A DNA stretch of 64,000 nucleotides, from positions 2,080,001-2,144,000 of the forward strand of contig OZ251992.1 of assembly GCA_965246885.1 (NCBI GenBank), written 5' to 3'. Below are positions 1-64,000 of this stretch, piece by piece (the first letter of the stretch is position 1; every line of letters begins with the position of its first letter). A model generated the notes under the pieces. It worked only from the letters and a program-made list of their open reading frames with translations. It was not told the origin of the DNA and did no database searches. The position numbers were made by a program, and so were the translations under genes. Source of the stretch: Abditibacterium sp. (GTDB lineage: Bacteria; Armatimonadota; Abditibacteriia; Abditibacteriales; Abditibacteriaceae).

Positions 1-51
1 GGCGGAGCGGAGTTACAATTTCTTCTTGCGCTTTTCCAAGAGGCGCACTTT

Positions 52-123
52 GCCGGTGTAGCTCAGGGGTAGAGCAGCTGTTTTGTAAACAGCCGGTCGG
101 GGGTTCGAATCCGTCCATCGGCT
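52..123 (+). tRNA. tRNA-Thr(UGU)
   Basis: Cloverleaf: acceptor GCCGGTG/CATCGGC, anticodon arm GCTGT-TT TGT AA-ACAGC, T-loop GGTTCGAATCC; no encoded CCA. Confidence 0.96.
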
Positions 124-162
124 TCGCCAAGACTTGTTTGGGCGAAGAACTTTGAAAAATTA

Positions 163-245
163 GCAAGGGTGGCCGAGCGGTTAATGGCAGCAGACTGTAA
201 ATCTGCCGAGGTGACTCTACGGCGGTTCGAATCCGCCCCCTTGCA
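163..245 (+). tRNA. tRNA-Tyr(GUA)
   Basis: Acceptor GCAAGGG/CCCTTGC, anticodon arm GCAGA-CT GTA AA-TCTGC, long variable arm, GGTTCGAATCC. Confidence 0.96.
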
Positions 246-258
246 GTACACTTTGGCC

Positions 259-813
259 GTGCCAAAGTGCCACCGATGCAGTTCGCATTTCCCAAACACG
301 CTCACTTTGGAAGGACGTGTGCGCTATTTGGGGAATCGCAAGTATTGTTTGGAGTGTTCGCCTTTTGGCGGGCACAACACGCGCAGAGTGGAAGTTGAGC
401 GGGCCTCTACTTGCGCGGTTTGCCGGGGAAAGCATCATTTGAAGGGTAATCTCTGCCGCTATTGCACGAATAAAATCGCGCGTTGGCGGCTCAAGTTGGC
501 GATGGTGCGGGCCAAGGGCGGGAGGTGCGAGCGTTGCGGATGGAGTGGCAATCCTGTCGCTTTTGACTTCCATCATGTCGACCCGTCTCTCGAGGAAGTC
601 TCCTTGAACATGGCCACGCAAAGCCGCGTGACGATGTTGAAGGAGTTGGAAAAGTGCATCTTGCTTTGCACGCGCTGTCATCGGTTGGAACACGCGACTG
701 AGAACCGCGTCGAGTTTTGGGAGCAAGTGTTCAACTATCGCGGTGGATTAGAGATAGGGAATAGAGAAGAGTGGGACTTTCTTTTTGAAGGTGTTGAAGA
801 TACGCCTCTGTAG
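259..813 (+). CDS. Zn-finger HNH endonuclease (free-standing, homing-endonuclease-like)
   Basis: CxxC pairs (CHRC, CLEC, CAVC, CRYC), then KGGRCERCG...FDFHHVDP...ELEKCILLCTRCHRLEH HNH core; first plausible start after tRNA-Tyr is GTG 259; stop lies inside tRNA-Thr(GGU). Confidence 0.85.
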   Translation: MPKCHRCSSHFPNTLTLEGRVRYLGNRKYCLECSPFGGHNTRRVEVERASTCAVCRGKHHLKGNLCRYCTNKIARWRLKLAMVRAKGGRCERCGWSGNPVAFDFHHVDPSLEEVSLNMATQSRVTMLKELEKCILLCTRCHRLEHATENRVEFWEQVFNYRGGLEIGNREEWDFLFEGVEDTPL

Positions 814-875
814 TTCAGTGGCAGAACGCTTCCTTGGTAAGGAAGTGGTCACCAGTTCGATTCTGGTCAGAGGCT
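804..875 (+). tRNA. tRNA-Thr(GGU)
   Basis: Acceptor GCCTCTG/CAGAGGC, anticodon arm CTTCC-TT GGT AA-GGAAG, T-arm ACCAG-TTCGATT-CTGGT. Confidence 0.95.
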
Positions 876-921
876 TTTAGTTGAAGCGATTCATCTATCG
901 GATAATTGGAACGAAGAATAT

Positions 922-993
922 ACGGGTATAGTTCAGTGGTAGAACGTCGGTCTCCAAAACCGGATGTCGTGGGTTCGAGTCCTACTACCCGTG
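922..993 (+). tRNA. tRNA-Trp(CCA)
   Basis: Acceptor ACGGGTA/TACCCGT, anticodon arm TCGGT-CT CCA AA-ACCGG; canonical position before secE. Confidence 0.96.
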
Positions 994-1086
994 TCCTCGC
1001 TATAACGAATGTCAGGCGGGCGGCTCTCCTTGGAGGGAGCCGCCGCGTCGGGCGCTCGTTTGGCGTGTGGGAGAGGCAACAATTTC

Positions 1087-1479
1087 ATGGCCATCGTCAG
1101 AACCACACCGAGGGAAACGGAAAGCAGCGACCCTTCCGGCGAAACCCCCTCACAGGGCATCACCCGAAGCGTCGACCGCACCAAGTCAGTCGTCAATCAA
1201 GGCGGGCGCCCGCAAGCGCGTCCGGCCCGCGTGCCCGGTCAAATGAACCGGAGCGCGGCGCAGCAACAAATCGCCGAAGGCGGCGCGCGCCAGTTCTGGG
1301 ACGATACGCTCCTCGAACTCAAGCGCGTCGTGTGGCCCACCAAAGAAGAGCGGGCCGCCGGAACGATTGTGACGATTGGGATGCTCGTTTTCTTTGCCCT
1401 GTTCATCACCAGCCTTGAAGTCGCCGTGAGTCACCTATTTCAGTGGGTGCACATCCTCCCCGCGCCAGTGGGTAAGTAG
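1087..1479 (+). CDS. secE: Preprotein translocase subunit SecE
   Basis: ELKRVVWPT motif plus one TM helix; between tRNA-Trp and nusG; GGAGAGG upstream of ATG 1087. Confidence 0.92.
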   Translation: MAIVRTTPRETESSDPSGETPSQGITRSVDRTKSVVNQGGRPQARPARVPGQMNRSAAQQQIAEGGARQFWDDTLLELKRVVWPTKEERAAGTIVTIGMLVFFALFITSLEVAVSHLFQWVHILPAPVGK

Positions 1480-1569
1480 CGTATTGCTTCCGCGCGGGCT
1501 TGCGCCCGCGTTCTTGCGTCTCTACCGCCGGTGGAGGCGCCGACCTGTCCGCGCTTGGCGGAGGAAATT

Positions 1570-2106
1570 ATGGCGAAACAGTGGTATGCGGTTCACACCT
1601 TTTCCGGTCAGGAAGACAAGGTGCAGCAAAACATCGAGAAACGCTCCGAAGCGGTCGGGCTTCGCACGCGCATTTCGCGCGTCGTCGTGCCGACCGAGGA
1701 CGAGCAACGGATGCGCGGCCAGAAAGTCGTCACGGTGAAGAAGAAAATCTTCCCCGGCTATGTCCTCATCGAGATGGACATGGACGACGAGACGTGGCAC
1801 TTCGTGCGCCAAACCGTCGGCGTGACCGGCTTTTTGGGGCAAGTGACCGGCACGGCGACGCGCCCGACGCCGCTTCGCCCCGAAGAAGTGGACGCCCTGC
1901 TCGGCGAGTCGCTCGGCCTGCCGAAGCTGACCACCATCTTCCATAAGGGAGACCAAGTGTCGGTCATTGGCGGCCCGTTCACCGGCTCGGAAGGGCACAT
2001 TGAGGAGATTAACCCCGAAACCGAAAAGGTGACGGTCTCCATCACCCTCTTTGGCCGCGAGCAACGGGTGCCGCTCGATTTTGCGAACGTGGAGAAGGTC
2101 GTTTAA
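1570..2106 (+). CDS. nusG: Transcription termination/antitermination factor NusG
   Basis: WYAVHTFSGQE, KKIFPGYVLIEM, KOW GGPFTG; GGAGG SD. Confidence 0.97.
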   Translation: MAKQWYAVHTFSGQEDKVQQNIEKRSEAVGLRTRISRVVVPTEDEQRMRGQKVVTVKKKIFPGYVLIEMDMDDETWHFVRQTVGVTGFLGQVTGTATRPTPLRPEEVDALLGESLGLPKLTTIFHKGDQVSVIGGPFTGSEGHIEEINPETEKVTVSITLFGREQRVPLDFANVEKVV

Positions 2107-2154
2107 ACACACTACGCCCCTGCTTTGGCAGTGCGGAGTAGCACATGAAACATC

Positions 2155-2580
2155 ATGGCAAAGAAAGTTACAGGATTCATCAAATTGCAGTTGCCTGCGG
2201 GCGCTGCCGCTCCGTCGCCGCCCGTTGGCCCGGCGTTGGGCCAGCATGGTGTCAACATCATGCAGTTCGTCAAAGCGTATAACGAGCAAACGGCGGCGCA
2301 GACCGGGCAAATCATCCCCGTCGAAATCACCGTTTATCAAGACCGCTCGTTCACGTTCATCTTGAAGACGCCCCCGGCTGCCGACCTGCTCAAAAAAGCG
2401 GCGGGCATCAAGTCGGGCGCGAAGAACCCGCTCAAAGACCGCGCCGGTGCCATCACCGACGTGCAACTGGCGGAACTGGCGCAACTCAAGATGAAAGACT
2501 TGAACGCCAAGGACATCGACGGCGCGAAGAAGATTCTCGCCGGAACCGCCCGCTCGATGGGCATCAAGATTGAGGGCTAA
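2155..2580 (+). CDS. rplK: 50S ribosomal protein L11
   Basis: [24 protein letters not shown]. Confidence 0.98.
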
Positions 2581-2589
2581 CTCAGAACT

Positions 2590-3282
2590 ATGGCGAACAC
2601 ACATGGAAAACGGTTTCGCGCCCTGAGCGAAACCTTCGACGCGAAAATCCAATACCCGCTTTCCGAAGCGGTGGAACTGGTCAAAAAGACCTCGAACGCG
2701 AAGTTCGACGAAACGGTGGACGTGACGGTTGTCCTCGGCATTGACCCGAAAAAGGGCGACCAACAGGTGCGCGGCACCATCACGCTTCCGCACGGCACGG
2801 GCAAAACCCCGCGCGTCGTGGCGGTTGCGCGCGGCGAAGCGGCGACGGCGGCACAAGCGGCGGGCGCCGATTTGGTCGGCGCCGAGGATGTCATCGAGCA
2901 AATCGAGAAGGACGAACTCCAGTTCGACGTGCTTGTGGCGACACCCGACATGATGCGCCTTCTGTCCCGCTTGGGCAAGAAGCTGGGGCCGCGTATGCCC
3001 AACGCCAAGTCGGGAACGGTCGGCCCCAACATCGGGCAGATCGTCTCAGACCGCAAAAAAGGCCAGATCGAATACCGCAACGAACCCAAAGCGGCGGTCA
3101 TTCACTCCATCATCGGCAAGTCCTCCTTCGAGGGCCAAGCCTTGACGGAGAACGCCAATGCCCTCATAGTCGCGCTCAACCGCGCCAAACCGAGCGCGGC
3201 CAAGGGCACATACTTAAAAGCGATTACCCTTTCCTCCACGATGGGGCCGGGTGTCAAAGTGGACGTGTCCAGCCTCCGCTAA
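2590..3282 (+). CDS. rplA: 50S ribosomal protein L1
   Basis: KFDETVD, VRGTITLPHGTGK, SSTMGPG. Confidence 0.98.
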   Translation: MANTHGKRFRALSETFDAKIQYPLSEAVELVKKTSNAKFDETVDVTVVLGIDPKKGDQQVRGTITLPHGTGKTPRVVAVARGEAATAAQAAGADLVGAEDVIEQIEKDELQFDVLVATPDMMRLLSRLGKKLGPRMPNAKSGTVGPNIGQIVSDRKKGQIEYRNEPKAAVIHSIIGKSSFEGQALTENANALIVALNRAKPSAAKGTYLKAITLSSTMGPGVKVDVSSLR

Positions 3283-3297
3283 AGGAAACGAGAACTC

Positions 3298-3828
3298 ATG
3301 GTAGCCAAGAAATACAAAGACAAAGAAGCTCTCGTGGCCGAACTGCGCGAGAAACTGGGAACAGCGACGGCCATCGTCGTCACCGAATATCGCGGCCTCA
3401 AAGCCGGAGACTTGGTGACGCTCCGGCAAGACCTGCGCGGCTCGAACGTGGAACTACGTGTCGTCAAAAACACGCTTCTGCGGCGCGCGAGCGAAGGGAT
3501 GCCGGTTCACGATCTGGCGCTCCAACTCAAAGGCCCCTCCGCCGTCGCAATGGCGTTCGGGGAGCCGACCGACGCGGCCAAGAAACTGGATGACAGCGCC
3601 AAGGCGCTTTCCGCCTTCAACTTGCAAGGCGGCGTCATCGAGTCCATGATCGTGTCAGGCGAACAAGTCGCGGCGATTGCGAAATTGCCCTCGAAAAAGG
3701 AACTGCAAGCGAAAGCGGTCGGCGCCCTCCAAGGCCCGCTCGCCGGATTGGTCTTCACTTTGTCAGGCGTGCTGTCGAACTTCGTCGGCATCCTGCAAGC
3801 GAAAATAGACGCCGAAACCGCGTCGTAA
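3298..3828 (+). CDS. rplJ: 50S ribosomal protein L10
   Basis: EYRGL, VVKNTL, LPSKKEL; synteny. Confidence 0.96.
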   Translation: MVAKKYKDKEALVAELREKLGTATAIVVTEYRGLKAGDLVTLRQDLRGSNVELRVVKNTLLRRASEGMPVHDLALQLKGPSAVAMAFGEPTDAAKKLDDSAKALSAFNLQGGVIESMIVSGEQVAAIAKLPSKKELQAKAVGALQGPLAGLVFTLSGVLSNFVGILQAKIDAETAS

Positions 3829-3903
3829 AACCGGGTTTCAACCTCGCTTAATCTGGTCAGGAGCGCCCTAAGCGACTCCAACTCCTGCCCCGCGAACAAC
3901 ATC

Positions 3904-4296
3904 ATGGCAACAGAAAAGATCCAAGGTATCCTTGACACAGTCGGCGGCTTGTCCGTCCTCGAATTGAACGAACTCGTGAAAGAGTTGCAAGAGCAATGGG
4001 GCGTCACCGCCGCCGTTGCTGCGGCCCCGGCCTCCGGCGGCGGCGGCGGAGCGGCGGAAGCTGCGGCTCCCGCCGAAGAGCAGACCGAGTTCTCGGTCAT
4101 CATCAAAGAAGCGGGCGCCCAGAAGATTCAGGTCATCAAAGCCGTCCGCGAAGTTGTCCCGTCGCTCGGCCTCAAAGAAGCCAAAGACGTGGTGGACGCC
4201 GCGCCCAAGGCCGTCTTGGAAAACGCGACCAAAGAAGACGCGCAAAAGGCCAAAGAAAAACTCGAAGCCGCAGGCGCCGTCGTCGAAATCAAGTAA
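3904..4296 (+). CDS. rplL: 50S ribosomal protein L7/L12
   Basis: [27 protein letters not shown]. Confidence 0.98.
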
Positions 4297-4313
4297 CTTG
4301 GCCCCGGCACTAC

Positions 4314-4343
4314 AAACCCGCCCCCGTCTGGGGGCGGGTTTTT
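4314..4343 (+). terminator. Rho-independent terminator after rplL
   Basis: AAACCCGCCCCC-gtct-GGGGGCGGGTTTTT. Confidence 0.9.
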
Positions 4344-4357
4344 GCGTATATTAAGGT

Positions 4358-4960
4358 GTGTCTCCCGAACAAAAGCAGCGCCGCCAAGCAATTTTCGATG
4401 CGGACTATGAGAATCAATACGCGGTTGTCGAACTCTTGACACGGCATTATCTGGAGGCTTGCCCACGCGATGCTAATGTATACCTGCGGCGCGCTCGCAC
4501 ATTGGCAATGCTCAATCGCCACGCTGAAGCTGAGGGTAGTGTCGAACAGGCGCTCGATGTTATAGCTGATGAGAAACTGATGCCATTCGTCTGGACGGTG
4601 AAAGCGGCGATACTTGAACGCCAAGGCCGGTTTCTGGAAGCAGAACAGGCTTATGTTGAAGCTAATGCTCTGGAACCCAACCAATGCTGGTTGCTGTGTC
4701 TGCTCGCCCACATGACATGGATGGGTGGTGATCTGCCACTGGCCGAGCAGCGATTCCGAGAGGCTTTGGCCGTCGAAGGTGAAGAGCACGACGAAGCCTT
4801 CTACAATTTGGGCGGCGTGTTAGTCGCGCTCGGACGTTTGGAAGAAGCCGCCGACTGCTACCGCCAAGCCCTCGCGCTTTCGCCCGATTACGACATCGCG
4901 CGGGTGCGATTAACCGATGTGGAGCGCGCTTTGGAGTTGCAACGGGAAGCGGACGGGTAG
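4358..4960 (+). CDS. Tetratricopeptide repeat protein
   Basis: TPR motifs such as AFYNLGGVLVALGRLEEAADCYRQALALSPDY; GTG start uncertain. Confidence 0.85.
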   Translation: MSPEQKQRRQAIFDADYENQYAVVELLTRHYLEACPRDANVYLRRARTLAMLNRHAEAEGSVEQALDVIADEKLMPFVWTVKAAILERQGRFLEAEQAYVEANALEPNQCWLLCLLAHMTWMGGDLPLAEQRFREALAVEGEEHDEAFYNLGGVLVALGRLEEAADCYRQALALSPDYDIARVRLTDVERALELQREADG

Positions 4961-4997
4961 GGGTGGAAGCGTAGGGTGGCGGCGGTCAAACTGAAAG

Positions 4998-6389
4998 GTG
5001 CGCCCGCGCGCTTTGCCCGTGAAAATTTCCGCTCCGCATGTCGTTAAGCCCCGCCACTCGTTGCGCCGCTTTTTGCTGGTGTGGTCGGCGGCCATTGGCG
5101 CGGCGTTTCTGCTTCTGGCGCTGGATGCGGGGACGGCGCTGGTGCGGCTCGACGGCGAAGCGCGGCGCAGTTTGAGCGACACGCGGCGCTTGCAATTGGA
5201 GCAGGAGTTCGAGTTGGCCGCGCTTGGAGCCAACCGTAAGCCCCACGCCGACTGGAGCCGCGCCGACGCCGCGTTAGAGCGCTTGAAGCGCGAAGAACCG
5301 GCACGGGGCGTCGTCCTAAAATTACTGGGCGAGCGCTACGAGCGCCTCAAAATCGCCTTCAACCCGGCCAATCCCGCCGGTGATGAGAGCGATTTCTTGG
5401 ACGCTTTTCGCGCCCTACGCGCCAGAGAATTGCAACGTACCAAAGCGCAAACCCGCGCGGATGAGGAGCAAGACCGCGTTTCGCGCTTGTCCATTCTCGC
5501 GCTGTCGGGCGTGGCGCTCGTGGGCCTAACGCTGGGAGGAGTGCGCTTGTGGACGCGCGTGTTTGAACCGACCATAGCCATCACCGCCGCCGCGCGGCGC
5601 TTCGAGGATGGCGACTTGGCGGCGCGCGTCCGGGTGCAGTATCCCGACGAACTGGGAGAGTTGGGCGCGACTTTCAACGATATGGCGGGCGCCCTACAAA
5701 CGCGCGAACACGAGAAACTGCGTTTTGTCGCGTCGGTCGCGCACGACCTCAAAACGCCCCTCGTCGTCGTGGGCGGCGCCGCGATGCTCTTGAGCGATCG
5801 CCCCGACCGCTTTTCTCCTGAAGAGCAAACGGAATGGCTGGGCCGCATCGCCCGCAACGCGCGCCGCATGGAAGCGATGATCGCCGACCTGACGGACGCC
5901 GTGCAAGGGCAAACCGGCACCCTGCAGTTGCGTTGCGCGCCGTGCGACCTCGCTGCCCTGTGGCGCGAGGCCGTCGAAGAGTGCGCCTTCTTGTTTCCCG
6001 ACCACACGCTCTGCTTCGAGGGCGCTTCCACCCTGACGCTGGACGGCGACGGCGCCCGTTTGGAGCGCGTGGCGGCCAACTTGCTTTCCAACGCGGCCAA
6101 GTATTCCGACCCCGACACGAGCATCGTCGCCCATCTCGAACGGCGCGACGGGTGGGCCATCGCCGAAGTGCGCGACCAAGGCGCGGGGATTTCGCCCGCC
6201 GACTTGAAGCGCCTCTTCGCGCCGTTCGTCCGCTTGGAAAGCACGCAGGACAAAGCCGCAGGAACGGGCTTGGGCTTGGCGACGGTGAAGAAGATCGTCG
6301 AAGCGCACGGCGGCTACTTGGAAGTCGAAAGCGCGGTCGCTGTTGGCTCCACCTTTCGCGTCTTCTTGCCCACCGACGCCGCGCCATGA
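4998..6389 (+). CDS. Membrane sensor histidine kinase (HAMP-HisKA-HATPase)
   Basis: Two TM segments, HAMP DELGELGATFNDM, H-box VAHDLKTPL, N-box NLLSNAAKYS, GTGLGL; start uncertain. Confidence 0.93.
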   Translation: MRPRALPVKISAPHVVKPRHSLRRFLLVWSAAIGAAFLLLALDAGTALVRLDGEARRSLSDTRRLQLEQEFELAALGANRKPHADWSRADAALERLKREEPARGVVLKLLGERYERLKIAFNPANPAGDESDFLDAFRALRARELQRTKAQTRADEEQDRVSRLSILALSGVALVGLTLGGVRLWTRVFEPTIAITAAARRFEDGDLAARVRVQYPDELGELGATFNDMAGALQTREHEKLRFVASVAHDLKTPLVVVGGAAMLLSDRPDRFSPEEQTEWLGRIARNARRMEAMIADLTDAVQGQTGTLQLRCAPCDLAALWREAVEECAFLFPDHTLCFEGASTLTLDGDGARLERVAANLLSNAAKYSDPDTSIVAHLERRDGWAIAEVRDQGAGISPADLKRLFAPFVRLESTQDKAAGTGLGLATVKKIVEAHGGYLEVESAVAVGSTFRVFLPTDAAP

Positions 6390-6961
6390 ACGACCTCTCT
6401 TTCCGCCCGGCGAACGTCGCCGATGCTTCTCTGCTTTACGCATGGCGGCAAGCGCCGCACGTCGCGCGCTGGTGGAACGTCGCGCCTTACGAGGCGAGCG
6501 ATGTCGCGGCAGTGGCGGCGGAGTTGGCGGGCGACGCGGCGCTGGAGGGGCACGAGTCGCTCGTTGTATTGCTCTATGACGTTCCGGTTGGCTACGTGCA
6601 AACGTATAACGCGGGCCGCGCGAGCGGCGACTGGTGGCCCGACGAGGGTGACGCGGTGCGCGGGCTGGACGTGCTCCTCGGCGAGGTTACACTGACAGGG
6701 CGCGGGTTGGGGCCGCGCATCGTTCGGGCGGTTTGCGCGCGGCTGTTCGAGGACGCGGGCGTCGAGAGCATCATCGTTGACCCGCACCCGGATAACGCGC
6801 GCTCGATTCGGGCCTTCGAGAAGGCGGGCTTCGCGGCGGAGAGCAGGCTGGCAACGCCCGACGGCGAGGCGTTGTTGATGCGACTCCGGCGCGCAACGAT
6901 GCCGCTTCAGCCGGAGGCAACGATCTTGAAAGTGCCGCCGCTATCACGGGCGATTTGTTGA
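6386..6961 (+). CDS. GNAT acetyltransferase, AAC(6')-Ib/IucB-like
   Basis: PHVARWW, GYVQTY, WWPDE..VRGLD, GRGLG, DPHPDNARSIRAFEKAGF; ATGA overlap with kinase stop. Confidence 0.85.
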   Translation: MNDLSFRPANVADASLLYAWRQAPHVARWWNVAPYEASDVAAVAAELAGDAALEGHESLVVLLYDVPVGYVQTYNAGRASGDWWPDEGDAVRGLDVLLGEVTLTGRGLGPRIVRAVCARLFEDAGVESIIVDPHPDNARSIRAFEKAGFAAESRLATPDGEALLMRLRRATMPLQPEATILKVPPLSRAIC

Positions 6962-8322
6962 AGCAAGGCAGTGGCCTCAAACTCTTCGTTTGGGGCGGGG
7001 TGTTCCGCATCGGGCGGGTTGTCGCCCTTAAGCCCTACCGTGTCTATCCTCGCGCCTCCGGTGTTCAGGGCGCGCACGAGCGCGCCCAGTTTAACGAAAT
7101 CCTGCACGCCATCAGTGGGCACGCCGTCGGTGACGAGCACGATGGTATTGACGCCGCGCATGCCGAACGCTTGGCGCATGGCGCGTTCGAGGTTGGTGCC
7201 GTCGTCGAGCGACATGGCATTTATCCACGCGTTGGCCTGCGCGATGTCGGCGGCGTTGGCGGGCACGAGCCGCTTCTTCCAGCGCCGCGCGGCGTGCGAT
7301 AGGGCGACAATGCCAAAGGTTTCGTCTGACCCCAAACCGCTCAACGCCTTGTGGAGTTCGCCCTTGGCACGCTCGATGCTTGGCTCCATGCTGAGCGAAA
7401 CGTCGAGGATGTATACGATATGACGCGGTGGCCCCCCGTCTTGACGCCCACCCACCCCGTAAGGGCCACCACCGCCAGGGCCGACACCATCACCACCGGG
7501 GCCGCCGTTATGACCTCCTCCGCCGTCTCCACCAGCGCCACCCTTGCGACCATCTCCGCCATTCCCACCGGGGCCGTTACCACCATCTCCGCCGTTTCCG
7601 CCGGGGCCGATTCCACCGGGGCCGCTACTTCCGCCGGGGCCGGGGCCTTTGTCACCGTCGGCGCCCGTTGCGCCGATATTTTTTCCGTCTCCTTCGCCGG
7701 GAGCCTTGTCGCTGGTGTGTCCAGAGTTCTCACCGGAGCCTTCTTTGTTGCCTTCTTTGGTTCCAGCGCCTTGAGTTAGGCCCGTCGCGGAACTGTTGGT
7801 AATGGTGGTGGGAAACGGTAACGGTGCTGCCGTTGAACGGGGCACCGGCGTTGCTTCTGGTGACGGTGTCGGATTGGACGTTTCGGAATGATTGGAAACC
7901 GGGCGCGGCGTCGGCGAGGTTTCGCGGCGCGGTTGGAAGTTGCGCGGAAACCGTTGCCGTTGGCGGGCGGGAGCCGTTGGAACCGGAACGGGAGTCGGGA
8001 GCGGCGCCACTGTGGGCGGGGGTGCAGGGACGGGCGTCGGCGGCGCGATGACAGGCGTGCGTCGGGGAGTGACGGGCGTCTGCCGAACGGTGCGGGGCGT
8101 CTGCCGATGAGTGACAGACGTCTGTCGAGGCGTGGCGGATGGTGCTAACGCGCGCAAGCTCACATGCATCAGCTTTTCCGGCGGCGCCGTTGCAGCGGGC
8201 GCGAAATGGGACAACGCCCACACCATTAGCCCGTGCAACAAGAGCGAACCCGCACCAATGCCCCACAACACATGAGAGGAGTTGCGACGGCGCCGCGAAG
8301 AGAGGAGGGGAGAAGAGCGCAT
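6907..8322 (-). CDS. TonB-like anchored Pro/Gly-rich protein with C-terminal vWA domain
   Basis: TM with SLLLHG (TonB/TolA SxxxH), Pro/Thr then Gly-rich linker, MIDAS DVSLSM...GTN...VTDG. Confidence 0.85.
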   Translation of the reverse strand: MRSSPLLSSRRRRNSSHVLWGIGAGSLLLHGLMVWALSHFAPAATAPPEKLMHVSLRALAPSATPRQTSVTHRQTPRTVRQTPVTPRRTPVIAPPTPVPAPPPTVAPLPTPVPVPTAPARQRQRFPRNFQPRRETSPTPRPVSNHSETSNPTPSPEATPVPRSTAAPLPFPTTITNSSATGLTQGAGTKEGNKEGSGENSGHTSDKAPGEGDGKNIGATGADGDKGPGPGGSSGPGGIGPGGNGGDGGNGPGGNGGDGRKGGAGGDGGGGHNGGPGGDGVGPGGGGPYGVGGRQDGGPPRHIVYILDVSLSMEPSIERAKGELHKALSGLGSDETFGIVALSHAARRWKKRLVPANAADIAQANAWINAMSLDDGTNLERAMRQAFGMRGVNTIVLVTDGVPTDGVQDFVKLGALVRALNTGGARIDTVGLKGDNPPDAEHPAPNEEFEATALLQQIARDSGGTFKIVASG

Positions 8323-8334
8323 GGGAGGAGGCAG

Positions 8335-8793
8335 TTACGGCTTTGGAGGTGGCCCTTGAGGAAGGCGCGTGCCAAGCGCCACGCCCGACAAACCCGCTTG
8401 GCGGGCCAAGTCCATCACCCGCACGACGCGCGCATAAGGGATGCCTTCGTCTCCCTTAATCGTGACGCTCACTTGTGGATTTTGCCGCACGCGCGCACGC
8501 ATTTCGGCCAAAAGCGCCGCCTCGTTGCTCGGCTTGCCATCCACCATCAGCAGGTCATCGCGCGTTAAAACAATGGTTAAATCGCGCGCGTTTTGCGAGA
8601 GCGCCCCACCGCTTTTGGCGGGCGGCAGTTGCATCTTCAGCCCCGACTCTTTCACAAAAGCCGTCGTCGCCATGAAGATGATAAGCAACACTAAAATCAC
8701 GTCCACCAAAGGAATGATATTGATTTCGGCCATCGGTTGCGGGCGTCCGGCGCGGCGGGTCGTGCCGCGCACCCGCGCGTCATTCAGGCGCAT
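8335..8793 (-). CDS. exbD: Biopolymer transport protein ExbD/TolR
   Basis: EINIIPLVDVILVLLIIFM, IKGDEGIPYARVVRVMD. Confidence 0.93.
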   Translation of the reverse strand: MRLNDARVRGTTRRAGRPQPMAEINIIPLVDVILVLLIIFMATTAFVKESGLKMQLPPAKSGGALSQNARDLTIVLTRDDLLMVDGKPSNEAALLAEMRARVRQNPQVSVTIKGDEGIPYARVVRVMDLARQAGLSGVALGTRLPQGPPPKP

Positions 8794-9454
8794 GAACCGC
8801 CTCCTCCGCTTTGGCCGCCGTGCGTGCCGCCGCGACAATGACGCGCTCCGTGACATCAAGCGCGTGCGCTTCTATTTCAGACGCGAGGGCATTGACGCGG
8901 GCGGAAAAGTAGTTATAAGCAACGACGGCGGGAATGGCGACGCCCAAGCCAAGGGCGGTCGAAGTCAAGGCTTCCGAGATGCCGCCTGCAATCACGCTCG
9001 CGCCGGTTTGCCCGGTTTGGGCGATGTCGCGGAACGCCGCCAAGATACCCAAGACGGTGCCGAACAACCCGACGTATGGCGCAGTCGAAGCGGCAGTCGC
9101 AAGGATGGGCAGGTTGTAACTGAGGGCTTCAATTTGCGCGCCCGCTTCGCCTGCTGTGGCTTCCCGTAGACGTGCCTCGCTCGATTGAAGGTGATCTAAA
9201 CCCACTGCCACAACAGCCGCGCTGGGCGCAAACGCTGCCTTGGCAAGAGCGCTTAAACTGAGCGCGTCGCGCTCATCAAACGCGGCGCGGATGAGGGGAA
9301 ACACGCGCCGCTCGGCCAACCGCACGCGGCGAAGCATCCAGATGCGCTCGCCAATGACACTCAGCGACGCGACCGAGAAGCCGATCAACACATAGCGCGC
9401 CGCCAGCACGCCCAACCCCGCGAAACCGCCGTGAGCGGCGAGCCAGTCAGTCAT
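8780..9454 (-). CDS. exbB: MotA/TolQ/ExbB proton channel protein
   Basis: APYVGLFGTVLGI, GISEALTSTALGLGVAIPA. Confidence 0.93.
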   Translation of the reverse strand: MTDWLAAHGGFAGLGVLAARYVLIGFSVASLSVIGERIWMLRRVRLAERRVFPLIRAAFDERDALSLSALAKAAFAPSAAVVAVGLDHLQSSEARLREATAGEAGAQIEALSYNLPILATAASTAPYVGLFGTVLGILAAFRDIAQTGQTGASVIAGGISEALTSTALGLGVAIPAVVAYNYFSARVNALASEIEAHALDVTERVIVAAARTAAKAEEAVHAPE

Positions 9455-9541
9455 AATTTCTGCCCTTGGGCGGGAAAGGGACGCTTATTTGGGGGAGAAG
9501 TTCTTGTGCGCTGTTTTCTACTGTGGGTCGCTTTTTGTGCC

Positions 9542-9649
9542 CAGCGACTGAAGTCGCGGGCAACCTACAGCCAATCCTCCCTGCGGAGGCTGCGCTTTCA
9601 GTCGGCGTGGGCCGACTTCGCCGAAGGTTGCCCGCGACTTCAGTCGCTG
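9542..9649. repeat. REPIN/MITE-like element with 25-bp perfect terminal inverted repeats
   Basis: CAGCGACTGAAGTCGCGGGCAACCT (9542-9566) and its reverse complement (9625-9649); internal hairpins. Confidence 0.8.
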
Positions 9650-9740
9650 AGCACGGGGAGAGGCAGACGAGTTTTTCCTTTTCCCGCCCGAAAAGTGAGG
9701 CGCGGCGCGGCGGGGGGCGTCAGACTTTGCCCTTGCTTCT

Positions 9741-11081
9741 ATGAAAAAAGCACTTGAACCTTTGATTTTGGGTTGGCGCGTGCCGGAACTGCGCGCCAAG
9801 ATGCTGTTCGTCCTGTCGGCCATCGTCCTTTATGTGATGGTGTTGCACATCCCGATTCCGGGCGCCAACACCGACGCGATGGAGAAGCTGTTCAATTCGA
9901 GCGGCGGCGTGCTGGGCTTTATTGATATGTTCGGCGGCGGCGCGCTGAAAAAGCTGTCCATCCTCGCGCTGGGCATCATGCCCTACATCACGTCGAGCAT
10001 CGTGTTTCAGATTCTCACCATCGCCTTTCCGTACTTTAAGGAGCTACAGCAGGAGGGCGAGTATGGGCGGCGCAAGATGGCGCAGTGGACGCGCTGGGCG
10101 GCGATTGGCCTCACCTTTTTGCAAGCGACCATTGCCACGCGCGCCTTCCAGTCGGCCTCATTCGGCATCCTACCGGCTGGGGGCCAAGCGTTCATTCAGT
10201 CAGTTTTGGCGCTCACGGCGGGGACGATGTTCCTGCTTTGGCTGGGCGAGCAGATCACTGCGCGTGGCATCGGTAACGGGATTTCGTTCATCATCTTCGC
10301 GGGCATCGTGGCGCGACTTCCCGCCAGTCTGGGCGAATTGATTCAGTTGGGCGCCATCATTCAGTTGGTGCTGATGCTGGCGATTTTTATCGGCACCATT
10401 TACGTGGTGATCACTGTCGTGCAAGGCGAGCGCCGCATCCCCGTCCGTTACGCGCCGCGTCAAGCGGGGCAACGCATGGTGCAAGGGCAACGTTCGTATT
10501 TGCCCCTGAAACTGGCGGCGGCGAACGTGATTCCAGTTATCTTCGCGGTCTCCATCGTCTTGTTCCCCGGCCAGATAGCGAACTGGTATTTGCAAGCGCA
10601 CAAGGGCGGCAACGACTTTTATTACCGCTTCGCCGAGACGGTCGGGCAGTTCTCCTCGGTCGGGAAAGGCTGGTATAGCGTGCCGGTCTCGCTCGCGTAT
10701 GCGGCGCTGGTCATGGCGTTCACTTACTTCTACACGGCGGTCATCTTCGACGTGCGCGACCTGTCGGACAACCTCAAGCGCGCGGGCGGGCAAATCCAAG
10801 GCTACGCGCCGGGCCGCCCGACCGAGCAGTACATCAACAAAGTCTTAACGCGCATTACTTTCGTCGGCGGCGTGTTCTTGGCGACCATCGCCCTGCTGCA
10901 ATGGTGGATTCCGACACTCTTGCAATTGCCGAATATGCAGGGCGGTGGCGGCAGCTTGTTGGTGGGCGGCACCTCGCTCCTCATCGTCGTCGGCGTGGCG
11001 CTGGAAATTATGCAGAACCTCGACCAACAACTCAAGATGCGGCAGTACGAGGGGTTCGCGAAGGGGAAAGGGAAGTTGTAA
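9741..11081 (+). CDS. secY: Preprotein translocase subunit SecY
   Basis: SILALGIMPYITSSI, WLGEQIT..GIGNGIS, GGTSLLIVVGV. Confidence 0.98.
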   Translation: MKKALEPLILGWRVPELRAKMLFVLSAIVLYVMVLHIPIPGANTDAMEKLFNSSGGVLGFIDMFGGGALKKLSILALGIMPYITSSIVFQILTIAFPYFKELQQEGEYGRRKMAQWTRWAAIGLTFLQATIATRAFQSASFGILPAGGQAFIQSVLALTAGTMFLLWLGEQITARGIGNGISFIIFAGIVARLPASLGELIQLGAIIQLVLMLAIFIGTIYVVITVVQGERRIPVRYAPRQAGQRMVQGQRSYLPLKLAAANVIPVIFAVSIVLFPGQIANWYLQAHKGGNDFYYRFAETVGQFSSVGKGWYSVPVSLAYAALVMAFTYFYTAVIFDVRDLSDNLKRAGGQIQGYAPGRPTEQYINKVLTRITFVGGVFLATIALLQWWIPTLLQLPNMQGGGGSLLVGGTSLLIVVGVALEIMQNLDQQLKMRQYEGFAKGKGKL

Positions 11082-11093
11082 AGGGTAGAAGCA

Positions 11094-11507
11094 ATGCGCG
11101 CGCTTGTCACCTTCTCTTTTGTGCTGTTCATGGTGATAAGCGCGCTTTATCTTGTCCTTGCGTCCGTCGCCACTTGGTATTTTTGGCCGTTGGGGATTAT
11201 CCTCTTTCTGCTGTGGGGAGTGGTTGCCTTTCCTTTCGTGGGGGCGTTTTGCGTGGTGTGGATCGAGGACAAAAAGCCTCGCTTTACGCCGCTCGACCTC
11301 TACACGGAGAAGCGCCGTTACGTCTCGTGGAACTCCATTCACGGTTGGCCGCGCGGCGCGACGCTGTTCTACGAGTGCCTGAACTGCCACAAGACGCTCC
11401 CTTCTCAGCCGACCGGGGAAACGACTTGTCCGTGTGGGAACCTGTTCATTGGCCCGGAGCGCATTGGGGCGCAGAGTCCGGCGATGGTGCGATTGTTTGA
11501 GGAGTAA
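11094..11507 (+). CDS. Membrane protein with Cys4 zinc-ribbon-like domain (paralog 1)
   Basis: Hydrophobic N-terminus; GWPRG..YECLNC...CPCGNLFIGPE; matches the downstream paralog. Confidence 0.75.
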   Translation: MRALVTFSFVLFMVISALYLVLASVATWYFWPLGIILFLLWGVVAFPFVGAFCVVWIEDKKPRFTPLDLYTEKRRYVSWNSIHGWPRGATLFYECLNCHKTLPSQPTGETTCPCGNLFIGPERIGAQSPAMVRLFEE

Positions 11508-11510
11508 CCC

Positions 11511-11873
11511 ATGTTGCGTTTGGCCGTCATTGCCCTCTTTTTCGTGCCGTTCGCCATATTTGTGGGGTGGCTCATCTTCGGAGCGATAGGCGTGTGGCGC
11601 GGGGAGATGGCGGAGCGGGCGGCGCCGACGGTGTTCAACCCGAACAGGGCGTACATCAACTGGCGTCCGCGCGACGGTTGGCCGCGCGGCCCGTTCTTGA
11701 ACTACGAGTGCGTGCTGTGCGGGGCGAGCGTGCCGTCCAAAACGGGCGCGGAGATGCGCTGCGAGTGCGGCAATCTGTTCGTCGGCCCGGAGCAGATAGG
11801 GGCGCGGGAGGAGGAGAAAGTGCGGTTATTTGAGGAGCGACCCGAAAACAATCCGAACCCGCTCGCGCGGTGA
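11511..11873 (+). CDS. Membrane protein with Cys4 zinc-ribbon-like domain (paralog 2)
   Basis: One TM; GWPRG..YECVLC...CECGNLFVGPE; GAGGAG SD. Confidence 0.75.
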   Translation: MLRLAVIALFFVPFAIFVGWLIFGAIGVWRGEMAERAAPTVFNPNRAYINWRPRDGWPRGPFLNYECVLCGASVPSKTGAEMRCECGNLFVGPEQIGAREEEKVRLFEERPENNPNPLAR

Positions 11874-11902
11874 ACTGACCAGAGCGCGCTAAATTCTACG
11901 CC

Positions 11903-12541
11903 ATGCGATTGGTTTTGCTCGGCCCGCCCGGAAGCGGCAAAGGAACGCTCGCCAAGCCGTTGGCGGCGCACTTGGCCGTGCCGCACATTGCGACGGGCGA
12001 CCTATTTCGCGCCGAAATCGAAGCGGAAACGGAATTGGGTGTGTTGGCGAACGAATACATCTCGAACGGAAATTTGGTGCCCGACGAAGTGACCAACGAA
12101 CTGGCGCGTAAGCGTTTGAGCGAGGCCGACGCGAGCGGTTTCGTGTTGGATGGTTATCCGCGCACGCTCGACCAAGCGCGGGCGCTCGATGAGGCGCTTC
12201 AGGAGTTGAGCAGGCCCCTTGACGGGGCGGTTTTAATCGATGTGCCGGACGACAAAATCGTTGCGCGGGCAGTCGGACGGTTGCTTTGCCCGAACTGCGG
12301 CGCTATCTACCACTTGGTCAACAAGCCGCCTCAGGTCGCGGGCGTTTGCGACATCTGCCGGGGCATTTTGAAGACCCGCGACGACGATACGCCCTCGACC
12401 GTGCGGCACCGGCTGGCGGTTTACCATCGTATTACGCACCCCGTCTTGCGCTTCTATGAGGAGCAAGGAAAGCTGCGGACGGTGGATGGCGGGGGCACGC
12501 CGGAAGAAGTTCTGAAAAAAGTGCTTGCATTCTGGGGCTAA
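11903..12541 (+). CDS. adk: Adenylate kinase
   Basis: GPPGSGKGT, LDGYPRT, zinc lid CPNC...CDIC. Confidence 0.97.
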   Translation: MRLVLLGPPGSGKGTLAKPLAAHLAVPHIATGDLFRAEIEAETELGVLANEYISNGNLVPDEVTNELARKRLSEADASGFVLDGYPRTLDQARALDEALQELSRPLDGAVLIDVPDDKIVARAVGRLLCPNCGAIYHLVNKPPQVAGVCDICRGILKTRDDDTPSTVRHRLAVYHRITHPVLRFYEEQGKLRTVDGGGTPEEVLKKVLAFWG

Positions 12542-12553
12542 TCGTGGTATTAT
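12525..12553 (+). promoter_or_regulatory. Sigma70-type promoter for infA-rpmJ-alpha operon
   Basis: TTGCAT-17 nt-TATTAT with extended -10 TG. Confidence 0.65.
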
Positions 12554-12586
12554 TATCCCCTTGGCGCAACTCCCGATTTAAGAATT

Positions 12587-12808
12587 ATGGCGAAAGATAA
12601 AGGTGTGGAAGTCGAAGGCCGCGTTGTCGAGACGCTGCCGAACGCGATGTTTCGCGTCAAGTTGAACGAAGGGGAACACATGGTGCTGGCCCACATATCG
12701 GGCCGGATGCGGCAGAACTACATCAAAATTCTGACCGGCGACCGCGTGCTGCTCGAACTCAACGTCAACGACCTCACTCGTGGGCGGATCCTCTACCGCT
12801 ACAAGTAA
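12587..12808 (+). CDS. infA: Translation initiation factor IF-1
   Basis: [30 protein letters not shown]. Confidence 0.98.
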
Positions 12809-12856
12809 TCTTTCGTCCGTTCTTCCAAGGAAAGAGCACGTCAAGGACTTCTGAAT

Positions 12857-12973
12857 ATGCAAGTTCGAGCATCTGTCAAACCGCGCTGCGAACACTGCCG
12901 GGTTATTCGCCGACATGGGAAAGTGTTGGTGATCTGCAGCGCCGTCAAAAAACATAAACAACGGCAGGGTTAG
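12857..12973 (+). CDS. rpmJ: 50S ribosomal protein L36 (not in the ORF track)
   Basis: Translated by hand: [38 protein letters not shown]. Confidence 0.96.
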
Positions 12974-12977
12974 TTTT

Positions 12978-13056
12978 GAACTCGGAATGGGGAAGTCGGA
13001 ACACGGAACAACTCCGCAGTCCGTTCTTCCGCGTTCCGACTTCCGATTTCCGAATT
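12978..13056. repeat. Inverted heptamer repeat array between rpmJ and rpsM
   Basis: 4x NNNGGAA facing 4x TTCCGNN. Confidence 0.75.
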
Positions 13057-13060
13057 TATC

Positions 13061-13435
13061 ATGGCACGTATTGCTGGCATTGACTTGCCCCGCGACAAGC
13101 GCATCGAAACGGCGCTGACTTACATCTACGGCATCGGCCCCGCTTTGGCGAAAGAAATCGTCGTCAAGGCGGAGTTGACGCACAACCCGCGCACGCGCGA
13201 ACTTTCCGACGCCGAAGGCGCCAAACTGCGCGAAATCATCGAAGCGGACTACCGCATCGAAGGCGATTTGCGTCGTATCGTCAACGCGGACATCCGCCGT
13301 TTGATGGAAATTCAAGCGTATCGCGGCATCCGCCATCGGCGCGGTCTGCCCGTTCGCGGTCAGCGCACCAAAACCAACGCCCGCACTCGCAAAGGCCCGC
13401 GCAAAACAGTGGGCGTCAAGAGGGGCAAAAAGTAA
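13061..13435 (+). CDS. rpsM: 30S ribosomal protein S13
   Basis: [27 protein letters not shown]. Confidence 0.98.
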
Positions 13436-13438
13436 GCT

Positions 13439-13822
13439 ATGGCTGAACCACGTTCAAATCGTCGTGCCAAGAAAGCGTCCGCTCGCGGGCAGGTTTTCAT
13501 TCAAAGCACGTTCAACAACACCATCGTGTCCGTCACCGACGGCGAAGGCAACGTCTTCTCGTGGGCGTCGGCTGGCACCGTTGGTTTCAAAGGCACCAAG
13601 AAGGGCACGCCCTATTCCGCTTCGGTCGCCGCGCAAAACGCGGCGCGTAAAGCGGCGGAAGCGGGCATGAAGCGCGTGGATATTTTCGTCAAGGGGCCGG
13701 GTTCTGGCCGCGAAACGGCGATTCGCGCCATTCAAGCGTCCGGCCTTGAAGTCGGCACCATCCGCGACGTGACGCCCGTTCCACACAACGGCTGCCGCCC
13801 GCGCAAACGGCGCCGCGTCTAA
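13439..13822 (+). CDS. rpsK: 30S ribosomal protein S11
   Basis: [20 protein letters not shown]. Confidence 0.98.
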
Positions 13823-13968
13823 CTTTCTTTTGCCCGCAAGTCACGGCGCAAAGGTCGTGACTTTTTGGCGTTAACCCCATTTGCATCGGTCGAGCAGTTT
13901 CGCGCGGTCTAACCAAGCACGCGAAAAGTGGCCCGATGCCAATTCTCGAAGGATATTTCAAACACTCT

Positions 13969-14610
13969 ATGGCACGTTATCGTGGGCCAATTGGCAAAGT
14001 GAGTCGCCGCCTTGGTTTCGGCATCTCGGAAAAGGGAGAGCGCATTCTCGCAAAGCGTCCGTATCCCCCCGGCATGCACGGACAGGGCGGTGGCGGCGCG
14101 CGAGGCAACCCCTCCGGCCAGAAAAAGCAGTCGGACTACGCCGTCCGTCTCGCAGAAAAACAAAAAGCACGCTTTATCTATGGCGTGTTGGAAAAGCAGT
14201 TCCGCCGCATCTTCGATGAAGCTAAGCGGTTGCAAGGCGAAACCGGCGCGAACTTCTTTTCGCTCCTTGAACGTCGTCTCGACAACGTGGTGTATCGCAT
14301 GGGCCTCGCTCAGTCGCGCGCCCAAGCCCGCCAGTTGGTGTGTCATGGACACATCACCGTCAACGGGCGTAAGACCGACATCCCGTCGTTGACGGTGAAA
14401 GTCGGGATGCAAATCGCGGTGCGCCCGCAGTCGAAGAGCGCGACGTACTTCAAAGAACTCGCGGAAGGCGGCGCCAACCGGCGCGCCGTTCCGTTGTGGC
14501 TCTCGTATGATAACAGCGCGATGTCGGCGCAGGTTCTGTCCCTGCCGCGCCGCGAAGATGCCGAACCGGGCATCAACGACCTGTTCATCGTCGAGTATTA
14601 TTCGCGGTAA
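13969..14610 (+). CDS. rpsD: 30S ribosomal protein S4
   Basis: [36 protein letters not shown]. Confidence 0.98.
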
Positions 14611-14722
14611 TCGCGGCCCCGCCAGTGGCACGCGGCATTTTTTCGGGGCGCTTAGAGGACGCCCTGAAAACGCCGCGTGTTGGTATTGCGCGTGTTGGAT
14701 TGCCAGCACTTTTATATAACTC

Positions 14723-15700
14723 ATGCTCAATTTGACCAACGACCGCCAACTGCGCGTTCGGCCCGTTCAAGCGAACGACCGCTACGGCAAATTCGTCGTC
14801 GATCCGCTCCCCAAGGGCTACGGCCACACCCTCGGCGCGTCGCTGCGCCGCGTTTTGCTCAACTCGATTGAAGGCGTGGCGATCACCGCCGTGCAAGTGC
14901 AAGGCGTCAACCACGAGTTCTCCACCATCCCCGGCGTTGTCGAGGACATGATGGAAATCGTTCTCAACCTAAAGGAAATTTCGATTCGCTCGGTCAACGG
15001 ACGCTTGGAAGGCCCCGTCGCGGCCCGCATTGACAAAGTCGGCGAGGGCCGCGTCACAGGCGCCGACGTTCAACTGCCGCCGGGCGTGCAAATTGTGTCG
15101 CCCGACCGCCCCATCTGCACGCTGTCGCGTCCCGACGCGCGTTTCGACGCCGTTTTGACCATCGAAGGCGGCGTCGGCTACGTGCCGTCGGGCATGCAAG
15201 AGCGCGCCAAAACCATCGGCACCATCCCCGTTGACGCGCTCTACTCGCCCGTCACGCGCGTGAACTACTTCGTTGAACCGACCCGTTCGGGCCAGCAAAC
15301 CGACCTCGACAAGCTCACGCTCGAAATTCACACCAACGGCTCGCTTCCTCCGGGCGGCGCGTTGTCGGGCGCGGCGCAGATTCTGACGAACTACTTGCAA
15401 CTGTTCACCGGCCTCGAAGGGGCCATCGAAGTCGCGCCCATTGACGGCGTGGCCGCGAAGAACCCGCAAACGCGCGACATCAAAATAGACGATCTCGACT
15501 TCTCGAACCGCACCTACAACTGCCTCAAGCGCCAAGGCATCGAAACGCTTGAAGAGTTGGGCGGCTACACGGAAGAAGAACTGATGAACATCCGCAACTT
15601 CGGCCAAAAGAGTTTGGACGAAGTGAAGGACAAACTGAAGGAATACAACCTCGGCTTGCGCACTCCCGCGAGTTCGGACGCCGAGGAATACGCTATCTAA
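14723..15700 (+). CDS. rpoA: RNA polymerase alpha subunit
   Basis: GYGHTLGASLRRVLL, HEFSTIPGVVED, RTYNCLKR, NFGQKS. Confidence 0.98.
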   Translation: MLNLTNDRQLRVRPVQANDRYGKFVVDPLPKGYGHTLGASLRRVLLNSIEGVAITAVQVQGVNHEFSTIPGVVEDMMEIVLNLKEISIRSVNGRLEGPVAARIDKVGEGRVTGADVQLPPGVQIVSPDRPICTLSRPDARFDAVLTIEGGVGYVPSGMQERAKTIGTIPVDALYSPVTRVNYFVEPTRSGQQTDLDKLTLEIHTNGSLPPGGALSGAAQILTNYLQLFTGLEGAIEVAPIDGVAAKNPQTRDIKIDDLDFSNRTYNCLKRQGIETLEELGGYTEEELMNIRNFGQKSLDEVKDKLKEYNLGLRTPASSDAEEYAI

Positions 15701-15733
15701 GCCGTTGGCCGCGTGCCAACGGCGCTTAAAACA

Positions 15734-16222
15734 ATGCGACACAAAATTGGAAAGCGCAAGCTGAATAAGCCGACTGATCAGCGCATGGCGCTCTTGAAGA
15801 ATCAGGTGCAGCAACTGTTCATGCACGAGCGCTTGGTCACCACCGAAGCGCGCGCCAAAGAAGTGCGTTCGCTCGCGGAAAAGTTGATCACGCGCGCGAA
15901 AGTGGACACGTTGGCCAACCGTCAACAGGTCGAAAAATACATCCAGAAGCCGCCCTTGCCCTTCGAAAGCAAGGAGAAATTCGAGGAGCGGAAAACGCGC
16001 AACCCGTTTGCGATTCGCAAATCGTACACGGTCAAAAAGTGGCGCGACGCCCCGCACCCCGAACGCGAAATCTTGGACAAGCTGTTCACCGACATCGCGC
16101 CGCGCTACGCGAGCCGCGCCAAAGACGCTCCCGGCGGCAACGGTGGCTACCTCCGCATCGTGAAGCTGCCCGCCCGCCGGGGCGACGCCGCGCCGCAGGC
16201 GTTGCTGCTCTTGGTGGAGTAG
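15734..16222 (+). CDS. rplQ: 50S ribosomal protein L17 (with internal insertion)
   Basis: MRHKIGKRKL, TTEARAKE, GGYLRIVKL..RRGDAAP. Confidence 0.96.
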   Translation: MRHKIGKRKLNKPTDQRMALLKNQVQQLFMHERLVTTEARAKEVRSLAEKLITRAKVDTLANRQQVEKYIQKPPLPFESKEKFEERKTRNPFAIRKSYTVKKWRDAPHPEREILDKLFTDIAPRYASRAKDAPGGNGGYLRIVKLPARRGDAAPQALLLLVE

Positions 16223-16226
16223 GCAA

Positions 16227-16523
16227 ATGAAAACGCCAGAACAGTGCGCGGATATAACCGACATCCGGGCCGAGATAGACGCCATTGACCGCGAGGTCGT
16301 GGCGCTCATCGGCAAGCGTGCCGGGTATGTCGCGGCAGCGTCCAAGTTCAAAACGAGTGCGTCGAGCGTGCAAGCGCCGGAGCGCCAACGCGCGATGCTC
16401 GAAGCGCGCCGCGCGTGGGCCGCAGCGGAAGGGCTAAACCCCGATGTCATCGAGAAGATGTATCGAGATTTGGTCGCCTATTTCGTCTCGGAAGAGATGG
16501 CCAAATGGCGCGAAAATGCCTGA
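16227..16523 (+). CDS. AroQ-fold chorismate mutase / isochorismate pyruvate-lyase (PchB-like)
   Basis: MKTPEQC..ITDIRAEIDAIDR...RAGYVAAASKFK..APER. Confidence 0.88.
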   Translation: MKTPEQCADITDIRAEIDAIDREVVALIGKRAGYVAAASKFKTSASSVQAPERQRAMLEARRAWAAAEGLNPDVIEKMYRDLVAYFVSEEMAKWRENA

Positions 16524-17274
16524 CACCCGCCGCATCGCCTTTACCGTCGCTTATAACGGGGCCGCTTTTTGTGGCTCGCAGCGTCAAAGCAACGGGATGA
16601 CGGTGCAGGGCGAACTTGAACGCGCCCTCGAACGGGTGCTAAAGCAACCGCACACGGTCGCTTTGGCCGGAAGAACCGACGCGGGCGTTCACGCGACGGG
16701 GCAAGTCGGGATGTTCGAGACGGACAACCTGTCGCTACCCGCCGAGCGCGCCCCGCTCGCGCTGAACAGCGTGCTTTCGCGCGAAATCCGCGTTCGAGAG
16801 GGGCGGGCAGTGGACGAACGCTTTCACCCCCGCTTTTCGGCGCGGAGCCGCGTTTACCGCTATCGGTTCCAACTGGGCGCGACCGCTTCGCCGCTCTTGC
16901 ACCATCAGGCGGCGTGGTTGCCGTCCGAGCCGAGCGTGGTTGCCATGCGGCAGGGTGCGGAAGCGTTCATCGGGCGGCAGAATTTCGCGGCGTGGGCCTC
17001 GGCAGGTTCGCCCACGCCGACGACAGTTCGGACGGTGAAGCGGCTGGAGATAAAGAAGGCCCACGCGTTCGGGGCGGAGATTTTGGAAATCGAAATCGAG
17101 GCCGATGCGTTTCTTTATCAGATGGTGCGCAACATCGTTGGCGCCTTGGTGGAAGTGGGGTTTGGTAAATTAGATGACAACGATTTGCGACGGCTCACGC
17201 GGGGACGGGATAGGACGAAGTGTCCGCCGCCTGCGCCGCCGCAAGGTTTATGTTTAGAGGAAGTGAAATACTAA
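16516..17274 (+). CDS. truA: tRNA pseudouridine(38-40) synthase
   Basis: AGRTDAGVHATGQ, FLYQMVRNIVG, APPQGLCL. Confidence 0.97.
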   Translation: MPDTRRIAFTVAYNGAAFCGSQRQSNGMTVQGELERALERVLKQPHTVALAGRTDAGVHATGQVGMFETDNLSLPAERAPLALNSVLSREIRVREGRAVDERFHPRFSARSRVYRYRFQLGATASPLLHHQAAWLPSEPSVVAMRQGAEAFIGRQNFAAWASAGSPTPTTVRTVKRLEIKKAHAFGAEILEIEIEADAFLYQMVRNIVGALVEVGFGKLDDNDLRRLTRGRDRTKCPPPAPPQGLCLEEVKY

Positions 17275-17736
17275 ATGGCGAGCATTACTCAAAAATCCTT
17301 TCGCGCCAAACCGCTTGAAATCGAGCGGAACTGGTTCGTTATAGACGCCGCAGGCCAAACCGTTGGCCGCTTGGCGTCGCGCATCGCGCACGTTCTGCGC
17401 GGCAAGCACAAGGCCACCTTCACGCCCGGAGTAGACACCGGCGATTTCGTGATCGTGCTCAACGCCGAGAAGGTCGTTTTTACTGGCGGCAAGCTCGACT
17501 CGCAGATCTACTACCGCACGACCACGCGCCCCGGCTCGATGAGAAAGACCGACGCGCGCACACTGCTTGCGACCGACCCGCGCCAAGTCCTCGAAGAAGC
17601 CGTCTGGGGCATGATCCCCAAAGGCACCTTGGGCCGCGCGCAATACCGCAAATTGCACGTTTACGCCGGGACAAAGCACCCGCACCAAGCGCAAAACCCG
17701 CAACCCTTGGAGGTCGGCGCCATCGGCGTTGGCTAA
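17275..17736 (+). CDS. rplM: 50S ribosomal protein L13
   Basis: WFVIDA, GRLAS, LRGKHK..FTP..DTGD, HPHQAQ. Confidence 0.98.
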
Positions 17737-17749
17737 AGGGCTAATCATC

Positions 17750-18136
17750 ATGGCAGACACTTTTTACGGCACCGGCAAGCGCAAGAACGCCATTGCGCGC
17801 GTGTGGATTACCCCCGGCAACGGCAACATCACTGTCAACGACAAACCCGTTGACCAATACTTCCCGCGCATCGCGTCGCAACAACTCATCCGCTCCGTTT
17901 TCGCAGCGTCGGGCGAGCAGCAGTTCGACGTGCGCGCCTTTTGCATCGGCGGCGGCACCTCCGGTCAGGCGGGCGCCGTCAAGCACGGCATCGCCAAAGC
18001 GCTCGTCCTCCAAAACGAAGAGTTGCGCGGCGCCCTGCGCGAAATCGGCGCCCTGACCCGCGACCCGCGCGTCAAAGAGCGCAAAAAATACGGTCGCAAG
18101 CGCGCCCGCAGAGGCTTCCAGTTCTCGAAGCGCTAA
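17750..18136 (+). CDS. rpsI: 30S ribosomal protein S9
   Basis: [39 protein letters not shown]. Confidence 0.98.
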
Positions 18137-18155
18137 GCTGGAACCGCACTTCTCG

Positions 18156-18188
18156 AACCCGCCCCGAACTTCGGGGCGGGTTTCGTTT
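18156..18188 (+). terminator. Rho-independent terminator after rpsI
   Basis: AACCCGCCCCGAA-c-TTCGGGGCGGGTTT. Confidence 0.8.
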
Positions 18189-18210
18189 CGCCGGGGCTTA
18201 AACTCCTTCC

Positions 18211-18648
18211 ATGCTTCATTATCTCTGCTTCGCCTGCCGACGCGCGGTGAAGAAACATTACAGTTCGCCTTATCGGACTGCTCTGCACAAGTGCCCAGAG
18301 TGCGGGGGCGCCATGATTCATATGGGAAAATGCTTCGCCGCGCCTCCGCGACAAGACGAACGGGAGTGGAAGAAGTTAGAATGGATGGTGGCCAACGGCT
18401 GGAACGGCAGGAACTGGCCTGTTCGCCCTTCGATGAACCTCGCGGAAGTGCGATCGGCGCTGCGAGCATGGCGGGAAACCGTCGCAACTGCGAAGCGGAA
18501 AGAGAGGGTGAGGCGGTCGCTCGCCAAATTGGGGCGCCGCCCCGCGATGAGTCAACGGATGCAATTCCGCGCGGAACTGAAACGGCAGCGCCGCTACCAA
18601 GACGGCGTCCTATCGGCGCTTGGCAAACTGCCTGAAGACCCCACATGA
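18211..18648 (+). CDS. Hypothetical basic zinc-ribbon protein
   Basis: CFACRR...CPECGGAM..MG..F..P..D...W; ATGA overlap with the next gene. Confidence 0.7.
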   Translation: MLHYLCFACRRAVKKHYSSPYRTALHKCPECGGAMIHMGKCFAAPPRQDEREWKKLEWMVANGWNGRNWPVRPSMNLAEVRSALRAWRETVATAKRKERVRRSLAKLGRRPAMSQRMQFRAELKRQRRYQDGVLSALGKLPEDPT

Positions 18649-19586
18649 CAACGACCCCAGACGGCGCGGTACCCCCTCCAACTCTCCACTTCGCTACGCG
18701 CGGCGCTACCTGTGCCAAGCGCTTGGCTCTCTTCCTTCCGCTCCTCATTGCGTCGCTCGCCGGGTGCGAGCAGGCGCGTCCGCCCAGCCCCGCCGTTGTC
18801 GCGGCGCGCACGGCGACCGGCACGGTTGCCACGAAGTTTGAAACCAAGACGCAACCGGAACCGCCGCGCGCCGGGACGACTTCCATCTGGAATTTCAAGG
18901 TCTTCGATGTCCACAACAAAGAGGACGGGACGCGCAAAGAATGGAAATTCTTCAAGGCTCTGCCGCAAAGCGCGACCGATAAAGGCACAACGCAAGTCTT
19001 GATGAACGCTTGGCTTATCTCCAAAGACAAAGACGTGTTCCTCCCGCAGAAGCCCACTTACGGGCAATACGGCTCCTTCCTCACCGACTGGAACATCCCG
19101 CGCTCTGGCCAATACATCTTGTTCGCCGAGTATCAGCCCGTCGTCGCCAAAGATGAACTTTCGCCCGACGACCTCAAAGGCTCTAAAGCCTTGCCCATCG
19201 AACACGCGCGTTGGGAAGTTGCCGTTGGCGGTCAGGCGAGCGTCGTCCCCGCCTTTTTCGCCGCCTCGACGAATGGCGGACTGAGCTCCGCGTGGAGTCT
19301 TGACGCGAGCGACTACGGTACGCGCGCCCCCTTCACCGTTGCGCTCGCCGCGCGGTCGCTCGCGGTGGGTGTGCCCGCTACACTCGCGCCCAAATTGGGC
19401 GACGTCATCGGCGTAGTCACGGAGCAGTCCGTCACGGCGTTGTCGCCGGACACGCAAACTCTGTTGCACGCCGTCGGCGCCGCGCCGCAACTGACCTTCA
19501 CCCAAAGGGGCGTGTGGCGGGTGTGGTTCACGTTTCGCGTGGACGGCAAACCGTTCGCCGCGTCGTTCGATTTAACCGTTCGGTGA
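18645..19586 (+). CDS. Putative lipoprotein with two Ig-like halves
   Basis: Lipobox LAGC after hydrophobic stretch; repeated G.Y.LFAEY / G.WRVWFTF motifs. Confidence 0.7.
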   Translation: MTTTPDGAVPPPTLHFATRGATCAKRLALFLPLLIASLAGCEQARPPSPAVVAARTATGTVATKFETKTQPEPPRAGTTSIWNFKVFDVHNKEDGTRKEWKFFKALPQSATDKGTTQVLMNAWLISKDKDVFLPQKPTYGQYGSFLTDWNIPRSGQYILFAEYQPVVAKDELSPDDLKGSKALPIEHARWEVAVGGQASVVPAFFAASTNGGLSSAWSLDASDYGTRAPFTVALAARSLAVGVPATLAPKLGDVIGVVTEQSVTALSPDTQTLLHAVGAAPQLTFTQRGVWRVWFTFRVDGKPFAASFDLTVR

Positions 19587-20048
19587 TTTGTCGTAGGCTG
19601 CCGCTTCGACTAGCACGCCGTCGAAGTCGTGGAAGTAGACCAGCCGCTTCGCGCCCAGACTGCCGACGCGAAAGGGGACTTCGACGGGTTCGCCGAGGAG
19701 TTCCAATCCTAACGCGCGCACTCTGGCGAGGGTGGCGTCGAGGTCATCTACCTCGAAGGCGATATGCCGGACGCCCCTTGTGTTCGCCTGCCCGTTGGGG
19801 GTACACTCGACGCCCTCAGGGGCGTCGTAGCGGATGAGTTCGAGGCGCGCGCCGCGTTCGTTACCGTCGGGCGCTTCCAAGAACAGGCACTCCGCCCTCG
19901 CGCCGGGAAGTCCGCTGACTTGCGCAATCCAGTCGCCTTCCAAAACTGCCGAGAAGCCGCGTTGCCAGCCGAAGACGTGCTCATAGAAGCGCGCGGCGCG
20001 CTCTAAATCGGCCACCACAAGGTTGACGTGATCTAACCTTGCGCTCAC
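19572..20048 (-). CDS. VOC/glyoxalase family protein
   Basis: LDHVNLVVADLERAARFY, RHIAFEVDDLD, YFHDFDG. Confidence 0.9.
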   Translation of the reverse strand: MSARLDHVNLVVADLERAARFYEHVFGWQRGFSAVLEGDWIAQVSGLPGARAECLFLEAPDGNERGARLELIRYDAPEGVECTPNGQANTRGVRHIAFEVDDLDATLARVRALGLELLGEPVEVPFRVGSLGAKRLVYFHDFDGVLVEAAAYDKSPNG

Positions 20049-21154
20049 AGTTCCTCCAGAAACGCCGCCAGTTGCGAGCGTGTCGGGCTTTGCGCGCTAC
20101 GCACGTAGTAGCCGCTCGTGCCCACGCCCATTTGCAGAGCTTGCGCCAGACTCCCGCCCAGCAATAATCCCAAGCAAAACCCGGCGTTAAAATGGTCGCC
20201 CGCGCCCGTCGAAATGAGCGGATGCGCGATCCAAGGCCCGTTGACGGTTGCCGCGTCGTGGGAATTGGCCGCCGCCGCGAAGCGAGTGGGATGCACCACG
20301 ACCGTCCCAATCTCCAAGCGCGCGCGGATGGCCGCCGCCAACTCCGGCGCGCTTTCGTGGTCTAAAACTTCACCCAAGGGGGTTGGCACATCGAGCACTT
20401 CCCCGACTTGCAAGGCTTCCTTTTCGTTCAAGCCCAGTATCACGTCGTGCCGCTCGCCGAAGCGCGCAATGGTGTCCATCGCTTCCAGAATGTCCTCTTT
20501 GCTCCGCTTTTCCGGGTCGGCGAGGTCGAAGAAGACCGTCTTGCGCGCTTCGTGCGAGAGGTTCACCAGCATCTCGCCCCACAGCGCGGTCATGTAAGGC
20601 AGCATCGTCCAGTTCACGACGCCGACAAAGCGCGCGGCTTCCCATGCCGCCGCGAAGGTGTCCCGTCCGACGTTGCGCTCGATATTGGCCCACGTCACCT
20701 GCGCGACGGTCGCGTGCTTGCCGACGATGAGCTTGCCGTCGTCGAACTCATAAGCATCGGTAAAGGCGGGGTCGCAGATGGGCAGCAGCTTGGCCCGCGT
20801 CGCAAAGTCGGCGAACACCTCGTGCGGAAAGGGGTGCCCCGTCATGCCGCAATAGGTCACGTCCGAGCTGAGTGCGCCGAGGGCGTTGGCCATGATGGGG
20901 CCGTTGCCGCCCAACTTGAGAAGCGTGGGCACGATTTCGACGTTGGCCGACTTGCCCGCCGCCGCCGCGATGCGCTCGCCAAAGGCGCGTAGTGTCGGGA
21001 TGCGCGAGTAGTTCGCCGCGTCGTGGCGCGTTTCGACGGCATCACAAATGGTATCCACGAACCCATCGAAACCCAACAAAGCCGGAATGGGCGGAGCGTC
21101 AAAGCGGAGCAGGGCGGCGCTGTCGCGCGCCAAAGAAGCGGAAGAATGAAGCAT
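20045..21154 (-). CDS. PfkB/ribokinase-family carbohydrate kinase
   Basis: LGGNGPIMA, C-terminal STGAGDHFNAGF. Confidence 0.88.
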   Translation of the reverse strand: MLHSSASLARDSAALLRFDAPPIPALLGFDGFVDTICDAVETRHDAANYSRIPTLRAFGERIAAAAGKSANVEIVPTLLKLGGNGPIMANALGALSSDVTYCGMTGHPFPHEVFADFATRAKLLPICDPAFTDAYEFDDGKLIVGKHATVAQVTWANIERNVGRDTFAAAWEAARFVGVVNWTMLPYMTALWGEMLVNLSHEARKTVFFDLADPEKRSKEDILEAMDTIARFGERHDVILGLNEKEALQVGEVLDVPTPLGEVLDHESAPELAAAIRARLEIGTVVVHPTRFAAAANSHDAATVNGPWIAHPLISTGAGDHFNAGFCLGLLLGGSLAQALQMGVGTSGYYVRSAQSPTRSQLAAFLEEL

Positions 21155-21226
21155 CGCAGGGGTTAAGGATGCCAAATCAGTCGTTGGCGCGGGCGGGCGG
21201 CTCGTTCGTTTGTGTGCGTCAGTGGT

Positions 21227-21294
21227 TGACAGAGCCGCGCCAATGGAAGAATTAGCCGCGCCGATGAATGACAGGGCCGCGCCGATGGGTGACG
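21227..21294. repeat. 21-bp-period degenerate tandem repeat (3 units)
   Basis: GCCGCGCC(A/G)ATG at 21234, 21255, 21276. Confidence 0.7.
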
Positions 21295-21392
21295 GACACA
21301 AATAACTCCCTGGATTACCTACTTGGGGGACAGATTCGCGTCGCTCCCGGCGCGGTTTAGGCAAGGAATCCGATTTGCGCATACTCCGCGCG

Positions 21393-21908
21393 ATGAATTA
21401 CCTTCGCAACCCGCGCGCTTATGCCGACGGACTGCCCGGAGTGGGCCTATTAATCTTGCGCATGTTCCTCGGCTACGCGATGATGATGCACTCGTTGGGC
21501 AAAATCGGACACCCGTTCAGTTGGATGGATGGGCGCGGGCCGTCGGGCGTTCCCGGCTTCTTCCAAGCCCTTGGCGCGGCGGGCGAGTTCGCGGGCGGAT
21601 TGGGATTGCTGTTCGGCCTGCTCACGCCCATCGCCGCGTTTGGCGTGATGTCCACCATGTTCGTGGCCACCATGTTCTTGCTTACCCACGCGCCTGCTCC
21701 GCACTACTTCATCAAGCCCCAAGATGTCAAAGACGGCAGCGATTATGAAAGCTCCGCGATGTATTTCATCTTCGCGCTCACCCTGTTCCTGACTGGCCCC
21801 GGTCGCTTGTCGGTGGATGCGTTCTTGTTCGGGCGCAACCGTAGTGCCGCCGCCGTGCCCAAAGCCGTCGCGCCATCGCCCGCGCCCCCGGCTCCCATCA
21901 AAAGCTGA
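21393..21908 (+). CDS. DoxX family membrane protein
   Basis: GLLILRM..G, EFAGGLGLLFGLLT, GPGRLSVD. Confidence 0.9.
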   Translation: MNYLRNPRAYADGLPGVGLLILRMFLGYAMMMHSLGKIGHPFSWMDGRGPSGVPGFFQALGAAGEFAGGLGLLFGLLTPIAAFGVMSTMFVATMFLLTHAPAPHYFIKPQDVKDGSDYESSAMYFIFALTLFLTGPGRLSVDAFLFGRNRSAAAVPKAVAPSPAPPAPIKS

Positions 21909-21971
21909 CGCCCAACGACCGGCGTGCGCGTCCTAAACTCGAAAGCTCTCGCTTTCGAGTTTTCCGTTTTC

Positions 21972-23327
21972 ATGCTTTCCTCTCTCCAAGAAAAAATCTC
22001 CGGCGCTTTTGCCAAACTGCGCGGCAAGGGGCGCTTGTCCGAAGCCGACGTGGACGCGGCATTGCGCGAAGTGCGCCTCGCGCTTCTCGAAGCGGACGTG
22101 AACTTCAAGATTGTCAAAGAGTTCGTCGCCCGCGTGCGCGAAAAGGCCGTCGGGCGCGATGTGTTGGACAGTCTGTCACCCGACCAGATGGTCGTGGGCA
22201 TCGTGCGCGACGAACTGCAAGCCCTCTTGGGCGGCCAAACGCACCGCCTGAACTGGAGTTCGCGCCCGCCGACCATCATCCTGCTCGCGGGCTTGCAAGG
22301 CACGGGCAAAACCACCACCGCCGGAAAGCTGGCGGGGCTTCTCAAGCGCGAGGGCAAGAAGCCGCTTCTTGTGGCGTGCGACGTTTACCGCCCGCAAGCC
22401 ATCTTGCAACTCCAAACCGTCGGCAAGCAAGTCGGCGCGCACGTTTACGAGGAAGGCAAAGGCAACCCCGTTCATATCGCGCAGCGCGGCGTGAGCTACG
22501 CGCGCGAGCACGGGCACGATGTCGTCATTATCGACACGGCGGGCCGCTTGCACGTGGACGAAGCGATGATGAGCGAGGTTAAGGCCATCTTCGAGGCGGT
22601 CAAACCGGACGAAACCTTGCTTGCGCTCGACGCCATGACCGGCCAAGACGCCGTGCAAGCCGCCGCCGCGTTCAACGAGGCGCTCGCGCTAACGGGCGTA
22701 ATCCTCACCAAGATGGACGGCGACGCGCGCGGCGGCGCGATTTTGTCCGTGCGCTCCGTCACGGGCGTTGCGGTCAAGTTCATCGGCACGGGCGAAAAGT
22801 TGGACGCCATCGAGCAGTTCTACCCCGACCGCATGGCCGGACGGATATTGGGCATGGGCGACATTCTCTCGCTCGTCGAGACGGCGCAGAAGAACTTCGA
22901 TGTCAAGAGCGCCGACGAAATGGAGAAGCGGATGCGCAAGGGTGTCTTCGACTTCGAGGATTTCCTCGCGCAGATGCGCGAAATGCGCAAAATGGGGCCG
23001 ATGGAGAAGATACTGGAGATGCTTCCCGGCATGCCGAAGATGCCCGCCGGAGCCGCGCCGGGAATGGACGAGAAGTCCATGAAGCGCGTCGAAGCCATCG
23101 TGCTTTCGATGACGCCCAAAGAACGCCGCAACCCCGATCTTATGAACGGCAGCCGCAAAAAACGAATCGCCGCCGGAAGCGGCACGAGCGTGCAGGAAGT
23201 CAACCGCCTCCTCAACCAATTCCGCGACATGCAAAAGATGATGAAGCAACTCCAAGCCATGCAAACCGGCAAAATGAAAATGCCGCGCGGCTTCAACCCC
23301 GCCAACATGATGCGCGGGCGACGGTGA
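21972..23327 (+). CDS. ffh: Signal recognition particle protein
   Basis: GLQGTGKTT, DTAGR, TKMDGDARGG, Met-rich M domain. Confidence 0.98.
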   Translation: MLSSLQEKISGAFAKLRGKGRLSEADVDAALREVRLALLEADVNFKIVKEFVARVREKAVGRDVLDSLSPDQMVVGIVRDELQALLGGQTHRLNWSSRPPTIILLAGLQGTGKTTTAGKLAGLLKREGKKPLLVACDVYRPQAILQLQTVGKQVGAHVYEEGKGNPVHIAQRGVSYAREHGHDVVIIDTAGRLHVDEAMMSEVKAIFEAVKPDETLLALDAMTGQDAVQAAAAFNEALALTGVILTKMDGDARGGAILSVRSVTGVAVKFIGTGEKLDAIEQFYPDRMAGRILGMGDILSLVETAQKNFDVKSADEMEKRMRKGVFDFEDFLAQMREMRKMGPMEKILEMLPGMPKMPAGAAPGMDEKSMKRVEAIVLSMTPKERRNPDLMNGSRKKRIAAGSGTSVQEVNRLLNQFRDMQKMMKQLQAMQTGKMKMPRGFNPANMMRGRR

Positions 23328-23333
23328 AGCGGC

Positions 23334-25061
23334 CTACTTGTCCAAACCCAACTCTTTGATCTTCGCCAACACATCCGCCCCGTGCGTTTGGACGTGGACA
23401 TCGGTGTCTATCCAACGCACGACACCCGCTTTGTCAATGAGGAAAGATAGGCGCGAGGGCGCGTCAGTCTGGCTTTGGACGGCGCCCCACGCGAGGGCGA
23501 CGCGGCGGTTCGTGTCGTTCAGGACGGGAAAGGGCAGGTGCAACTGCTCGGCGAAAGCGCGCACCTTCGCCACGTCGTCGGTTGATACGGCGATGACCTG
23601 TGTGCCGCTCGCTTGCAAGGCCGGATATGCCGCGCGAAGTGACGCGAGATGCGACTCGCACCCGCCCGTGAAGCAGTGCGGGAAGAAGGTCAGCAACACA
23701 TTCGAGCGGCCCCGAAAGTCGGCGAGCGAGACCGTTTTTCCTTGCGTGTTCATTCCTACACAAGCAGGCGCAGGGGCGTTCAACGTGACGCCTTGTGCGA
23801 GCACGGGGAGCGTGCCTTCGCCGATGGTTCCGGCCATATCGAGAGGCAGTTCGCGCCCGTCCGACAGTTCGACGTTGGCGCGCTCGAAAAAGCTGTCGTC
23901 TTTTTTGCCAGCGACAGGGATGAGCAACTCGATGGCGTGCGCGCGGGCTTCTATGTTTGGCGCGAAGTGCGCGGTGAAGCCCTTCATTTGGGAAGTAATG
24001 CCGCGAATCGAGAAGGGGCGCGGGCCGTGAACGACTACTACGCGCCGTGCTGTGCCGAGGGGCGATTTGTCCAACACGACCATGCGCGGCGACGCGGAAA
24101 TGTCGTTGGAGATGAAGCCGCCAACTGGCACCGACAGCGAGCGAAGCGGGGCGCCCACAAGTTCGAGTAGCACGCTCCCGGCAAGCGGGCCTTCGGGCGC
24201 CGAGGCAGGCGCGGTCACGTCCAACGAAAAGCGCGGCAGAGCCGGGGATTTGGCATCGGCAACCGGGGGCGCGGCGACTTGGGATTGCAAGCGCGTTTGA
24301 AGCCACGCGGGAGAAGCGACCACGCGCGCCACTTTCCAGCCGACGGGTAGCTCGAAGTCGCTCTGGGCGCTTAAGGTTTGGCCCTTTTCGCCGAACAGCG
24401 AAAGCGGCGCGGGCACTTGGAAGGGCGCAAAGGTCGGCTTCGATTGGAGCGCCAACACCATCCTCCCCGCCACCGCGTCACCCGCCTGAAGCGTGACGCG
24501 CACCAGCCGCTCGGAATCGGCGTGCATCGTGGCAGTGAGCGTGGTGCTTTCTCCGGCGAGGAGGCGGCTTTTGTCCAACTTGGCAGCCGTGCAACCGCAC
24601 GAAGTCGAGACGACCGCGAGGTCGAGCGGCACGCGCCCCGTGTTGCGAAGCGCGTAGTGCGCCACGACCTGCGCGTCGTCGCCGAGCGCCGTGATGGGCA
24701 CGATTTGCACCGCGTCGTCTACCGCAAGCGCCGGGGCGGGCACGGTCGGAACGAGCGCCTCGCCGCCATACAATGCCGCGAGTTCCTTGATGGGCAGTAG
24801 CGAAAACGCGCCCTCCACCGACACCAACACCGCGTCCCGCCCCCACGCCGCCACCAACACCTGCTTCGCTCCGTTCAATGGCGCGCGCAACGACAACAGC
24901 GCCATCTGCCGCCCCGCCGCCAACTGCGCGAGCGACACCTTTTGCGAACGCGCCGCGACGGGCGCATCGGACAAAAGGGCGAACGGGTTCGCCGCTTGCG
25001 GTTGGGCATGGGCGAGCGGCGACAGCAGGAGGAGGGACAGCCCGAAAAGGTGCGGTTTCAT
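23334..25061 (-). CDS. Exported protein: partial C39-like domain + DUF1573 + Ig-like + peroxiredoxin (BCP/AhpC-TSA)
   Basis: Signal peptide ending AHA; NTG..PL....SCGCT (DUF1573); C-terminal FFPHCFTGGC (PxxxTxxC). Confidence 0.82.
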   Translation of the reverse strand: MKPHLFGLSLLLLSPLAHAQPQAANPFALLSDAPVAARSQKVSLAQLAAGRQMALLSLRAPLNGAKQVLVAAWGRDAVLVSVEGAFSLLPIKELAALYGGEALVPTVPAPALAVDDAVQIVPITALGDDAQVVAHYALRNTGRVPLDLAVVSTSCGCTAAKLDKSRLLAGESTTLTATMHADSERLVRVTLQAGDAVAGRMVLALQSKPTFAPFQVPAPLSLFGEKGQTLSAQSDFELPVGWKVARVVASPAWLQTRLQSQVAAPPVADAKSPALPRFSLDVTAPASAPEGPLAGSVLLELVGAPLRSLSVPVGGFISNDISASPRMVVLDKSPLGTARRVVVVHGPRPFSIRGITSQMKGFTAHFAPNIEARAHAIELLIPVAGKKDDSFFERANVELSDGRELPLDMAGTIGEGTLPVLAQGVTLNAPAPACVGMNTQGKTVSLADFRGRSNVLLTFFPHCFTGGCESHLASLRAAYPALQASGTQVIAVSTDDVAKVRAFAEQLHLPFPVLNDTNRRVALAWGAVQSQTDAPSRLSFLIDKAGVVRWIDTDVHVQTHGADVLAKIKELGLDK

Positions 25062-25104
25062 GGGAAGAAGGGGCGGCGGAAACTCACGAACAAGGCGCGG
25101 AATC

Positions 25105-25177
25105 CCGTAGGGACGCTGCTTGCCGCGTCCGTTCTGGATAGTAACATGAGCGGACGCGGCAAGCAACGTCCCTACGG
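25105..25177. repeat. GTAG-type REP doublet (palindrome)
   Basis: CCGTAGGGACGCTGCTTGCCGCGTCCG ... CGGACGCGGCAAGCAACGTCCCTACGG. Confidence 0.8.
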
Positions 25178-25214
25178 ACGACATCGTTTTGCTTGGTAGT
25201 GACGGAAGCTGTTA

Positions 25215-26627
25215 CTACTTACCCCCCGCCACTTTCGGCGGGTTAAGCAAAATCGCCAGTTGCAAGCGCGGCACAATCGGGTCGTTGGTTTGAAGCGAGA
25301 CGAGGACGTTTTGCGTGGGCGCCTTGAGAATCGAGCGCCACTTGACCTTGAGATCAAGCGTCGCCGTCTCGCCCGGAGCGAGCGTGTCCTTGGACAACTT
25401 CGAGTCGGTCACGCCCAACAACGGGTATTCCAACTGCAACGTGAGCGGCGTTTTGCCCGTGTTGCGGAGCGTGAACAACTGCGGCACTTCGGCATCGAGC
25501 GACGGCAGTTGAATCGAGCGCACCGCGTCCTCGGCCACGATACCCGCACTTTGCGCGACCGCCTTGGTCGGCACGAGCGCCTCGCCGGAGTAGCGCCCTT
25601 CCAACACGCTCCGCTCCACATTGCGCGTTAAGCCCCGGTCAATCACCACCGCGCGGTTAGCGTCCAACGCCGTCAAGGTCACGATGCGCCCATCGTCCTT
25701 CAAGAACAACGCCGCCGCCATCCCGCTCGCTTGCAACTGCGCCAACGTCAGCTTTTGCACCCGCGTGTCCAGCCCCAACTTCGTCGCGCCCGCTTGGATG
25801 TCCGACAACGTGAACTCCGGCTGCGCCGGGTCGAACTGCTTCCATAGCTGCTCGCGGTCGATGCCATAAATGGTCGGATACGTCACGCGGCGCGAGAGCT
25901 GGACAAGAGATTCAGGCCCACCATTATCATCAACGACATTGGTATTTATTTCAGGCTTTCCAATGAGGTGCTTTCTTTGAAACACATATTGATAGAACTC
26001 TTGGTAATCAACTACATCGAACCCGACACCTGCCTGTTGCGGAAATACAACCGAGAATCCGTCCGAGTCCTGCCAAAGTGCCTCGTCAAATGGAACCCTC
26101 GCTATTACTCCGTCAGACTTCAAAACCAAATAGTATCCAGACGGATTACTCGCTGTAGATTCATGAAGTAATGATGAGTTCTTCCTTGAATATATATCAA
26201 TGTGTGCAAATATATCCTGCTCACCTTTCTTGAGTGGGGATCCTATAGGAGATCCATCAAGTCTCCTTTCGGGCCTAAAAACGGATATAGTATCCAAAGC
26301 GTGTTCCCTAATGGATCTGCTTTCCGCGAATTTGTTATTAGGGTCAATGAGGTGTGAGACGACGTCTTTTTCTGACTCAAATCCATACACCTCACTATTA
26401 GCAATCATGTCATCTATTAAGTCTTTCCTATTCACAGGATAGGAGAGGCCATGATTTTTGGTGTAAATCTGGATAGCCCTACGGAGGTCTGACAAGATTC
26501 TCTCGCCAGAAGAAGTGTCTTGTCCATACTTGTAACTGATTGGCTCATCTGCCTTGGAATGCTGAATATGCACAAGTAATGCACAGCAGATACAAACCGT
26601 TATTACAATCTGTTTTTTGTTCTTCAT
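25215..26627 (-). CDS. Exported protein: AT-rich N-terminal domain + inactive C39-peptidase-like domain + DUF1573-like Ig domain
   Basis: Signal peptide; GGPESL...TLSDIQAGATKLGL...RYSGEAL C39 pattern lacking Cys/His; FTLRNTGKTPL..LAPGE. Confidence 0.72.
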   Translation of the reverse strand: MKNKKQIVITVCICCALLVHIQHSKADEPISYKYGQDTSSGERILSDLRRAIQIYTKNHGLSYPVNRKDLIDDMIANSEVYGFESEKDVVSHLIDPNNKFAESRSIREHALDTISVFRPERRLDGSPIGSPLKKGEQDIFAHIDIYSRKNSSLLHESTASNPSGYYLVLKSDGVIARVPFDEALWQDSDGFSVVFPQQAGVGFDVVDYQEFYQYVFQRKHLIGKPEINTNVVDDNGGPESLVQLSRRVTYPTIYGIDREQLWKQFDPAQPEFTLSDIQAGATKLGLDTRVQKLTLAQLQASGMAAALFLKDDGRIVTLTALDANRAVVIDRGLTRNVERSVLEGRYSGEALVPTKAVAQSAGIVAEDAVRSIQLPSLDAEVPQLFTLRNTGKTPLTLQLEYPLLGVTDSKLSKDTLAPGETATLDLKVKWRSILKAPTQNVLVSLQTNDPIVPRLQLAILLNPPKVAGGK

Positions 26628-26694
26628 GTCTTGTTGAATCGGCGGAACATATCTATCGAGACGATCCCGACAGATATGTTCCACCAAGTATGGT

Positions 26695-27060
26695 TCAGGC
26701 GCTGAGGCAAGTTCCTTCTTCTACGACATAGCGAACTTCAGTGCATCTGGTCAGAGGTGGCTGCATAAAACCTCGAGGGAATTTGTAGTAGTCGTAGGTT
26801 ACGCTTTCTTTGCTGAATGGCGTAAGCACGCAACTGCCGGAAGGGTCGTAACAGCCACCAACTGACAATTTGTCTGACACCAAATCGCGAACTGTGTTTG
26901 CAGAAGTCGCACATATGACATCTGTTGGTGGAAACGTGCGGGGACATTTACTCGCATGTGCAGGTTTGGCCGAGCAGAACAGCAGACTAAGGGCTGGTGC
27001 AAGGACGAGTGTGAGCAACTTCTTTTTGCTTGATGTGTGGAGTGAGCTGGATTTTAACAT
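26695..27060 (-). CDS. Small secreted cysteine-rich protein (6 Cys in mature part)
   Basis: Basic n-region, hydrophobic core, AHA cleavage site; GGGA upstream; co-oriented in operon. Confidence 0.7.
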   Translation of the reverse strand: MLKSSSLHTSSKKKLLTLVLAPALSLLFCSAKPAHASKCPRTFPPTDVICATSANTVRDLVSDKLSVGGCYDPSGSCVLTPFSKESVTYDYYKFPRGFMQPPLTRCTEVRYVVEEGTCLSA

Positions 27061-27082
27061 GGTTTCCCGTGGCTATAGTTGT

Positions 27083-28504
27083 TTAGCCAGTTTTAAGAGC
27101 GAGCAAAACTTGCGTTGTGCTCGCAGCGCGCGACGAAATTTGGAGACTAAAATGCTGACTTTTTTGCGCCTCAGAGAGTTTTGAGGAGACTTCAACGACC
27201 ACCTCCTTTTCTTCCTCATATGCCTCAAGCGCGCCTTTTTGCCAATTGTCAATCGGCAAAACGCGCACTTGAATAGCGGGATCATCAACAGTTGCGCTGA
27301 CCGACTGGTCGCCATACGTTTTGATGCGGAATCGGGCGTAGAGCGGGGCGTCGGGGTGCAACGGGTTGGTTTTGAGAACGATCTCTTTCACATCGCACTG
27401 GATGGGCTGGGTTTTCCAGCCTCCGGCGCGCAGGTAAAGGTCGTGTGCCAGCACATATAGACCTTTGGCTGGCGTCTCACTCAGCGAATCGGCATTCTTC
27501 GCCAGTTGAAGGGCTTCTTCGCTCAAGCGCATGGTTTCGTTCAGATCGCCGGCTTGATAAGCGTCGGAAGCAAGCCAAGCGTTCTGCGCCACTCGTCCCT
27601 CAACGACGGCCTCTGTCGCCTGAAGTGGTTGTGCCAAAGCGCGGCGCGCTTCCTCGTTCTTTCCAGCCCTTTTAAGGACCAGATACTCATCATAGAAGAC
27701 AAGAGCCGTGCGCCAGCCGTCGTGTTGCTCAATGGCTCCTTGACGGAGATGCTTAACCTCCTCGACTTTTTGTGGCCCAATCTTCTCCAGTTCGCGCGCC
27801 GACTCCAGATACATATCTGCCATCATCCACTTAGGCATTGGAGCGAAGTTTTTCAATTGGAGCCATGCGGTCGCGCACATTTGGTGCTGTTGTGTGTCGC
27901 GGTAGAACCAGCCAAGACGCTCGACAACTTGGAATATCAAGGCTTCGTTGTCGTTCCCCTGAATCGGTATCTGCGAATCAATTCCCGCCAAAACACTCTC
28001 ACACAACGGCACACACCGCTCGTCGCCGACGTTGCCCAGATAATCGGCGATCCACAAGCGCGCTTGGGGCGACAGCTTTCCCATGTTCTTCGCTTCGAGC
28101 AGTTGTGGGGCTTGATCTACGACGACTTTGGCGACCGCGCGGCGCAACGGCCACCACACTTCCCACCCTTCGCCGAAGCCGCCCCAAGGATGCAGGCGGT
28201 ACGAGAGCATATAGAGCGCTTCTTCCCCCGTCAACTGTTTGCTCGCCACCGCGTCGTCCACGCTCAGGCTGCCGTCCTTGAGGCGCCCCAGCAAGGCGTC
28301 GAGGTTGGCCGGGGTGTCATCCGCGACGATGGCCCCGACTTGTTCCACGTCCACAGGCGGCGCGATGGGCGCGAGACCGACCGGGGCGACGGGCACGGCG
28401 GGCTGGGAAAAGGCACAGGCTCCCACCAACAGGCTCGCGCCCACCATCCCCAACACTCGTGTCCACAACCCAACCGGGCGCGGTCTCATGGTGCGTTGCT
28501 TCAT
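27083..28504 (-). CDS. Exported helical-repeat (TPR/HEAT-like) hypothetical protein
   Basis: Signal-like N-terminus, long helical body; ATGA overlap with the upstream gene. Confidence 0.7.
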   Translation of the reverse strand: MKQRTMRPRPVGLWTRVLGMVGASLLVGACAFSQPAVPVAPVGLAPIAPPVDVEQVGAIVADDTPANLDALLGRLKDGSLSVDDAVASKQLTGEEALYMLSYRLHPWGGFGEGWEVWWPLRRAVAKVVVDQAPQLLEAKNMGKLSPQARLWIADYLGNVGDERCVPLCESVLAGIDSQIPIQGNDNEALIFQVVERLGWFYRDTQQHQMCATAWLQLKNFAPMPKWMMADMYLESARELEKIGPQKVEEVKHLRQGAIEQHDGWRTALVFYDEYLVLKRAGKNEEARRALAQPLQATEAVVEGRVAQNAWLASDAYQAGDLNETMRLSEEALQLAKNADSLSETPAKGLYVLAHDLYLRAGGWKTQPIQCDVKEIVLKTNPLHPDAPLYARFRIKTYGDQSVSATVDDPAIQVRVLPIDNWQKGALEAYEEEKEVVVEVSSKLSEAQKSQHFSLQISSRAASTTQVLLALKTG

Positions 28505-29817
28505 GGCGTGAGGGCCACCTCCTTGTCGAAGGCCGCAAGCGGGTTCTCGCCTTGACCGTTCAGGTAGGCCACGAACGCATTCGCGCGGAGCGCGTTGCCG
28601 TCCACGCTCTTCAACACGCGGCACACCATCAGCGCGCCGTCGGGCGAGTCCGGCTGCGCCCTCAAGAAAGCGCGTGCCACCGTCATCGCTTCTCCCGCAT
28701 CGGCGCGCGTGCCCAGCGCCAATCGGATCGAAACCATCTCCTCGCTCCACAGATGATCGGTCTCGCCGTCCACTCCTGCGGCGCGCGCCTTGGCCAATTG
28801 CTCCAACCGTTCTTTAAGCGGAGCGGCAAGCTTGTCGTCCTGCGTGGGCAACGCGATTTTGAAAAGCGGGTTGGCCGCAGGAGCGACAGCCGCGACGGGC
28901 GGCGCATCGGGGGCAGGAGCGGCGTCCGCAACAGGCGCCGTCGCTATGGGCTGCGTTTGAGCGCGGGTGAACAAGCGCGGCGCGCTGAAGTTTTCGTTGG
29001 CGGCCCATGCGCGGTTGAGTTGCGCCGTCGCGTGCGCCACCGAGTAGCCCTTGAACGCCGATACCCGGTAATAAAGCGCGCTCCACGCCAACGCTTCGGG
29101 CGCGCGACCATCGGCGATCAGGTCGTTCACCAGCTTCTCATACATCCATCCCGTCTGCCACGCGTCCATCCCGAAGTTCTGGCGTCCGCCATCGAGAAAG
29201 ATCGGCATCGAAAGCACCACCTTTTGCAGGGCCGCGATCACCTTCTCCCGTCCGGCTTTGGTCTCTTCGGCCTTGGCATCGCCGCCTTTGCTGCTCGCTT
29301 CGAGCGCGGTAATATAAAGCTGCACCGCCTGACGCGAAGCGAAGTCCACATAGCCCCGACCAGAGCGACCTGCCGCCGTCACGACCGGCCACTGCGCCTC
29401 GACAAAAGCCACGACATCCGAGGGCTTGTTCTGCGTGAGCAATAAGTCGGCTTTGCCCCATACGAGCGTAATGGCGCCCGCTTGTCCCTTGTAACGCGCG
29501 ATGCCTTCGTCGTAGAGGGCCGTCGCCGCGTCGTCCTGCTTCAAGCGGCGGAGCACGTCCGCTTTGGCGTTGAGAGCGATGGGTTCAACAGTCGGCCCAA
29601 GGTCGGGGTTCTTCGCCAAAAACGCATCAAGGTCGCCCGTCAAGCCCGCCGCGTCGGTTTGCATCCGCTCGTCCAACTTGACTTGCGCTTTGAAGGCGTT
29701 CCACGCGCCCCAGTTGTCGCCCTGCGCGCGCGCCACGCCGCCCCAGCCGCACGTCAAAGCGGGCGCCAGCATCCCGGCCAGCACCCACACACGACGCACA
29801 CGGAAAAAGTAGCGCAT
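28501..29817 (-). CDS. Exported TPR-like hypothetical protein
   Basis: Signal peptide ending ARA; helical repeats such as KADVLRRLKQDDAATALYDEG. Confidence 0.75.
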   Translation of the reverse strand: MRYFFRVRRVWVLAGMLAPALTCGWGGVARAQGDNWGAWNAFKAQVKLDERMQTDAAGLTGDLDAFLAKNPDLGPTVEPIALNAKADVLRRLKQDDAATALYDEGIARYKGQAGAITLVWGKADLLLTQNKPSDVVAFVEAQWPVVTAAGRSGRGYVDFASRQAVQLYITALEASSKGGDAKAEETKAGREKVIAALQKVVLSMPIFLDGGRQNFGMDAWQTGWMYEKLVNDLIADGRAPEALAWSALYYRVSAFKGYSVAHATAQLNRAWAANENFSAPRLFTRAQTQPIATAPVADAAPAPDAPPVAAVAPAANPLFKIALPTQDDKLAAPLKERLEQLAKARAAGVDGETDHLWSEEMVSIRLALGTRADAGEAMTVARAFLRAQPDSPDGALMVCRVLKSVDGNALRANAFVAYLNGQGENPLAAFDKEVALTP

Positions 29818-29993
29818 ACTCAAAAAACAGAGCAGGGAACGGCGACGACCTCACTCCTCAAACAGAAGCGAACAGGCGAGGTCACTGCCCAAAGGATACC
29901 CTTTTCGCGCCCCTTTTAAACCCCTCACTATCACCTAATTGGGGGGGGGTCTGAGATAAGCTGCGCTCATCAATGCGCGAAGTGCGTGAAGAA

Positions 29994-30230
29994 AGAGTCG
30001 TCGCCGCTCCTTCATTCATTGTCGTTTGCGCGTTGATTGACGTCGTTTGCGCCTCAACGGATGAAGTTGGCGCCTTGATTAACGTCGTCGCTGCCTTAAC
30101 TCGTGTCGTTGGCGCCTCAACTCGTGTCGTTGGCGCCTCAACTAACGTCGTCGGCGCCTCAACTAACGTCGTTGCTGCCTTAACTGACGTCGTGGGCGTC
30201 TTGATTAACGTCGTTTGTCTGTCAACTCAT
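29994..30230. repeat. 21-bp-period tandem array (~11 units); open frame 29973-30233 encodes VVGAST-type heptads
   Basis: GTCGT core recurs every 21 nt from 30021 to 30210. Confidence 0.85.
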
Positions 30231-30335
30231 TAAGGAATGGGCTAAAAAGAGAACGCGGGGCGACTATTTCGCCGAAAAGTGGGGTTATACTGCGCGCCAT
30301 TGGGGATGTCGATCTTCGAGGGCGCCCTCTTCCTT

Positions 30336-31151
30336 ATGAAACACTCCCGCTTTTTGGAGGTGCGCGCTTCCTCCGACCATTCACTGTTGCTTGATGATGC
30401 CCTCGCTTTGCGAGGGAGGGAGACGCGCGACGCGCGGCGCCAGTTCCTTGTCGAGGGGGTGCGGGCCATTAATTTGGCGATGGAGTTCGACGCTTTGGAA
30501 ACGCTCTTTTTCGCGCCGGGAAACGGGGACGGCGTGCGCTTTTTAGCTGGAGAAGCCCGCGAGCGCGGCGTGCGTTGCTTGCAAATCGAGCCAGCCGAAC
30601 TGCGCGCGATGGCGCACGGCGAAGACGCGCAGGGCGTGGTCGGAATTGCCCGCCAACAAACACGAACGCTTGTTGAAGCGGGCGCGGAAAAAGGCGTCTG
30701 GCTGGCGCTCGAAACGCTCAACGACGACGGCAACCTTGGAACGATGTTGCGCACATCGGAAGCGAGCGGCGCGCGCGGCATCATTGCGTGCGGGCCGGAC
30801 GTAGACTTTTGGGCGCCCAAAGCCGTGCGCGCGGCGATGGGCGCCTTGTTCTCGCAAACCTTGGTGCGCGCGAGTTGGAAGGAACTCCTCGCTTTCAAAA
30901 CCGCAACAAGCGCCCAGTGGATCGGCACGTCCCTCGAAAACGCGCGGCCCTACGACCAAATCGCGTTCGGGCGCGATTTCTGGCTGTGGATGGGCGATGA
31001 ACGCGACGGGTTGTCGCCCCGCGCGCTTGAAGCGTGCGACGAACTGGCGTACATTCCGATGAGCGGGCGCGTGGACTCGCTCAATGTGGGCGTCGCGGCG
31101 GGAGTGGTGCTGTTCGGCGCGCAGTTTCGATTCAAAGTCTCACCGCGTTAG
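30336..31151 (+). CDS. TrmH/SpoU family RNA methyltransferase
   Basis: GNLGTMLRT, GDERDGLS, IPMSGRVDSLNVGVA. Confidence 0.93.
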   Translation: MKHSRFLEVRASSDHSLLLDDALALRGRETRDARRQFLVEGVRAINLAMEFDALETLFFAPGNGDGVRFLAGEARERGVRCLQIEPAELRAMAHGEDAQGVVGIARQQTRTLVEAGAEKGVWLALETLNDDGNLGTMLRTSEASGARGIIACGPDVDFWAPKAVRAAMGALFSQTLVRASWKELLAFKTATSAQWIGTSLENARPYDQIAFGRDFWLWMGDERDGLSPRALEACDELAYIPMSGRVDSLNVGVAAGVVLFGAQFRFKVSPR

Positions 31152-31251
31152 GAGAAAGCCGCGCACCTTCGCGCCGCGCCCGTTGTCAAAACTCCTTGCC
31201 GTGCGGAACATAGCCCCTGCTTCCGCGTCCTTCTTGCCCGCTCCCCAGTTC

Positions 31252-32934
31252 ATGCCCCTTCGCTCTCTTCAACGCGACGTGTTCGCGTTTTTTTTGTGCT
31301 TCGCTTCGCTGTTCGGGAAGGTAAGTGCCCAAACTGCGCCACCGCCGCCCGCCGTCGTCGTGCCCGTTTCGCCCGTTGTTTCCGGCAATGCCACTGGCGT
31401 GAACGGGGTGCCCAACACAAGCGGAGCGGTGTCTGTCATTACGTCGCCGACCCCGGCAGGGGGAAGAACTAACCCGGCGAACGGAAGAATTAACCCGGCC
31501 AACGCTTCACCGGCCCCGGCCAAACGTTCACCGACCCCGGCCAACGCTTCGCCGACCCCGGCCAACGCTTCGCCGACCCCGGCCAACGCTTCGCCGACCC
31601 CAGCGCCCACCAAAACGCCGTTGCCGTTATTTCCACCGCGCGGGACGCTCGAAGTGACCGGAACTGCCGAGTCGCTTTCGGTCTTTGCAGTCAGCGTGGA
31701 CGCGCCGGAGTTGCTCACCACCATCGCGGCGCGCGCGGGCCTCAAGTTGGTGGTGGACGACACCGTATCGCGGCGCATCACCATCCAAATGAAGAACCGC
31801 CCCGCACGCGAGATCATCGCCACCATCGCGGGTGCCTATGGCCTCGCGGCGGCGGATGTGGATGGCGTCACGCTCGTATCAGAAGGTATTCCGCGCTCGC
31901 CTTCCAGCTACCTGTTGAGTGATATAGACCAAATCTCGACGAAGTATGTGGATGCCAACAACGCGCGCAACTTGTTGCCGGTGTTCTTGCAAGACTACGT
32001 GAAAGTTAACTCCGAACAAAACGCCGTTGTCTTATCGGCACCGCCCGCAGTGCTCAACAAGTTCCGCGCGGACATCGCGGGATTTGATATTCCCTCCTCG
32101 CAAATCGTGGTGGACTTGCTGTTAGTGGAGTTGACCGACACGGGATTGGATCAACTTAATCTGAACCTGAACTACAACAACGGCGGAAATGGTCTCGCCA
32201 TCTCTCCAACGCAGGGCAACGTCACTTACTCGGCGCTAACGACGCTTCCCAACCAGTTCTTTGCCACGCTTTCGGCGTTGCAACAAAGTGGACGTGCGCG
32301 GGTGCGGGCCAACCCGCGCATAGCCACCATTTCAGGGCGGCACGCTTCCATCTTCGTGGGGCGCCAGCGCTACATCGTGACGCCCATTGACACAGGATAC
32401 GGGCAACGGAACTTCATAGACGCGGGCGTGCGCCTCGATATTACGCCCTACACCGGCGGCGAGAAGCAGATACTCATAGACGCCAACGCGGAAGTTTCGA
32501 CGCTCAGCGCGGTTGACCCGACAACGCGCTTACCCGAAAAATCAACGCGCACCGCCAACACGCGGGTGCGGGTGAACGACGGACAAACCATCATCATCGG
32601 CGGCCTGCGCCAGCAGGAAACCAGCCGCGTGACGACGCGCGTGCCTCTGCTTGGCAACCTGCCGATTTTAGGGCCACTGCTGTTCCGCTCGCACAATAAC
32701 CGCACGACGAACTCGGAGTTGGTGCTGTTCATCACGCCGCGCATCCTGTCGGACACGGGGCACTTGCCTTCTGCCGAGGAGAAAGCCCTCAAAGACCGCT
32801 TCCTCAAACCCGACCTCCGCGCCCCGCTTCCTCCGCCCAATTTCGACGTGCCCCAAGTGAAAGGGTCGTTCGATGACGGCACGCCCTCGCTGCTTTACCC
32901 GCCCAAGGCGCCCGATAAAAGGAAGGGGCCGTGA
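31252..32934 (+). CDS. Secretin (type II/III secretion / PilQ-like) 1
   Basis: Signal peptide, Pro-rich stalk, N-domains, core ANPRIATISG, DGQTIIIGGL, VPLLGNLPILGPLLF, ELVLFITPRI. Confidence 0.92.
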   Translation: MPLRSLQRDVFAFFLCFASLFGKVSAQTAPPPPAVVVPVSPVVSGNATGVNGVPNTSGAVSVITSPTPAGGRTNPANGRINPANASPAPAKRSPTPANASPTPANASPTPANASPTPAPTKTPLPLFPPRGTLEVTGTAESLSVFAVSVDAPELLTTIAARAGLKLVVDDTVSRRITIQMKNRPAREIIATIAGAYGLAAADVDGVTLVSEGIPRSPSSYLLSDIDQISTKYVDANNARNLLPVFLQDYVKVNSEQNAVVLSAPPAVLNKFRADIAGFDIPSSQIVVDLLLVELTDTGLDQLNLNLNYNNGGNGLAISPTQGNVTYSALTTLPNQFFATLSALQQSGRARVRANPRIATISGRHASIFVGRQRYIVTPIDTGYGQRNFIDAGVRLDITPYTGGEKQILIDANAEVSTLSAVDPTTRLPEKSTRTANTRVRVNDGQTIIIGGLRQQETSRVTTRVPLLGNLPILGPLLFRSHNNRTTNSELVLFITPRILSDTGHLPSAEEKALKDRFLKPDLRAPLPPPNFDVPQVKGSFDDGTPSLLYPPKAPDKRKGP

Positions 32935-34679
32935 GGCGGCTCACCATTTCCTTGTGGGCGTTGTTGTTACTGTTCGTCCCACCTGCCGCCCATGCGCAGT
33001 TGGCGACCTCGTTTGGAACGCTCACGGCCATCAAAGTCAAGCGGCTTCCTAATGCTGTTGTCGTGCGCATCGAGACCGATGGCACCATCCGCTTTGGCGT
33101 TGACCAGCACGACTTCATAGATTTTAGCAACGGGTATAACCCCCTCCCGACGCAATCCATCCGCCTCCGCTTGGTGCAAACGCGCTCAAAATTGCCCGCG
33201 TATGTTCCCTTGGACGCCTACCCAATTGATGGCGCGGCCATTTCCTTGGGTCGAACCAACTTTTCCAATCCCTATTTTACCGATGGCGGTTGGGGCCAGC
33301 CGCAGCCCTTGGTGGATGTCGAGTTACGCTTTGCCACGCCTATCACCATCCGGCGCCTAACCGTTCAGCCCTATCGTAGTATCGATTTCGGCGGCGTGTT
33401 GGGGCCGCGCGAAGCGTCCATCGAGCTTTCCAACGACCGCCGCGCCATTGTCATCACCCTCGTGCCCGACCGAGCCGACCTGCAAGGGGTAGAACGCTTG
33501 AACCGCTCGCCCGTCGCGGATCACAAACACCGCCTCGCCGTTTCCGTGTTGAGCGGCGGCGCTTTGCGGGTTGAGGCGCTTCATACGCCGCTCCGCGACC
33601 TGCTTGCGGCCCTCTCCGACGCTTCTGGCACGCGCTTCGTCGCACGTCCCGAAGTGGCCGACCTCGATATTTCGCTTCAATTGCCGCGCACCTCGCCCCT
33701 CGAACTCATGACGACACTCGCCCGCACCGCCAACGTCGCCACCCGCGAAGAGGAGGGCGCGCTTGTCTTAGGGCGGGGTGACGAGTTCTTCGCGTCGCGT
33801 TCGCTACCCTTGCGCAACCTGTCGCCCGACGCCGCGCGGCTGTTGTTTCCTGACTTTCTGCTGCCGTTTTTGCGCGCTGACCGCGAGAACAACGCGCTTT
33901 TGGCGGTGCAAACGCCTTTGGTGCTGGACAAAATCGAAGCGCAGTTGCGCTCCCTTGATACTCCGCGCGCCCAGTTCGAGGTTTCGGCGCAGTTTTGGGA
34001 ACTGTCCGCGACGCGCTCCGACGACGCGGCGCTGCGGTTAGTGCGCACCCTTGGCGGCGATTCCGAGTCGCTGAACTTCGAGACCGGCGAAGCGGTCGTC
34101 AACATCGCTCCCAAGCTGACGCGCCAACTGAGCGCGACATTGCGCTTATTGCAAGAGCGCGGGCGGGCGCGCTTGGCCGGCAACCCGCGCGTCACCGTGT
34201 TGTCCGGCGCGAGCGGAACGCTGTTTTCGGGCCAGACGCGCTACATCGAGGTCGTTCAGAACGACTACTTCGGCTCTTCAGTCATCGCCCTGCCGCTTCA
34301 AATCGGCGCGCAGTTGGATGTTTCGCCGCGCGGCTCCAATACCCCCGGCGACCCCATCCGGCTCGACATCGCGCCGCACCTTTCCACCATAGACGCCATC
34401 GAAGCGGGAACCGGCCTGCCCACCGTCGGCTTGCGTGACCTGTCCGGCACCCTCACCGTTGGCGAGGGCGACACCATCGCCTTCGCGGGCTTGGAATTCG
34501 CGTCCGATTTCAGCACCCGGCGCCGTGCTCTGGGCGTCGTTCGTTCCGGCACGAGAGAGAAAGAGCAACGCGCCTTGCTGGTGTTAGTCACTGCCCGCCG
34601 CACCGCGTGGCGCGAAGCGCGTCTCGCGCCTGATGGCTCCACTAAATATCGCGGTATCGCGCTCAACGACCAGCCGTAA
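32931..34679 (+). CDS. Secretin 2 (divergent core)
   Basis: Signal peptide, ARLAGNPRVTVLSG, EGDTIAFAGL; lacks the P-LG-IP-LG-LF motif; GTGA overlap with secretin 1. Confidence 0.82.
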   Translation: MRRLTISLWALLLLFVPPAAHAQLATSFGTLTAIKVKRLPNAVVVRIETDGTIRFGVDQHDFIDFSNGYNPLPTQSIRLRLVQTRSKLPAYVPLDAYPIDGAAISLGRTNFSNPYFTDGGWGQPQPLVDVELRFATPITIRRLTVQPYRSIDFGGVLGPREASIELSNDRRAIVITLVPDRADLQGVERLNRSPVADHKHRLAVSVLSGGALRVEALHTPLRDLLAALSDASGTRFVARPEVADLDISLQLPRTSPLELMTTLARTANVATREEEGALVLGRGDEFFASRSLPLRNLSPDAARLLFPDFLLPFLRADRENNALLAVQTPLVLDKIEAQLRSLDTPRAQFEVSAQFWELSATRSDDAALRLVRTLGGDSESLNFETGEAVVNIAPKLTRQLSATLRLLQERGRARLAGNPRVTVLSGASGTLFSGQTRYIEVVQNDYFGSSVIALPLQIGAQLDVSPRGSNTPGDPIRLDIAPHLSTIDAIEAGTGLPTVGLRDLSGTLTVGEGDTIAFAGLEFASDFSTRRRALGVVRSGTREKEQRALLVLVTARRTAWREARLAPDGSTKYRGIALNDQP

Positions 34680-34688
34680 CCACCAATC

Positions 34689-36287
34689 ATGAAACGTCTT
34701 TTTCTGATCATCCTTCTTCTTTGTGTCGCCGCCGTTCCCCCTGAAGTGCGCGCCCAAAGCCGCGCGTTCACGACCATCAAGTCCGTGACGGCGACGGCGC
34801 TTTCCAACGGCGTTCAAATCACGGTCACGGCGGACGGCCTCTTGCAATACCAAAACGAGGACACCTACGGCAAGCAAATGGGCGTTCTCTTCCCCGACGC
34901 GCGCAACGGGACGGGCAAGAACTTCATTACCCTCGACCAATACCCCGTTTCGCACATCCAACTGCTCACCCCGCAAGGCGCGCAAAACGGGATAGGCGTG
35001 CAACTCAACATCTTCAACCTCGCCGACACTTCCGGCTCGGTCGCGCGCACCCCCGACGGGCAGGGCGTGTTATTCACTATCCAGAGCAATCGCACTTTGC
35101 CCGGTGGCAAGGGCGGCGCGGGCGCAGGCGATACCTCTGTCAAAGCAGACGGTGCCGATGACGGGTTGGGCGTCTCTTATAAGGATGGGCGCGTCTCGAT
35201 TCGCGCGGTCAAGGCCGATATTCACCAACTCATCGGCGCCATCGCGCGCAAGTCGGGCGTCGCCGTCGCGGTTGACGATGCCGTTGACCGCAAGGTCAGC
35301 CTCAACCTGCAAGATACCGACCCCGAAACCGCCATCCGCACGGTTGCTACCGCCTATGGCCTCGCGCTTGCGCCCATCAACGGCGTGTTGATGCTCTCCG
35401 AAGGCGTGCCTTCCGACTTGGCCACCTACCGCGCTTCGACCACACAGAGCTTTCGCATCCAGAATTCGCAAGCCGACACCATCTCCGGCCTGTTGCCCAA
35501 CTTCCTGTCGCAATACGTCAAGACCAACGCCGAGCAAAACGCGGTCGTCGTCACCGCTCCCTCGCAGATTCTCTCCAAAATCGGAGCGGATTTAAAGCGT
35601 GTGGACACGCCCTCGCCGCAAATCGCCATCGAAGCCATCGCCGTCGAATTGTCCGACACGTCCGACCTCAACATCGGCCTGCGTTTGGGCGACCCCAATG
35701 CAGGCGACTTCGGCTCCCTCGACGTTGGCGGCGGGAGTCTGAGCTACAACACCATCGGCAAATTGCCGCGCCAGTTCAACGCCAGCCTGACGGCGCTCGA
35801 ACTTAAAGGCCGCGCGCGCGTGCGGGCACGTCCCCAGATGGTCGTCGTCAACGGCGGCACCGCGAACCTGTTTATCGGCTCGCAGCGCTTCATCCTCACG
35901 CAAACCAACGGCGGCGGCCAAACCCAAAACCGCATCCAGCCGGTGGATGTCGGCGTAAAACTGTCCGTCACTCCACTTACCGGCGGCAACGGCGAAATCA
36001 CCGCGCGCGTGGCGCCCGAAGTCTCGAACATCACCGAACTCGACCTGCAAAGCGGCCTACCCGTTCTGTCCACCCGCCGCAGCGAAACAACCGTGCGCGT
36101 CAAGGACGGCGAAACCATCGCCATCGGCGGCCTCAGCCTCGACCAAGAACAAACCACGCGTGGGCGCATCCCCTTCTTCGGCAACCTCCCCCTCATCGGC
36201 CCGTTGTTCCGCACGAAGAAGAATACGTCGGTCAAGACGGAGTTGGTCGTTTTCGTGACCCCCCGCATCGTGAAAGCGGGAGGATAA
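34689..36287 (+). CDS. Secretin 3
   Basis: Signal peptide, DVGVKLSVTP, VKDGETIAIGGL, IPFFGNLPLIGPLF, ELVVFVTPRIV. Confidence 0.93.
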   Translation: MKRLFLIILLLCVAAVPPEVRAQSRAFTTIKSVTATALSNGVQITVTADGLLQYQNEDTYGKQMGVLFPDARNGTGKNFITLDQYPVSHIQLLTPQGAQNGIGVQLNIFNLADTSGSVARTPDGQGVLFTIQSNRTLPGGKGGAGAGDTSVKADGADDGLGVSYKDGRVSIRAVKADIHQLIGAIARKSGVAVAVDDAVDRKVSLNLQDTDPETAIRTVATAYGLALAPINGVLMLSEGVPSDLATYRASTTQSFRIQNSQADTISGLLPNFLSQYVKTNAEQNAVVVTAPSQILSKIGADLKRVDTPSPQIAIEAIAVELSDTSDLNIGLRLGDPNAGDFGSLDVGGGSLSYNTIGKLPRQFNASLTALELKGRARVRARPQMVVVNGGTANLFIGSQRFILTQTNGGGQTQNRIQPVDVGVKLSVTPLTGGNGEITARVAPEVSNITELDLQSGLPVLSTRRSETTVRVKDGETIAIGGLSLDQEQTTRGRIPFFGNLPLIGPLFRTKKNTSVKTELVVFVTPRIVKAGG

Positions 36288-36338
36288 GGCTGCAACGGGG
36301 GCACAATGCACTACTTTGCCTCACCCATTGTGGACGTG

Positions 36339-36453
36339 GTGTCCGGCAGGACACTTGGCGAAGCCGGATGCCGGTGGTTTTATACCACCGATTCAGGCTG
36401 AGTTCGGGGATATGAAATCCTCGGCATCCGGGCGCAAGCGCCCTGCCGGACGC
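36339..36453. mobile_element. MITE/REPIN-like palindromic element, copy 1
   Basis: GTGTCCGGCAGG...CCTGCCGGACGC ends; near-identical copy at 42583. Confidence 0.7.
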
Positions 36454-36471
36454 GGCATTAACAAATGTTTT

Positions 36472-37878
36472 CTACTTCGCGCGTCCCATCGTGTGCGTCG
36501 CTTCGCCGTAGACGGTTTCGGCGGCTTCCATCACGGTCTCACTCAACGTCGGGTGGGCGTGGATGGTGAAGCGCACGTCATCGGCGACGGCGCCCATTTC
36601 GATGGCGAGGGTGCCTTCGGCGATCATTTCGCCCGCGCCGCTTCCGGCGATGCCAACGCCGAGGATGCGGTTGGTTTCGGGGTCAAGCAGCAGTTTCGTG
36701 AGGCCATCGGTGCGGTCAAGTGTGACGGCGCGGCCACTGGCGGCCCAAGGAAACTTGGCAACTTTGACCTTTTTACCCAACTTCTCGGCCTGCGTTTCGG
36801 TCAGGCCCGTCCACGCGATTTCGGGGTCGGTGAAGATCACGGCGGGGATGGCGGCTGGCTCCCACGCGACTTTGTGGCCCGCAATGACTTCGACCGCCAT
36901 GCGCCCTTCGTGACTGGCTTTGTGCGCGAGCATCGGGTCGCCCGCCACGTCGCCAATGGCGTAAATCTTCGGCTCTTGCGTTTGGCGCTGCCCGTTGACG
37001 GGAATAAAGCCGCGCTTGTCGAGTTCGATCTTCGTGTTTTCCAAGCCCAATCCTTCCCCGTTTGGGCGCCGCCCGACGGCGACGAGCAGCTTGTCGAACT
37101 TCTCCTGCCCTGCGTGTTTGCCCTCGAAAGTAACGGTGATTCCGTCGCTTTCTTCCTTCAAGGCGACGACTTTGGTGTCGAGGCGTATCTCCTTAAAGGC
37201 GGCCTCAAGGCGCTTCTGCAAGATAGCAACGAGGTCGCGGTCGGCGCCGGGAAGCAGTCCGGGCGTCGCTTCGACAACAGTGATTTCCGACCCCAGCGCC
37301 GCGTAAACCGAGCCGAGTTCCATGCCGATATAGCCGCCGCCGACAACGAGCAACTTCTTCGGCACATCTTCGAGGAGCAAGGCGCGCGTCGAGTCCATGA
37401 TGCGCTCGCTGCCAATGTCAAAGACTGGGAACGACGCGGGACGGCTGCCCGTTGCGATGATGGCGTGGTCGAAGGTGAGGGATTCGCTCGCGCCGTCGGT
37501 GCGTTGGATGGAGATTTCGCCGCCCGATACAAACGTCGCGCGGCCTTGAATGTAATTGACCTTGCGCGCCTTGGCGAGTTGGCCGGTGCCCGAAGTCAGC
37601 TTCTGCACAACGCCCAACTCAAAGCCGCGCAGTTTGTCGAGGTCAATGGTCGGTTCGCCGAAAGTGAGGCCATAGTGCGCCGCTTCGCGCGCTTCGGAAA
37701 TGACTTTGGCGGCGTGAAGTAGCGTTTTCGAGGGAATGCACCCGCGATACAAGCAAACGCCGCCGGGGTTGACTTCCAAATCCACGAGCGTGACATGCAT
37801 CTTCAGGTCTGCCGCCAAAAAAGCGGCGGCGTAACCACCGGGGCCGCCGCCGATAACAACTAATTGAGTGTGTGCCAT
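36472..37878 (-). CDS. lpdA: Dihydrolipoyl dehydrogenase (E3)
   Basis: [28 protein letters not shown]. Confidence 0.97.
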
Positions 37879-37882
37879 AGTC

Positions 37883-37944
37883 TGGGGTTTGGGGTTGAGG
37901 GTTTGGGGTTAGTTCAAATCCTCAACCCCGAACCCTCAACCCGC
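37883..37944. repeat. Inverted heptamer repeat array between aceF and lpdA
   Basis: 4x (T/G)(G/A)GGGTT facing 4x AA(C/T)CCNN. Confidence 0.75.
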
Positions 37945-37946
37945 GC

Positions 37947-39299
37947 TTAACCTTGAAGCGCGATCAGGTTCGGGTCTTCCAATGCCGCCGCGATGAAGCG
38001 GGTGAACCGTGCGCCGTCGGCGCCGTTGATGACGCGGTGGTCGTAGCTCAGACAGAGCGGCATCATCATGCGCGGCTCGAAAGTTCCACTCTCGGCGTTC
38101 CACACTGGCTCCATGCTCCCGCGCGCAATGCCCAAGATGGCGACTTCGGGGGTGTTGACGATGGGCGTGAACGCCGTGCCGCCGATGCCGCCAAGGTTGG
38201 TGAGTGTGAACGTGCCGCCCGCCATTTGTTCGGCTTTGAGCTTGCCTTCGCGCGCAACGGCGGCGATTTCGCCCAACTCGACGGCGAGTTCGATGATGCT
38301 TTTCGATTCGACGTTTTGAATGACCGGCACGACCAAACCGCGCGGCGTGTCAACGGCGACGCCGATGTTGTAATACCGCTTCTGCACGACTTCCATCGCC
38401 GCGAAGTCAATCGAGGCGTTGAAGTTCGGGAATTTTTTGAGCGCGCCCACGACGATCTTCAGCAAAATCGCGGTAGGCGTGAGTTTGCCGCCCGCTTTCT
38501 CGGCGAGCGGCGCGTATTTCTTGCGGAAAATCTCGAAGTCCGTCGTGTCCGCTTTATCGAATTGGGTGACGTGCGGGATTGTCCACGCGCGCTCCATTTG
38601 GTTCGAGGTCGCCTTGCCGATGCCGGACATCGCCACGCGGTTGACCTCGCCGAACTTGGAAAAGTCGGGCAGGGCGGGGAGGGAAACGCCGCCCGATTGA
38701 ACCGGTGCCGCGACGGGCGCGGGCTTGCCAACCGAGTGAATATCGTCCTCGGTGATGCGCCCGCCAACGCCCGTCCCGTGAATCGCGTAGATGTCCACGC
38801 CCGCCTCGCGCGCCATGCGGCGAATCGAAGGCGCGGCGGCGACGGGTTCGCGCGGAGCGTCGGGCGCGGGCGTCGAAACGGCAAGCGGCGCGGGAGAGGT
38901 CGTGGAATAGCCGTCGTTTTTGACCGCCGTCGCTTTGGGCGCGGTCATGTCGGCGGGCGGCGTCGGCAACTTCGCTTCCGAAGCGGCGGTTTGTTCGGGC
39001 GCGGCGCTGTCGCGTTCGATGCTCCCGTTTTTCGCCGCGCCGTTGGAATGGGCGGAGGCGCTCCCGCCCTCGCCATACGAGAAAATGGGTTGAGAAACCG
39101 AGACCGTGTCGCCCTGTTTGACGAGGATGTTTTGAATCGTGCCCGCGACGGTCGAAGGCACTTCCAACACCGCTTTATCGGTTTCGAGTTCGAGAATGGG
39201 CTGGTCTTGGGCAACGGTGTCGCCCGCACCCACCAGCACTTTGGCAACAACCCCGCTCGTCGCGGTCTCGCCCAAGGTCGGCAAAAGAAATTCGGCCAT
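37947..39299 (-). CDS. aceF: Dihydrolipoamide acetyltransferase (PDH E2)
   Basis: Lipoyl ETDKA, E3-binding GTGVGGRI, catalytic DHRVINGADGA. Confidence 0.93.
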   Translation of the reverse strand: MAEFLLPTLGETATSGVVAKVLVGAGDTVAQDQPILELETDKAVLEVPSTVAGTIQNILVKQGDTVSVSQPIFSYGEGGSASAHSNGAAKNGSIERDSAAPEQTAASEAKLPTPPADMTAPKATAVKNDGYSTTSPAPLAVSTPAPDAPREPVAAAPSIRRMAREAGVDIYAIHGTGVGGRITEDDIHSVGKPAPVAAPVQSGGVSLPALPDFSKFGEVNRVAMSGIGKATSNQMERAWTIPHVTQFDKADTTDFEIFRKKYAPLAEKAGGKLTPTAILLKIVVGALKKFPNFNASIDFAAMEVVQKRYYNIGVAVDTPRGLVVPVIQNVESKSIIELAVELGEIAAVAREGKLKAEQMAGGTFTLTNLGGIGGTAFTPIVNTPEVAILGIARGSMEPVWNAESGTFEPRMMMPLCLSYDHRVINGADGARFTRFIAAALEDPNLIALQG

Positions 39300-39394
39300 G
39301 ATGTTCCCCCTTAATTTAGCAAACGCCGTGCGCCATTTTCGCACCCCCGCCATTCTTCTCGCAGGCCGATTCCGTTTTCAGCGCATCGAAATGG

Positions 39395-39562
39395 GCGAAA
39401 AGTTGACCGAAACAGGCGGAAAGACGACCGTAACACGCGGAAACGTAATAGCAATACGCGAAAAGTTGACCGTGTCGCGTGAAAAGTTGACCGTGACACG
39501 CGGAAACATAATAGCAATATGCGAAAAGTTGACCGTGCCGTGCCGAAAGATGACTGAATCGG
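39395..39562. repeat. 21-bp-period tandem array (8 units)
   Basis: GCGAAAAGTTGACCG-like units at 39395, 39416, 39437 ... 39542. Confidence 0.85.
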
Positions 39563-39567
39563 CGGCT

Positions 39568-39600
39568 TTCACGCTCAAAGCGCGCCCGTGAGGGCGCTTT
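39568..39600. repeat. 33-bp direct repeat, left of VapBC
   Basis: TTCACGCTCAAAGCGCGCCCGTGAGGGCGCTTT; one mismatch to 40233-40265. Confidence 0.85.
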
Positions 39601-39630
39601 GATGTCGCAATATCCGGTAAAATCTCTCGC

Positions 39631-39837
39631 ATGAATACAGTCATGGTCTCGCCAGAGTTTCAAGTAGTCATACCGCTTGAGGTTCGCCTATCGCTCGGCA
39701 TCGAGCCGGGGCAGAAAGTGCAGGTCATTCAATACAATAATCGTGTTGAACTCATCCCCGTGCGCCCCATAGAGCAAGCGCGCGGAATGTTGAGGGGGAT
39801 TGACACCCACATCGAGCGGGAAGGCGACAGAAGATGA
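39631..39837 (+). CDS. vapB: AbrB/MazE-family antitoxin (VapB)
   Basis: VSPEFQVVIPLEVR..LGIEPGQ; ATGA overlap with the PIN gene. Confidence 0.9.
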   Translation: MNTVMVSPEFQVVIPLEVRLSLGIEPGQKVQVIQYNNRVELIPVRPIEQARGMLRGIDTHIEREGDRR

Positions 39838-40208
39838 ATGTCGTGGATTCTTCTGGCTGGCTGGAATACTTCGCCGACGGCCCAAACGCGGATTTCTTCG
39901 CGGGCGCAATTGAGAATACGCAAGAACTGGTTGTTCCCAGCATCAGCGTTTACGAAGTGTTCAAGCGAGTCCTTCAACAGCGAGATGAAGAGGCCGCACT
40001 TCAGGTAGTGGCGCTCATGGCGCAAGGCCAAGTTGTGGATTTAGACCAGACGTTGGCGTTGAGTGCGGCTAAAATCTCCAGCGATTTGAAGATACCGATG
40101 GCTGACAGCATCATTCTGGCGACGGCTCGCGCTCACAAAGCGATTTTATGGACGCAAGACATAGACTTGGCGGGCATCGAGAACGTCCGCTATATCGCTA
40201 AAAAGTGA
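39834..40208 (+). CDS. vapC: PIN-domain toxin (VapC)
   Basis: VVDSSGWLEY, ADSIILATA, LWTQD. Confidence 0.92.
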   Translation: MNVVDSSGWLEYFADGPNADFFAGAIENTQELVVPSISVYEVFKRVLQQRDEEAALQVVALMAQGQVVDLDQTLALSAAKISSDLKIPMADSIILATARAHKAILWTQDIDLAGIENVRYIAKK

Positions 40209-40232
40209 CCAACACCGCCCTAATCATCGGAC

Positions 40233-40265
40233 TTCACGCTCAAAGTGCGCCCGTGAGGGCGCTTT
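40233..40265. repeat. 33-bp direct repeat, right of VapBC
   Basis: TTCACGCTCAAAGTGCGCCCGTGAGGGCGCTTT. Confidence 0.85.
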
Positions 40266-40479
40266 TTCGCCATAAATTGTGCCCTAACAAGCATCGTGAG
40301 TGGGAGAATGTCGCAGTCGGCAGAGGCTGCCAATGTGCGCTATACTTCCTCGCCCAACCCGTCGTTATGCCGCAAAAGCGGGTGAATTGACGGCATAACC
40401 CATTGTTGTGTTTATAAGCGCCGCATTGATGGGCACCATACTTGACGCAATCCGGCAACCACTGATAATGAACGAAGAT

Positions 40480-41577
40480 ATGATTAACCAAAAGTTATTT
40501 GTGTGTCAGTTCAAAAAACTGAGTCCGATTGCCACTCTATTGATTTTTGCAGCAAAGCCTTTGCACGGTCAATCACAGGCTCTTATACCGGATGCCACCG
40601 TGCTTTCTGTCGCTTTTTCTCCAGATGGAAAAGTGCTGGCGGCTGGTCAGGATGAAGTAAGTCGTGAAGTAAGAGGGAGATATTACTTCAAGCGAGGGCA
40701 ACTACATCTATGGAACTTGCAAACCTTGAAGCTGGGGTGGATACGTACTGACTTGCCGTTCACTGCGGTTAATCTCGCCTTTTCACCGGATAGCCGAACA
40801 ATAGTCGCTGGCAATCTACATGATATGAGATTATGGAATGTGCAAACGGGCGAATTGGTGAGTCACTTGTTTGGGTTACAATCAGCTAAGCCAATGGATG
40901 AAGTCAATACAGTGGCTTTCTGGCCTGATAGCAAGACAATCGCTTTTGGGGGTCTGAGCTACGGCCCTACCACTACATCTCAAGTGTTTTTATATAACGC
41001 TTCGACGGGTCGGCTCCAGCGAAAGCTTCAATACAGATTCATAACCCTCAATCGAGCAGTCTGGGCAACTGCATTATCTCCAAATGGCAGAATGGTAGCT
41101 ACCAGCGTGTCAAGACCCGGCTCGGAATCAGAAGGGAGGGATCCTAACTTGTCCCGCTCTTTGCCTAAAGATGCTGAAGTGTGGGTTTGGAATACCTCCG
41201 GGCAACTAAAGCACGTTTTCAAGAGCCAACAGCGCAGCACGTCCATTTTACTCTTCTCGCCCGATAGCCAGATGTTGGCTGGCACAGACTACGGTGCAAA
41301 AACCATCCACATATGGAACGTGCAGACGGGGAAGTTGTTGCGCACTCTCACAGATACGTGTACAGTGCAGACTGTGGCCTTCTCACCTGACGGAAGAACA
41401 CTCGCCAGTGGAAGTTCTGAGTTTGGTGGTAAGCCAAAACTCTGGAACATTCAAACCGGTAATGTTTTGCGGACTCTAAATTATAGCGATTGGGTGATTT
41501 CATTGGCTTTTTCGCCGAACGGTCGCACGCTGGCAATTGGGGGTTACGAAGGCGTGAAGTTGCTGCGGCTAAAGTAG
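40480..41577 (+). CDS. Exported WD40-repeat protein (AT-rich)
   Basis: Repeated VAFSPDG..LA.G and WNVQTG; start could be 40468. Confidence 0.9.
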   Translation: MINQKLFVCQFKKLSPIATLLIFAAKPLHGQSQALIPDATVLSVAFSPDGKVLAAGQDEVSREVRGRYYFKRGQLHLWNLQTLKLGWIRTDLPFTAVNLAFSPDSRTIVAGNLHDMRLWNVQTGELVSHLFGLQSAKPMDEVNTVAFWPDSKTIAFGGLSYGPTTTSQVFLYNASTGRLQRKLQYRFITLNRAVWATALSPNGRMVATSVSRPGSESEGRDPNLSRSLPKDAEVWVWNTSGQLKHVFKSQQRSTSILLFSPDSQMLAGTDYGAKTIHIWNVQTGKLLRTLTDTCTVQTVAFSPDGRTLASGSSEFGGKPKLWNIQTGNVLRTLNYSDWVISLAFSPNGRTLAIGGYEGVKLLRLK

Positions 41578-41767
41578 TTCAGCTTGTGAAGTGTCAAACA
41601 GCGACACAACAAAGCGTCGCCGCACCCCCTGCTTTCCGCTCGTTGCTCGCTTCGGTTGTCGCTGTTCAGCGATAAGGACTTTGCGGCGCCGTTTGGCCAT
41701 TTCATCGCTTCTTTTCCCAAACGGCGCAGCTTTATTTATTCCACCGCGCCGCCAAGGAGCCAAAACT

Positions 41768-42574
41768 ATGAACGCAGGACAGCAGCGCCGCGTGGCGCTT
41801 TTGGGGCGGGTGAACCAGTTCTCACTCAGCCACCCAAGCGGTTTTCCCGACGGGAGTCAGGCCAAGACCTACATTGACGAAGTGAACAATTGCCTTTATG
41901 TCGCGGGCAAGTTTGGCACGCAGCAAACATCGGGCAGCCATCAAGCCAAAGCCGCGACCGCGCAAAAGAAGATGGGGGCAAAGCAACTGCGCGCGAACCT
42001 CGCGCAACTGGTGCAAACGGCGCAGCAAGCCTTCAAAGGACAGCCGCAAATCGAAAAGCGGTTTCGGATGCCGCAAGGCGGAACGCACAAGCTGTTTAAC
42101 GCCGCCAACGCCCTCGTCGCGTTATGCACCCAATACCGACCGCAACTCTCGGCCTACAACCTGCCGCCCGACATGGAAGCGCGCATCAACAACAGCCTGA
42201 ACGTGATGCAAACCGCGATGAACACGCAAAGCGCGGGCGGCCAAACTCGTTCGGGCGGCACCAAGACGCTCGAAATGTGTCTACGAAAGGGCTTGTCCAG
42301 TGTGCGCTCGCTCGACCCGATCATCAAGAACGCTTTCGCGGGCCAAACCGACATCTTGGCGCAGTGGGCCACCGCCTCGCGCCTCCAAGCCGCGCCCAAA
42401 CGCCAGCCCAAGCCCATCCCGCCCGTGCCCGTGTTTACGATGCTCCCCACCGCGCCGCAACCCGAACCCGCGCGCGTCGAGACGCCCAAACCCGCGCCAT
42501 CTCTGGTTGACCACACCCCGCTCATCCTCGGCGCCAACGGTGTGGCGCTGAATGGCGTGAATGGGCATCGGTAA
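41768..42574 (+). CDS. Hypothetical alpha-helical protein with Pro-rich tail
   Basis: AAGGAG SD, host-like codon usage, 268 aa. Confidence 0.75.
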   Translation: MNAGQQRRVALLGRVNQFSLSHPSGFPDGSQAKTYIDEVNNCLYVAGKFGTQQTSGSHQAKAATAQKKMGAKQLRANLAQLVQTAQQAFKGQPQIEKRFRMPQGGTHKLFNAANALVALCTQYRPQLSAYNLPPDMEARINNSLNVMQTAMNTQSAGGQTRSGGTKTLEMCLRKGLSSVRSLDPIIKNAFAGQTDILAQWATASRLQAAPKRQPKPIPPVPVFTMLPTAPQPEPARVETPKPAPSLVDHTPLILGANGVALNGVNGHR

Positions 42575-42582
42575 GAAGCATC

Positions 42583-42698
42583 GTGTCCGGCAGGACACTT
42601 GGCGAAGCCGGATGCCGGGGATTTTATATCCCCGAATACAATCTCCAATACAGATTCATCGGGGATATGAAATCCCCGGCATCCGGGCGCAAGCGCCC
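42583..42698. mobile_element. MITE/REPIN-like palindromic element, copy 2
   Basis: Shares GTGTCCGGCAGGACACTTGGCGAAGCCGGATGCCGG and GGCATCCGGGCGCAAGCGCCC with copy 1. Confidence 0.7.
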
Positions 42699-42743
42699 AA
42701 GCGTTCTCCGAACGCGCTACCGAAAGTCCGCACTCCGAGCGGT

Positions 42744-43430
42744 TTACTCCCGCCAGCCCGCGTAAACCGCGAACAATCCTCGCTTATACACGCACTCGAC
42801 TTCTCCAAATCCGGCGTCCCGCAGCGCGGCGAGTTGCGTTTCGAGCGGGGCGTGTCGGTCTATTTGGCGGCGCTCGATGGCGGTTTGGAGTTCCTCTTCG
42901 CTCGACCCCATGCGGCGGGCGTTAGCGCGCCACTGCGCCTCGAACTGCTCGGCGATGCGCGGCGAAGTGCCGAGGGTCTGGTCGGCGTTGACGAAAACGC
43001 CGCCCGCGCGGAGGGCGCCGTGAATGCGCCCGAAAAGCGGGGCTAATTCCGCCCATTCGAGATGGTGAATCGCCAAGCACGAAACGACCGCGTCGAAGGT
43101 GTCGGGGATGGCGTCGCGCGCGAAATCGTGCGTCAGATATTCAAAGCGCCCGTCGTCGCCGAAGCGTTCGCGGGCGACTTCCAACATTTGCGGCGCGCCA
43201 TCGGCAAGGGTGAAGCGAGCGTTCGGGAAACGTGCGGCCAATTGCGAAGAAAGCAACCCCGTCCCGGCGCCCAAATCGAGGACGCGAAAGTGGGCGTCGG
43301 GCGGGTAATCGAACGCCAATACGTCGCCGACCGCGCCATAAAACCCATCGAAATCGGGCACCAAGCGGCGGCGCGGGGCATCGTAGTCGCGGGCATAAGC
43401 ATCGAACAACTGCGGAGCGGAAGTATTCAT
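42744..43430 (-). CDS. Class I SAM-dependent methyltransferase
   Basis: VLDLGAGTG, FDAVVSCLAIHHL, LRAGGVFVNAD. Confidence 0.92.
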   Translation of the reverse strand: MNTSAPQLFDAYARDYDAPRRRLVPDFDGFYGAVGDVLAFDYPPDAHFRVLDLGAGTGLLSSQLAARFPNARFTLADGAPQMLEVARERFGDDGRFEYLTHDFARDAIPDTFDAVVSCLAIHHLEWAELAPLFGRIHGALRAGGVFVNADQTLGTSPRIAEQFEAQWRANARRMGSSEEELQTAIERRQIDRHAPLETQLAALRDAGFGEVECVYKRGLFAVYAGWRE

Positions 43431-43456
43431 CGCCCGAAAGTCTGATGCGGGCGGAC

Positions 43457-43603
43457 GAGAGAGGTATTTCTTCGGGCGAGCGACGGAAATCAGCGAGGGA
43501 AACACCGGAACTACCGGCAGAAATCGGTAAATCTTCCGGTGGTTTACCTATTTCTTCGGCTGATTTACGGATATCACCCGGTGACAGAGGTAATTCTACC
43601 GCC
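43457..43603. repeat. Highly degenerate 21-bp-period array (~7 units)
   Basis: One frame reads ERGISSG ERRKSAR ETPELPA EIGKSSG GLPISSA DLRISPG DRGNSTA. Confidence 0.55.
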
Positions 43604-43715
43604 GCTTCACCCCGGCCAAACGCTGCGCGCCGCCCGCTTTTCGTTGGATGGGCGCTGTCAAAATTCCCACTTTTCTGCTGTGTGTTGCGGGCACTTTGTC
43701 GCCCGAATCCACACC

Positions 43716-44315
43716 ATGTTACCCGTCATTGACCTCGATTTCGCCGCCTTGTGCGGCATGGACGGCGCCGACTTCTTCGGCGCCGACCGCGCGCGAATTG
43801 TCGCGCACACGCACGTTTTCGATGCCGACCAACTGCCGCCCGTTGGCACCGTTGATTATCATTTGCGGCGCCAACTCGCGCGCGGCTTTGCGCGGCGCCC
43901 GCTCAAATCGCCGATTCTGATTTGCTACGCCGCGACGACAAGTGCCGTGCTACTCCATGTCTGTGGGCGCCGTGCCGCCCGCTTGAGTTGGCTGGCCACT
44001 TCCCCCGGCTGGCTGGAAAGTGGCGCCTCGCGCGTCACGCCCGGAGCGGCGCCGTATGCGTGGTGGAACGGGGCGACGTTAACGCGCCTGCACCCGTTGC
44101 CCAATGGCGAGTCGCGCCGCGCGCCGCGCGTCGAAGATTTCGGCAACCCCTTCGGCCTCGTGTCCGAACGGGTGACGCGCGCCGAGTGGAACCGCCTGCG
44201 CGCAGACATCTGGCAAACCGATTATTCGCCCGTCCCGATGGAAGAAACCGAAACCTTTTCTGACGGCCTGTCGCTCAAACACGCTTATTTTCGAGTGGCG
44301 GGGGAGGCGTGGTAA
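43716..44315 (+). CDS. Hypothetical protein
   Basis: 199-aa ORF with host-like codons directly upstream of the nuclease gene; no motif recognised. Confidence 0.6.
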   Translation: MLPVIDLDFAALCGMDGADFFGADRARIVAHTHVFDADQLPPVGTVDYHLRRQLARGFARRPLKSPILICYAATTSAVLLHVCGRRAARLSWLATSPGWLESGASRVTPGAAPYAWWNGATLTRLHPLPNGESRRAPRVEDFGNPFGLVSERVTRAEWNRLRADIWQTDYSPVPMEETETFSDGLSLKHAYFRVAGEAW

Positions 44316-44336
44316 ATTATCGGAAGGAGCTATGAA

Positions 44337-45140
44337 ATGAAAACTTATTTACTGACTTGGATTCCCAAGTATCACGCTTGGCAGGAGCTTCCTCAGATGG
44401 CCGAAGGTGTCAAAAACGAAGAAGACATTCGCAAGCGGTGGAGTTGTCAGAACGAAGATGCTGCGATTGGAGACCGCGTGTTCTTGCTCAAGCAGGGGGA
44501 TGGAACGCGAGGCGTGTTTGCCAGTGGAACTGTGAGGGAGATCGTTGGTCTCGCTCCGCATTTCGACCCTGAGAAAGCTTGTCAAGGAAAGATGAAACAC
44601 TATGTCATCGTCCAGTTCGATGCGCTCCTGCAACCAGAGGTCGAACCTATCCTGCCATACCTCGTTGTTCAGAGACTTTTTGCTAAAGAAGCAACTGCAT
44701 TTCTTCGGCGCCAGTCTGGAACGGAGATTAAGAGCAAACTCGCCGCTCAGTTGGATTCTGTTTGGAAGTCGCATCTTCAATGTGTCGAGTTGGATTTTGA
44801 GTTGGCTGCCTTTGAGGGTGCTCAGCGCCACCTCTTCGTCATCCACCGACAGCGAGAGCGTGCGCTGCGAGAGTTGAAGATCGCGCAAGTCAAACAGGCC
44901 GAAGGTGGACGTCTGCCTTGCGCGGTTCGCAACTGTAACTTCGATTTTCAATCTGCCTACGGACGCTTAGGCAAAGACTACGCGCAAGTTCATCACCTCA
45001 AGCCATTATCCAAACTGAAAGGCCCTCAGCAGATGACGTTGGATGACTTGATCGTGGTTTGCGCGAATTGCCACGCGATGATCCATCGCAATGGCGAGTG
45101 TCGAAACCCCAAAAGCCTTATCAAGCGCCGCGCGAAGTGA
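44337..45140 (+). CDS. EVE/PUA-like + McrA-type HNH endonuclease (putative type IV restriction enzyme)
   Basis: YLLTW.P...W....GDRVFLLKQG...G.FASG; CNFDF..YG..G..YAQVHH.KPL...DLIVVCANCHAMIH; GGAG SD. Confidence 0.85.
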   Translation: MKTYLLTWIPKYHAWQELPQMAEGVKNEEDIRKRWSCQNEDAAIGDRVFLLKQGDGTRGVFASGTVREIVGLAPHFDPEKACQGKMKHYVIVQFDALLQPEVEPILPYLVVQRLFAKEATAFLRRQSGTEIKSKLAAQLDSVWKSHLQCVELDFELAAFEGAQRHLFVIHRQRERALRELKIAQVKQAEGGRLPCAVRNCNFDFQSAYGRLGKDYAQVHHLKPLSKLKGPQQMTLDDLIVVCANCHAMIHRNGECRNPKSLIKRRAK

Positions 45141-45202
45141 TGCCGCTTTTCACCTGTGGCGCGGGAGGCGGCTGAAACGGGCTTTATACTGCTCCCCGAT
45201 CC

Positions 45203-46123
45203 ATGCCCTCCGCGACGACTGATTTTCATTTAACCCACTTGCGCGAACTCGAATCGGAAGCGATTTTTGTGTTGCGCGAAACGGCGGCGCAGTTCGAGAA
45301 TCCGGGGCTGCTTTTTTCGGGCGGCAAAGATTCCATCGTGATGGCGCACCTCGCACGCAAGGCGTTTTTCCCGGCGCTGTTGCCGTTTCCACTTGTTCAT
45401 GTGGACACGGGCCACAACTTTCCCGAAACCCTCGAATACCGCGACCGCTTTGTCCACGACTACGGCGCGCGGTTGGTTGTGGGCTACGTTCAAGATTCCA
45501 TTGACCGGGGCACCGCCGTCGAGGAAACAGGGCCGACGGCTTCGCGCAACTCGATTCAAACGGTGACGCTGCTCGAAACCATCGAGGAAAACGGCTTTGA
45601 CGCGATGCTGGGCGGCGGGCGGCGCGACGAGGAAAAGGCGCGCGCCAAGGAGCGGTTCTTCTCGCACCGCGACGCTTTCGGGCAGTGGGAGCCGAAGAAT
45701 CAGCGCCCCGAACTGTGGAACATTTTCAACGGGCGCAAAGCGTTCGGCGAACATTTCCGCGTTTTTCCGCTTTCCAACTGGACGGAAATGGACGTGTGGC
45801 AATACATCCGGCAAGAGCAGATTCCGCTACCGAGCCTGTATTTCTCGCATCGCCGCCAAGTGTTTCTGCGGGGCCGCGCGTGGCTCGATGTCGAAACTGG
45901 CTTCATCGCCCCGCAACCGGGCGAACACGTCGAAGAAAAAGTCATCCGCTTCCGCACCATCGGCGACGTGACTTGCACCGGAGCCGTCGAAAGCCGCGCC
46001 GATAACTTGGACGACATCATCGCCGAAGTCGCCGCCGCGAGACAAACCGAACGCGGCACGCGCGCCGACGACCAACGTAGCGAAACGGCGATGGAAGACC
46101 GGAAGCGGGAGGGATATTTTTAG
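45203..46123 (+). CDS. cysD: Sulfate adenylyltransferase subunit 2
   Basis: LFSGGKDS, GGGRRDEEKARAKER, RVFPLSNWTE, KREGYF. Confidence 0.97.
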   Translation: MPSATTDFHLTHLRELESEAIFVLRETAAQFENPGLLFSGGKDSIVMAHLARKAFFPALLPFPLVHVDTGHNFPETLEYRDRFVHDYGARLVVGYVQDSIDRGTAVEETGPTASRNSIQTVTLLETIEENGFDAMLGGGRRDEEKARAKERFFSHRDAFGQWEPKNQRPELWNIFNGRKAFGEHFRVFPLSNWTEMDVWQYIRQEQIPLPSLYFSHRRQVFLRGRAWLDVETGFIAPQPGEHVEEKVIRFRTIGDVTCTGAVESRADNLDDIIAEVAAARQTERGTRADDQRSETAMEDRKREGYF

Positions 46124-46196
46124 CCACAGATGAACACGGATGTACACGGATAAAATCCAAAAACATCCGTGTCCATCTGCGTTCATCTGTGGCTAA
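46120..46196. repeat. Inverted decamer repeat hairpin between cysD and cysN
   Basis: TTAGCCACAGATGAACACGGATGTACACGGAT ... ATCCGTGTCCATCTGCGTTCATCTGTGGCTAA. Confidence 0.8.
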
Positions 46197-46205
46197 TTGA
46201 ACACT

Positions 46206-47450
46206 ATGGACTTACTACGTTTTTCTACCTGTGGTTCTGTTGACGACGGCAAATCAACCCTTATTGGCCGCTTACTCTATGATTCTAAATCCATCTTCGA
46301 AGATCAACTCGAAGCGATGGAAACTTCCTCGCGCAAACGCGGCGATGAACATGTCAACCTCGCGTTGCTTACGGATGGACTCAAAGCCGAGCGCGAACAG
46401 GGCATCACTATTGATGTCGCTTACCGCTACTTTGCAACGCCTAAGCGAAAGTTCATTATCGCCGACACGCCCGGTCATGTGCAATACACGCGCAACATGG
46501 TGACGGGCGCTTCGACTTCGCAGTTGGCGATTGTTTTGATAGACGCGCGTAAAGGCGTCATCGAACAAACGCGGCGCCACTCGTTCTTGGTGAATCTGCT
46601 TCGCATCAACCATATCGTGTTGGCGATTAACAAGATGGACTTGGTGGATTTCGATGAAGCGACTTTCCATCGTATCGAAGCCGAATACCGCGCGTTCGCG
46701 TCGGGGTTGGAGAACCCGATGGAGATAACTGCCATTCCCCTCGCGGCTTTGCACGGCGATAATATCGTGGACGCGAGCGACAACATGGATTGGTATTCCG
46801 GCCCGACTTTGTTGCAACACTTGGAGGCCGTCGAAGTTAGCGAGACCGAGAACCGGGCCGACGCGCGCTTTCCGGTTCAGTGGGTCATTCGCCCGCAGTC
46901 CGACGCTTATCCCGACTATCGCGCCTTCGCGGGCCGCGTTGCGGGCGGGGTGTTCAGGCCGGGACAACGGGTGACCGCCTTGCCGAGCGGGTTTGAAAGT
47001 CGCATCAAGGCCATTCACACCATCGAAGGCGACTTGGACGAGGCGTTCGCGCCCTTGTCAGTCTCGATTTCGCTTGAAGACGAGATAGACATTTCGCGCG
47101 GCGACATGATCGTGGCGTCGGACGATGTGCCGGAACACCGCCAAGACCTGACCGCCACCATCTGTTGGTTCTCGGAAAAGAAGCTCATCCCGCGCGGCAA
47201 ATACTATCTGCGCCATACCACGCGGGAAGTGCAAGCCATCGTATCCGCCCTCAACTTTAAAGTGGACATCAACACCTTGGAGCGCGACGAGGACACCGCC
47301 AACTTCGGCCTCAACGACATCGGCGGCATCCGTATCCGCACCAGTGCCCCGCTCTTCTACGACGCCTACAAGGTCAACCGCAACACCGGCAGCTTCATCC
47401 TCATAGACGCCGGAACCAACGAAACCGTCGCGGCGGGGATGATTGACTGA
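46206..47450 (+). CDS. cysN: Sulfate adenylyltransferase subunit 1 (GTPase; no APS kinase fusion)
   Basis: GSVDDGKSTLIGRLL, EREQGITIDVAYRYF, DTPGH, NKMD. Confidence 0.97.
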   Translation: MDLLRFSTCGSVDDGKSTLIGRLLYDSKSIFEDQLEAMETSSRKRGDEHVNLALLTDGLKAEREQGITIDVAYRYFATPKRKFIIADTPGHVQYTRNMVTGASTSQLAIVLIDARKGVIEQTRRHSFLVNLLRINHIVLAINKMDLVDFDEATFHRIEAEYRAFASGLENPMEITAIPLAALHGDNIVDASDNMDWYSGPTLLQHLEAVEVSETENRADARFPVQWVIRPQSDAYPDYRAFAGRVAGGVFRPGQRVTALPSGFESRIKAIHTIEGDLDEAFAPLSVSISLEDEIDISRGDMIVASDDVPEHRQDLTATICWFSEKKLIPRGKYYLRHTTREVQAIVSALNFKVDINTLERDEDTANFGLNDIGGIRIRTSAPLFYDAYKVNRNTGSFILIDAGTNETVAAGMID

Positions 47451-47474
47451 TTCCGGGTAAAATAGCCAAGTGAA

Positions 47475-48131
47475 ATGTCTCCCGAACCCTTGAAGGTGCA
47501 CCGCCGTCCGCGCCGCCTTTTACCCGTCTTCCTGTTGACGACCATCTTGCTGGGCGGCGGTCTCGGTTATAGACATTGGGTTTCGACGCCGCAATACTCG
47601 TTGCTCCAAGCCAAAGACGCTTTCGAGGCGCGCGATTTGGGGCGGTTCGAGAAGTATGTTGCGCTCGATTCGTGCGCCGATTCCCTCACCGACGACCTCA
47701 TGACGCAGGCGACGCGCAAGATGCAGGGGGCGCCCCTTGCGTCCAGCCCGCTTGGTCAAATCGGACAGGGGGCCGTGCAAGGGATAATGGCGCTCCTCAA
47801 ACCCACGCTCAGCAAGGCGATGACGCACGCGGCGCGCGAGTTCGTTTCGACGGGGCAACTCGCGTCACTCCCCGGAAGCGGAGGTAAATCGCCCCTCGAT
47901 GTCGGGCAAATCAAGGACAATCTCGCGCGGCGCGGCGTGCATTTCGACGGCGTCGGCGATGTTTCCGAGAACGGCGACTTGGCGACGGTTGACCTGCGCT
48001 TTGCGGACAAGAGCGGCGCGCGGGAGTTGCCGGTGCAATTGGAAATGCGGCGCGTCGAAGGCTATTGGCAAGTCTCGAAGTGGAAGCACGCCCCAGCGTG
48101 GATGGAGAGGGAACTTCCCCATGTGCCGTAG
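47475..48131 (+). CDS. Single-TM hypothetical protein (DUF2939-like)
   Basis: TM then TPQYSLLQ..DA...RD...FEKYV. Confidence 0.65.
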   Translation: MSPEPLKVHRRPRRLLPVFLLTTILLGGGLGYRHWVSTPQYSLLQAKDAFEARDLGRFEKYVALDSCADSLTDDLMTQATRKMQGAPLASSPLGQIGQGAVQGIMALLKPTLSKAMTHAAREFVSTGQLASLPGSGGKSPLDVGQIKDNLARRGVHFDGVGDVSENGDLATVDLRFADKSGARELPVQLEMRRVEGYWQVSKWKHAPAWMERELPHVP

Positions 48132-48136
48132 CGTCC

Positions 48137-49396
48137 CTACGCGAACTTGAGTCGCGTATATTCGCCGCCCAAGACGGGGGTGGGGTCGGCGTTCATCCAG
48201 TTGCTCAAAACGGTGGCATAAACTGAGCGAAAGTCGGTGGTCATTTTGAGGTCGCCGTCGTCGAGGTCTTCGAGCGAGGGGTAATCGGTTGTGACGCCGC
48301 CTTTGACGGCCCCGCCCGCGATGAACATCACGCTCGCGCTGCCGTGATCCGTGCCGCCCGACCCGTTTTCTTTGACGCGGCGTCCAAACTCGGAAAAGGT
48401 CATCGTTAGCACGTCTTTGTCGCGGCCCTGCAAGCGCAAATCTTCCTGAAAGGCGGCGAGCGCGTCGCCCAACTGCTGCATGAGTTGGCCGTGTTGGTAG
48501 GCTTGGTTGGAATGGGTGTCGAAGCCGCCCATCGAGACGTAATAGACGCGCGTCGCAAGACCGCCCGCGATGAGTTTGGCGACGGTGTGCAGACCCTCGG
48601 CGACGCCGTTGTTGTTCGGGTAGTTCGCCTTTTGGCCCGCCGCGACATCATAGGAGTGAAGGGCAGCTTTGATGGCGTCGGTTGAAGCGTAGACTTCGCG
48701 CCCGACGTTCGAGAGGAACATTCGCGCGTTGCCCGCGACCGTCGCGCCGCTTAGGTCGGAGGTGTTGTAGAGCGTCTTCAGCGTTTCCAACTGCGCCGCG
48801 CCGTCGTTGCCGTGCGGCTCGAAGCCGAAGTTGGAGCCGTTGCCAATCACGGACGCGGCGCTCTTTTCGCTCCACAACGCCAAGGGAAGCGAGCCGCCTG
48901 TCGCTATCATCGAAAGCGATCTCTGGTCGCCGACGTAGTGGCCCTGCTCATCGAAGCGCGCCAGCCAGCCGGAGCGTTCGCGCGCATCTATCTCCACGTT
49001 GGCGCTCTGCCAGATGTCCATCGAGGCAAAGTGCGAGCGGTTAGGATGCGGATAGCCGACGCCGTTGACAATCGCCAAATTGCCGCGTTCGTATAGAGAC
49101 TTGAGGCCAGTGAGTTTGGGATGCAGGAACAGGTCGCGGTCAACGGCGAGAGCGTCAGACTCTTTGAAACCAAGTCCGGGGCGGTTGGAGGCGTAGAGTT
49201 TGTCCCGGAGCGGCGAAACGGTGTTGAGGCCGTCGTTGCCGCCCGCCATTTCGATGACGACGAGGATTTTCCCGTTTTGGCGCGCGGGCTTGTCGGCGGC
49301 AAAAGCGCGCGTGGCGTCCAAGAGCGTCGTCGGCATGGCCAAACCGAGGGAAACCAGTCCCAGTCCGTTGCGGATGAATTCGCGGCGTGATTGCAT
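48137..49396 (-). CDS. DUF1501 family Tat-exported protein
   Basis: SRREFI Tat motif, GGNDGLN, RSHF, GGFDTH, SEFGRR..ENG..GTDHG. Confidence 0.93.
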   Translation of the reverse strand: MQSRREFIRNGLGLVSLGLAMPTTLLDATRAFAADKPARQNGKILVVIEMAGGNDGLNTVSPLRDKLYASNRPGLGFKESDALAVDRDLFLHPKLTGLKSLYERGNLAIVNGVGYPHPNRSHFASMDIWQSANVEIDARERSGWLARFDEQGHYVGDQRSLSMIATGGSLPLALWSEKSAASVIGNGSNFGFEPHGNDGAAQLETLKTLYNTSDLSGATVAGNARMFLSNVGREVYASTDAIKAALHSYDVAAGQKANYPNNNGVAEGLHTVAKLIAGGLATRVYYVSMGGFDTHSNQAYQHGQLMQQLGDALAAFQEDLRLQGRDKDVLTMTFSEFGRRVKENGSGGTDHGSASVMFIAGGAVKGGVTTDYPSLEDLDDGDLKMTTDFRSVYATVLSNWMNADPTPVLGGEYTRLKFA

Positions 49397-49407
49397 GGTA
49401 TGTCTTC

Positions 49408-50922
49408 CTAACACAGCTGATACTCCGGGAGGGACACCATCAGATTGATGAGGCCCTGCACCTTGCCCGTTGGCAGTTGTTTCTCCGGCTTGTCGCCGTT
49501 CGCGTATTGCAGGAGGAGCGCGCGCGTTGCGGCGGGCATCTCCATCCCGCGAAAGAGCGCGTTCCACAGCAGGTCTATCGCCTCGTCGGGTGTCGCGGCG
49601 CCGGAGCGCCCGGTCGCGCCAGTCATTCCCCCGGTTGCGCTCATGGTCGGCGCAGCCGCGCCAGTCATTGGCGCGGTCGCGCCAGTCATGGACGGAGCCG
49701 CGCCCATTGTTGACATCGTTGCGCCAGTCATTGACGGGGCCGCGCCCATCATCGGCGCGGTCGGGGCAGCGTTTGCCGCACTCGTGGCGGGTGAGGCGAG
49801 GCCGCGCAGCGTGTCAAGAAGGGAGACGCGGCGGCTCATTTCTTCGGTCAGGCGCGAGGCGAAGTTGACGCGGGCGAGCAGGGTGCGCGAGTTGATCCAG
49901 TCCCGGCCCTCGTTCCAGCCTTTGACGTTGGGCGGGTTGAACAGGTCTTGACCCATGAGGGCAAGCGCGCCGGAGGCTTCGCGCGCGCTGGTCATCGGGG
50001 CGCCGAGGGTCTTGAGCGTCATGACGGTGAACTCCGTCGGGCTTTTGATTTTGGCGAAGCGCGCGGCGGGCGCGTGGAACGCTTCGGATGTCAGCAACAC
50101 TTGCAACACGGAGCGGATGTCGTAGTCGGACGCAAAATAAGCGTCAATCAAGCGTTTGGAGTCAGCATCGGATGGCTCGCCGCCGACGAAGAAGCGGTAG
50201 AGCTTGGTGGTGATGCGCTTGGCGGTCGAAGGGTGACGCGCGAGAATGTCCACCATGTCGTCGGCGTGCCAGTTGCCGGTTTCGCCCAAGACGGTCTTTT
50301 CGCCGTCGTCGTGCAAGCCCGGCTCATACAGGAAGCCCGAAGGCGTGTTCGCGCCGCGCCAGCCGGTGAAAGAGCGCGCGGCTTCTTTGACATCGGTTTC
50401 GGTGTAACCGCCGCCGCGTCCGAGGGTGAAAAGCTCCATCACCTCGCGCGCGAAGTTCTCGTTGGGCGCCCCAGCGTGGTTCTGCGCGCCGTCGAGCCAG
50501 ATGAGCATCGCCGGATCGCGCGCGACTTGTTGGAGCAAGGTGCGGAAACTGCCCAGTCCGAAGCGGCGAAAGGTCTCGTTCTGGTGCCACATCCGCTTGG
50601 CGTCGTAGACCTTGTAGGCTGCCGTTGCGAAGTGGTTGTGCCAGAAGAGCGTCATTTTTTCTTCGAGCGGGCGCGGCGAGTGGGTCATCCGGTAAAGCCA
50701 CCAATTGCGGATGGAGTTGAAATCCTCAAAGTCCACGAAATCGCCGCCGATCTCGCGCTGCATGCGGCCCATCGTGTCCTCGGCGCGTTCGGGGTGGAGC
50801 AGGACGTCGGTCGCCCCGGCGAGGCCCAAGCGCGAGTAAGCCTCCCACTCGGCGGGCGAGGCGCCAAACCCGGCACGGCGCAGGAGGTGGGCGATCTGTG
50901 AATCTTCGGCGGAAAGTGCCAT
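49408..50922 (-). CDS. DUF1800 family protein
   Basis: HLLRRAGFG, EKMTLFWHNHF, NENFAREVMELFTLG, PPNVKGW, PEYQL. Confidence 0.93.
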   Translation of the reverse strand: MALSAEDSQIAHLLRRAGFGASPAEWEAYSRLGLAGATDVLLHPERAEDTMGRMQREIGGDFVDFEDFNSIRNWWLYRMTHSPRPLEEKMTLFWHNHFATAAYKVYDAKRMWHQNETFRRFGLGSFRTLLQQVARDPAMLIWLDGAQNHAGAPNENFAREVMELFTLGRGGGYTETDVKEAARSFTGWRGANTPSGFLYEPGLHDDGEKTVLGETGNWHADDMVDILARHPSTAKRITTKLYRFFVGGEPSDADSKRLIDAYFASDYDIRSVLQVLLTSEAFHAPAARFAKIKSPTEFTVMTLKTLGAPMTSAREASGALALMGQDLFNPPNVKGWNEGRDWINSRTLLARVNFASRLTEEMSRRVSLLDTLRGLASPATSAANAAPTAPMMGAAPSMTGATMSTMGAAPSMTGATAPMTGAAAPTMSATGGMTGATGRSGAATPDEAIDLLWNALFRGMEMPAATRALLLQYANGDKPEKQLPTGKVQGLINLMVSLPEYQLC

Positions 50923-50976
50923 AAAACCCCAACAACAAATATCTTTGCCAATAGTCTAAAGTTATAAGAGAACCTT

Positions 50977-52074
50977 ATGCGCCCCTTGTTTCTGGGAATA
51001 TGGCTGGTTTTGGCCTTCTTGTCACCCGTGCACGCCGCCTCGAAGGTCGCGGCGGGCGACCTGTTCTCGCTCGCCGTGCAAAGCGACGGAACTGTGAAAG
51101 CATGGGGCCGCGTACCGATTGGCAAGGGTGGCGACAGCGCGCCGCGCACGGGCGCCATGACCCCTATCGCCGGATTGTCCGGCGTGGCCAGCGTCGCGGC
51201 GGGCCGCGCTTTCGCTCTCTTTTGCAAAACCGATGGAACCGTGTGGGCGATGGGCCGCAACGACTATGGGCAACTGGGCGACGGCACGCGAACCAACCGC
51301 GCCGAGCCGGTGCGCGTCCGCAATTTGGACGGTATCACCGACGTTGCCTGCGGCGCCGCGTTTTGTCTCGCGCTTTCCAAAGACGGGACGCTGTATTCGT
51401 GGGGACAGAACGACGCGGGGCAGTTAGGCGACGGCACGACGCGCGACTCTTCGGTGCCCGTCCGGGTACGCGGGCTACGTGAAGTCACCGCCATTGGGTG
51501 CGGCGCGCGGCACGCTTTGGCCATTAGCAAGGGCGGCGCGCTCTGGGCGTGGGGCGAGAACGGGGATGGGCAATTGGGCGACGGCACCCTCGACAATCGC
51601 GCGACACCCGCGCCCGTTGCGGGGCTAACGGGCGCCGTGTCCGTCGCGGGCGGATGGGGCCACAGCGCGTGCGCTGACCGCGAGGGGAAGGTGTGGGCAT
51701 GGGGCGCCAACACCCTTGGCCAAAGCGGGCAGGGCGACGACAACGACGTGCTCTTCCCGCAACCCATCCCCGGCATCGAGGGCGCGACATCCGTGTCGTG
51801 CGGTCATTGGCACACCCTCGTGCTCCAAAAGGACGGCACCGTGCGCGCATGGGGCGGCGGCGGTTCGGGGCAGATGGGCGATGGTGGCAAAGGCGACAAG
51901 CGCGAGGCCGTCGCCGTCAAAGGCTTGGCCGATGCTGTCGCCGTCGCGGGCGGCGGCTGGCACAGCCTCGCGCTCCAGAAAGACGGCACCATCGAAAACT
52001 GGGGCAACAACACCAACGCCCAATTAGCCGATGGGAGCCTCCAAGAGCGCGACGCGCCCGTTGTTGCCAAGTAA
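50977..52074 (+). CDS. Exported RCC1/BLIP-II repeat beta-propeller
   Basis: Signal peptide; repeated DGTV.AWG.N..GQLGDGT. Confidence 0.92.
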   Translation: MRPLFLGIWLVLAFLSPVHAASKVAAGDLFSLAVQSDGTVKAWGRVPIGKGGDSAPRTGAMTPIAGLSGVASVAAGRAFALFCKTDGTVWAMGRNDYGQLGDGTRTNRAEPVRVRNLDGITDVACGAAFCLALSKDGTLYSWGQNDAGQLGDGTTRDSSVPVRVRGLREVTAIGCGARHALAISKGGALWAWGENGDGQLGDGTLDNRATPAPVAGLTGAVSVAGGWGHSACADREGKVWAWGANTLGQSGQGDDNDVLFPQPIPGIEGATSVSCGHWHTLVLQKDGTVRAWGGGGSGQMGDGGKGDKREAVAVKGLADAVAVAGGGWHSLALQKDGTIENWGNNTNAQLADGSLQERDAPVVAK

Positions 52075-52080
52075 ACAGGC

Positions 52081-52278
52081 TTAGCCGCCGGATTTGTTGG
52101 CGCTGGAACGGATGGGCTTGGGGCCGCCTTGGGCGCCTGCGGTGCCGCCTGCTTTGCCGCCTTCGGGATCGGGCGTTTTGTTCTTGGCGGCGCGGTTGCG
52201 CGCTTGCTCGGCTTGGCGCGCTTTGACGCGCTCCAAGGGGGACATCGGTTTCGGGTCGGGATTCTGTTGGTCGCTCAT
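52081..52278 (-). CDS. Small basic hypothetical protein
   Basis: 65-aa ORF MSDQQNPDPKPMSPLERVKARQ..., convergent with the RCC1 gene. Confidence 0.55.
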   Translation of the reverse strand: MSDQQNPDPKPMSPLERVKARQAEQARNRAAKNKTPDPEGGKAGGTAGAQGGPKPIRSSANKSGG

Positions 52279-52408
52279 TTCAGGGAAAGTATGAAAGGCT
52301 CCGCTCTCGCGCGTTGCGCGGCTCCTCCGGCGCGCCTTATTTAAAACCTTGGCGTGACAGCCCCTTGATTTTCTCGCGGAGTTGGCCACACTTGGGGGAG
52401 CTACCGTT

Positions 52409-53851
52409 ATGGAACAAACGCCCTTCGACCCTTTCAAAGACGCCGCCTCCGCTTCCACCTCGGCGCCCGACGCTTCCCCGACGCGCTACGCGCCCTTTGA
52501 TCCGACGGTGCGCGTGGATGCCCTCTTGCCGCCCTCGCGCCCGCAACGGGGGCGCAACCCCGCGCTGTGGGCGGTTCCGCTCGTGGCTCTTCTCGTCGTG
52601 GGCGGAATCGGGTTCTCCGTTTGGCAACGCGGGAAAGAAGAGCGCGCCCGCGAGGACAAGCTGGCCGCTCTGCGCGCCGACATCAAGAAAATCGTCTTGC
52701 AAGACAACGCCCTCATTATGGAACTGCTCGATGACGGCGCCCTCGAACATATCACTTACGCCGAGTTCTTCAAGCGCGCCGACAAGAACAAAGAGCAACG
52801 CGATGAGTTGGTGCGCAACCTGCGCGCGACCGAGACCGGGCCTTATGGCGAAGCCGTCGGGCACTACATCGAATTGCTCGAAACCGAGAACAAATGGGTG
52901 CGCGCCGAAGAAGCCGTTTCCAACGCTTCCCTCGACGCTTCGACGAAGTGGGATACCTACCGCCGCGCCCTTCGCCAAACCGACGATGTAAGCGGGCAAG
53001 TTCAGTCGAGCTACCAAGCGTATCTCGCCGCCCCTTACGGCTACGACTTCGGGGCCAAGATGAACTACGACGCGGCCCGCGCCTCGCTCCAAAACACGAG
53101 CGACGAGGTGCGCGCCAATTTCGCCGCTTGGTCGGACTCGCAAAGCAACTGGAACGACAAAAAACGCGCCGCTTCGGTCGTCATCGCCGACTGGCTGCGC
53201 AACGAGCCGCTTCAATACCTCGGCTGGGCGCCCAAACGGGACGTGGCCCGCTTGCTTATCACCCGCAAAGCCGACTACGCGAGCGCCCCTGCGGTCGGCA
53301 ACGCGTCGCCAAAAGCAAGCGCGAAGATCGTTCCCGTTGAAGCGAAAGACGCCCCCACCGATGCGGGCGCCCTTTCGCCCACCCGCATTCGCGCCGCCAA
53401 ACCACTCGATGGCGAACGCTTCTCCGCCACGCGCATGGAAGACTTGGGGGAGGACTACGCGTCCAACCTGAGCGACGCCGATTTGCGCTACGCCATCAAC
53501 GAAATGTACGCCCGCTACGGCCTCACCTTCCACGATAAGTCGCTGCAATCCCGGTTTGAAACGACGACGTGGTATCACCCCAACGACAAATGGACTATCG
53601 GACAAGTCAAAGCCGCCTTCTCGAAGCGCGAGCGCGACAACCTCGACGCGTTGGTGTCCGAACGCGACTCGCGCCGCGACAAGAATGACGAGAGCAGTAA
53701 CGACAACTCCAACGACAACGCTTCCGACAACGCTTCAAGTGATAATTCGGACGGGAGCGACAACTCAAGCGCCGACGGCAACGAGTCAAGTGACAGTAGC
53801 AACGACGGAAGTAGGGGTGCCGGTGGAAGAACTGTGGAATCCGGCGAGTGA
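52409..53851 (+). CDS. Membrane-anchored YARHG-domain protein
   Basis: TM near N-terminus, NEMYARYGLTF...WYHP, Asp/Ser/Asn-rich tail. Confidence 0.85.
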   Translation: MEQTPFDPFKDAASASTSAPDASPTRYAPFDPTVRVDALLPPSRPQRGRNPALWAVPLVALLVVGGIGFSVWQRGKEERAREDKLAALRADIKKIVLQDNALIMELLDDGALEHITYAEFFKRADKNKEQRDELVRNLRATETGPYGEAVGHYIELLETENKWVRAEEAVSNASLDASTKWDTYRRALRQTDDVSGQVQSSYQAYLAAPYGYDFGAKMNYDAARASLQNTSDEVRANFAAWSDSQSNWNDKKRAASVVIADWLRNEPLQYLGWAPKRDVARLLITRKADYASAPAVGNASPKASAKIVPVEAKDAPTDAGALSPTRIRAAKPLDGERFSATRMEDLGEDYASNLSDADLRYAINEMYARYGLTFHDKSLQSRFETTTWYHPNDKWTIGQVKAAFSKRERDNLDALVSERDSRRDKNDESSNDNSNDNASDNASSDNSDGSDNSSADGNESSDSSNDGSRGAGGRTVESGE

Positions 53852-53871
53852 GTTACGTGTGTGGGCGCCTC

Positions 53872-56151
53872 CTACAAGCGTTTCCACCATCCAAGGAGGC
53901 GCGTCAATGCCGAAACGGGTTGCCTCGGAGGAACCGCGAGGGCGGGGAAGAGGTCGCGCGGCAGGGGCGTTTCGGGCAAGGGCGCGGGAATTTCGTCGGC
54001 GTGCAAGCGAATGAACGCTTCGACCACAGCCGGGTCGAAGTGCGTTCCCGCCCCGGCGCGGATGTGCTCCAGCACGCGCTCGATGGGCCAGCCCTGACGG
54101 TAGGGGCGGTCGGAACGCAGCGCGTCCCACACGTCTACTACCGCGAAGAGCCGCGCCGCAAGCGGGATTTGCTCGCCCTTCAAACCGCGCGGATACCCGC
54201 TTCCGTCCCACTTTTCGTGGTGGCAATAAGGGATGTCCAGCGCGGGGCGCAGGTAGTGTGTCGGCGCCAGCAGTTCGAGCGCATACACCGGGTGCTTTTT
54301 CATCACGCCCCACTCCTCGTCAGACAAAGGGCCGGGTTTGAGCAGAATCGCGTCGGGCACGCCCATCTTGCCGATGTCGTGCAACAGCGCGCCTCGTCGA
54401 ATGTGCACCAATTCGCCGTCGGCCAAGCCCATTTCGCGCGCCAAGCGCAGCGTTTCTTGGGTGACGCGTTGCGTATGGCCTTCGGTTTCCTTGTCGCGCA
54501 GGTCGAGGGCGCGCGACCAGCCCGCGAGCGTCGAATCGTAAGCGAGCACCAACTCGTCGTTGGAGCGCTGCAAGTCGCGGAACAGTTCGGCGTTGTCTAC
54601 GGCGATGGCGGCCTGCCCCGCGAGCGTTTCGAGGAAGTCCAACTCCTCTTCGGCGAGGGAAAGCGGCGCGCGATGCCACATTTCCAACACTCCTTTTATC
54701 TGCCCATTGGCGATGAGCGGCACCCCGTAATACGCGACAAACCCCTCGTTGAGATGGATGCCCGTGCGCCGCTTCGGGTCGGCGGGCGCAAGGGACAGGG
54801 CGTCCTCGACACCCATAGCCGCCGACGCGGTTTGGGCTTTGGGCAACTTCAAATCGGGCGCGGCGAAGTTCGCCGCGATGAGTTCGGGCTTGGCCAAGTC
54901 GGGGATGTAGACTACGCGCCGCTCCAACGCGGCGCGTCCAGCCAAGCCCTCGCCCAGTTGCCAATCGGTGCGGCGTGGCGTTTGGGTGCGAAAGCCGCGC
55001 CCCGCCGCATAGCGTAGCGTGCGGGTGTGCGGATCAAGTAGGAGCGCGCTGGCAGCATCGGCGCCCAGTCGCGTCACTACCTGCTCCAGCACGACCCCCA
55101 GCGCGATGCCCACGTCGCTCGACCCCAGAATCGCTTTGTCTATCGCTCGCAGCGCGCCGATGTTCGCCAGCCGTTGCTCCGACTGCGCCAACAAGCGCGC
55201 GTTGGCGATGGCAGGCGCCGCCAAATCCGCCAATCCCTGCAAAAATTTCAACTCATCGGGCGTGAACGTGCGCGATTCCCCGAACGAATACACCTTGAGT
55301 AGCCCCAACACCTCGCCGTCGCGGATGAGCGACGCAATGCCAATGGTGCGCATGTTCACCTCTTGATAAAGCGCGTGGTTGGGCAAGTCGGGCGTCGCCT
55401 GCGCGTCGGTGAACAAGAACAGCGTCCCCATTTCGGCGACGTGCCGGTCGTAGATGGAGCGCAGCGTCGGGATATAGCGCTTGTCGTAGTCGAGCGGCAT
55501 CCCCGAAAGCGCAGTGGGCACGAATGCATCGCGCGCTTTGCTGAACAGCATCACTGCCGAGGGCGCTTTGAGTGTGCGCGCCGCCTCTTTGCAAATGGCC
55601 TCGCAGACTTCTTGCATGTCGAGTTGCGCGTTCAAGTGCGCCGCCGCACGGAGCAACGCTTGCGCCCGTGATTCGAGCGCGTCGGCACCCGGTTCGTCCA
55701 CCTCAGACGCTTCGGGCGCGGGCGCTTCGATGCACGGAACGAGCGTGCCCCACAACGCAACGATTTGCCCTTCCCGGTCGCGCTCGAAATGCCCCTCGTG
55801 CATCCAGTGCGAGATGGTTCCATCGGGCGCGAGCGTGCGGCAAGGAAAGCAATACGCTTCGCCCGTCGCGCCGTGCGCTTCGAGAGCGCCCAGAACGCGC
55901 TCGCGGTCGTCGGGGTGAATGGCGCCGATGAACCCGGTGAGCGTGCGCGGAAAAGCGTGCGGCGCTCGGCCAAAGGCCGCGTCCACTTCGCCCCACCAGC
56001 GCAAACAGTCGTCGGCGCAATGTGCATCCAACCGCCAAGCAAAAGCTAACTCAAACGACGCTGGAGCCGTGCTTTCGGGGAAAAGAGGAGGAGAGAAAAA
56101 GGGCTGACCAAGCGGAGCGTCCGTTTGGAACTGTGGGAGAGGGGGTCTCAT
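53872..56151 (-). CDS. PAS-GAF-GAF HD-GYP phosphodiesterase
   Basis: IHPDDRERV (PAS), two GAFs, ETEGHTQRV, LHDIGK, HHEKWDGSGYP. Confidence 0.93.
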   Translation of the reverse strand: MRPPLPQFQTDAPLGQPFFSPPLFPESTAPASFELAFAWRLDAHCADDCLRWWGEVDAAFGRAPHAFPRTLTGFIGAIHPDDRERVLGALEAHGATGEAYCFPCRTLAPDGTISHWMHEGHFERDREGQIVALWGTLVPCIEAPAPEASEVDEPGADALESRAQALLRAAAHLNAQLDMQEVCEAICKEAARTLKAPSAVMLFSKARDAFVPTALSGMPLDYDKRYIPTLRSIYDRHVAEMGTLFLFTDAQATPDLPNHALYQEVNMRTIGIASLIRDGEVLGLLKVYSFGESRTFTPDELKFLQGLADLAAPAIANARLLAQSEQRLANIGALRAIDKAILGSSDVGIALGVVLEQVVTRLGADAASALLLDPHTRTLRYAAGRGFRTQTPRRTDWQLGEGLAGRAALERRVVYIPDLAKPELIAANFAAPDLKLPKAQTASAAMGVEDALSLAPADPKRRTGIHLNEGFVAYYGVPLIANGQIKGVLEMWHRAPLSLAEEELDFLETLAGQAAIAVDNAELFRDLQRSNDELVLAYDSTLAGWSRALDLRDKETEGHTQRVTQETLRLAREMGLADGELVHIRRGALLHDIGKMGVPDAILLKPGPLSDEEWGVMKKHPVYALELLAPTHYLRPALDIPYCHHEKWDGSGYPRGLKGEQIPLAARLFAVVDVWDALRSDRPYRQGWPIERVLEHIRAGAGTHFDPAVVEAFIRLHADEIPAPLPETPLPRDLFPALAVPPRQPVSALTRLLGWWKRL

Positions 56152-56237
56152 ATGGCCAAAACAATTGCACCCCTCTTAGCACATTTTTCGCCCTCCTCTT
56201 TCAATGTCTTCAGGCGGCGACTCCACCGCGTACGTCC

Positions 56238-56376
56238 GCGAACCAATGGCCGATGTGTGTCAGACGGTGACGTGCATGAGGCGCTGTTCGACGCGCATGC
56301 GGCGCTGTTCGACGCGCATGCGCCACTGCCCGACACACGCCTGTCAGCGCGCGACAGACATCGGCCATTGGTTCGC
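56238..56376. repeat. 21-bp-period array enclosed by a 24-bp inverted repeat
   Basis: CATG(A/C)GGCGCTGTTCGACGCG units; GCGAACCAATGGCCGATGT / ACATCGGCCATTGGTTCGC. Confidence 0.75.
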
Positions 56377-56400
56377 CGCTGCCAGTCGCGTTTCGCACTC

Positions 56401-56745
56401 TTACTCTTCGAGCCGCGCTCCCGCTTGTTCCAATTGCAACGGCTCCCCTAAGGGCGTTCCCGGTGCGTGTCGCAGTTCCGCACACCATTCGAGATAATCG
56501 TCCGCCGAATCGCGGAAAGCGGCCTCGGTTTCGACGGGCGTATCGCCCTGAAAAGTAATCAGGTCGCGCAGATGCAGAACGTCGCCATGAAACAGCTGTG
56601 CGTCGTCGTCCCACTGCGCCTGTCCAATGTAGCCTTTGTAGATCATGTTTCGTCCTCTCAGCGATTCGACATCATCCCATTGGACGTTGGCCCGCATCGG
56701 CTCCTCAAACACGGGAGAAAGCGTCTTTTTCTGACGAGAGTTCAT
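56401..56745 (-). pseudogene. Deleted hicAB toxin-antitoxin remnant (HicA N-terminus in frame with truncated HicB)
   Basis: MNSRQKKTL..VF..P..ANVQWDDVESL (HicA-like) joined to MIYKGY...FHG.V....D.ITFQG....AFRDS.DDYL..C (HicB-like). Confidence 0.75.
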
Positions 56746-56748
56746 GGC

Positions 56749-56781
56749 GAAGAAAGGCCCGACTCTTTCGAGCCGGGCCTT
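56749..56781 (-). terminator. Terminator-like hairpin after aceE
   Basis: Minus strand AAGGCCCGGCTC-GAAA-GAGTCGGGCCTT-TCTTC. Confidence 0.65.
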
Positions 56782-56788
56782 CGGGTTT

Positions 56789-59626
56789 CTACGCGATGTG
56801 GGGGTTCAGCTTGTCCGCGTTGATGCCCATGTCTTGCATGGCGGCTTGGACAACAGGCCATTCCATTTTGCCTTGCTTGGCCAGTTCGCTGAGCGCCGCG
56901 AGAGTAACGTAGCGGGCGTCCACCTCGAAGAAGTCGCGCAGGGCGCCGCGTCCGTCGCTTCTTCCAAAGCCATCCGTGCCAAGGCACGCCATCGGGAGTG
57001 GGACGTATTGGGCGATGCTTTCGGGCAAGGCTTTGACGTAATCGCTCGCGGCCACCACTACGTCCCCGCGTCCCTCCAAGTTTCGTGCGACGAAACTGAG
57101 TTTAGCGTCGTCGCCGGGATGAAGCAGGTTGTGCCGCGCGGTCTGCATGGCGTCGCGGTAGAGTTGCTGGTAGCTCGTCACGCTCCACACATCGGCCTCG
57201 ACGCCGTATTTGAGGAGCATGCCCTGCGCTTTGACGACTTCGTTGAGGATGGTGCCCGATCCGAAAAGTTGCGCGCGCAGTTTGGGGGCTTGGGCGGGCG
57301 CAGAGGCGGGCGCGGCCTTTTGGGTGGCGGCGCGCTTGTTTTTGGACTCGCTCGACACGCCGTCGCCTCCGGTGCCCTCACCGGCTTGCACCATCGCGTC
57401 GGGGGCCTCGGTCGCCCCGGTGCCACCGCCGACGGCTTCGGATGCAGTACGGAAGAGATACATCCCCTTGATGACGCCCTCGCGGATGCCCTCGCGCTCC
57501 GGCATCGGCGGCATGGCGTACTGCTCATTCATGAGGGTGACGTAGTAGAACTCGGAGTGGCCCTCGTGGAACATGCGCTTGATGCCTTCTTGGACGACGA
57601 TGGCCAGTTCAAAAGCGTAGGCGGGGTCGTAGGCTTTCATGTTCGGCACCGCGAAGGCGTTGAGGTGCGAGTGCCCGTCTTGGTGTTGCAATCCCTCGCC
57701 GTTGAGGGTCGTGCGCCCCGCCGTGCCGCCGAGCAAAAAGCCCTTGGCGCGCTGGTCGCCCGCGAGCCAGACCTGATCGCCCACGCGCTGCATCCCGAAC
57801 ATCGAGTAGTAGATGTAAAGCGGAATCATGGGGAGAGAATGCGTCGCGTAGGCGGTGCCCGCCGCGATGAAACTCGCCATCGAACCGGCCTCGTTGATGC
57901 CCTCTTCGAGGATTTGCCCGTTGGTCGCCTCCTTATAATACATGACGTTCTGGCGGTCTACCGGCTCATACAGTTGCCCGATGTGCGAGTAGATGCCAAA
58001 GCGCCCGATTAGCCCTTCCATGCCGAAGGTGCGCGCTTCGTCGGGCACAATGGGAACGATCCATTTGCCCAACTGCGAGTCGCGCAACAGGTTTTGCATG
58101 ATGGTGACCATGACCTGCGTGGTGGAAGGCTGCTTGTCGGATTTGGGGTCGGTGCCGATGAGGAACTGCTTGAAGATTTCATCCGAGGGCGCGGGCAGCA
58201 TAGGCGCGTCTTCGCGGCGTAGCGGGATAGGGCCGCCCAAGGCTTCGCGCCGCTTGCGGACGTACTGGACTTCGGGCGAGTCGTCGGCGGGGCGGTAGAA
58301 CGGCGCCTTTTCGACGGCCTCTTCGCTGATGGGGATTTGGAAGCGGTCGCGGAATTGGCGCAGTTCGGCCTCGTTCATCTTCTTGGCGTTGTGCGCGACG
58401 TTTTTCCCTTCGCCCGCTTCGCCCATGCCGTAGCCCTTGATGGTTTTGGCGAGAATGACCGTCGGGCGCCCCTTGGTTTTGGTGGCGGCGTCGTAAGCCG
58501 CGAAGACCTTGACTGGGTCGTGCCCGCCGCGCCGGATGGTGCGAATTTGCTCGTCGGTCAGTTGCTCGGCCAGCTTGCGCGTGTGTTCGGTCGCGCCGAA
58601 GAAGTGCTCGCGGACGTATTCGCCGGTCGAGACGGTGTATTTCTGGTATTGCCCGTCCACGACGCGGCCCATCTGCTCGACCAAATCGCCGTTGTCGGCT
58701 TCAAGAATCGGATCCCAGTCGCTGCCCCAAATGACCTTGATGACGTTCCAGCCCGCGCCACGAAAGAGGGTTTCTAATTCCTGAATGATCTTCCCGTTGC
58801 CGCGCACCGGGCCGTCCAAGCGTTGCAAGTTGCAGTTGACGACCCAGCAAAGGTTGTCCAGTTTTTCGCGCGCCGCGAGGGTGATGGCGCCGGTTGTTTC
58901 TGGTTCGTCGGTCTCGCCGTCGCCGATAAAGCACCATACGCGCTGCTTGCTCGTGTCCTTGAAGCCCCGGTCTTGCAGGTAGCGGTTGAAGCGCGCCTGA
59001 TAGATGGAGCCAATCGGCCCCAAGCCCATCGAAACCGTCGGGAACTCCCAGAAGTCGGGCATCAGAAATGGGTGCGGATACGACGACAGACCGAAAGTAT
59101 CGCCGCGCAGTTCTTGGCGGAAGTTGGTCAGGTTCGCTTCGGACAAGCGGCCTTCGAGAAAGGCGCGACTATACATTCCGGGCGAGGCGTGGCCTTGGAA
59201 ATAGATTTGGTCGCCGCCGTCGGGATGGTCTTTGCCCTTGAAGAAGTGGTTGAAGCCGACATCATACAGCGTCGCGGACGAGGCGAAGGTCGAGATGTGG
59301 CCGCCGATGGAGTCGTTGAACTTGTTGGCGCGCGCCACCATCGCCATCGCGTTCCAGCGCACGATGTTGAGGATGCGCTTTTCCATTTCCAAATCGCCGG
59401 GAAAGTCGGGCTGCTGGTCGGGCGGAATGGTGTTGACGTAGGGCGTGTTGAACGTGAAGGGAATCTGCACGCCCTTCTTGGCGGCGTGCGCTTCGAGTCG
59501 CTCCAACAGTTCGCCCGCGCGCTCTGGCCCCGCGCTGTGCAAAACATAGTCGAGCGAATCGAGCCATTCCTGATTCTCGATGGCATGAAGGTCGGCGGAA
59601 GCGCCGGGAAGTGCGGAGTTGCTCAT
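56789..59626 (-). CDS. aceE: Pyruvate dehydrogenase E1, homodimeric type
   Basis: GGHISTF, FPTVSMGLGP, GDGETDEPE, LNGEGLQHQDGHS, LGTDGFGRSD. Confidence 0.97.
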   Translation of the reverse strand: MSNSALPGASADLHAIENQEWLDSLDYVLHSAGPERAGELLERLEAHAAKKGVQIPFTFNTPYVNTIPPDQQPDFPGDLEMEKRILNIVRWNAMAMVARANKFNDSIGGHISTFASSATLYDVGFNHFFKGKDHPDGGDQIYFQGHASPGMYSRAFLEGRLSEANLTNFRQELRGDTFGLSSYPHPFLMPDFWEFPTVSMGLGPIGSIYQARFNRYLQDRGFKDTSKQRVWCFIGDGETDEPETTGAITLAAREKLDNLCWVVNCNLQRLDGPVRGNGKIIQELETLFRGAGWNVIKVIWGSDWDPILEADNGDLVEQMGRVVDGQYQKYTVSTGEYVREHFFGATEHTRKLAEQLTDEQIRTIRRGGHDPVKVFAAYDAATKTKGRPTVILAKTIKGYGMGEAGEGKNVAHNAKKMNEAELRQFRDRFQIPISEEAVEKAPFYRPADDSPEVQYVRKRREALGGPIPLRREDAPMLPAPSDEIFKQFLIGTDPKSDKQPSTTQVMVTIMQNLLRDSQLGKWIVPIVPDEARTFGMEGLIGRFGIYSHIGQLYEPVDRQNVMYYKEATNGQILEEGINEAGSMASFIAAGTAYATHSLPMIPLYIYYSMFGMQRVGDQVWLAGDQRAKGFLLGGTAGRTTLNGEGLQHQDGHSHLNAFAVPNMKAYDPAYAFELAIVVQEGIKRMFHEGHSEFYYVTLMNEQYAMPPMPEREGIREGVIKGMYLFRTASEAVGGGTGATEAPDAMVQAGEGTGGDGVSSESKNKRAATQKAAPASAPAQAPKLRAQLFGSGTILNEVVKAQGMLLKYGVEADVWSVTSYQQLYRDAMQTARHNLLHPGDDAKLSFVARNLEGRGDVVVAASDYVKALPESIAQYVPLPMACLGTDGFGRSDGRGALRDFFEVDARYVTLAALSELAKQGKMEWPVVQAAMQDMGINADKLNPHIA

Positions 59627-59663
59627 GTTGTCTATAGAATTTTACCAAGCGGCGGGCGGCGGG

Positions 59664-60485
59664 TTAACAGCATTGTGCTATGAGCCATGTTTGCGCGAAG
59701 TCGTGCTTTGCGAGGTCGTCGCGGTGCATGAGGTAGAACATCGCTCCCGCGTCGCCCCACATGAAGTCAATCTCATCGTCGGTGTCCACTTGAAGCAGTA
59801 AATTCCAATCGTGAAGCGTGCCGCGCCCCGTCGTGTTAGCCGCTTCAAGGCGTGCGTCGTCTTGGATGGTCGTTGGATAACCCCACATGAGATGGAGAGG
59901 ATGCTTCGGCAACGCCTCTTCAAACGCCGTCCACTGCTCCCGTTCCTCTTCGGATAACTCCGAGAGTTGCTCGCCTGTCACATAGTAGGGATGTCTGGGA
60001 ACATCAGGCGCGACGTCAAAGCGAATCGAAGCCGTGCGAATCGGCATACTTCCGCCAGAGCCTTCGGGAATTTCGATGCGTTGAAGCTCGGACGCAAAGT
60101 GAAAAACCCGGTAGCCGTCTTTGTCCTCTTCGTCGCCATACGGCCAGTCGCCGTCGCCGAAGTAGTAGAAAAACGCCAACACTCCGCTTCGCGGCAAGAC
60201 GCCCTCGACATCGAAGGGCGCGACTTCTTCGAGGTTGATCTGCGCCAAAAAGCCGAGCGGCTCGCCGTTCCACGTTGGCCACTCGAAACCTGCGGTCACG
60301 TCGGGGGCGCCGCCGAATTTGCTGGCGCCGAGGGGAATGAGTGCGTCGTCGGCGCGCGTCGCGGACAGGGCGATGGCGGGGCGAAGCAGGGCGATGAGTG
60401 GCTCTTGCAAACGCACGGGCGCGTGCTGGCGGATGAGCGTTTCCGCGTCGGCGCGCTTATGGGCGTAGGATTCGGTGGGTGTCAT
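59664..60485 (-). CDS. YwqG/DUF1963 family protein
   Basis: SKFGGAPD, PLGFLAQIN, GYP...Q, LLLQVD, MWGDAG. Confidence 0.9.
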   Translation of the reverse strand: MTPTESYAHKRADAETLIRQHAPVRLQEPLIALLRPAIALSATRADDALIPLGASKFGGAPDVTAGFEWPTWNGEPLGFLAQINLEEVAPFDVEGVLPRSGVLAFFYYFGDGDWPYGDEEDKDGYRVFHFASELQRIEIPEGSGGSMPIRTASIRFDVAPDVPRHPYYVTGEQLSELSEEEREQWTAFEEALPKHPLHLMWGYPTTIQDDARLEAANTTGRGTLHDWNLLLQVDTDDEIDFMWGDAGAMFYLMHRDDLAKHDFAQTWLIAQCC

Positions 60486-60545
60486 AGCGATTCGTGGAGT
60501 GGTTTCTTACTGGCAGTTTAGAGGCGGCTTCGTTGTCACACATGC

Positions 60546-60591
60546 AAAAACACCAAAGCCGCGCCGAGGAAACTCCGGCGCGGCTTTGGTG
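60546..60591 (-). terminator. Rho-independent terminator after the DUF1559 pilin gene
   Basis: CACCAAAGCCGCGCCG / CGGCGCGGCTTTGGTG with a T5 tail on the minus strand. Confidence 0.8.
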
Positions 60592-60614
60592 GATATAGGG
60601 CTGGGCAGTTGGAG

Positions 60615-61379
60615 CTATTTCACACGGTCGTCCCCTGGGCGCATGGGGATTTGGAACTGGTCAACGGGAAGGGGTTGGGCGCCGCGCGCTGGGTCTTGAA
60701 TCATACGACCTTGCTGTAGGAACTTCACGTGCCCATCGGCAAAAGCGATGTTCGAGCCGCCCAAATGACGATCGGCTCCAACGATAATGGCAGAGCCGCC
60801 ATCGAACCAGTTAGTCAAAGGCACCGGGTTGTTGGCGTTAACGATGCGCCAAGGCTCCGACCAAACCAAACCAGTAGAATCGGCAATCATCGGTAAAAGA
60901 GCCGACGATCCAATCGAAGCCAAAGCCAAACCGCCGGGGTTAGTGCTTGTTGCCGTGCCTGACGACATAATCCACTCGTTGGCCCCATAGTTGAAGTGAC
61001 TGGGCAATTTTTTGGCGCCTGTCCCATCGTCTAAGAAAATGTCGCTGTCTCCCTTGGCCGAACTGGGACAACGAAAAATCTGGATGCTTTTCGTATACGG
61101 CTGTAGACGAAGCATCCATTCGCCAAACTGGGGCGACTGGCCGAAAGTGGCATAAGCGCCGGTATTGTTGAGTGGGAACCTCTCGTCGTAGTCTTGCACG
61201 TATTGCATAACGCCCAAGCCGATTTGCTTGAGGTTAGACTGGCACGAAGAGCGGCGCGCATTCTCGCGGGCGCGGGCAAAAGCCGGGAACAAGATAGCGG
61301 CGAGAATAGCGATGATAGCGATAACTACCAATAATTCTATTAAAGTAAACGCAGATTTGCGCAAAGTAAAAGTTTTCAT
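60615..61379 (-). CDS. Prepilin-type N-methylation DUF1559 protein with H-X9-DG motif
   Basis: [49 protein letters not shown]. Confidence 0.93.
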
Positions 61380-61506
61380 GATGATGCACATGTATGACTA
61401 CACAAACAAGTCGCCTTGTGGCTTGACGTCGGTCACATGGAAGTAGTTCTACAATTTAGCGATGCTACTTCCTTGAAAGCGGCGCTTTCGTTCCTTGCGA
61501 GGGTTC

Positions 61507-62724
61507 TCAAAAAAGAACTTTAGGGGGTTTGAATTTGTTTTTGAGTTCGGATAGCGGGGCGTGTTGGCCATCGAAAAGTTGTGATTCAAAAGCCCATAAC
61601 AGCGAAGTGAAACCGTATTGCCGCGCGCGTTTAAAGCTCAACGCGAGTGCGATCGTGTCGCCGTTACCGGTGTTTTCGCCAGAAACTGCGAGCAGTGGGC
61701 GATGGGACGCGCCGAGCGATGAGAGAAAATGAGCGGGCGACCAGCGCGAGCGATCAAAGCTGTATTCGTCGCTGTAGTTTTCGTTCGAGTCAATCCACGT
61801 CGTATGAAGAGTGACTTTCGGGTCAGAAATACCGTTCACCATGCGCTCGAACTCGACTCCCTGCCCTAACTCGCCGTTAATGTGTTGAGTTTCGGCGTTT
61901 AAATCGAGCGCAACTGCGGCGTTTAGTTGGTCGGGACGGATGCCCCACCCCGGATACAGCATCGAAAGCTCGCCCGCGAAACTCCGTCGCACCGTTGTTA
62001 TTTGCCAATCGTGGTAGTTCTTGAGGGAATTCATGTACCAGTTCGCAAATAATGCAGCTTTTTGGTGAGACGGGGAAGCATCCCCCGGTTTCCAACCCGC
62101 AACGGGACAAGGCGCGACTCCGACGGGCAAGCCAACTTTGCGCCCCTGCGCGAGAGCATCAAAGCCCCAGTAGCAATTGGTTTGGGTGTTCCACGTGTTC
62201 GGTGGGTAGTTCAGTTCGTTGTACCAACCCCAACCCAGCCGCACGGCGCGAAAATTGTTGCCCAGATCGGCGAAAACTCGCGCCACATAAGCCGCTTGTC
62301 GCGCCCGGACGGCTTGGTTGAACACGGCATTGGGGATGTTTTTCCCCGGCGCCTGCTCCACGAAAGCCACACCGAATTGGTTGACATAACGCGCATCAGG
62401 CAGTTGCAGCACATCGGCAGGCGGATACTGCATCCCCAAATCGAGCACAATTTGTTGGCCTGCCGAGCGAAAAGCCGCAATCTTGGCTTTAAGCTGATTC
62501 AAGTAGACAGCGTTATATTGCCCCTGCTGCGGCTCGAATCCGTCCCAAGCGATTTCCACTGTGGCAACTGATGCCCCCGCCTCACGCAGTTGTTGTGCTT
62601 TTTGCGGGTCGCTTTGCAGTGTCCCGACCACCAAAGGCGCGCTCTGTGCGGGTGCCCCCTTCTTGATTGTCGCACACAGCATGGCCAAGACCAGCCAGCC
62701 ACGTGCACTTCTAAATAGCGTCAT
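61507..62724 (-). CDS. Exported glycoside hydrolase (clan A TIM barrel, GH42/GH35-like)
   Basis: Signal-like N-terminus, IAWDGFEPQQGQYN, NEL and GENTG glutamate motifs; family uncertain. Confidence 0.7.
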   Translation of the reverse strand: MTLFRSARGWLVLAMLCATIKKGAPAQSAPLVVGTLQSDPQKAQQLREAGASVATVEIAWDGFEPQQGQYNAVYLNQLKAKIAAFRSAGQQIVLDLGMQYPPADVLQLPDARYVNQFGVAFVEQAPGKNIPNAVFNQAVRARQAAYVARVFADLGNNFRAVRLGWGWYNELNYPPNTWNTQTNCYWGFDALAQGRKVGLPVGVAPCPVAGWKPGDASPSHQKAALFANWYMNSLKNYHDWQITTVRRSFAGELSMLYPGWGIRPDQLNAAVALDLNAETQHINGELGQGVEFERMVNGISDPKVTLHTTWIDSNENYSDEYSFDRSRWSPAHFLSSLGASHRPLLAVSGENTGNGDTIALALSFKRARQYGFTSLLWAFESQLFDGQHAPLSELKNKFKPPKVLF

Positions 62725-62896
62725 CAAAGCTCCTTGTTTATCCCGATAGATTTCGCCCGGCGCCCCCGTGAAGGGGAACGTTGAGCACGATTAGGATGTA
62801 TATGAGTATACCCACCGCCAAAGCACTTTAAACAGACGTGCCTTTTATTTTTCCAGATGTCCACCACATTCGTATACTCTTGCCATATAAGTACTC

Positions 62897-64000
62897 ATGC
62901 ACCATTCCTCTACCAACAGCAACACGACCCCGCTCTACAAGCGGATCGAAGATGACCTGCGTGCCCAAATCGCAACGGGACAATTACGCCCCGGAGACCG
63001 CTTGCCGACCATTCAGCAATTGCGCGTGCAATGGGGGGGCGTAAACCATCTAACGGTACGGCGCGCGCTTTCGGCATTGATAAGCGAAGGCTTGCTGCGC
63101 TCCGAGCAAGGGCGCGGCAGCTTCGTTCAAGCGCGCGCACCACTTGTGCGCCGCGTGGCATTGATTGTGCCCAACCTCGAAGACGCGCTCTTCTCAAGCA
63201 TTGCGCGCGGAGTGCAGCGTGTGTTGGCAGAAAGTGGCGTCAAAGCCGTTATCCTCGACTCGCGTGGAACGGATGAGGAACAAGCCGACAATTTTGCTCA
63301 CCTCGAAAGCATGGGGTTAGAAGCCGCTATCTTGTTTCCTGTGATCGAAAGCGACATTGCGGAACGCATTTGCTCTCTCAAAGAGCGCAATTTCCCGATG
63401 GTTTTGGTTGATCGCACCCTTGAAGGCATCCGAGTGCCTTCTGTTGTGGCTGATAATTTCGACGGCGGCCTAAAAATCGCGCGTCACTTGTTGGAGTGCG
63501 GGCACACCCGCATCGCGTGGTTGGGCGAGACAACTTCAAGCGCCGCGAGCGCCCGATTTTCTGGACTGCGCGATGGTTGGAACGATGTTGGCTTGGTTTT
63601 GCCGCGTTCAATGGTGCGCCCAGTTCGCTTTCACGACGTTATCAACCCCGCAACGCAACGCGCCCAACTCACTCGCGGCGTGCGCGAAATCATCGGCGAG
63701 TTGTGGGCTTTAAAAGAGCGCCCAACCGCCTTGGCGTGTGTTAACGATCAGACTGCACTTGTAGCACTCGAAGCTTTGGCGCGCATCGGCGTGCGGGTGC
63801 CGACCGAGTGTGCAGTTACAGGTTTCGACGATGGCCCTGAAGCCGCGCGGTCGTTGCCACCTCTTTCCACTGTCAGACAACCAACTGAAAAGATGGGAGA
63901 GGAGGCCGCACGGTTGCTGATTGAGCGCCTCAATGCCCCCAATGCGCCCATCCAGAACGTCATTTTGCCTGTTGAGTTCGTGCGCCGAGCCAGCACATAA
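62897..64000 (+). CDS. GntR wHTH + LacI-type sugar-binding regulator (AraR-like)
   Basis: PGDRLPT..QL...TVRRAL..L..EG....QGRGSFV; DNFDGG, VTGFDD, LSTVRQP; TAA at window end. Confidence 0.92.
   Translation: MHHSSTNSNTTPLYKRIEDDLRAQIATGQLRPGDRLPTIQQLRVQWGGVNHLTVRRALSALISEGLLRSEQGRGSFVQARAPLVRRVALIVPNLEDALFSSIARGVQRVLAESGVKAVILDSRGTDEEQADNFAHLESMGLEAAILFPVIESDIAERICSLKERNFPMVLVDRTLEGIRVPSVVADNFDGGLKIARHLLECGHTRIAWLGETTSSAASARFSGLRDGWNDVGLVLPRSMVRPVRFHDVINPATQRAQLTRGVREIIGELWALKERPTALACVNDQTALVALEALARIGVRVPTECAVTGFDDGPEAARSLPPLSTVRQPTEKMGEEAARLLIERLNAPNAPIQNVILPVEFVRRAST

Follow-up and report, generated by a model that had tools for sequence, protein, structure and literature searches.

That free-standing nucleases home between co-infecting phages is established, and HNH genes have been described next to accessory tRNA arrays. 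Among the closest described systems is the segB gene of bacteriophage T4. As set out in PMC2330249, it is a free-standing nuclease gene within a tRNA precursor transcript, and its product cuts tRNA genes and spreads together with the flanking tRNAs. That paper proposes two brakes on SegB, a hairpin at the start codon and the loss of the stop codon when the next tRNA matures, and it proposes a processing-based down-regulation for the nucleases of the T5 tRNA region as well. In T5, the HNH genes of F-TflI (hegC) and F-TflII (hegD) occupy tRNA spacers, with annotated overlaps of 14 and 23 nt with the following tRNA. ORF44 of phage Felix O1 (NP_944863) and gp259 of Bacillus phage Bastille also lie between tRNA genes, the former being annotated as overlapping the 5' end of a tRNA-Ile. 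On the bacterial side, mobile tRNA arrays (all8564 and the L-arrays of Anabaena, PMC8421152; the tRNA array units of Mycobacterium, PMC5966550) link HNH genes to tRNA genes, which these papers propose them to spread or diversify. PMC8421152, PMC5966550, PMC13096335 and PMC3984707 together deal with intronless homing and with HNH or SegB genes that adjoin accessory tRNA arrays. In the open-access full-text literature, we found no report of such genes in chromosomal housekeeping tRNA operons, nor of host tRNA allele turnover beside them, which is not proof of absence.

The window, i.e. the whole stretch of DNA that was analysed, comprises 64,000 nucleotides of the chromosome of Abditibacterium sp. 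(contig OZ251992.1). We refer to its own genome as G000 and to the other genome that carries an HNH gene in the same spacer as G003. The locus has the following features.

14..19, + strand: candidate -10 hexamer TACAAT, a sigma-70-type consensus match only, with a -35 element TTGACA just left of the window
52-123, + strand: tRNA-Thr(UGU) (ARAGORN, Rfam), which does not abut the nuclease gene
163-245, + strand: tRNA-Tyr(GUA) (ARAGORN, Rfam), CCA not encoded, upstream neighbour of the HNH gene
249..269, + strand: perfect 9-bp hairpin spanning the GTG start codon (leader analysis)
259..813, + strand: HNH endonuclease gene, 184 aa, GTG at 259, TAG at 811-813, the stop lying within the next tRNA
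804-875, + strand: tRNA-Thr(GGU) (ARAGORN, Rfam), nt 8-10 of which form the HNH stop codon
921-996, + strand: tRNA-Trp(CCA) (ARAGORN, Rfam)
1087..1479, + strand: secE, first protein gene of the secE-nusG-rplK-rplA-rplJ-rplL cluster

The operon thus reads tRNA-Thr(UGU), tRNA-Tyr(GUA), tRNA-Thr(GGU), tRNA-Trp(CCA), secE, nusG, rplK, rplA, rplJ, rplL, and the conserved protein gene cluster identifies it as a core chromosomal operon. The initial annotation had an HNH open reading frame fill the entire spacer between tRNA-Tyr and tRNA-Thr(GGU) and end inside the latter, a layout with which ARAGORN, Rfam and the ORF coordinates agree. The spacer is 558 nt long, of which a 13-nt leader precedes the gene and the ORF takes all the rest. 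Nucleotides 1-10 of tRNA-Thr(GGU) (804-813) encode the last base of T182, P183, L184 and the stop codon U8-A9-G10. This tRNA gene is the sole intron-free copy in the genome. The annotation had also seen no integrase, transposase or intron, and there is indeed none in 1-4400. Both flanking tRNAs are whole, and the HNH gene lies outside any intron or intein and is hence free-standing. Its own genome holds no second intact copy.

An assembly artefact was rejected because, in two public runs of the same study, contigs match 206-2200 and 334-950 with zero differences and so include the junction. A contig of run X2 joins 239 to 804 via 29 other letters; its likeness is 80% and it may belong to another organism, so we did not score it as an empty allele. 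The promoter matches 11 of 12 consensus positions (1 site vs. 0.4 expected), and the 1.4 kb scanned contain no terminator-like site. As judged from these signals, the promoter likely drives a tRNA-HNH-secE-nusG transcript. The HNH stretch had no match in the RNA runs (shares 0.05-0.07). At 4358-4960 of the window, a TPR gene and not rpoB follows rplL, and the same is found in G003.

The protein begins with two N-terminal modules of paired CxxC motifs, which are followed by a helix, the zinc-bound HNH core (about 87-147) and a C-terminal tail. Twelve cysteines (six CxxC pairs) as well as H105, H106 and H141 are at least 90% conserved among 52 homologs; the homolog alignment also shows H145 to be present, and K132 occupies a position that is Asn in many HNH proteins. 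These residues correspond to the signature of HNH (beta-beta-alpha-metal) nucleases, with a His pair, a second strand and a helix that carries the metal-binding His. Its identification as a multi-zinc-finger HNH protein held up, given the conserved CxxC pairs and histidines and a match to the PHROG 2255 HNH profile (E 7.5e-33) that covers residues 1-150 and includes the N-terminal zinc module. The Pfam HNH score is just under the cut-off (19.4 vs. 21.4 bits), and NCBIfam gave no relevant match. The structure was predicted with a pLDDT of 89.5. When residues 67-147 were compared with solved structures, the best rows were HNH domains, albeit weak ones (Foldseek best E 0.049; VIA Z 4.6, rmsd 2.9, 59 aligned). 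The same part bears a clear likeness to viral models, 46 of which match at E <= 0.001 and are mostly named HNH. The active-site residues are intact and, according to the sequence comparisons, under purifying selection.

At E <= 1e-10, the HNH family has 20,463 cluster representatives, many of which share the HNH part alone. It is found in 279 cultured-phage records, in 38 of 301 genomes of the phylum and in 14 of 26 genomes of the host family, with zero matches among plasmid records; we found no characterised member. Felix O1 ORF44 and Bastille gp259 belong to this family (profile E 3e-31 and 2e-55), but they are phage-encoded, reside in dispensable tRNA clusters and are known by annotation alone. 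Membership was rejected for T5 F-TflI and F-TflII (no significant profile match; E 0.02 against eight sequences), and the gene was rejected as a member of the SegB/GIY-YIG family because the Pfam and PHROG scans give HNH only. SegB, a GIY-YIG enzyme, homes between co-infecting phages, whereas the window gene sits in a housekeeping operon of a bacterial chromosome and is known from sequence. The mobile tRNA arrays are large accessory arrays on plasmids, phages and islands, in contrast to the four-tRNA core operon studied here.

With a probability of roughly 0.7, we interpret this as a homing endonuclease gene, free-standing and from a phage-type HNH family with tRNA genes as targets, that has settled in a SegB-like manner in a spacer within a housekeeping tRNA operon of the chromosome. 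The HNH gene would be transcribed within the tRNA precursor and released by tRNA processing. The zinc modules would bind DNA, and the protein would nick or cut at or in the tRNA gene of an allele that lacks the HNH gene, most likely tRNA-Thr(GGU). Host recombination would then carry out the repair from the incoming copy, either phage-borne or on transferred DNA, copying the HNH gene and some flanking tRNA sequence. After fixation, the gene would decay, and the spacer would be emptied or occupied by another nuclease.

The association of the family with tRNA genes, which the initial annotation had named as a point to check, is strong. After the removal of 22 fragments and 18 short-flank members from 240 non-redundant family ORFs, 200 were counted, and 140 of these have a tRNA gene at most 150 nt away (17/22, 36/54, 41/73 and 46/51 in the four sets). 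By comparison, none of the 25 control PF01844 HNH genes of the same phylum (30 loci, 28 of them non-redundant, 25 with enough flank) has a tRNA nearby, and the genome background is about 1%. The fraction of 140/200 is conservative: among 20 loci in which ARAGORN gave no tRNA, 11 contain a group I intron and one contains a tRNA. The neighbouring tRNAs are of many isotypes and lie on either side and on either strand. At least 10 tRNAs are found nearby in 7 of the 65 genome loci of the family, the number being mostly 0-4. In the nearest outside relative of known context, L201/L205 (tree support 0.79; about 40% identity), the gene likewise extends into a tRNA-Thr(GGU), the setting and the frame being different.

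Group I introns are the classic home of homing nucleases. In three genomes of the host family, an HNH gene of this type lies antisense within a group I intron that interrupts the anticodon loop of a tRNA-CAU gene (G023, L036 1177-1836; G019, L037 1139-1796; G005, L040 1220-1931). Such members point to DNA homing and so argue against an RNA-cutting toxin, which would cleave host tRNA and travel with a resistant tRNA allele as its antidote in the form of an addiction cassette. The distinct alleles of the adjacent tRNAs (see below) would suit such a cassette, and HNH-containing defence systems, e.g. Septu, cleave tRNA-Tyr according to PMC13096335. However, the locus has no partner ATPase or other gene, the many isotypes, sides and strands of the neighbour tRNAs fit poorly, and the fold search places the HNH chains of retrons and Septu far down (Z 2.5-3.1). 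We therefore regard a toxin as very improbable. The known anti-phage HNH systems (Septu, retron and CBASS Cap5) were rejected as well, because here a single gene stands between tRNAs and PADLOC gives weak generic matches only.

Two further arrangements within the family were noted. By eye, the HNH gene of Chloroflexota-type loci (L065, L066, L067, L073, L077, L080, L094, L097 and L114), mostly a double-domain one, follows directly on the 3' side of a tRNA that a group I intron interrupts, and is not part of the intron; this is possibly a collaborative-homing arrangement. In Bacillus phage Bastille (L317 1321-2149), and also in L122, the family HNH gene has a tRNA-Asn gene on either side; this duplication may be the scar of an insertion.

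We searched 25 genomes of the host family with nusG and recovered the operon in 24. The Tyr-Thr spacer holds an HNH gene in two of them (G000 and G003) and LAGLIDADG-like relics in another two, and it is empty (4-100 nt) in the remaining 20. The patchy presence that had been expected of a mobile gene is thus observed. The HNH genes of G000 and G003 are 78% identical, and these are sister genomes in the nusG-rplK tree; the locus L057 has a 79% identical HNH gene in the same operon. The LAGLIDADG-like remnants are a truncated gene of 91 codons with a LAGLIDADG-like motif in G010 (L005 2785-3096) and a 141-nt relic in G002 (L003 611-751). An intact relative of the G010 gene (53%) lies between tRNA-Gly and tRNA-Arg in G013 (L313 1489-1995; 20.4 bits vs. 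a cut-off of 22.5). PHROG 5046 matches the LAGLIDADG-like gene but carries the label HNH, and fragments related to this gene adjoin the tmRNA in G022 (L314).

A second operon, Pro-Gly-Arg, has an HNH gene of the family before tRNA-Pro or after tRNA-Arg in 8 of 13 genomes of the genus. In G000 (G000:C1:123310-123380; L348/L349), the 3' relic of another family HNH gene, its last ~18 codons, directly precedes tRNA-Pro(UGG). At this site, G003 has an intact HNH gene and G012 seems, by eye, to keep a more decayed trace. At other tRNA sites, family members are often frameshifted or relics. The series of full, relic and empty sites at tRNA operons is what one would expect if nuclease genes invade, decay and are lost. 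The selfish free-standing element put forward initially therefore stands as far as its patchy presence (2/24), its link to tRNAs, its intact residues and its relics at two operons are concerned. The accompanying idea that it took the place of a tRNA-Gly, said to occupy this position in many bacteria, had to be abandoned: none of the 24 host-family loci has a tRNA there, and the host tRNA-Gly(UCC) sits in the Pro-Gly-Arg cluster elsewhere.

The same comparison bears on the view that the gene is a passive leftover. A phage or an integrative element with a tRNA attachment site would have left behind the HNH gene along with its own tRNA copies, no chromosomal homing would take place, and cycles of integration would explain the tRNA variation. 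The family is mostly viral, the HNH gene is lower in G+C than its neighbours (GC3 0.63 vs. 0.77-0.80), and an ORF with recombinase-like features, as seen by eye, adjoins tRNA-Arg in G013. Against this, neither a further phage gene nor an integrase nor a duplicated tRNA end is present at the locus, and its gene order is that of the empty relatives. Moreover, purifying selection is not expected of a leftover, the tRNA differences span both halves of the gene and not its 3' end alone, and the same spacer has been used by two unrelated nuclease families. Such a leftover appears unlikely to us.

Between G000 and G003, the HNH gene has a pN of 0.134 and a pS of 0.68 (pN/pS 0.21), and this pS is within the range of nine ordinary genes of the same contig (0.58-0.72). 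Because the pS resembles that of ordinary genes and the carriers are sister genomes, their sequences indicate that the HNH gene was probably inherited in both from a common ancestor, with one insertion and not two. Recent independent arrivals in G000 and G003 are not supported, on account of the same pS. For the gene to be inherited and stay intact, either homing would have to recur within populations or the host would have to profit from it. Long retention under purifying selection is counted against homing, being also compatible with a once-mobile nuclease that is now kept by the host, e.g. for cutting the tRNA clusters of invading phages or competing elements. In support of this alternative, the purifying selection is strong across near synonymous saturation, the gene is placed under a strong stable-RNA promoter (as a consensus match), and many phages carry tRNA clusters. 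On the other hand, just 2 of the 24 genomes have the HNH gene at this spacer, its relatives at other tRNA sites are often frameshifted or relics, the PADLOC matches are generic (E 0.006 or worse), and the translation signals look suppressed. We consider a host benefit improbable, and homing the more probable explanation.

Both brakes that PMC2330249 proposes for SegB are visible at the window HNH gene as sequence features. The overlap of the stop codon with a tRNA is in itself minor, having already been published for SegB and appearing in the annotation of T5 and Felix O1. In the family, 81 members have a co-oriented tRNA at most 150 nt downstream; 39 of these members run into that tRNA, and 42 terminate at a stop codon of their own. 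Of the overlaps of at least 3 nt, 15/38 end at tRNA nt 8-10, where random frames would give 7.0 (P 0.0005); clustering at 50% identity changes these numbers to 10/18 and 4.7 (median P 0.003). The frame with the earliest stop is used in 24 of the 38 overlaps. On this sequence evidence, the stop phase is not wholly neutral, and selection for the shortest read-through of the tRNA is no worse an explanation than a purpose-built switch. The TAG is not a special adaptation of the window tRNA-Thr(GGU), because 16 of 24 host-family tRNA-Thr(GGU) genes have it at nt 8-10, 14 of them without an HNH gene. The loss of an earlier stop followed by fresh read-through is not supported: the C-terminal tail shows conservation up to about residue 176, and the genes of both carriers end at the same TAG in spite of a 12-nt in-frame indel between them.

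Cleavage by RNase P before 804 would yield a non-stop message. A tmRNA is present in the host genome. We consider it plausible that RNase P would limit HNH expression in this way, an idea that is not new, having been proposed earlier for T4 SegB and the T5 tRNA-region nucleases in PMC2330249. At the other end of the gene, homologs begin at the same start codon as the window HNH gene, the 13-nt leader of which contains no Shine-Dalgarno motif. The 9-bp hairpin at 249-269 is matched in stem length by a fraction of 0.0004 of 5000 leader shuffles, and six neighbouring host genes have stems of 2-5 bp. From its sequence, this hairpin is a candidate translation brake. The leader of G003 has merely a 6-bp stem, which uses the tRNA end. 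As a family trait, the start-codon hairpin is not supported (at least 7 bp in 8/143 members; z below -2 in 27/143, with leaders in the family often containing tRNA stems). We propose that little protein would be made, because the leader lacks a ribosome-binding motif, the start codon lies in a hairpin, and 5' maturation of tRNA-Thr would strip the last codons and the stop.

The tRNA-Thr(GGU) of G000 has 20-25 differences to three HNH-free sisters and 13 to G003, and all 21 of its stem pairs are kept. The tRNA-Thr(GGU) alleles that were checked preserve their stems through two-sided changes, with differences in both halves of the gene, and the carriers' allele is closer to those of distant members of the host family (12-17 differences in most cases) than to those of the sisters. 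The tRNA-Trp(CCA) is identical in both HNH carriers and has 11 differences to three HNH-free sisters, and tRNA-Thr(UGU) of G000 has 1-3 differences to the four closest genomes. The tRNA-Tyr of G000 has one difference to the HNH-free G002 and G010 and 10 to the HNH-bearing G003, the tRNA-Tyr of which is nearest to that of G012.

For a wider control, the best 30 of 54-68 tRNA loci in each of four genomes were paired by synteny, so that 30 of 50 G000 tRNAs were comparable, 27 of these with G003. Within these best 30 of 54-68 loci per genome, the four tRNAs that abut a nuclease site in this clade differ between G000 and G003 by 10 (Tyr), 13 (Thr-GGU), 23 (Pro) and 15 nt (Arg-UCU), and the other 23 pairs by 0-8 nt. 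Eight tRNAs have a nuclease match within 200 nt in any of five genomes (Ala being borderline); compared with the rest of these best 30 of 54-68 loci, they vary more with P 0.001 for G000/G003 and 0.018 for the five-genome means, in one clade and with operon tRNAs that are not independent. Some nuclease-free tRNAs also vary over the five genomes (mean differences of 9.7 for Met and 7.0 for Val). In the Pro-Gly-Arg operon, the tRNA-Pro type of the HNH-bearing G003 is common to the HNH-free G002 and G010, which argues against a simple cassette of nuclease plus tRNA. The initial annotation had tRNAs serve as homology arms; the allele patterns would fit this at the Thr/Tyr operon, and do not fit it cleanly at Pro-Gly-Arg. 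As for a donor of the window tRNA alleles, an exact-pattern scan of viral contigs found 0, and a phage BLAST gave generic tRNA-Trp matches only.

These differences hint that the nucleases may overwrite host tRNA genes. A more far-reaching version, that at least two unrelated free-standing nuclease families cycle through housekeeping tRNA spacers and overwrite single-copy host tRNA genes with foreign functional alleles at each homing, is a tentative one, to which we give somewhat less than an even chance. If true, this would be a natural gene drive, and selected core tRNA genes would be the fastest-changing stable RNAs of these genomes, which could alter susceptibility to tRNA-cutting toxins and tRNA-targeting integrases. 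The turnover of host tRNAs would explain why some tRNA genes are in conflict with species trees, and a cycle of invasion, decay and loss in a core operon with such turnover would extend homing to the cellular translation machinery. What is new here, suggestively and as read from sequence, is the core chromosomal setting, the series of full, relic and empty alleles with two nuclease families in one spacer, and the hypervariable adjacent tRNAs (in one clade). The five closest genomes offer natural occupied, relic and empty alleles.

Elsewhere in the operon, a small ORF between tRNA-Thr(GGU) and tRNA-Trp resembles, by eye, ribosomal protein L33 in 10 host-family genomes (L013, L015-L022 and L024); it is absent at 876-920 of the window, in all 13 genomes of the genus and in G014. 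The operon of G011, G009 and G004 (L011, L012 and L014) has a tandem pair of different tRNA-Trp(CCA) genes, which are 16-18 differences apart.

Follow-up and report, generated by a model that had tools for sequence, protein, structure and literature searches.

A candidate periplasmic maturation operon for a variable cysteine-rich protein and its pilin-like partner in Abditibacterium

Across Armatimonadota, genes for small, exported, cysteine-rich proteins (here called cargoes) often lie directly upstream of genes for a variable domain with a predicted pilin-like fold (the head), and in a group of related operons the pair is exchanged as one cassette between conserved arms. We describe such a pair in a five-gene operon of Abditibacterium sp., within a 64,000-nucleotide stretch of DNA (the window). 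We put at about even the chance that this operon serves the periplasmic maturation of an exported disulfide protein that varies between strains, with a head predicted to be its cognate partner encoded in the same cassette. No description of the cargo-head gene pair was found in the limited open-access literature searched; cargo and head are two unnamed protein families.

Layout of the operon

Five co-oriented ORFs, all confirmed as real, lie between ffh and an rRNA methylase gene. The features of the region are as follows.

28501..29817, minus strand: ORF1 (P0001), 438 aa, exported helical-repeat protein, accessory
27083..28504, minus strand: ORF2 (P0002), 473 aa, exported TPR-like protein with a conserved C-terminal beta domain
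about 27191-27461, minus strand: upstream conserved arm, the 3' end of ORF2
25847..27239, no strand: exchangeable cassette (end of ORF2, ORF3, hairpin, ORF4 head), GC 43-52%
26695..27060, minus strand: ORF3 (P0003), 121 aa, small exported cargo
26641..26685, minus strand: stem-loop directly 3' of the ORF3 stop, -36.9 kcal/mol, z -6.1
26687/26627-25215 (alternative starts), minus strand: ORF4, head plus C39-like/DUF1573-like tail
25956..26519, minus strand: ORF4 head, variable unnamed domain with a predicted type IV pilin/DUF1559-like fold
25228-25920, minus strand: downstream conserved arm, in the ORF4 tail
25215..25870, minus strand: ORF4 tail, dead C39-like domain plus DUF1573-like Ig domain without CGC, GC3 0.84
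25105..25177, no strand: REP-like palindrome between ORF4 and ORF5, 30-nt arms 93% complementary, incidental
25184/25061-23334 (alternative starts), minus strand: ORF5 (P0005), half C39-like domain, DUF1573 with SCGC, further beta domains, peroxiredoxin

An earlier note on this DNA had described five co-oriented, tightly spaced genes, all with export signals. The orientation stands, and tight spacing fails between ORF4 and ORF5: ORF5 probably starts at 25061, because the first 41 codons of the longer frame cross the REP-like palindrome, which has about 14 further sites elsewhere in the genome, and the gap is therefore 153 nt. Export is suggested by an N-terminal hydrophobic stretch in 5/5 ORFs (13-residue mean hydropathy 1.8-3.3), called on a simple hydropathy scale rather than with a signal-peptide predictor. 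The description of ORF1 and ORF2 as helical-repeat proteins holds in part, since the TPR match of ORF1 is marginal (E 0.05) and ORF2 itself has no Pfam match, but its homologues match TPR families. Homologues of ORF1 occur in 9 of 31 genomes of the class, its own included, both directly upstream of ORF2 homologues (L069-L075 and L079) and away from any cassette (L076, L080, L081). Within ORF2, identity to three orthologues is 57-78% over residues 355-445 and 24-44% over residues 40-355. PADLOC and a plasmid search gave no match. The first reading was silent on the variable ORF4 head and the low-GC cassette.

Cargo, head and their exchange

In three or four related operons, the arms are kept (68-87% identical DNA upstream, 74-78% downstream) and the middles are unrelated. 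A 1480-nt contig from run X1 matches both flanks with 1304 different letters between them (depth 2.8 versus 26.3); the run contains a second allele between the same arms. In G004, tandem cassettes carry different payloads. A metagenome scan returned one locus.

How regular is the pairing? A small ORF with at least six cysteines lies directly upstream of 28 of 46 stand-alone head genes, compared with 23 of the 261 other genes in the same loci that served as controls, and many genera share both the gene order and the pairing. Cargo and head similarities correlate (Mantel rho 0.49, n=25), as is expected from linkage and kinship alone. By this strict test 18/46 head genes have no small ORF, so that the head can stand alone, and some of these 18 are misses, the gap being too long in L021 and the frames broken in L049, L052 and L059. 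Homologous operons had been expected to carry a small cysteine-rich ORF, and 4/4 related ones read in their upstream part (L017, L018, L048, L078) have an exported one in the same slot. A CGC-type DUF1573 is nearby in 14 of the 28 paired loci and a peroxiredoxin in four; the conserved core is the small protein and the pilin-fold head, with peroxiredoxin and dead C39 as lineage add-ons.

ORF3 encodes a predicted 36-residue signal and an 85-aa mature protein. Its description as a 121-aa precursor with six cysteines after AHA is accurate: six of its seven cysteines follow the AHA-S site, at positions 39, 50, 70, 77, 106 and 118. The predicted model has three long beta strands in an open sheet (pLDDT 81.7), and GC3 is 0.48. 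ORF3 is assigned by position, size and cysteine spacing because a leave-one-out profile of the cargo family does not recognise it (69/200 shuffles score as well); on those features, it is probably a degenerate member of the family. It has no Pfam, NCBIfam, PDB-sequence or fold match. Foldseek at E<=0.001 returned nothing for the cargo or head model, the cargo fold comparison gave no match at Z>=5, profile searches against PDB sequences gave nothing significant, and the ESM Atlas matches of the cargo are all under 0.9. A search with the cargo profile found four proteins, of which two duplicate input rows. In five pairs of family members dN/dS is 0.21-0.55, which indicates purifying selection; with all values under 1, diversifying selection is not supported.

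The stem-loop behind ORF3 is unique in the genome, has no U-run behind it and is not called as a terminator; it likely stabilises the cargo mRNA. A hairpin follows the cargo gene in 5/5 operons of this type (z -4.9 to -7.8), with unrelated sequences, against a background of 19 in 120 gaps, and four distant loci tested have no strong hairpin (z -2.3 to 0.1).

The head is the N-terminal 190 aa of ORF4, 28-32% identical to same-genus orthologues, and its family comprises 302 clusters at 50% identity and is present in 37 of 401 Armatimonadota genomes. Its model (pLDDT 92.7) suggests a likeness to the heads of DUF1559 (PF07596) proteins, type IV pilins and pseudopilins, in a predicted long helix and C-terminal sheet and in similar sequence ends. 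The best match is PilA4 (Z 5.1, rmsd 2.7, 87 aligned), ten further pilin rows reach Z 3.1-4.2, and hhalign against DUF1559 gives 68% over 38 columns; Pfam DUF1559 itself is not matched. Matches in the ESM Atlas are leads only: clusters without a name at 0.90-0.91, where few features are shared, and one of DUF1559 at 0.87. Unlike those families, the head carries a plain signal or membrane anchor, and the prepilin cleavage/N-methylation motif occurs in 0/84 stand-alone heads and is absent in ORF4 by inspection.

Inactive C39 domains, leaders and thiol chemistry

Both domains that the earlier note had assigned to ORF4 are weakly matched, C39 at E 0.002 and DUF1573 at E 1.6e-4 (22 bits, below the cut-off of 26.1, without CGC). 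The C39-like domain is indeed dead, as claimed: the catalytic cysteine is missing in ORF4 and in 46/46 homologues, and the histidine in 45/46. ORF4 is the only C39 match in the genome (93% complete), so no C39 fused to an ABC transporter was found there, and Pfam and NCBIfam scans of the five ORFs agree with the claim that no known RiPP enzyme is present. Loss of activity goes with absence of a leader. A GG/GA leader occurs in 0/25 head-linked cargoes and is absent in ORF3; it is present in four of six small proteins from sister cassettes, and all four of those loci have a C39 that keeps Cys and His (the leader pattern was defined after the sequences had been inspected). Sister locus L086 has its variable partner joined in one protein to an intact C39.

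This arrangement resembles double-glycine bacteriocin/microcin systems, with their C39-ABC exporters (PCAT), and type I secretion with C39-like domains (CLD), in having a small cysteine-rich precursor followed by a partner, thiol-redox and C39-family genes, and a dead C39 as substrate chaperone has been described for CLDs (PMC5557850). It differs in that signals are Sec-type throughout, the C39 is inactive and off the ABC transporter, and the cargo has no double-glycine leader.

ORF5 was earlier called a paralog of ORF4 fused to a PxxxTxxC peroxiredoxin and carrying SCGC. The fusion and the motif (SCGC at 195-198) stand, and the paralogy is narrower than stated, as ORF5 covers only the C-terminal half of the C39-like domain. 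Its DUF1573 match is clear (E 9e-10, 38.8 bits versus the cut-off of 26.1), as is that to AhpC/TSA (PF00578, E 8e-30; P502-H-C-F-T506-G-G-C509), and the non-peroxiredoxin part is 63-67% identical to three orthologues. As the usual motif of DUF1573, CGC is no novelty in itself. DUF1573 also figures among the selenoprotein families, with UGC as its motif (PMC9312934, PMC13188914), which points to the first cysteine of CGC as the reactive one. A search with stand-alone DUF1573 gave only two close matches. Like PprX and BCP-PrxQ, ORF5 has an exported peroxiredoxin domain with PxxxTxxC; unlike them, it is fused to DUF1573 (or, elsewhere, to other cassette proteins) and has a second cysteine five residues before the peroxidatic one, as do all 22 sequences listed, which are partly redundant. 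The genome carries VKOR, DsbA-like and DsbD-like genes, and therefore a private oxidase is not required; DsbB was not found in the genome (93% complete). The idea of a genome with no general oxidase is ruled out by VKOR.

Possible functions of the cargo-head pair

How might these parts work together? In the maturation line that we propose, Sec would export the cargo, the swappable cassette would supply both cargo and a head predicted to bind its own cargo specifically, and the constant parts (dead C39, DUF1573-CGC, peroxiredoxin and TPR proteins) would hold the cargo and handle its disulfides, possibly through a redox relay, in either direction, between cargo cysteines, CGC and peroxiredoxin. 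The cargo would be made in excess of the machinery and may finally serve strain-specific cell-cell interaction, be it recognition or antagonism. We count in favour of this proposal the pairing of cargo and head genes and their correlated similarities, the cassette exchange, the leader and C39 pattern, the hairpin, and the fusion of the head to constant modules, here to dead C39 plus DUF1573 and in 5/46 homologues also to peroxiredoxin, as well as the fusion in L086. The head also forms the C-terminus of BlaR1/M56 proteins and of an ECF sigma factor fusion, a place usually taken by extracytoplasmic binding domains. Counting against the proposal are the head genes that stand alone, the scarcity of peroxiredoxin in distant loci and the weak hairpins there, the general thiol-oxidation genes of the genome and the degenerate state of the cargo in the window.

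An unlikely alternative is a polymorphic toxin-immunity pair, with the cargo as a narrow-spectrum bacteriocin-like toxin and the head as its periplasmic immunity protein; it overlaps the maturation-line reading and differs in the role of the head. Polymorphic toxin cassettes are known from CDI, Rhs and MafB systems, and here too we find a low-GC variable pair, cargo then partner, swapped between conserved flanks, with patchy spread (3 of the 12 other genomes of the genus), tandem alternative cassettes, and heads that lack a cargo gene, including a tandem pair (L052, L053). Sister cassettes with double-glycine leaders and intact C39 and the HExxH payloads of G004 fit as well, but the latter match no Pfam family. 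Unlike in polymorphic toxins, the whole cargo is replaced rather than a C-terminal tip, no known toxin or immunity family is matched, and the partner is fused to maturation-type domains. Like laterosporulin-type defensin-like bacteriocins, the cargo is a small beta protein, with a weak topological match to laterosporulin3 (Z 3.2, 48/49 residues) that is tied with many unrelated rows; unlike them, cargoes are larger, carry signal peptides and are mostly acidic, net charge being <=0 in 22/27, which rules out reading them as cationic defensins. According to PMC3293901, the laterosporulin cluster encodes an ABC transporter, a dehydrogenase and a regulator. An AhpC gene in that cluster is not supported, the main text of the same paper making no mention of one.

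A surface fibre or adhesin seems to us decidedly improbable. The cargo, rich in beta strands, would then be produced in excess as a subunit that polymerises or sits at the tip, and the head with its pilin-like fold would prime it, anchor it or pass it on to a type II/type IV machine. The predicted head fold, the open three-stranded sheet of the cargo model, and Big_1, invasin or FlgD Ig domains in other payloads behind the same TPR pair are consistent with this reading, as are the DUF1559 prepilins, DUF2079 and O-antigen-ligase-like genes adjoining several loci. So is a CxD..DG-type loop in 13/25 cargoes, which resembles calcium-binding loops of adhesins. The missing prepilin motif, however, makes ordinary pilus incorporation unlikely, the operon has no outer-membrane channel, and neither the ORF list of L017 nor that of L018 shows the three secretin genes that lie near the window. 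In Pseudomonas Fap, a Sec-exported periplasmic C39-family domain, FapD, likewise serves secretion of a fibre protein (PMC5557850), but FapD is active, needs the catalytic cysteine that is lost here, and works with the FapF barrel and Asn/Gln-rich amyloid subunits, none of which is among the five ORFs.

Very improbable is a signalling pair, with the cargo as a strain-specific signal protein that the head would receive and that BlaR1- or ECF-type sensors with the same domain would read out. In its favour, BlaR1/M56 proteins (L039, L044, L046, P0191) and an ECF sigma factor fusion (P0118) end in a head domain, BlaI repressors neighbour the M56 peptidases, and in L038 a head gene follows PadR-like and HAAS genes; these sensor fusions occur in other genomes, however, and the single head copy in this genome has no signalling domain. 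Hardly credible, finally, is a loose island in which an ordinary periplasmic protein for peroxide defence has unrelated, acquired genes on either side. Some periplasmic peroxiredoxins, such as PprX, do no more than reduce peroxide (PMC3322552), and the operon sits between ffh and the methylase gene, but the neighbourhood data (conserved order and pairing, C39 activity that tracks the leader, a hairpin kept without sequence similarity) largely refute this reading.

Returning to the maturation line, we tentatively, and at less than even odds, extend it to a lock-and-key arrangement across the phylum, in which hypervariable disulfide-locked beta miniproteins would be matched by allele-specific, pilin-derived heads working outside pili, folded by a private peroxiredoxin relay with a pseudo-C39 chaperone, and used as strain-specific weapons or identity tags sensed by head-bearing BlaR1/ECF sensors. 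Within a wider family, one branch of which processes double-glycine leaders in the periplasm, this arrangement would then represent the branch without leaders.

The pairing ties two unnamed families into a testable cognate pair and offers a handle on the envelope roles of pilin-like DUF1559-type domains and of DUF1573, both long without a function. The step from a leader with an active periplasmic C39 to no leader with a dead one is a natural test of how a pseudo-peptidase becomes a chaperone. If the pairs are specific, they would amount to a natural collection of small scaffolds stabilised by disulfides, each with its own binder, and would open a way into interactions at the strain level in a phylum that has received little study.

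Operon layout and its exchangeable segment

The five minus-strand genes for exported proteins pointed out in the earlier note, running from ORF1 (29817) to ORF5 (23334), are all present and intact, and the domains assigned to them there agree with our own domain scans. ORF1 and ORF2 (helical-repeat proteins) overlap by 4 nt; 22 nt separate ORF2 from ORF3 (the small Cys-rich cargo), 67 nt separate ORF3 from ORF4 (a variable head followed by a C39-like/DUF1573-like tail), and 153 nt separate ORF4 from ORF5 (half a C39-like domain, DUF1573 and a peroxiredoxin), taking internal starts at 26627 for ORF4 and 25061 for ORF5. A REP-like palindrome, of which ∼14 further copies occur across the genome, sits in the last of these gaps. 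The window has other features outside the operon:

31084–36287 (+): a tandem trio of secretin-family genes (PF00263) on the opposite strand, with 1.3 kb between it and the operon; none seen in the ORF lists of related loci L017 or L018
30021–30230: degenerate tandem repeat of a 21-nt unit, lying upstream of ORF1; the genome has one other site like it, and the open frame over it lacks a clear start codon
39139–39663: low-complexity repeated intergenic stretch after a dihydrolipoamide acyltransferase-like gene

At about 25.9–27.2 kb, GC content drops from ∼64% to 43–52%; GC3 is 0.38 in the middle of ORF2, 0.43–0.48 in ORF3 and the ORF4 head, and 0.78–0.84 in ORF1, the ORF4 tail and ORF5. Against three same-genus orthologues, ORF4 identity is 28–32% in the head, 44–69% in the C39-like part and 79–85% in the DUF1573 part. 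At the DNA level, related operons align with the window only over 27191–27461 (reaching 27808 in L018), 25228–25920 and ORF5, with no alignment between these blocks, and among 46 ORF4 homologues each 90% cluster has one or two members. In sequencing run X1, which may be the source sample of the window itself, a 1480-nt contig matches 25767–25846 and 27240–27335 with 1304 different letters between, at a depth of 2.8 versus 26.3 for the window allele; this second allele may come from a related strain within the sample. In genome G004, ORF2-like and ORF5-like segments recur in a tandem array and flank different low-GC payloads. The tandem arrays L025 (G004:C8:2796000-2812000) and L077 contain IS insertions and carry 334–391-aa Cys-rich HExxH payloads without a Pfam match, along with partner proteins that have the ORF5 peroxiredoxin as a fused domain.

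The head and cargo families

The head forms a new family. Searches with a profile built from nine sequences recovered 302 clusters (138 at E ≤ 1e-30), and members in 37 of 401 Armatimonadota genomes and 25 of 207 genera; apart from weak pseudopilin G matches in 1/9 and 1/99 members, it belongs to none of the Pfam or NCBIfam families. Beyond the N-terminal helices, the aligned matches to its confident structure model (pLDDT 92.7) are, among the matches listed, type IV pilins and pseudopilins (Z 3.1–5.1), a signal that is weak but consistent. With hhalign, comparison to four DUF1559 proteins from neighbouring genes reaches 68% across the final 38 columns. Stand-alone members have an N-terminal hydrophobic segment (67/84) and no prepilin motif (0/84). 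Because the head is also the last domain of an ECF sigma fusion and of BlaR1/M56 proteins encoded next to BlaI repressors, we suggest that it is a binding domain facing the periplasm. Such C-terminal heads occur in L039, L044, L046, P0118 and P0191, and in L038 a head lies behind PadR-like/HAAS genes; proteins P0054 and P0138 appear to have two heads each.

The cargo is a family too. An ORF of 60–240 aa with at least six cysteines lies directly upstream of 28/46 head genes versus 23/261 other genes, a count that includes kin, so that rows are not independent (54 head genes were found, 3 fused and 5 without flank being set aside and one frameshifted gene counted once). In a leave-one-out family profile, 21/27 cargoes outscore all 200 shuffles; the window cargo (matched or beaten by 69/200) and the L018 cargo (123/200) do not. 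The common pattern comprises N-terminal cysteines, a C-x-D-x-D-G-D-like loop (13/25 by pattern search; CYDPSGS in the window) and two C-terminal cysteines, and net charge is ≤0 in 22/27. The dN/dS values, 0.21–0.55 for cargo (five close pairs) and 0.11–0.25 for head (four), indicate real genes, with faster change in the cargo. The window cargo is modelled with three long strands (pLDDT 81.7) and no fold match at Z ≥ 5. Among the cargo–head loci, DUF2079-type membrane genes adjoin L024, L028, L029, L034, L035 and L040 (Pfam-confirmed for L028, the rest by likeness) and an O-antigen-ligase-like gene adjoins L023, making a glycosylation link possible.

Constant modules and the sister branch

The C39-like domain has lost its Cys in 46/46 homologues and its His in 45/46, and we found no C39 in the genome besides that of ORF4. 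Homologues of ORF1/ORF2 are found ahead of further exported payloads as well: Ig-rich proteins, HExxH proteins, and other small Cys-rich proteins that come with a partner, LolA-like in L086. By a pattern defined after the sequences had been inspected, a signal plus double-glycine-type leader occurs in 4/6 small proteins of this sister branch, all four loci encoding an exported C39 that keeps Cys and His, and such a leader occurs in 0/25 head-linked cargoes. The four Cys-containing proteins are:

L077:6509
L082:4517
L086:1335
L017:15476

Of the 28 pair loci, 14 have a CGC-type DUF1573 within 2.5 kb and 4 have a peroxiredoxin, in which a further Cys is conserved at −5. PMC9312934 and PMC13188914 list a UGC selenocysteine form of DUF1573. 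General disulfide genes are present elsewhere in the genome. A strong hairpin without a U-run directly follows the cargo stop in 5/5 operons of the window's type, in unrelated sequences, and in 0/4 distant loci (background 19/120).

A putative maturation line

We give about even odds to the operon being a maturation line whose recognition module is matched to the cargo allele: the head would bind its cargo, and the constant maturation-type domains would keep hold of that cargo and act on its disulfides. Arguing for this reading are the fusion of the variable head to those constant domains, the partner–C39 fusion in the sister branch, the loss of C39 catalysis in step with loss of the leader, and the hairpin after the cargo gene, which would be stabilising. 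The operon resembles a bacteriocin or polymorphic-toxin cassette in its way of working, but it does not qualify as a PCAT, Fap or enzyme-modified RiPP system, and its head does not qualify as a prepilin. A toxin–immunity pair is an unlikely rival. Fibre or adhesin production is more doubtful still, and a signal–receptor pair is improbable. These three readings are not mutually exclusive. FapD (PMC5557850) and PprX (PMC3322552) each provide a precedent for a single part, and the literature searched, mostly papers readable without subscription, held no description of the architecture. The maturation line, as we infer it, would be the mechanism of a real and apparently undescribed polymorphic system.
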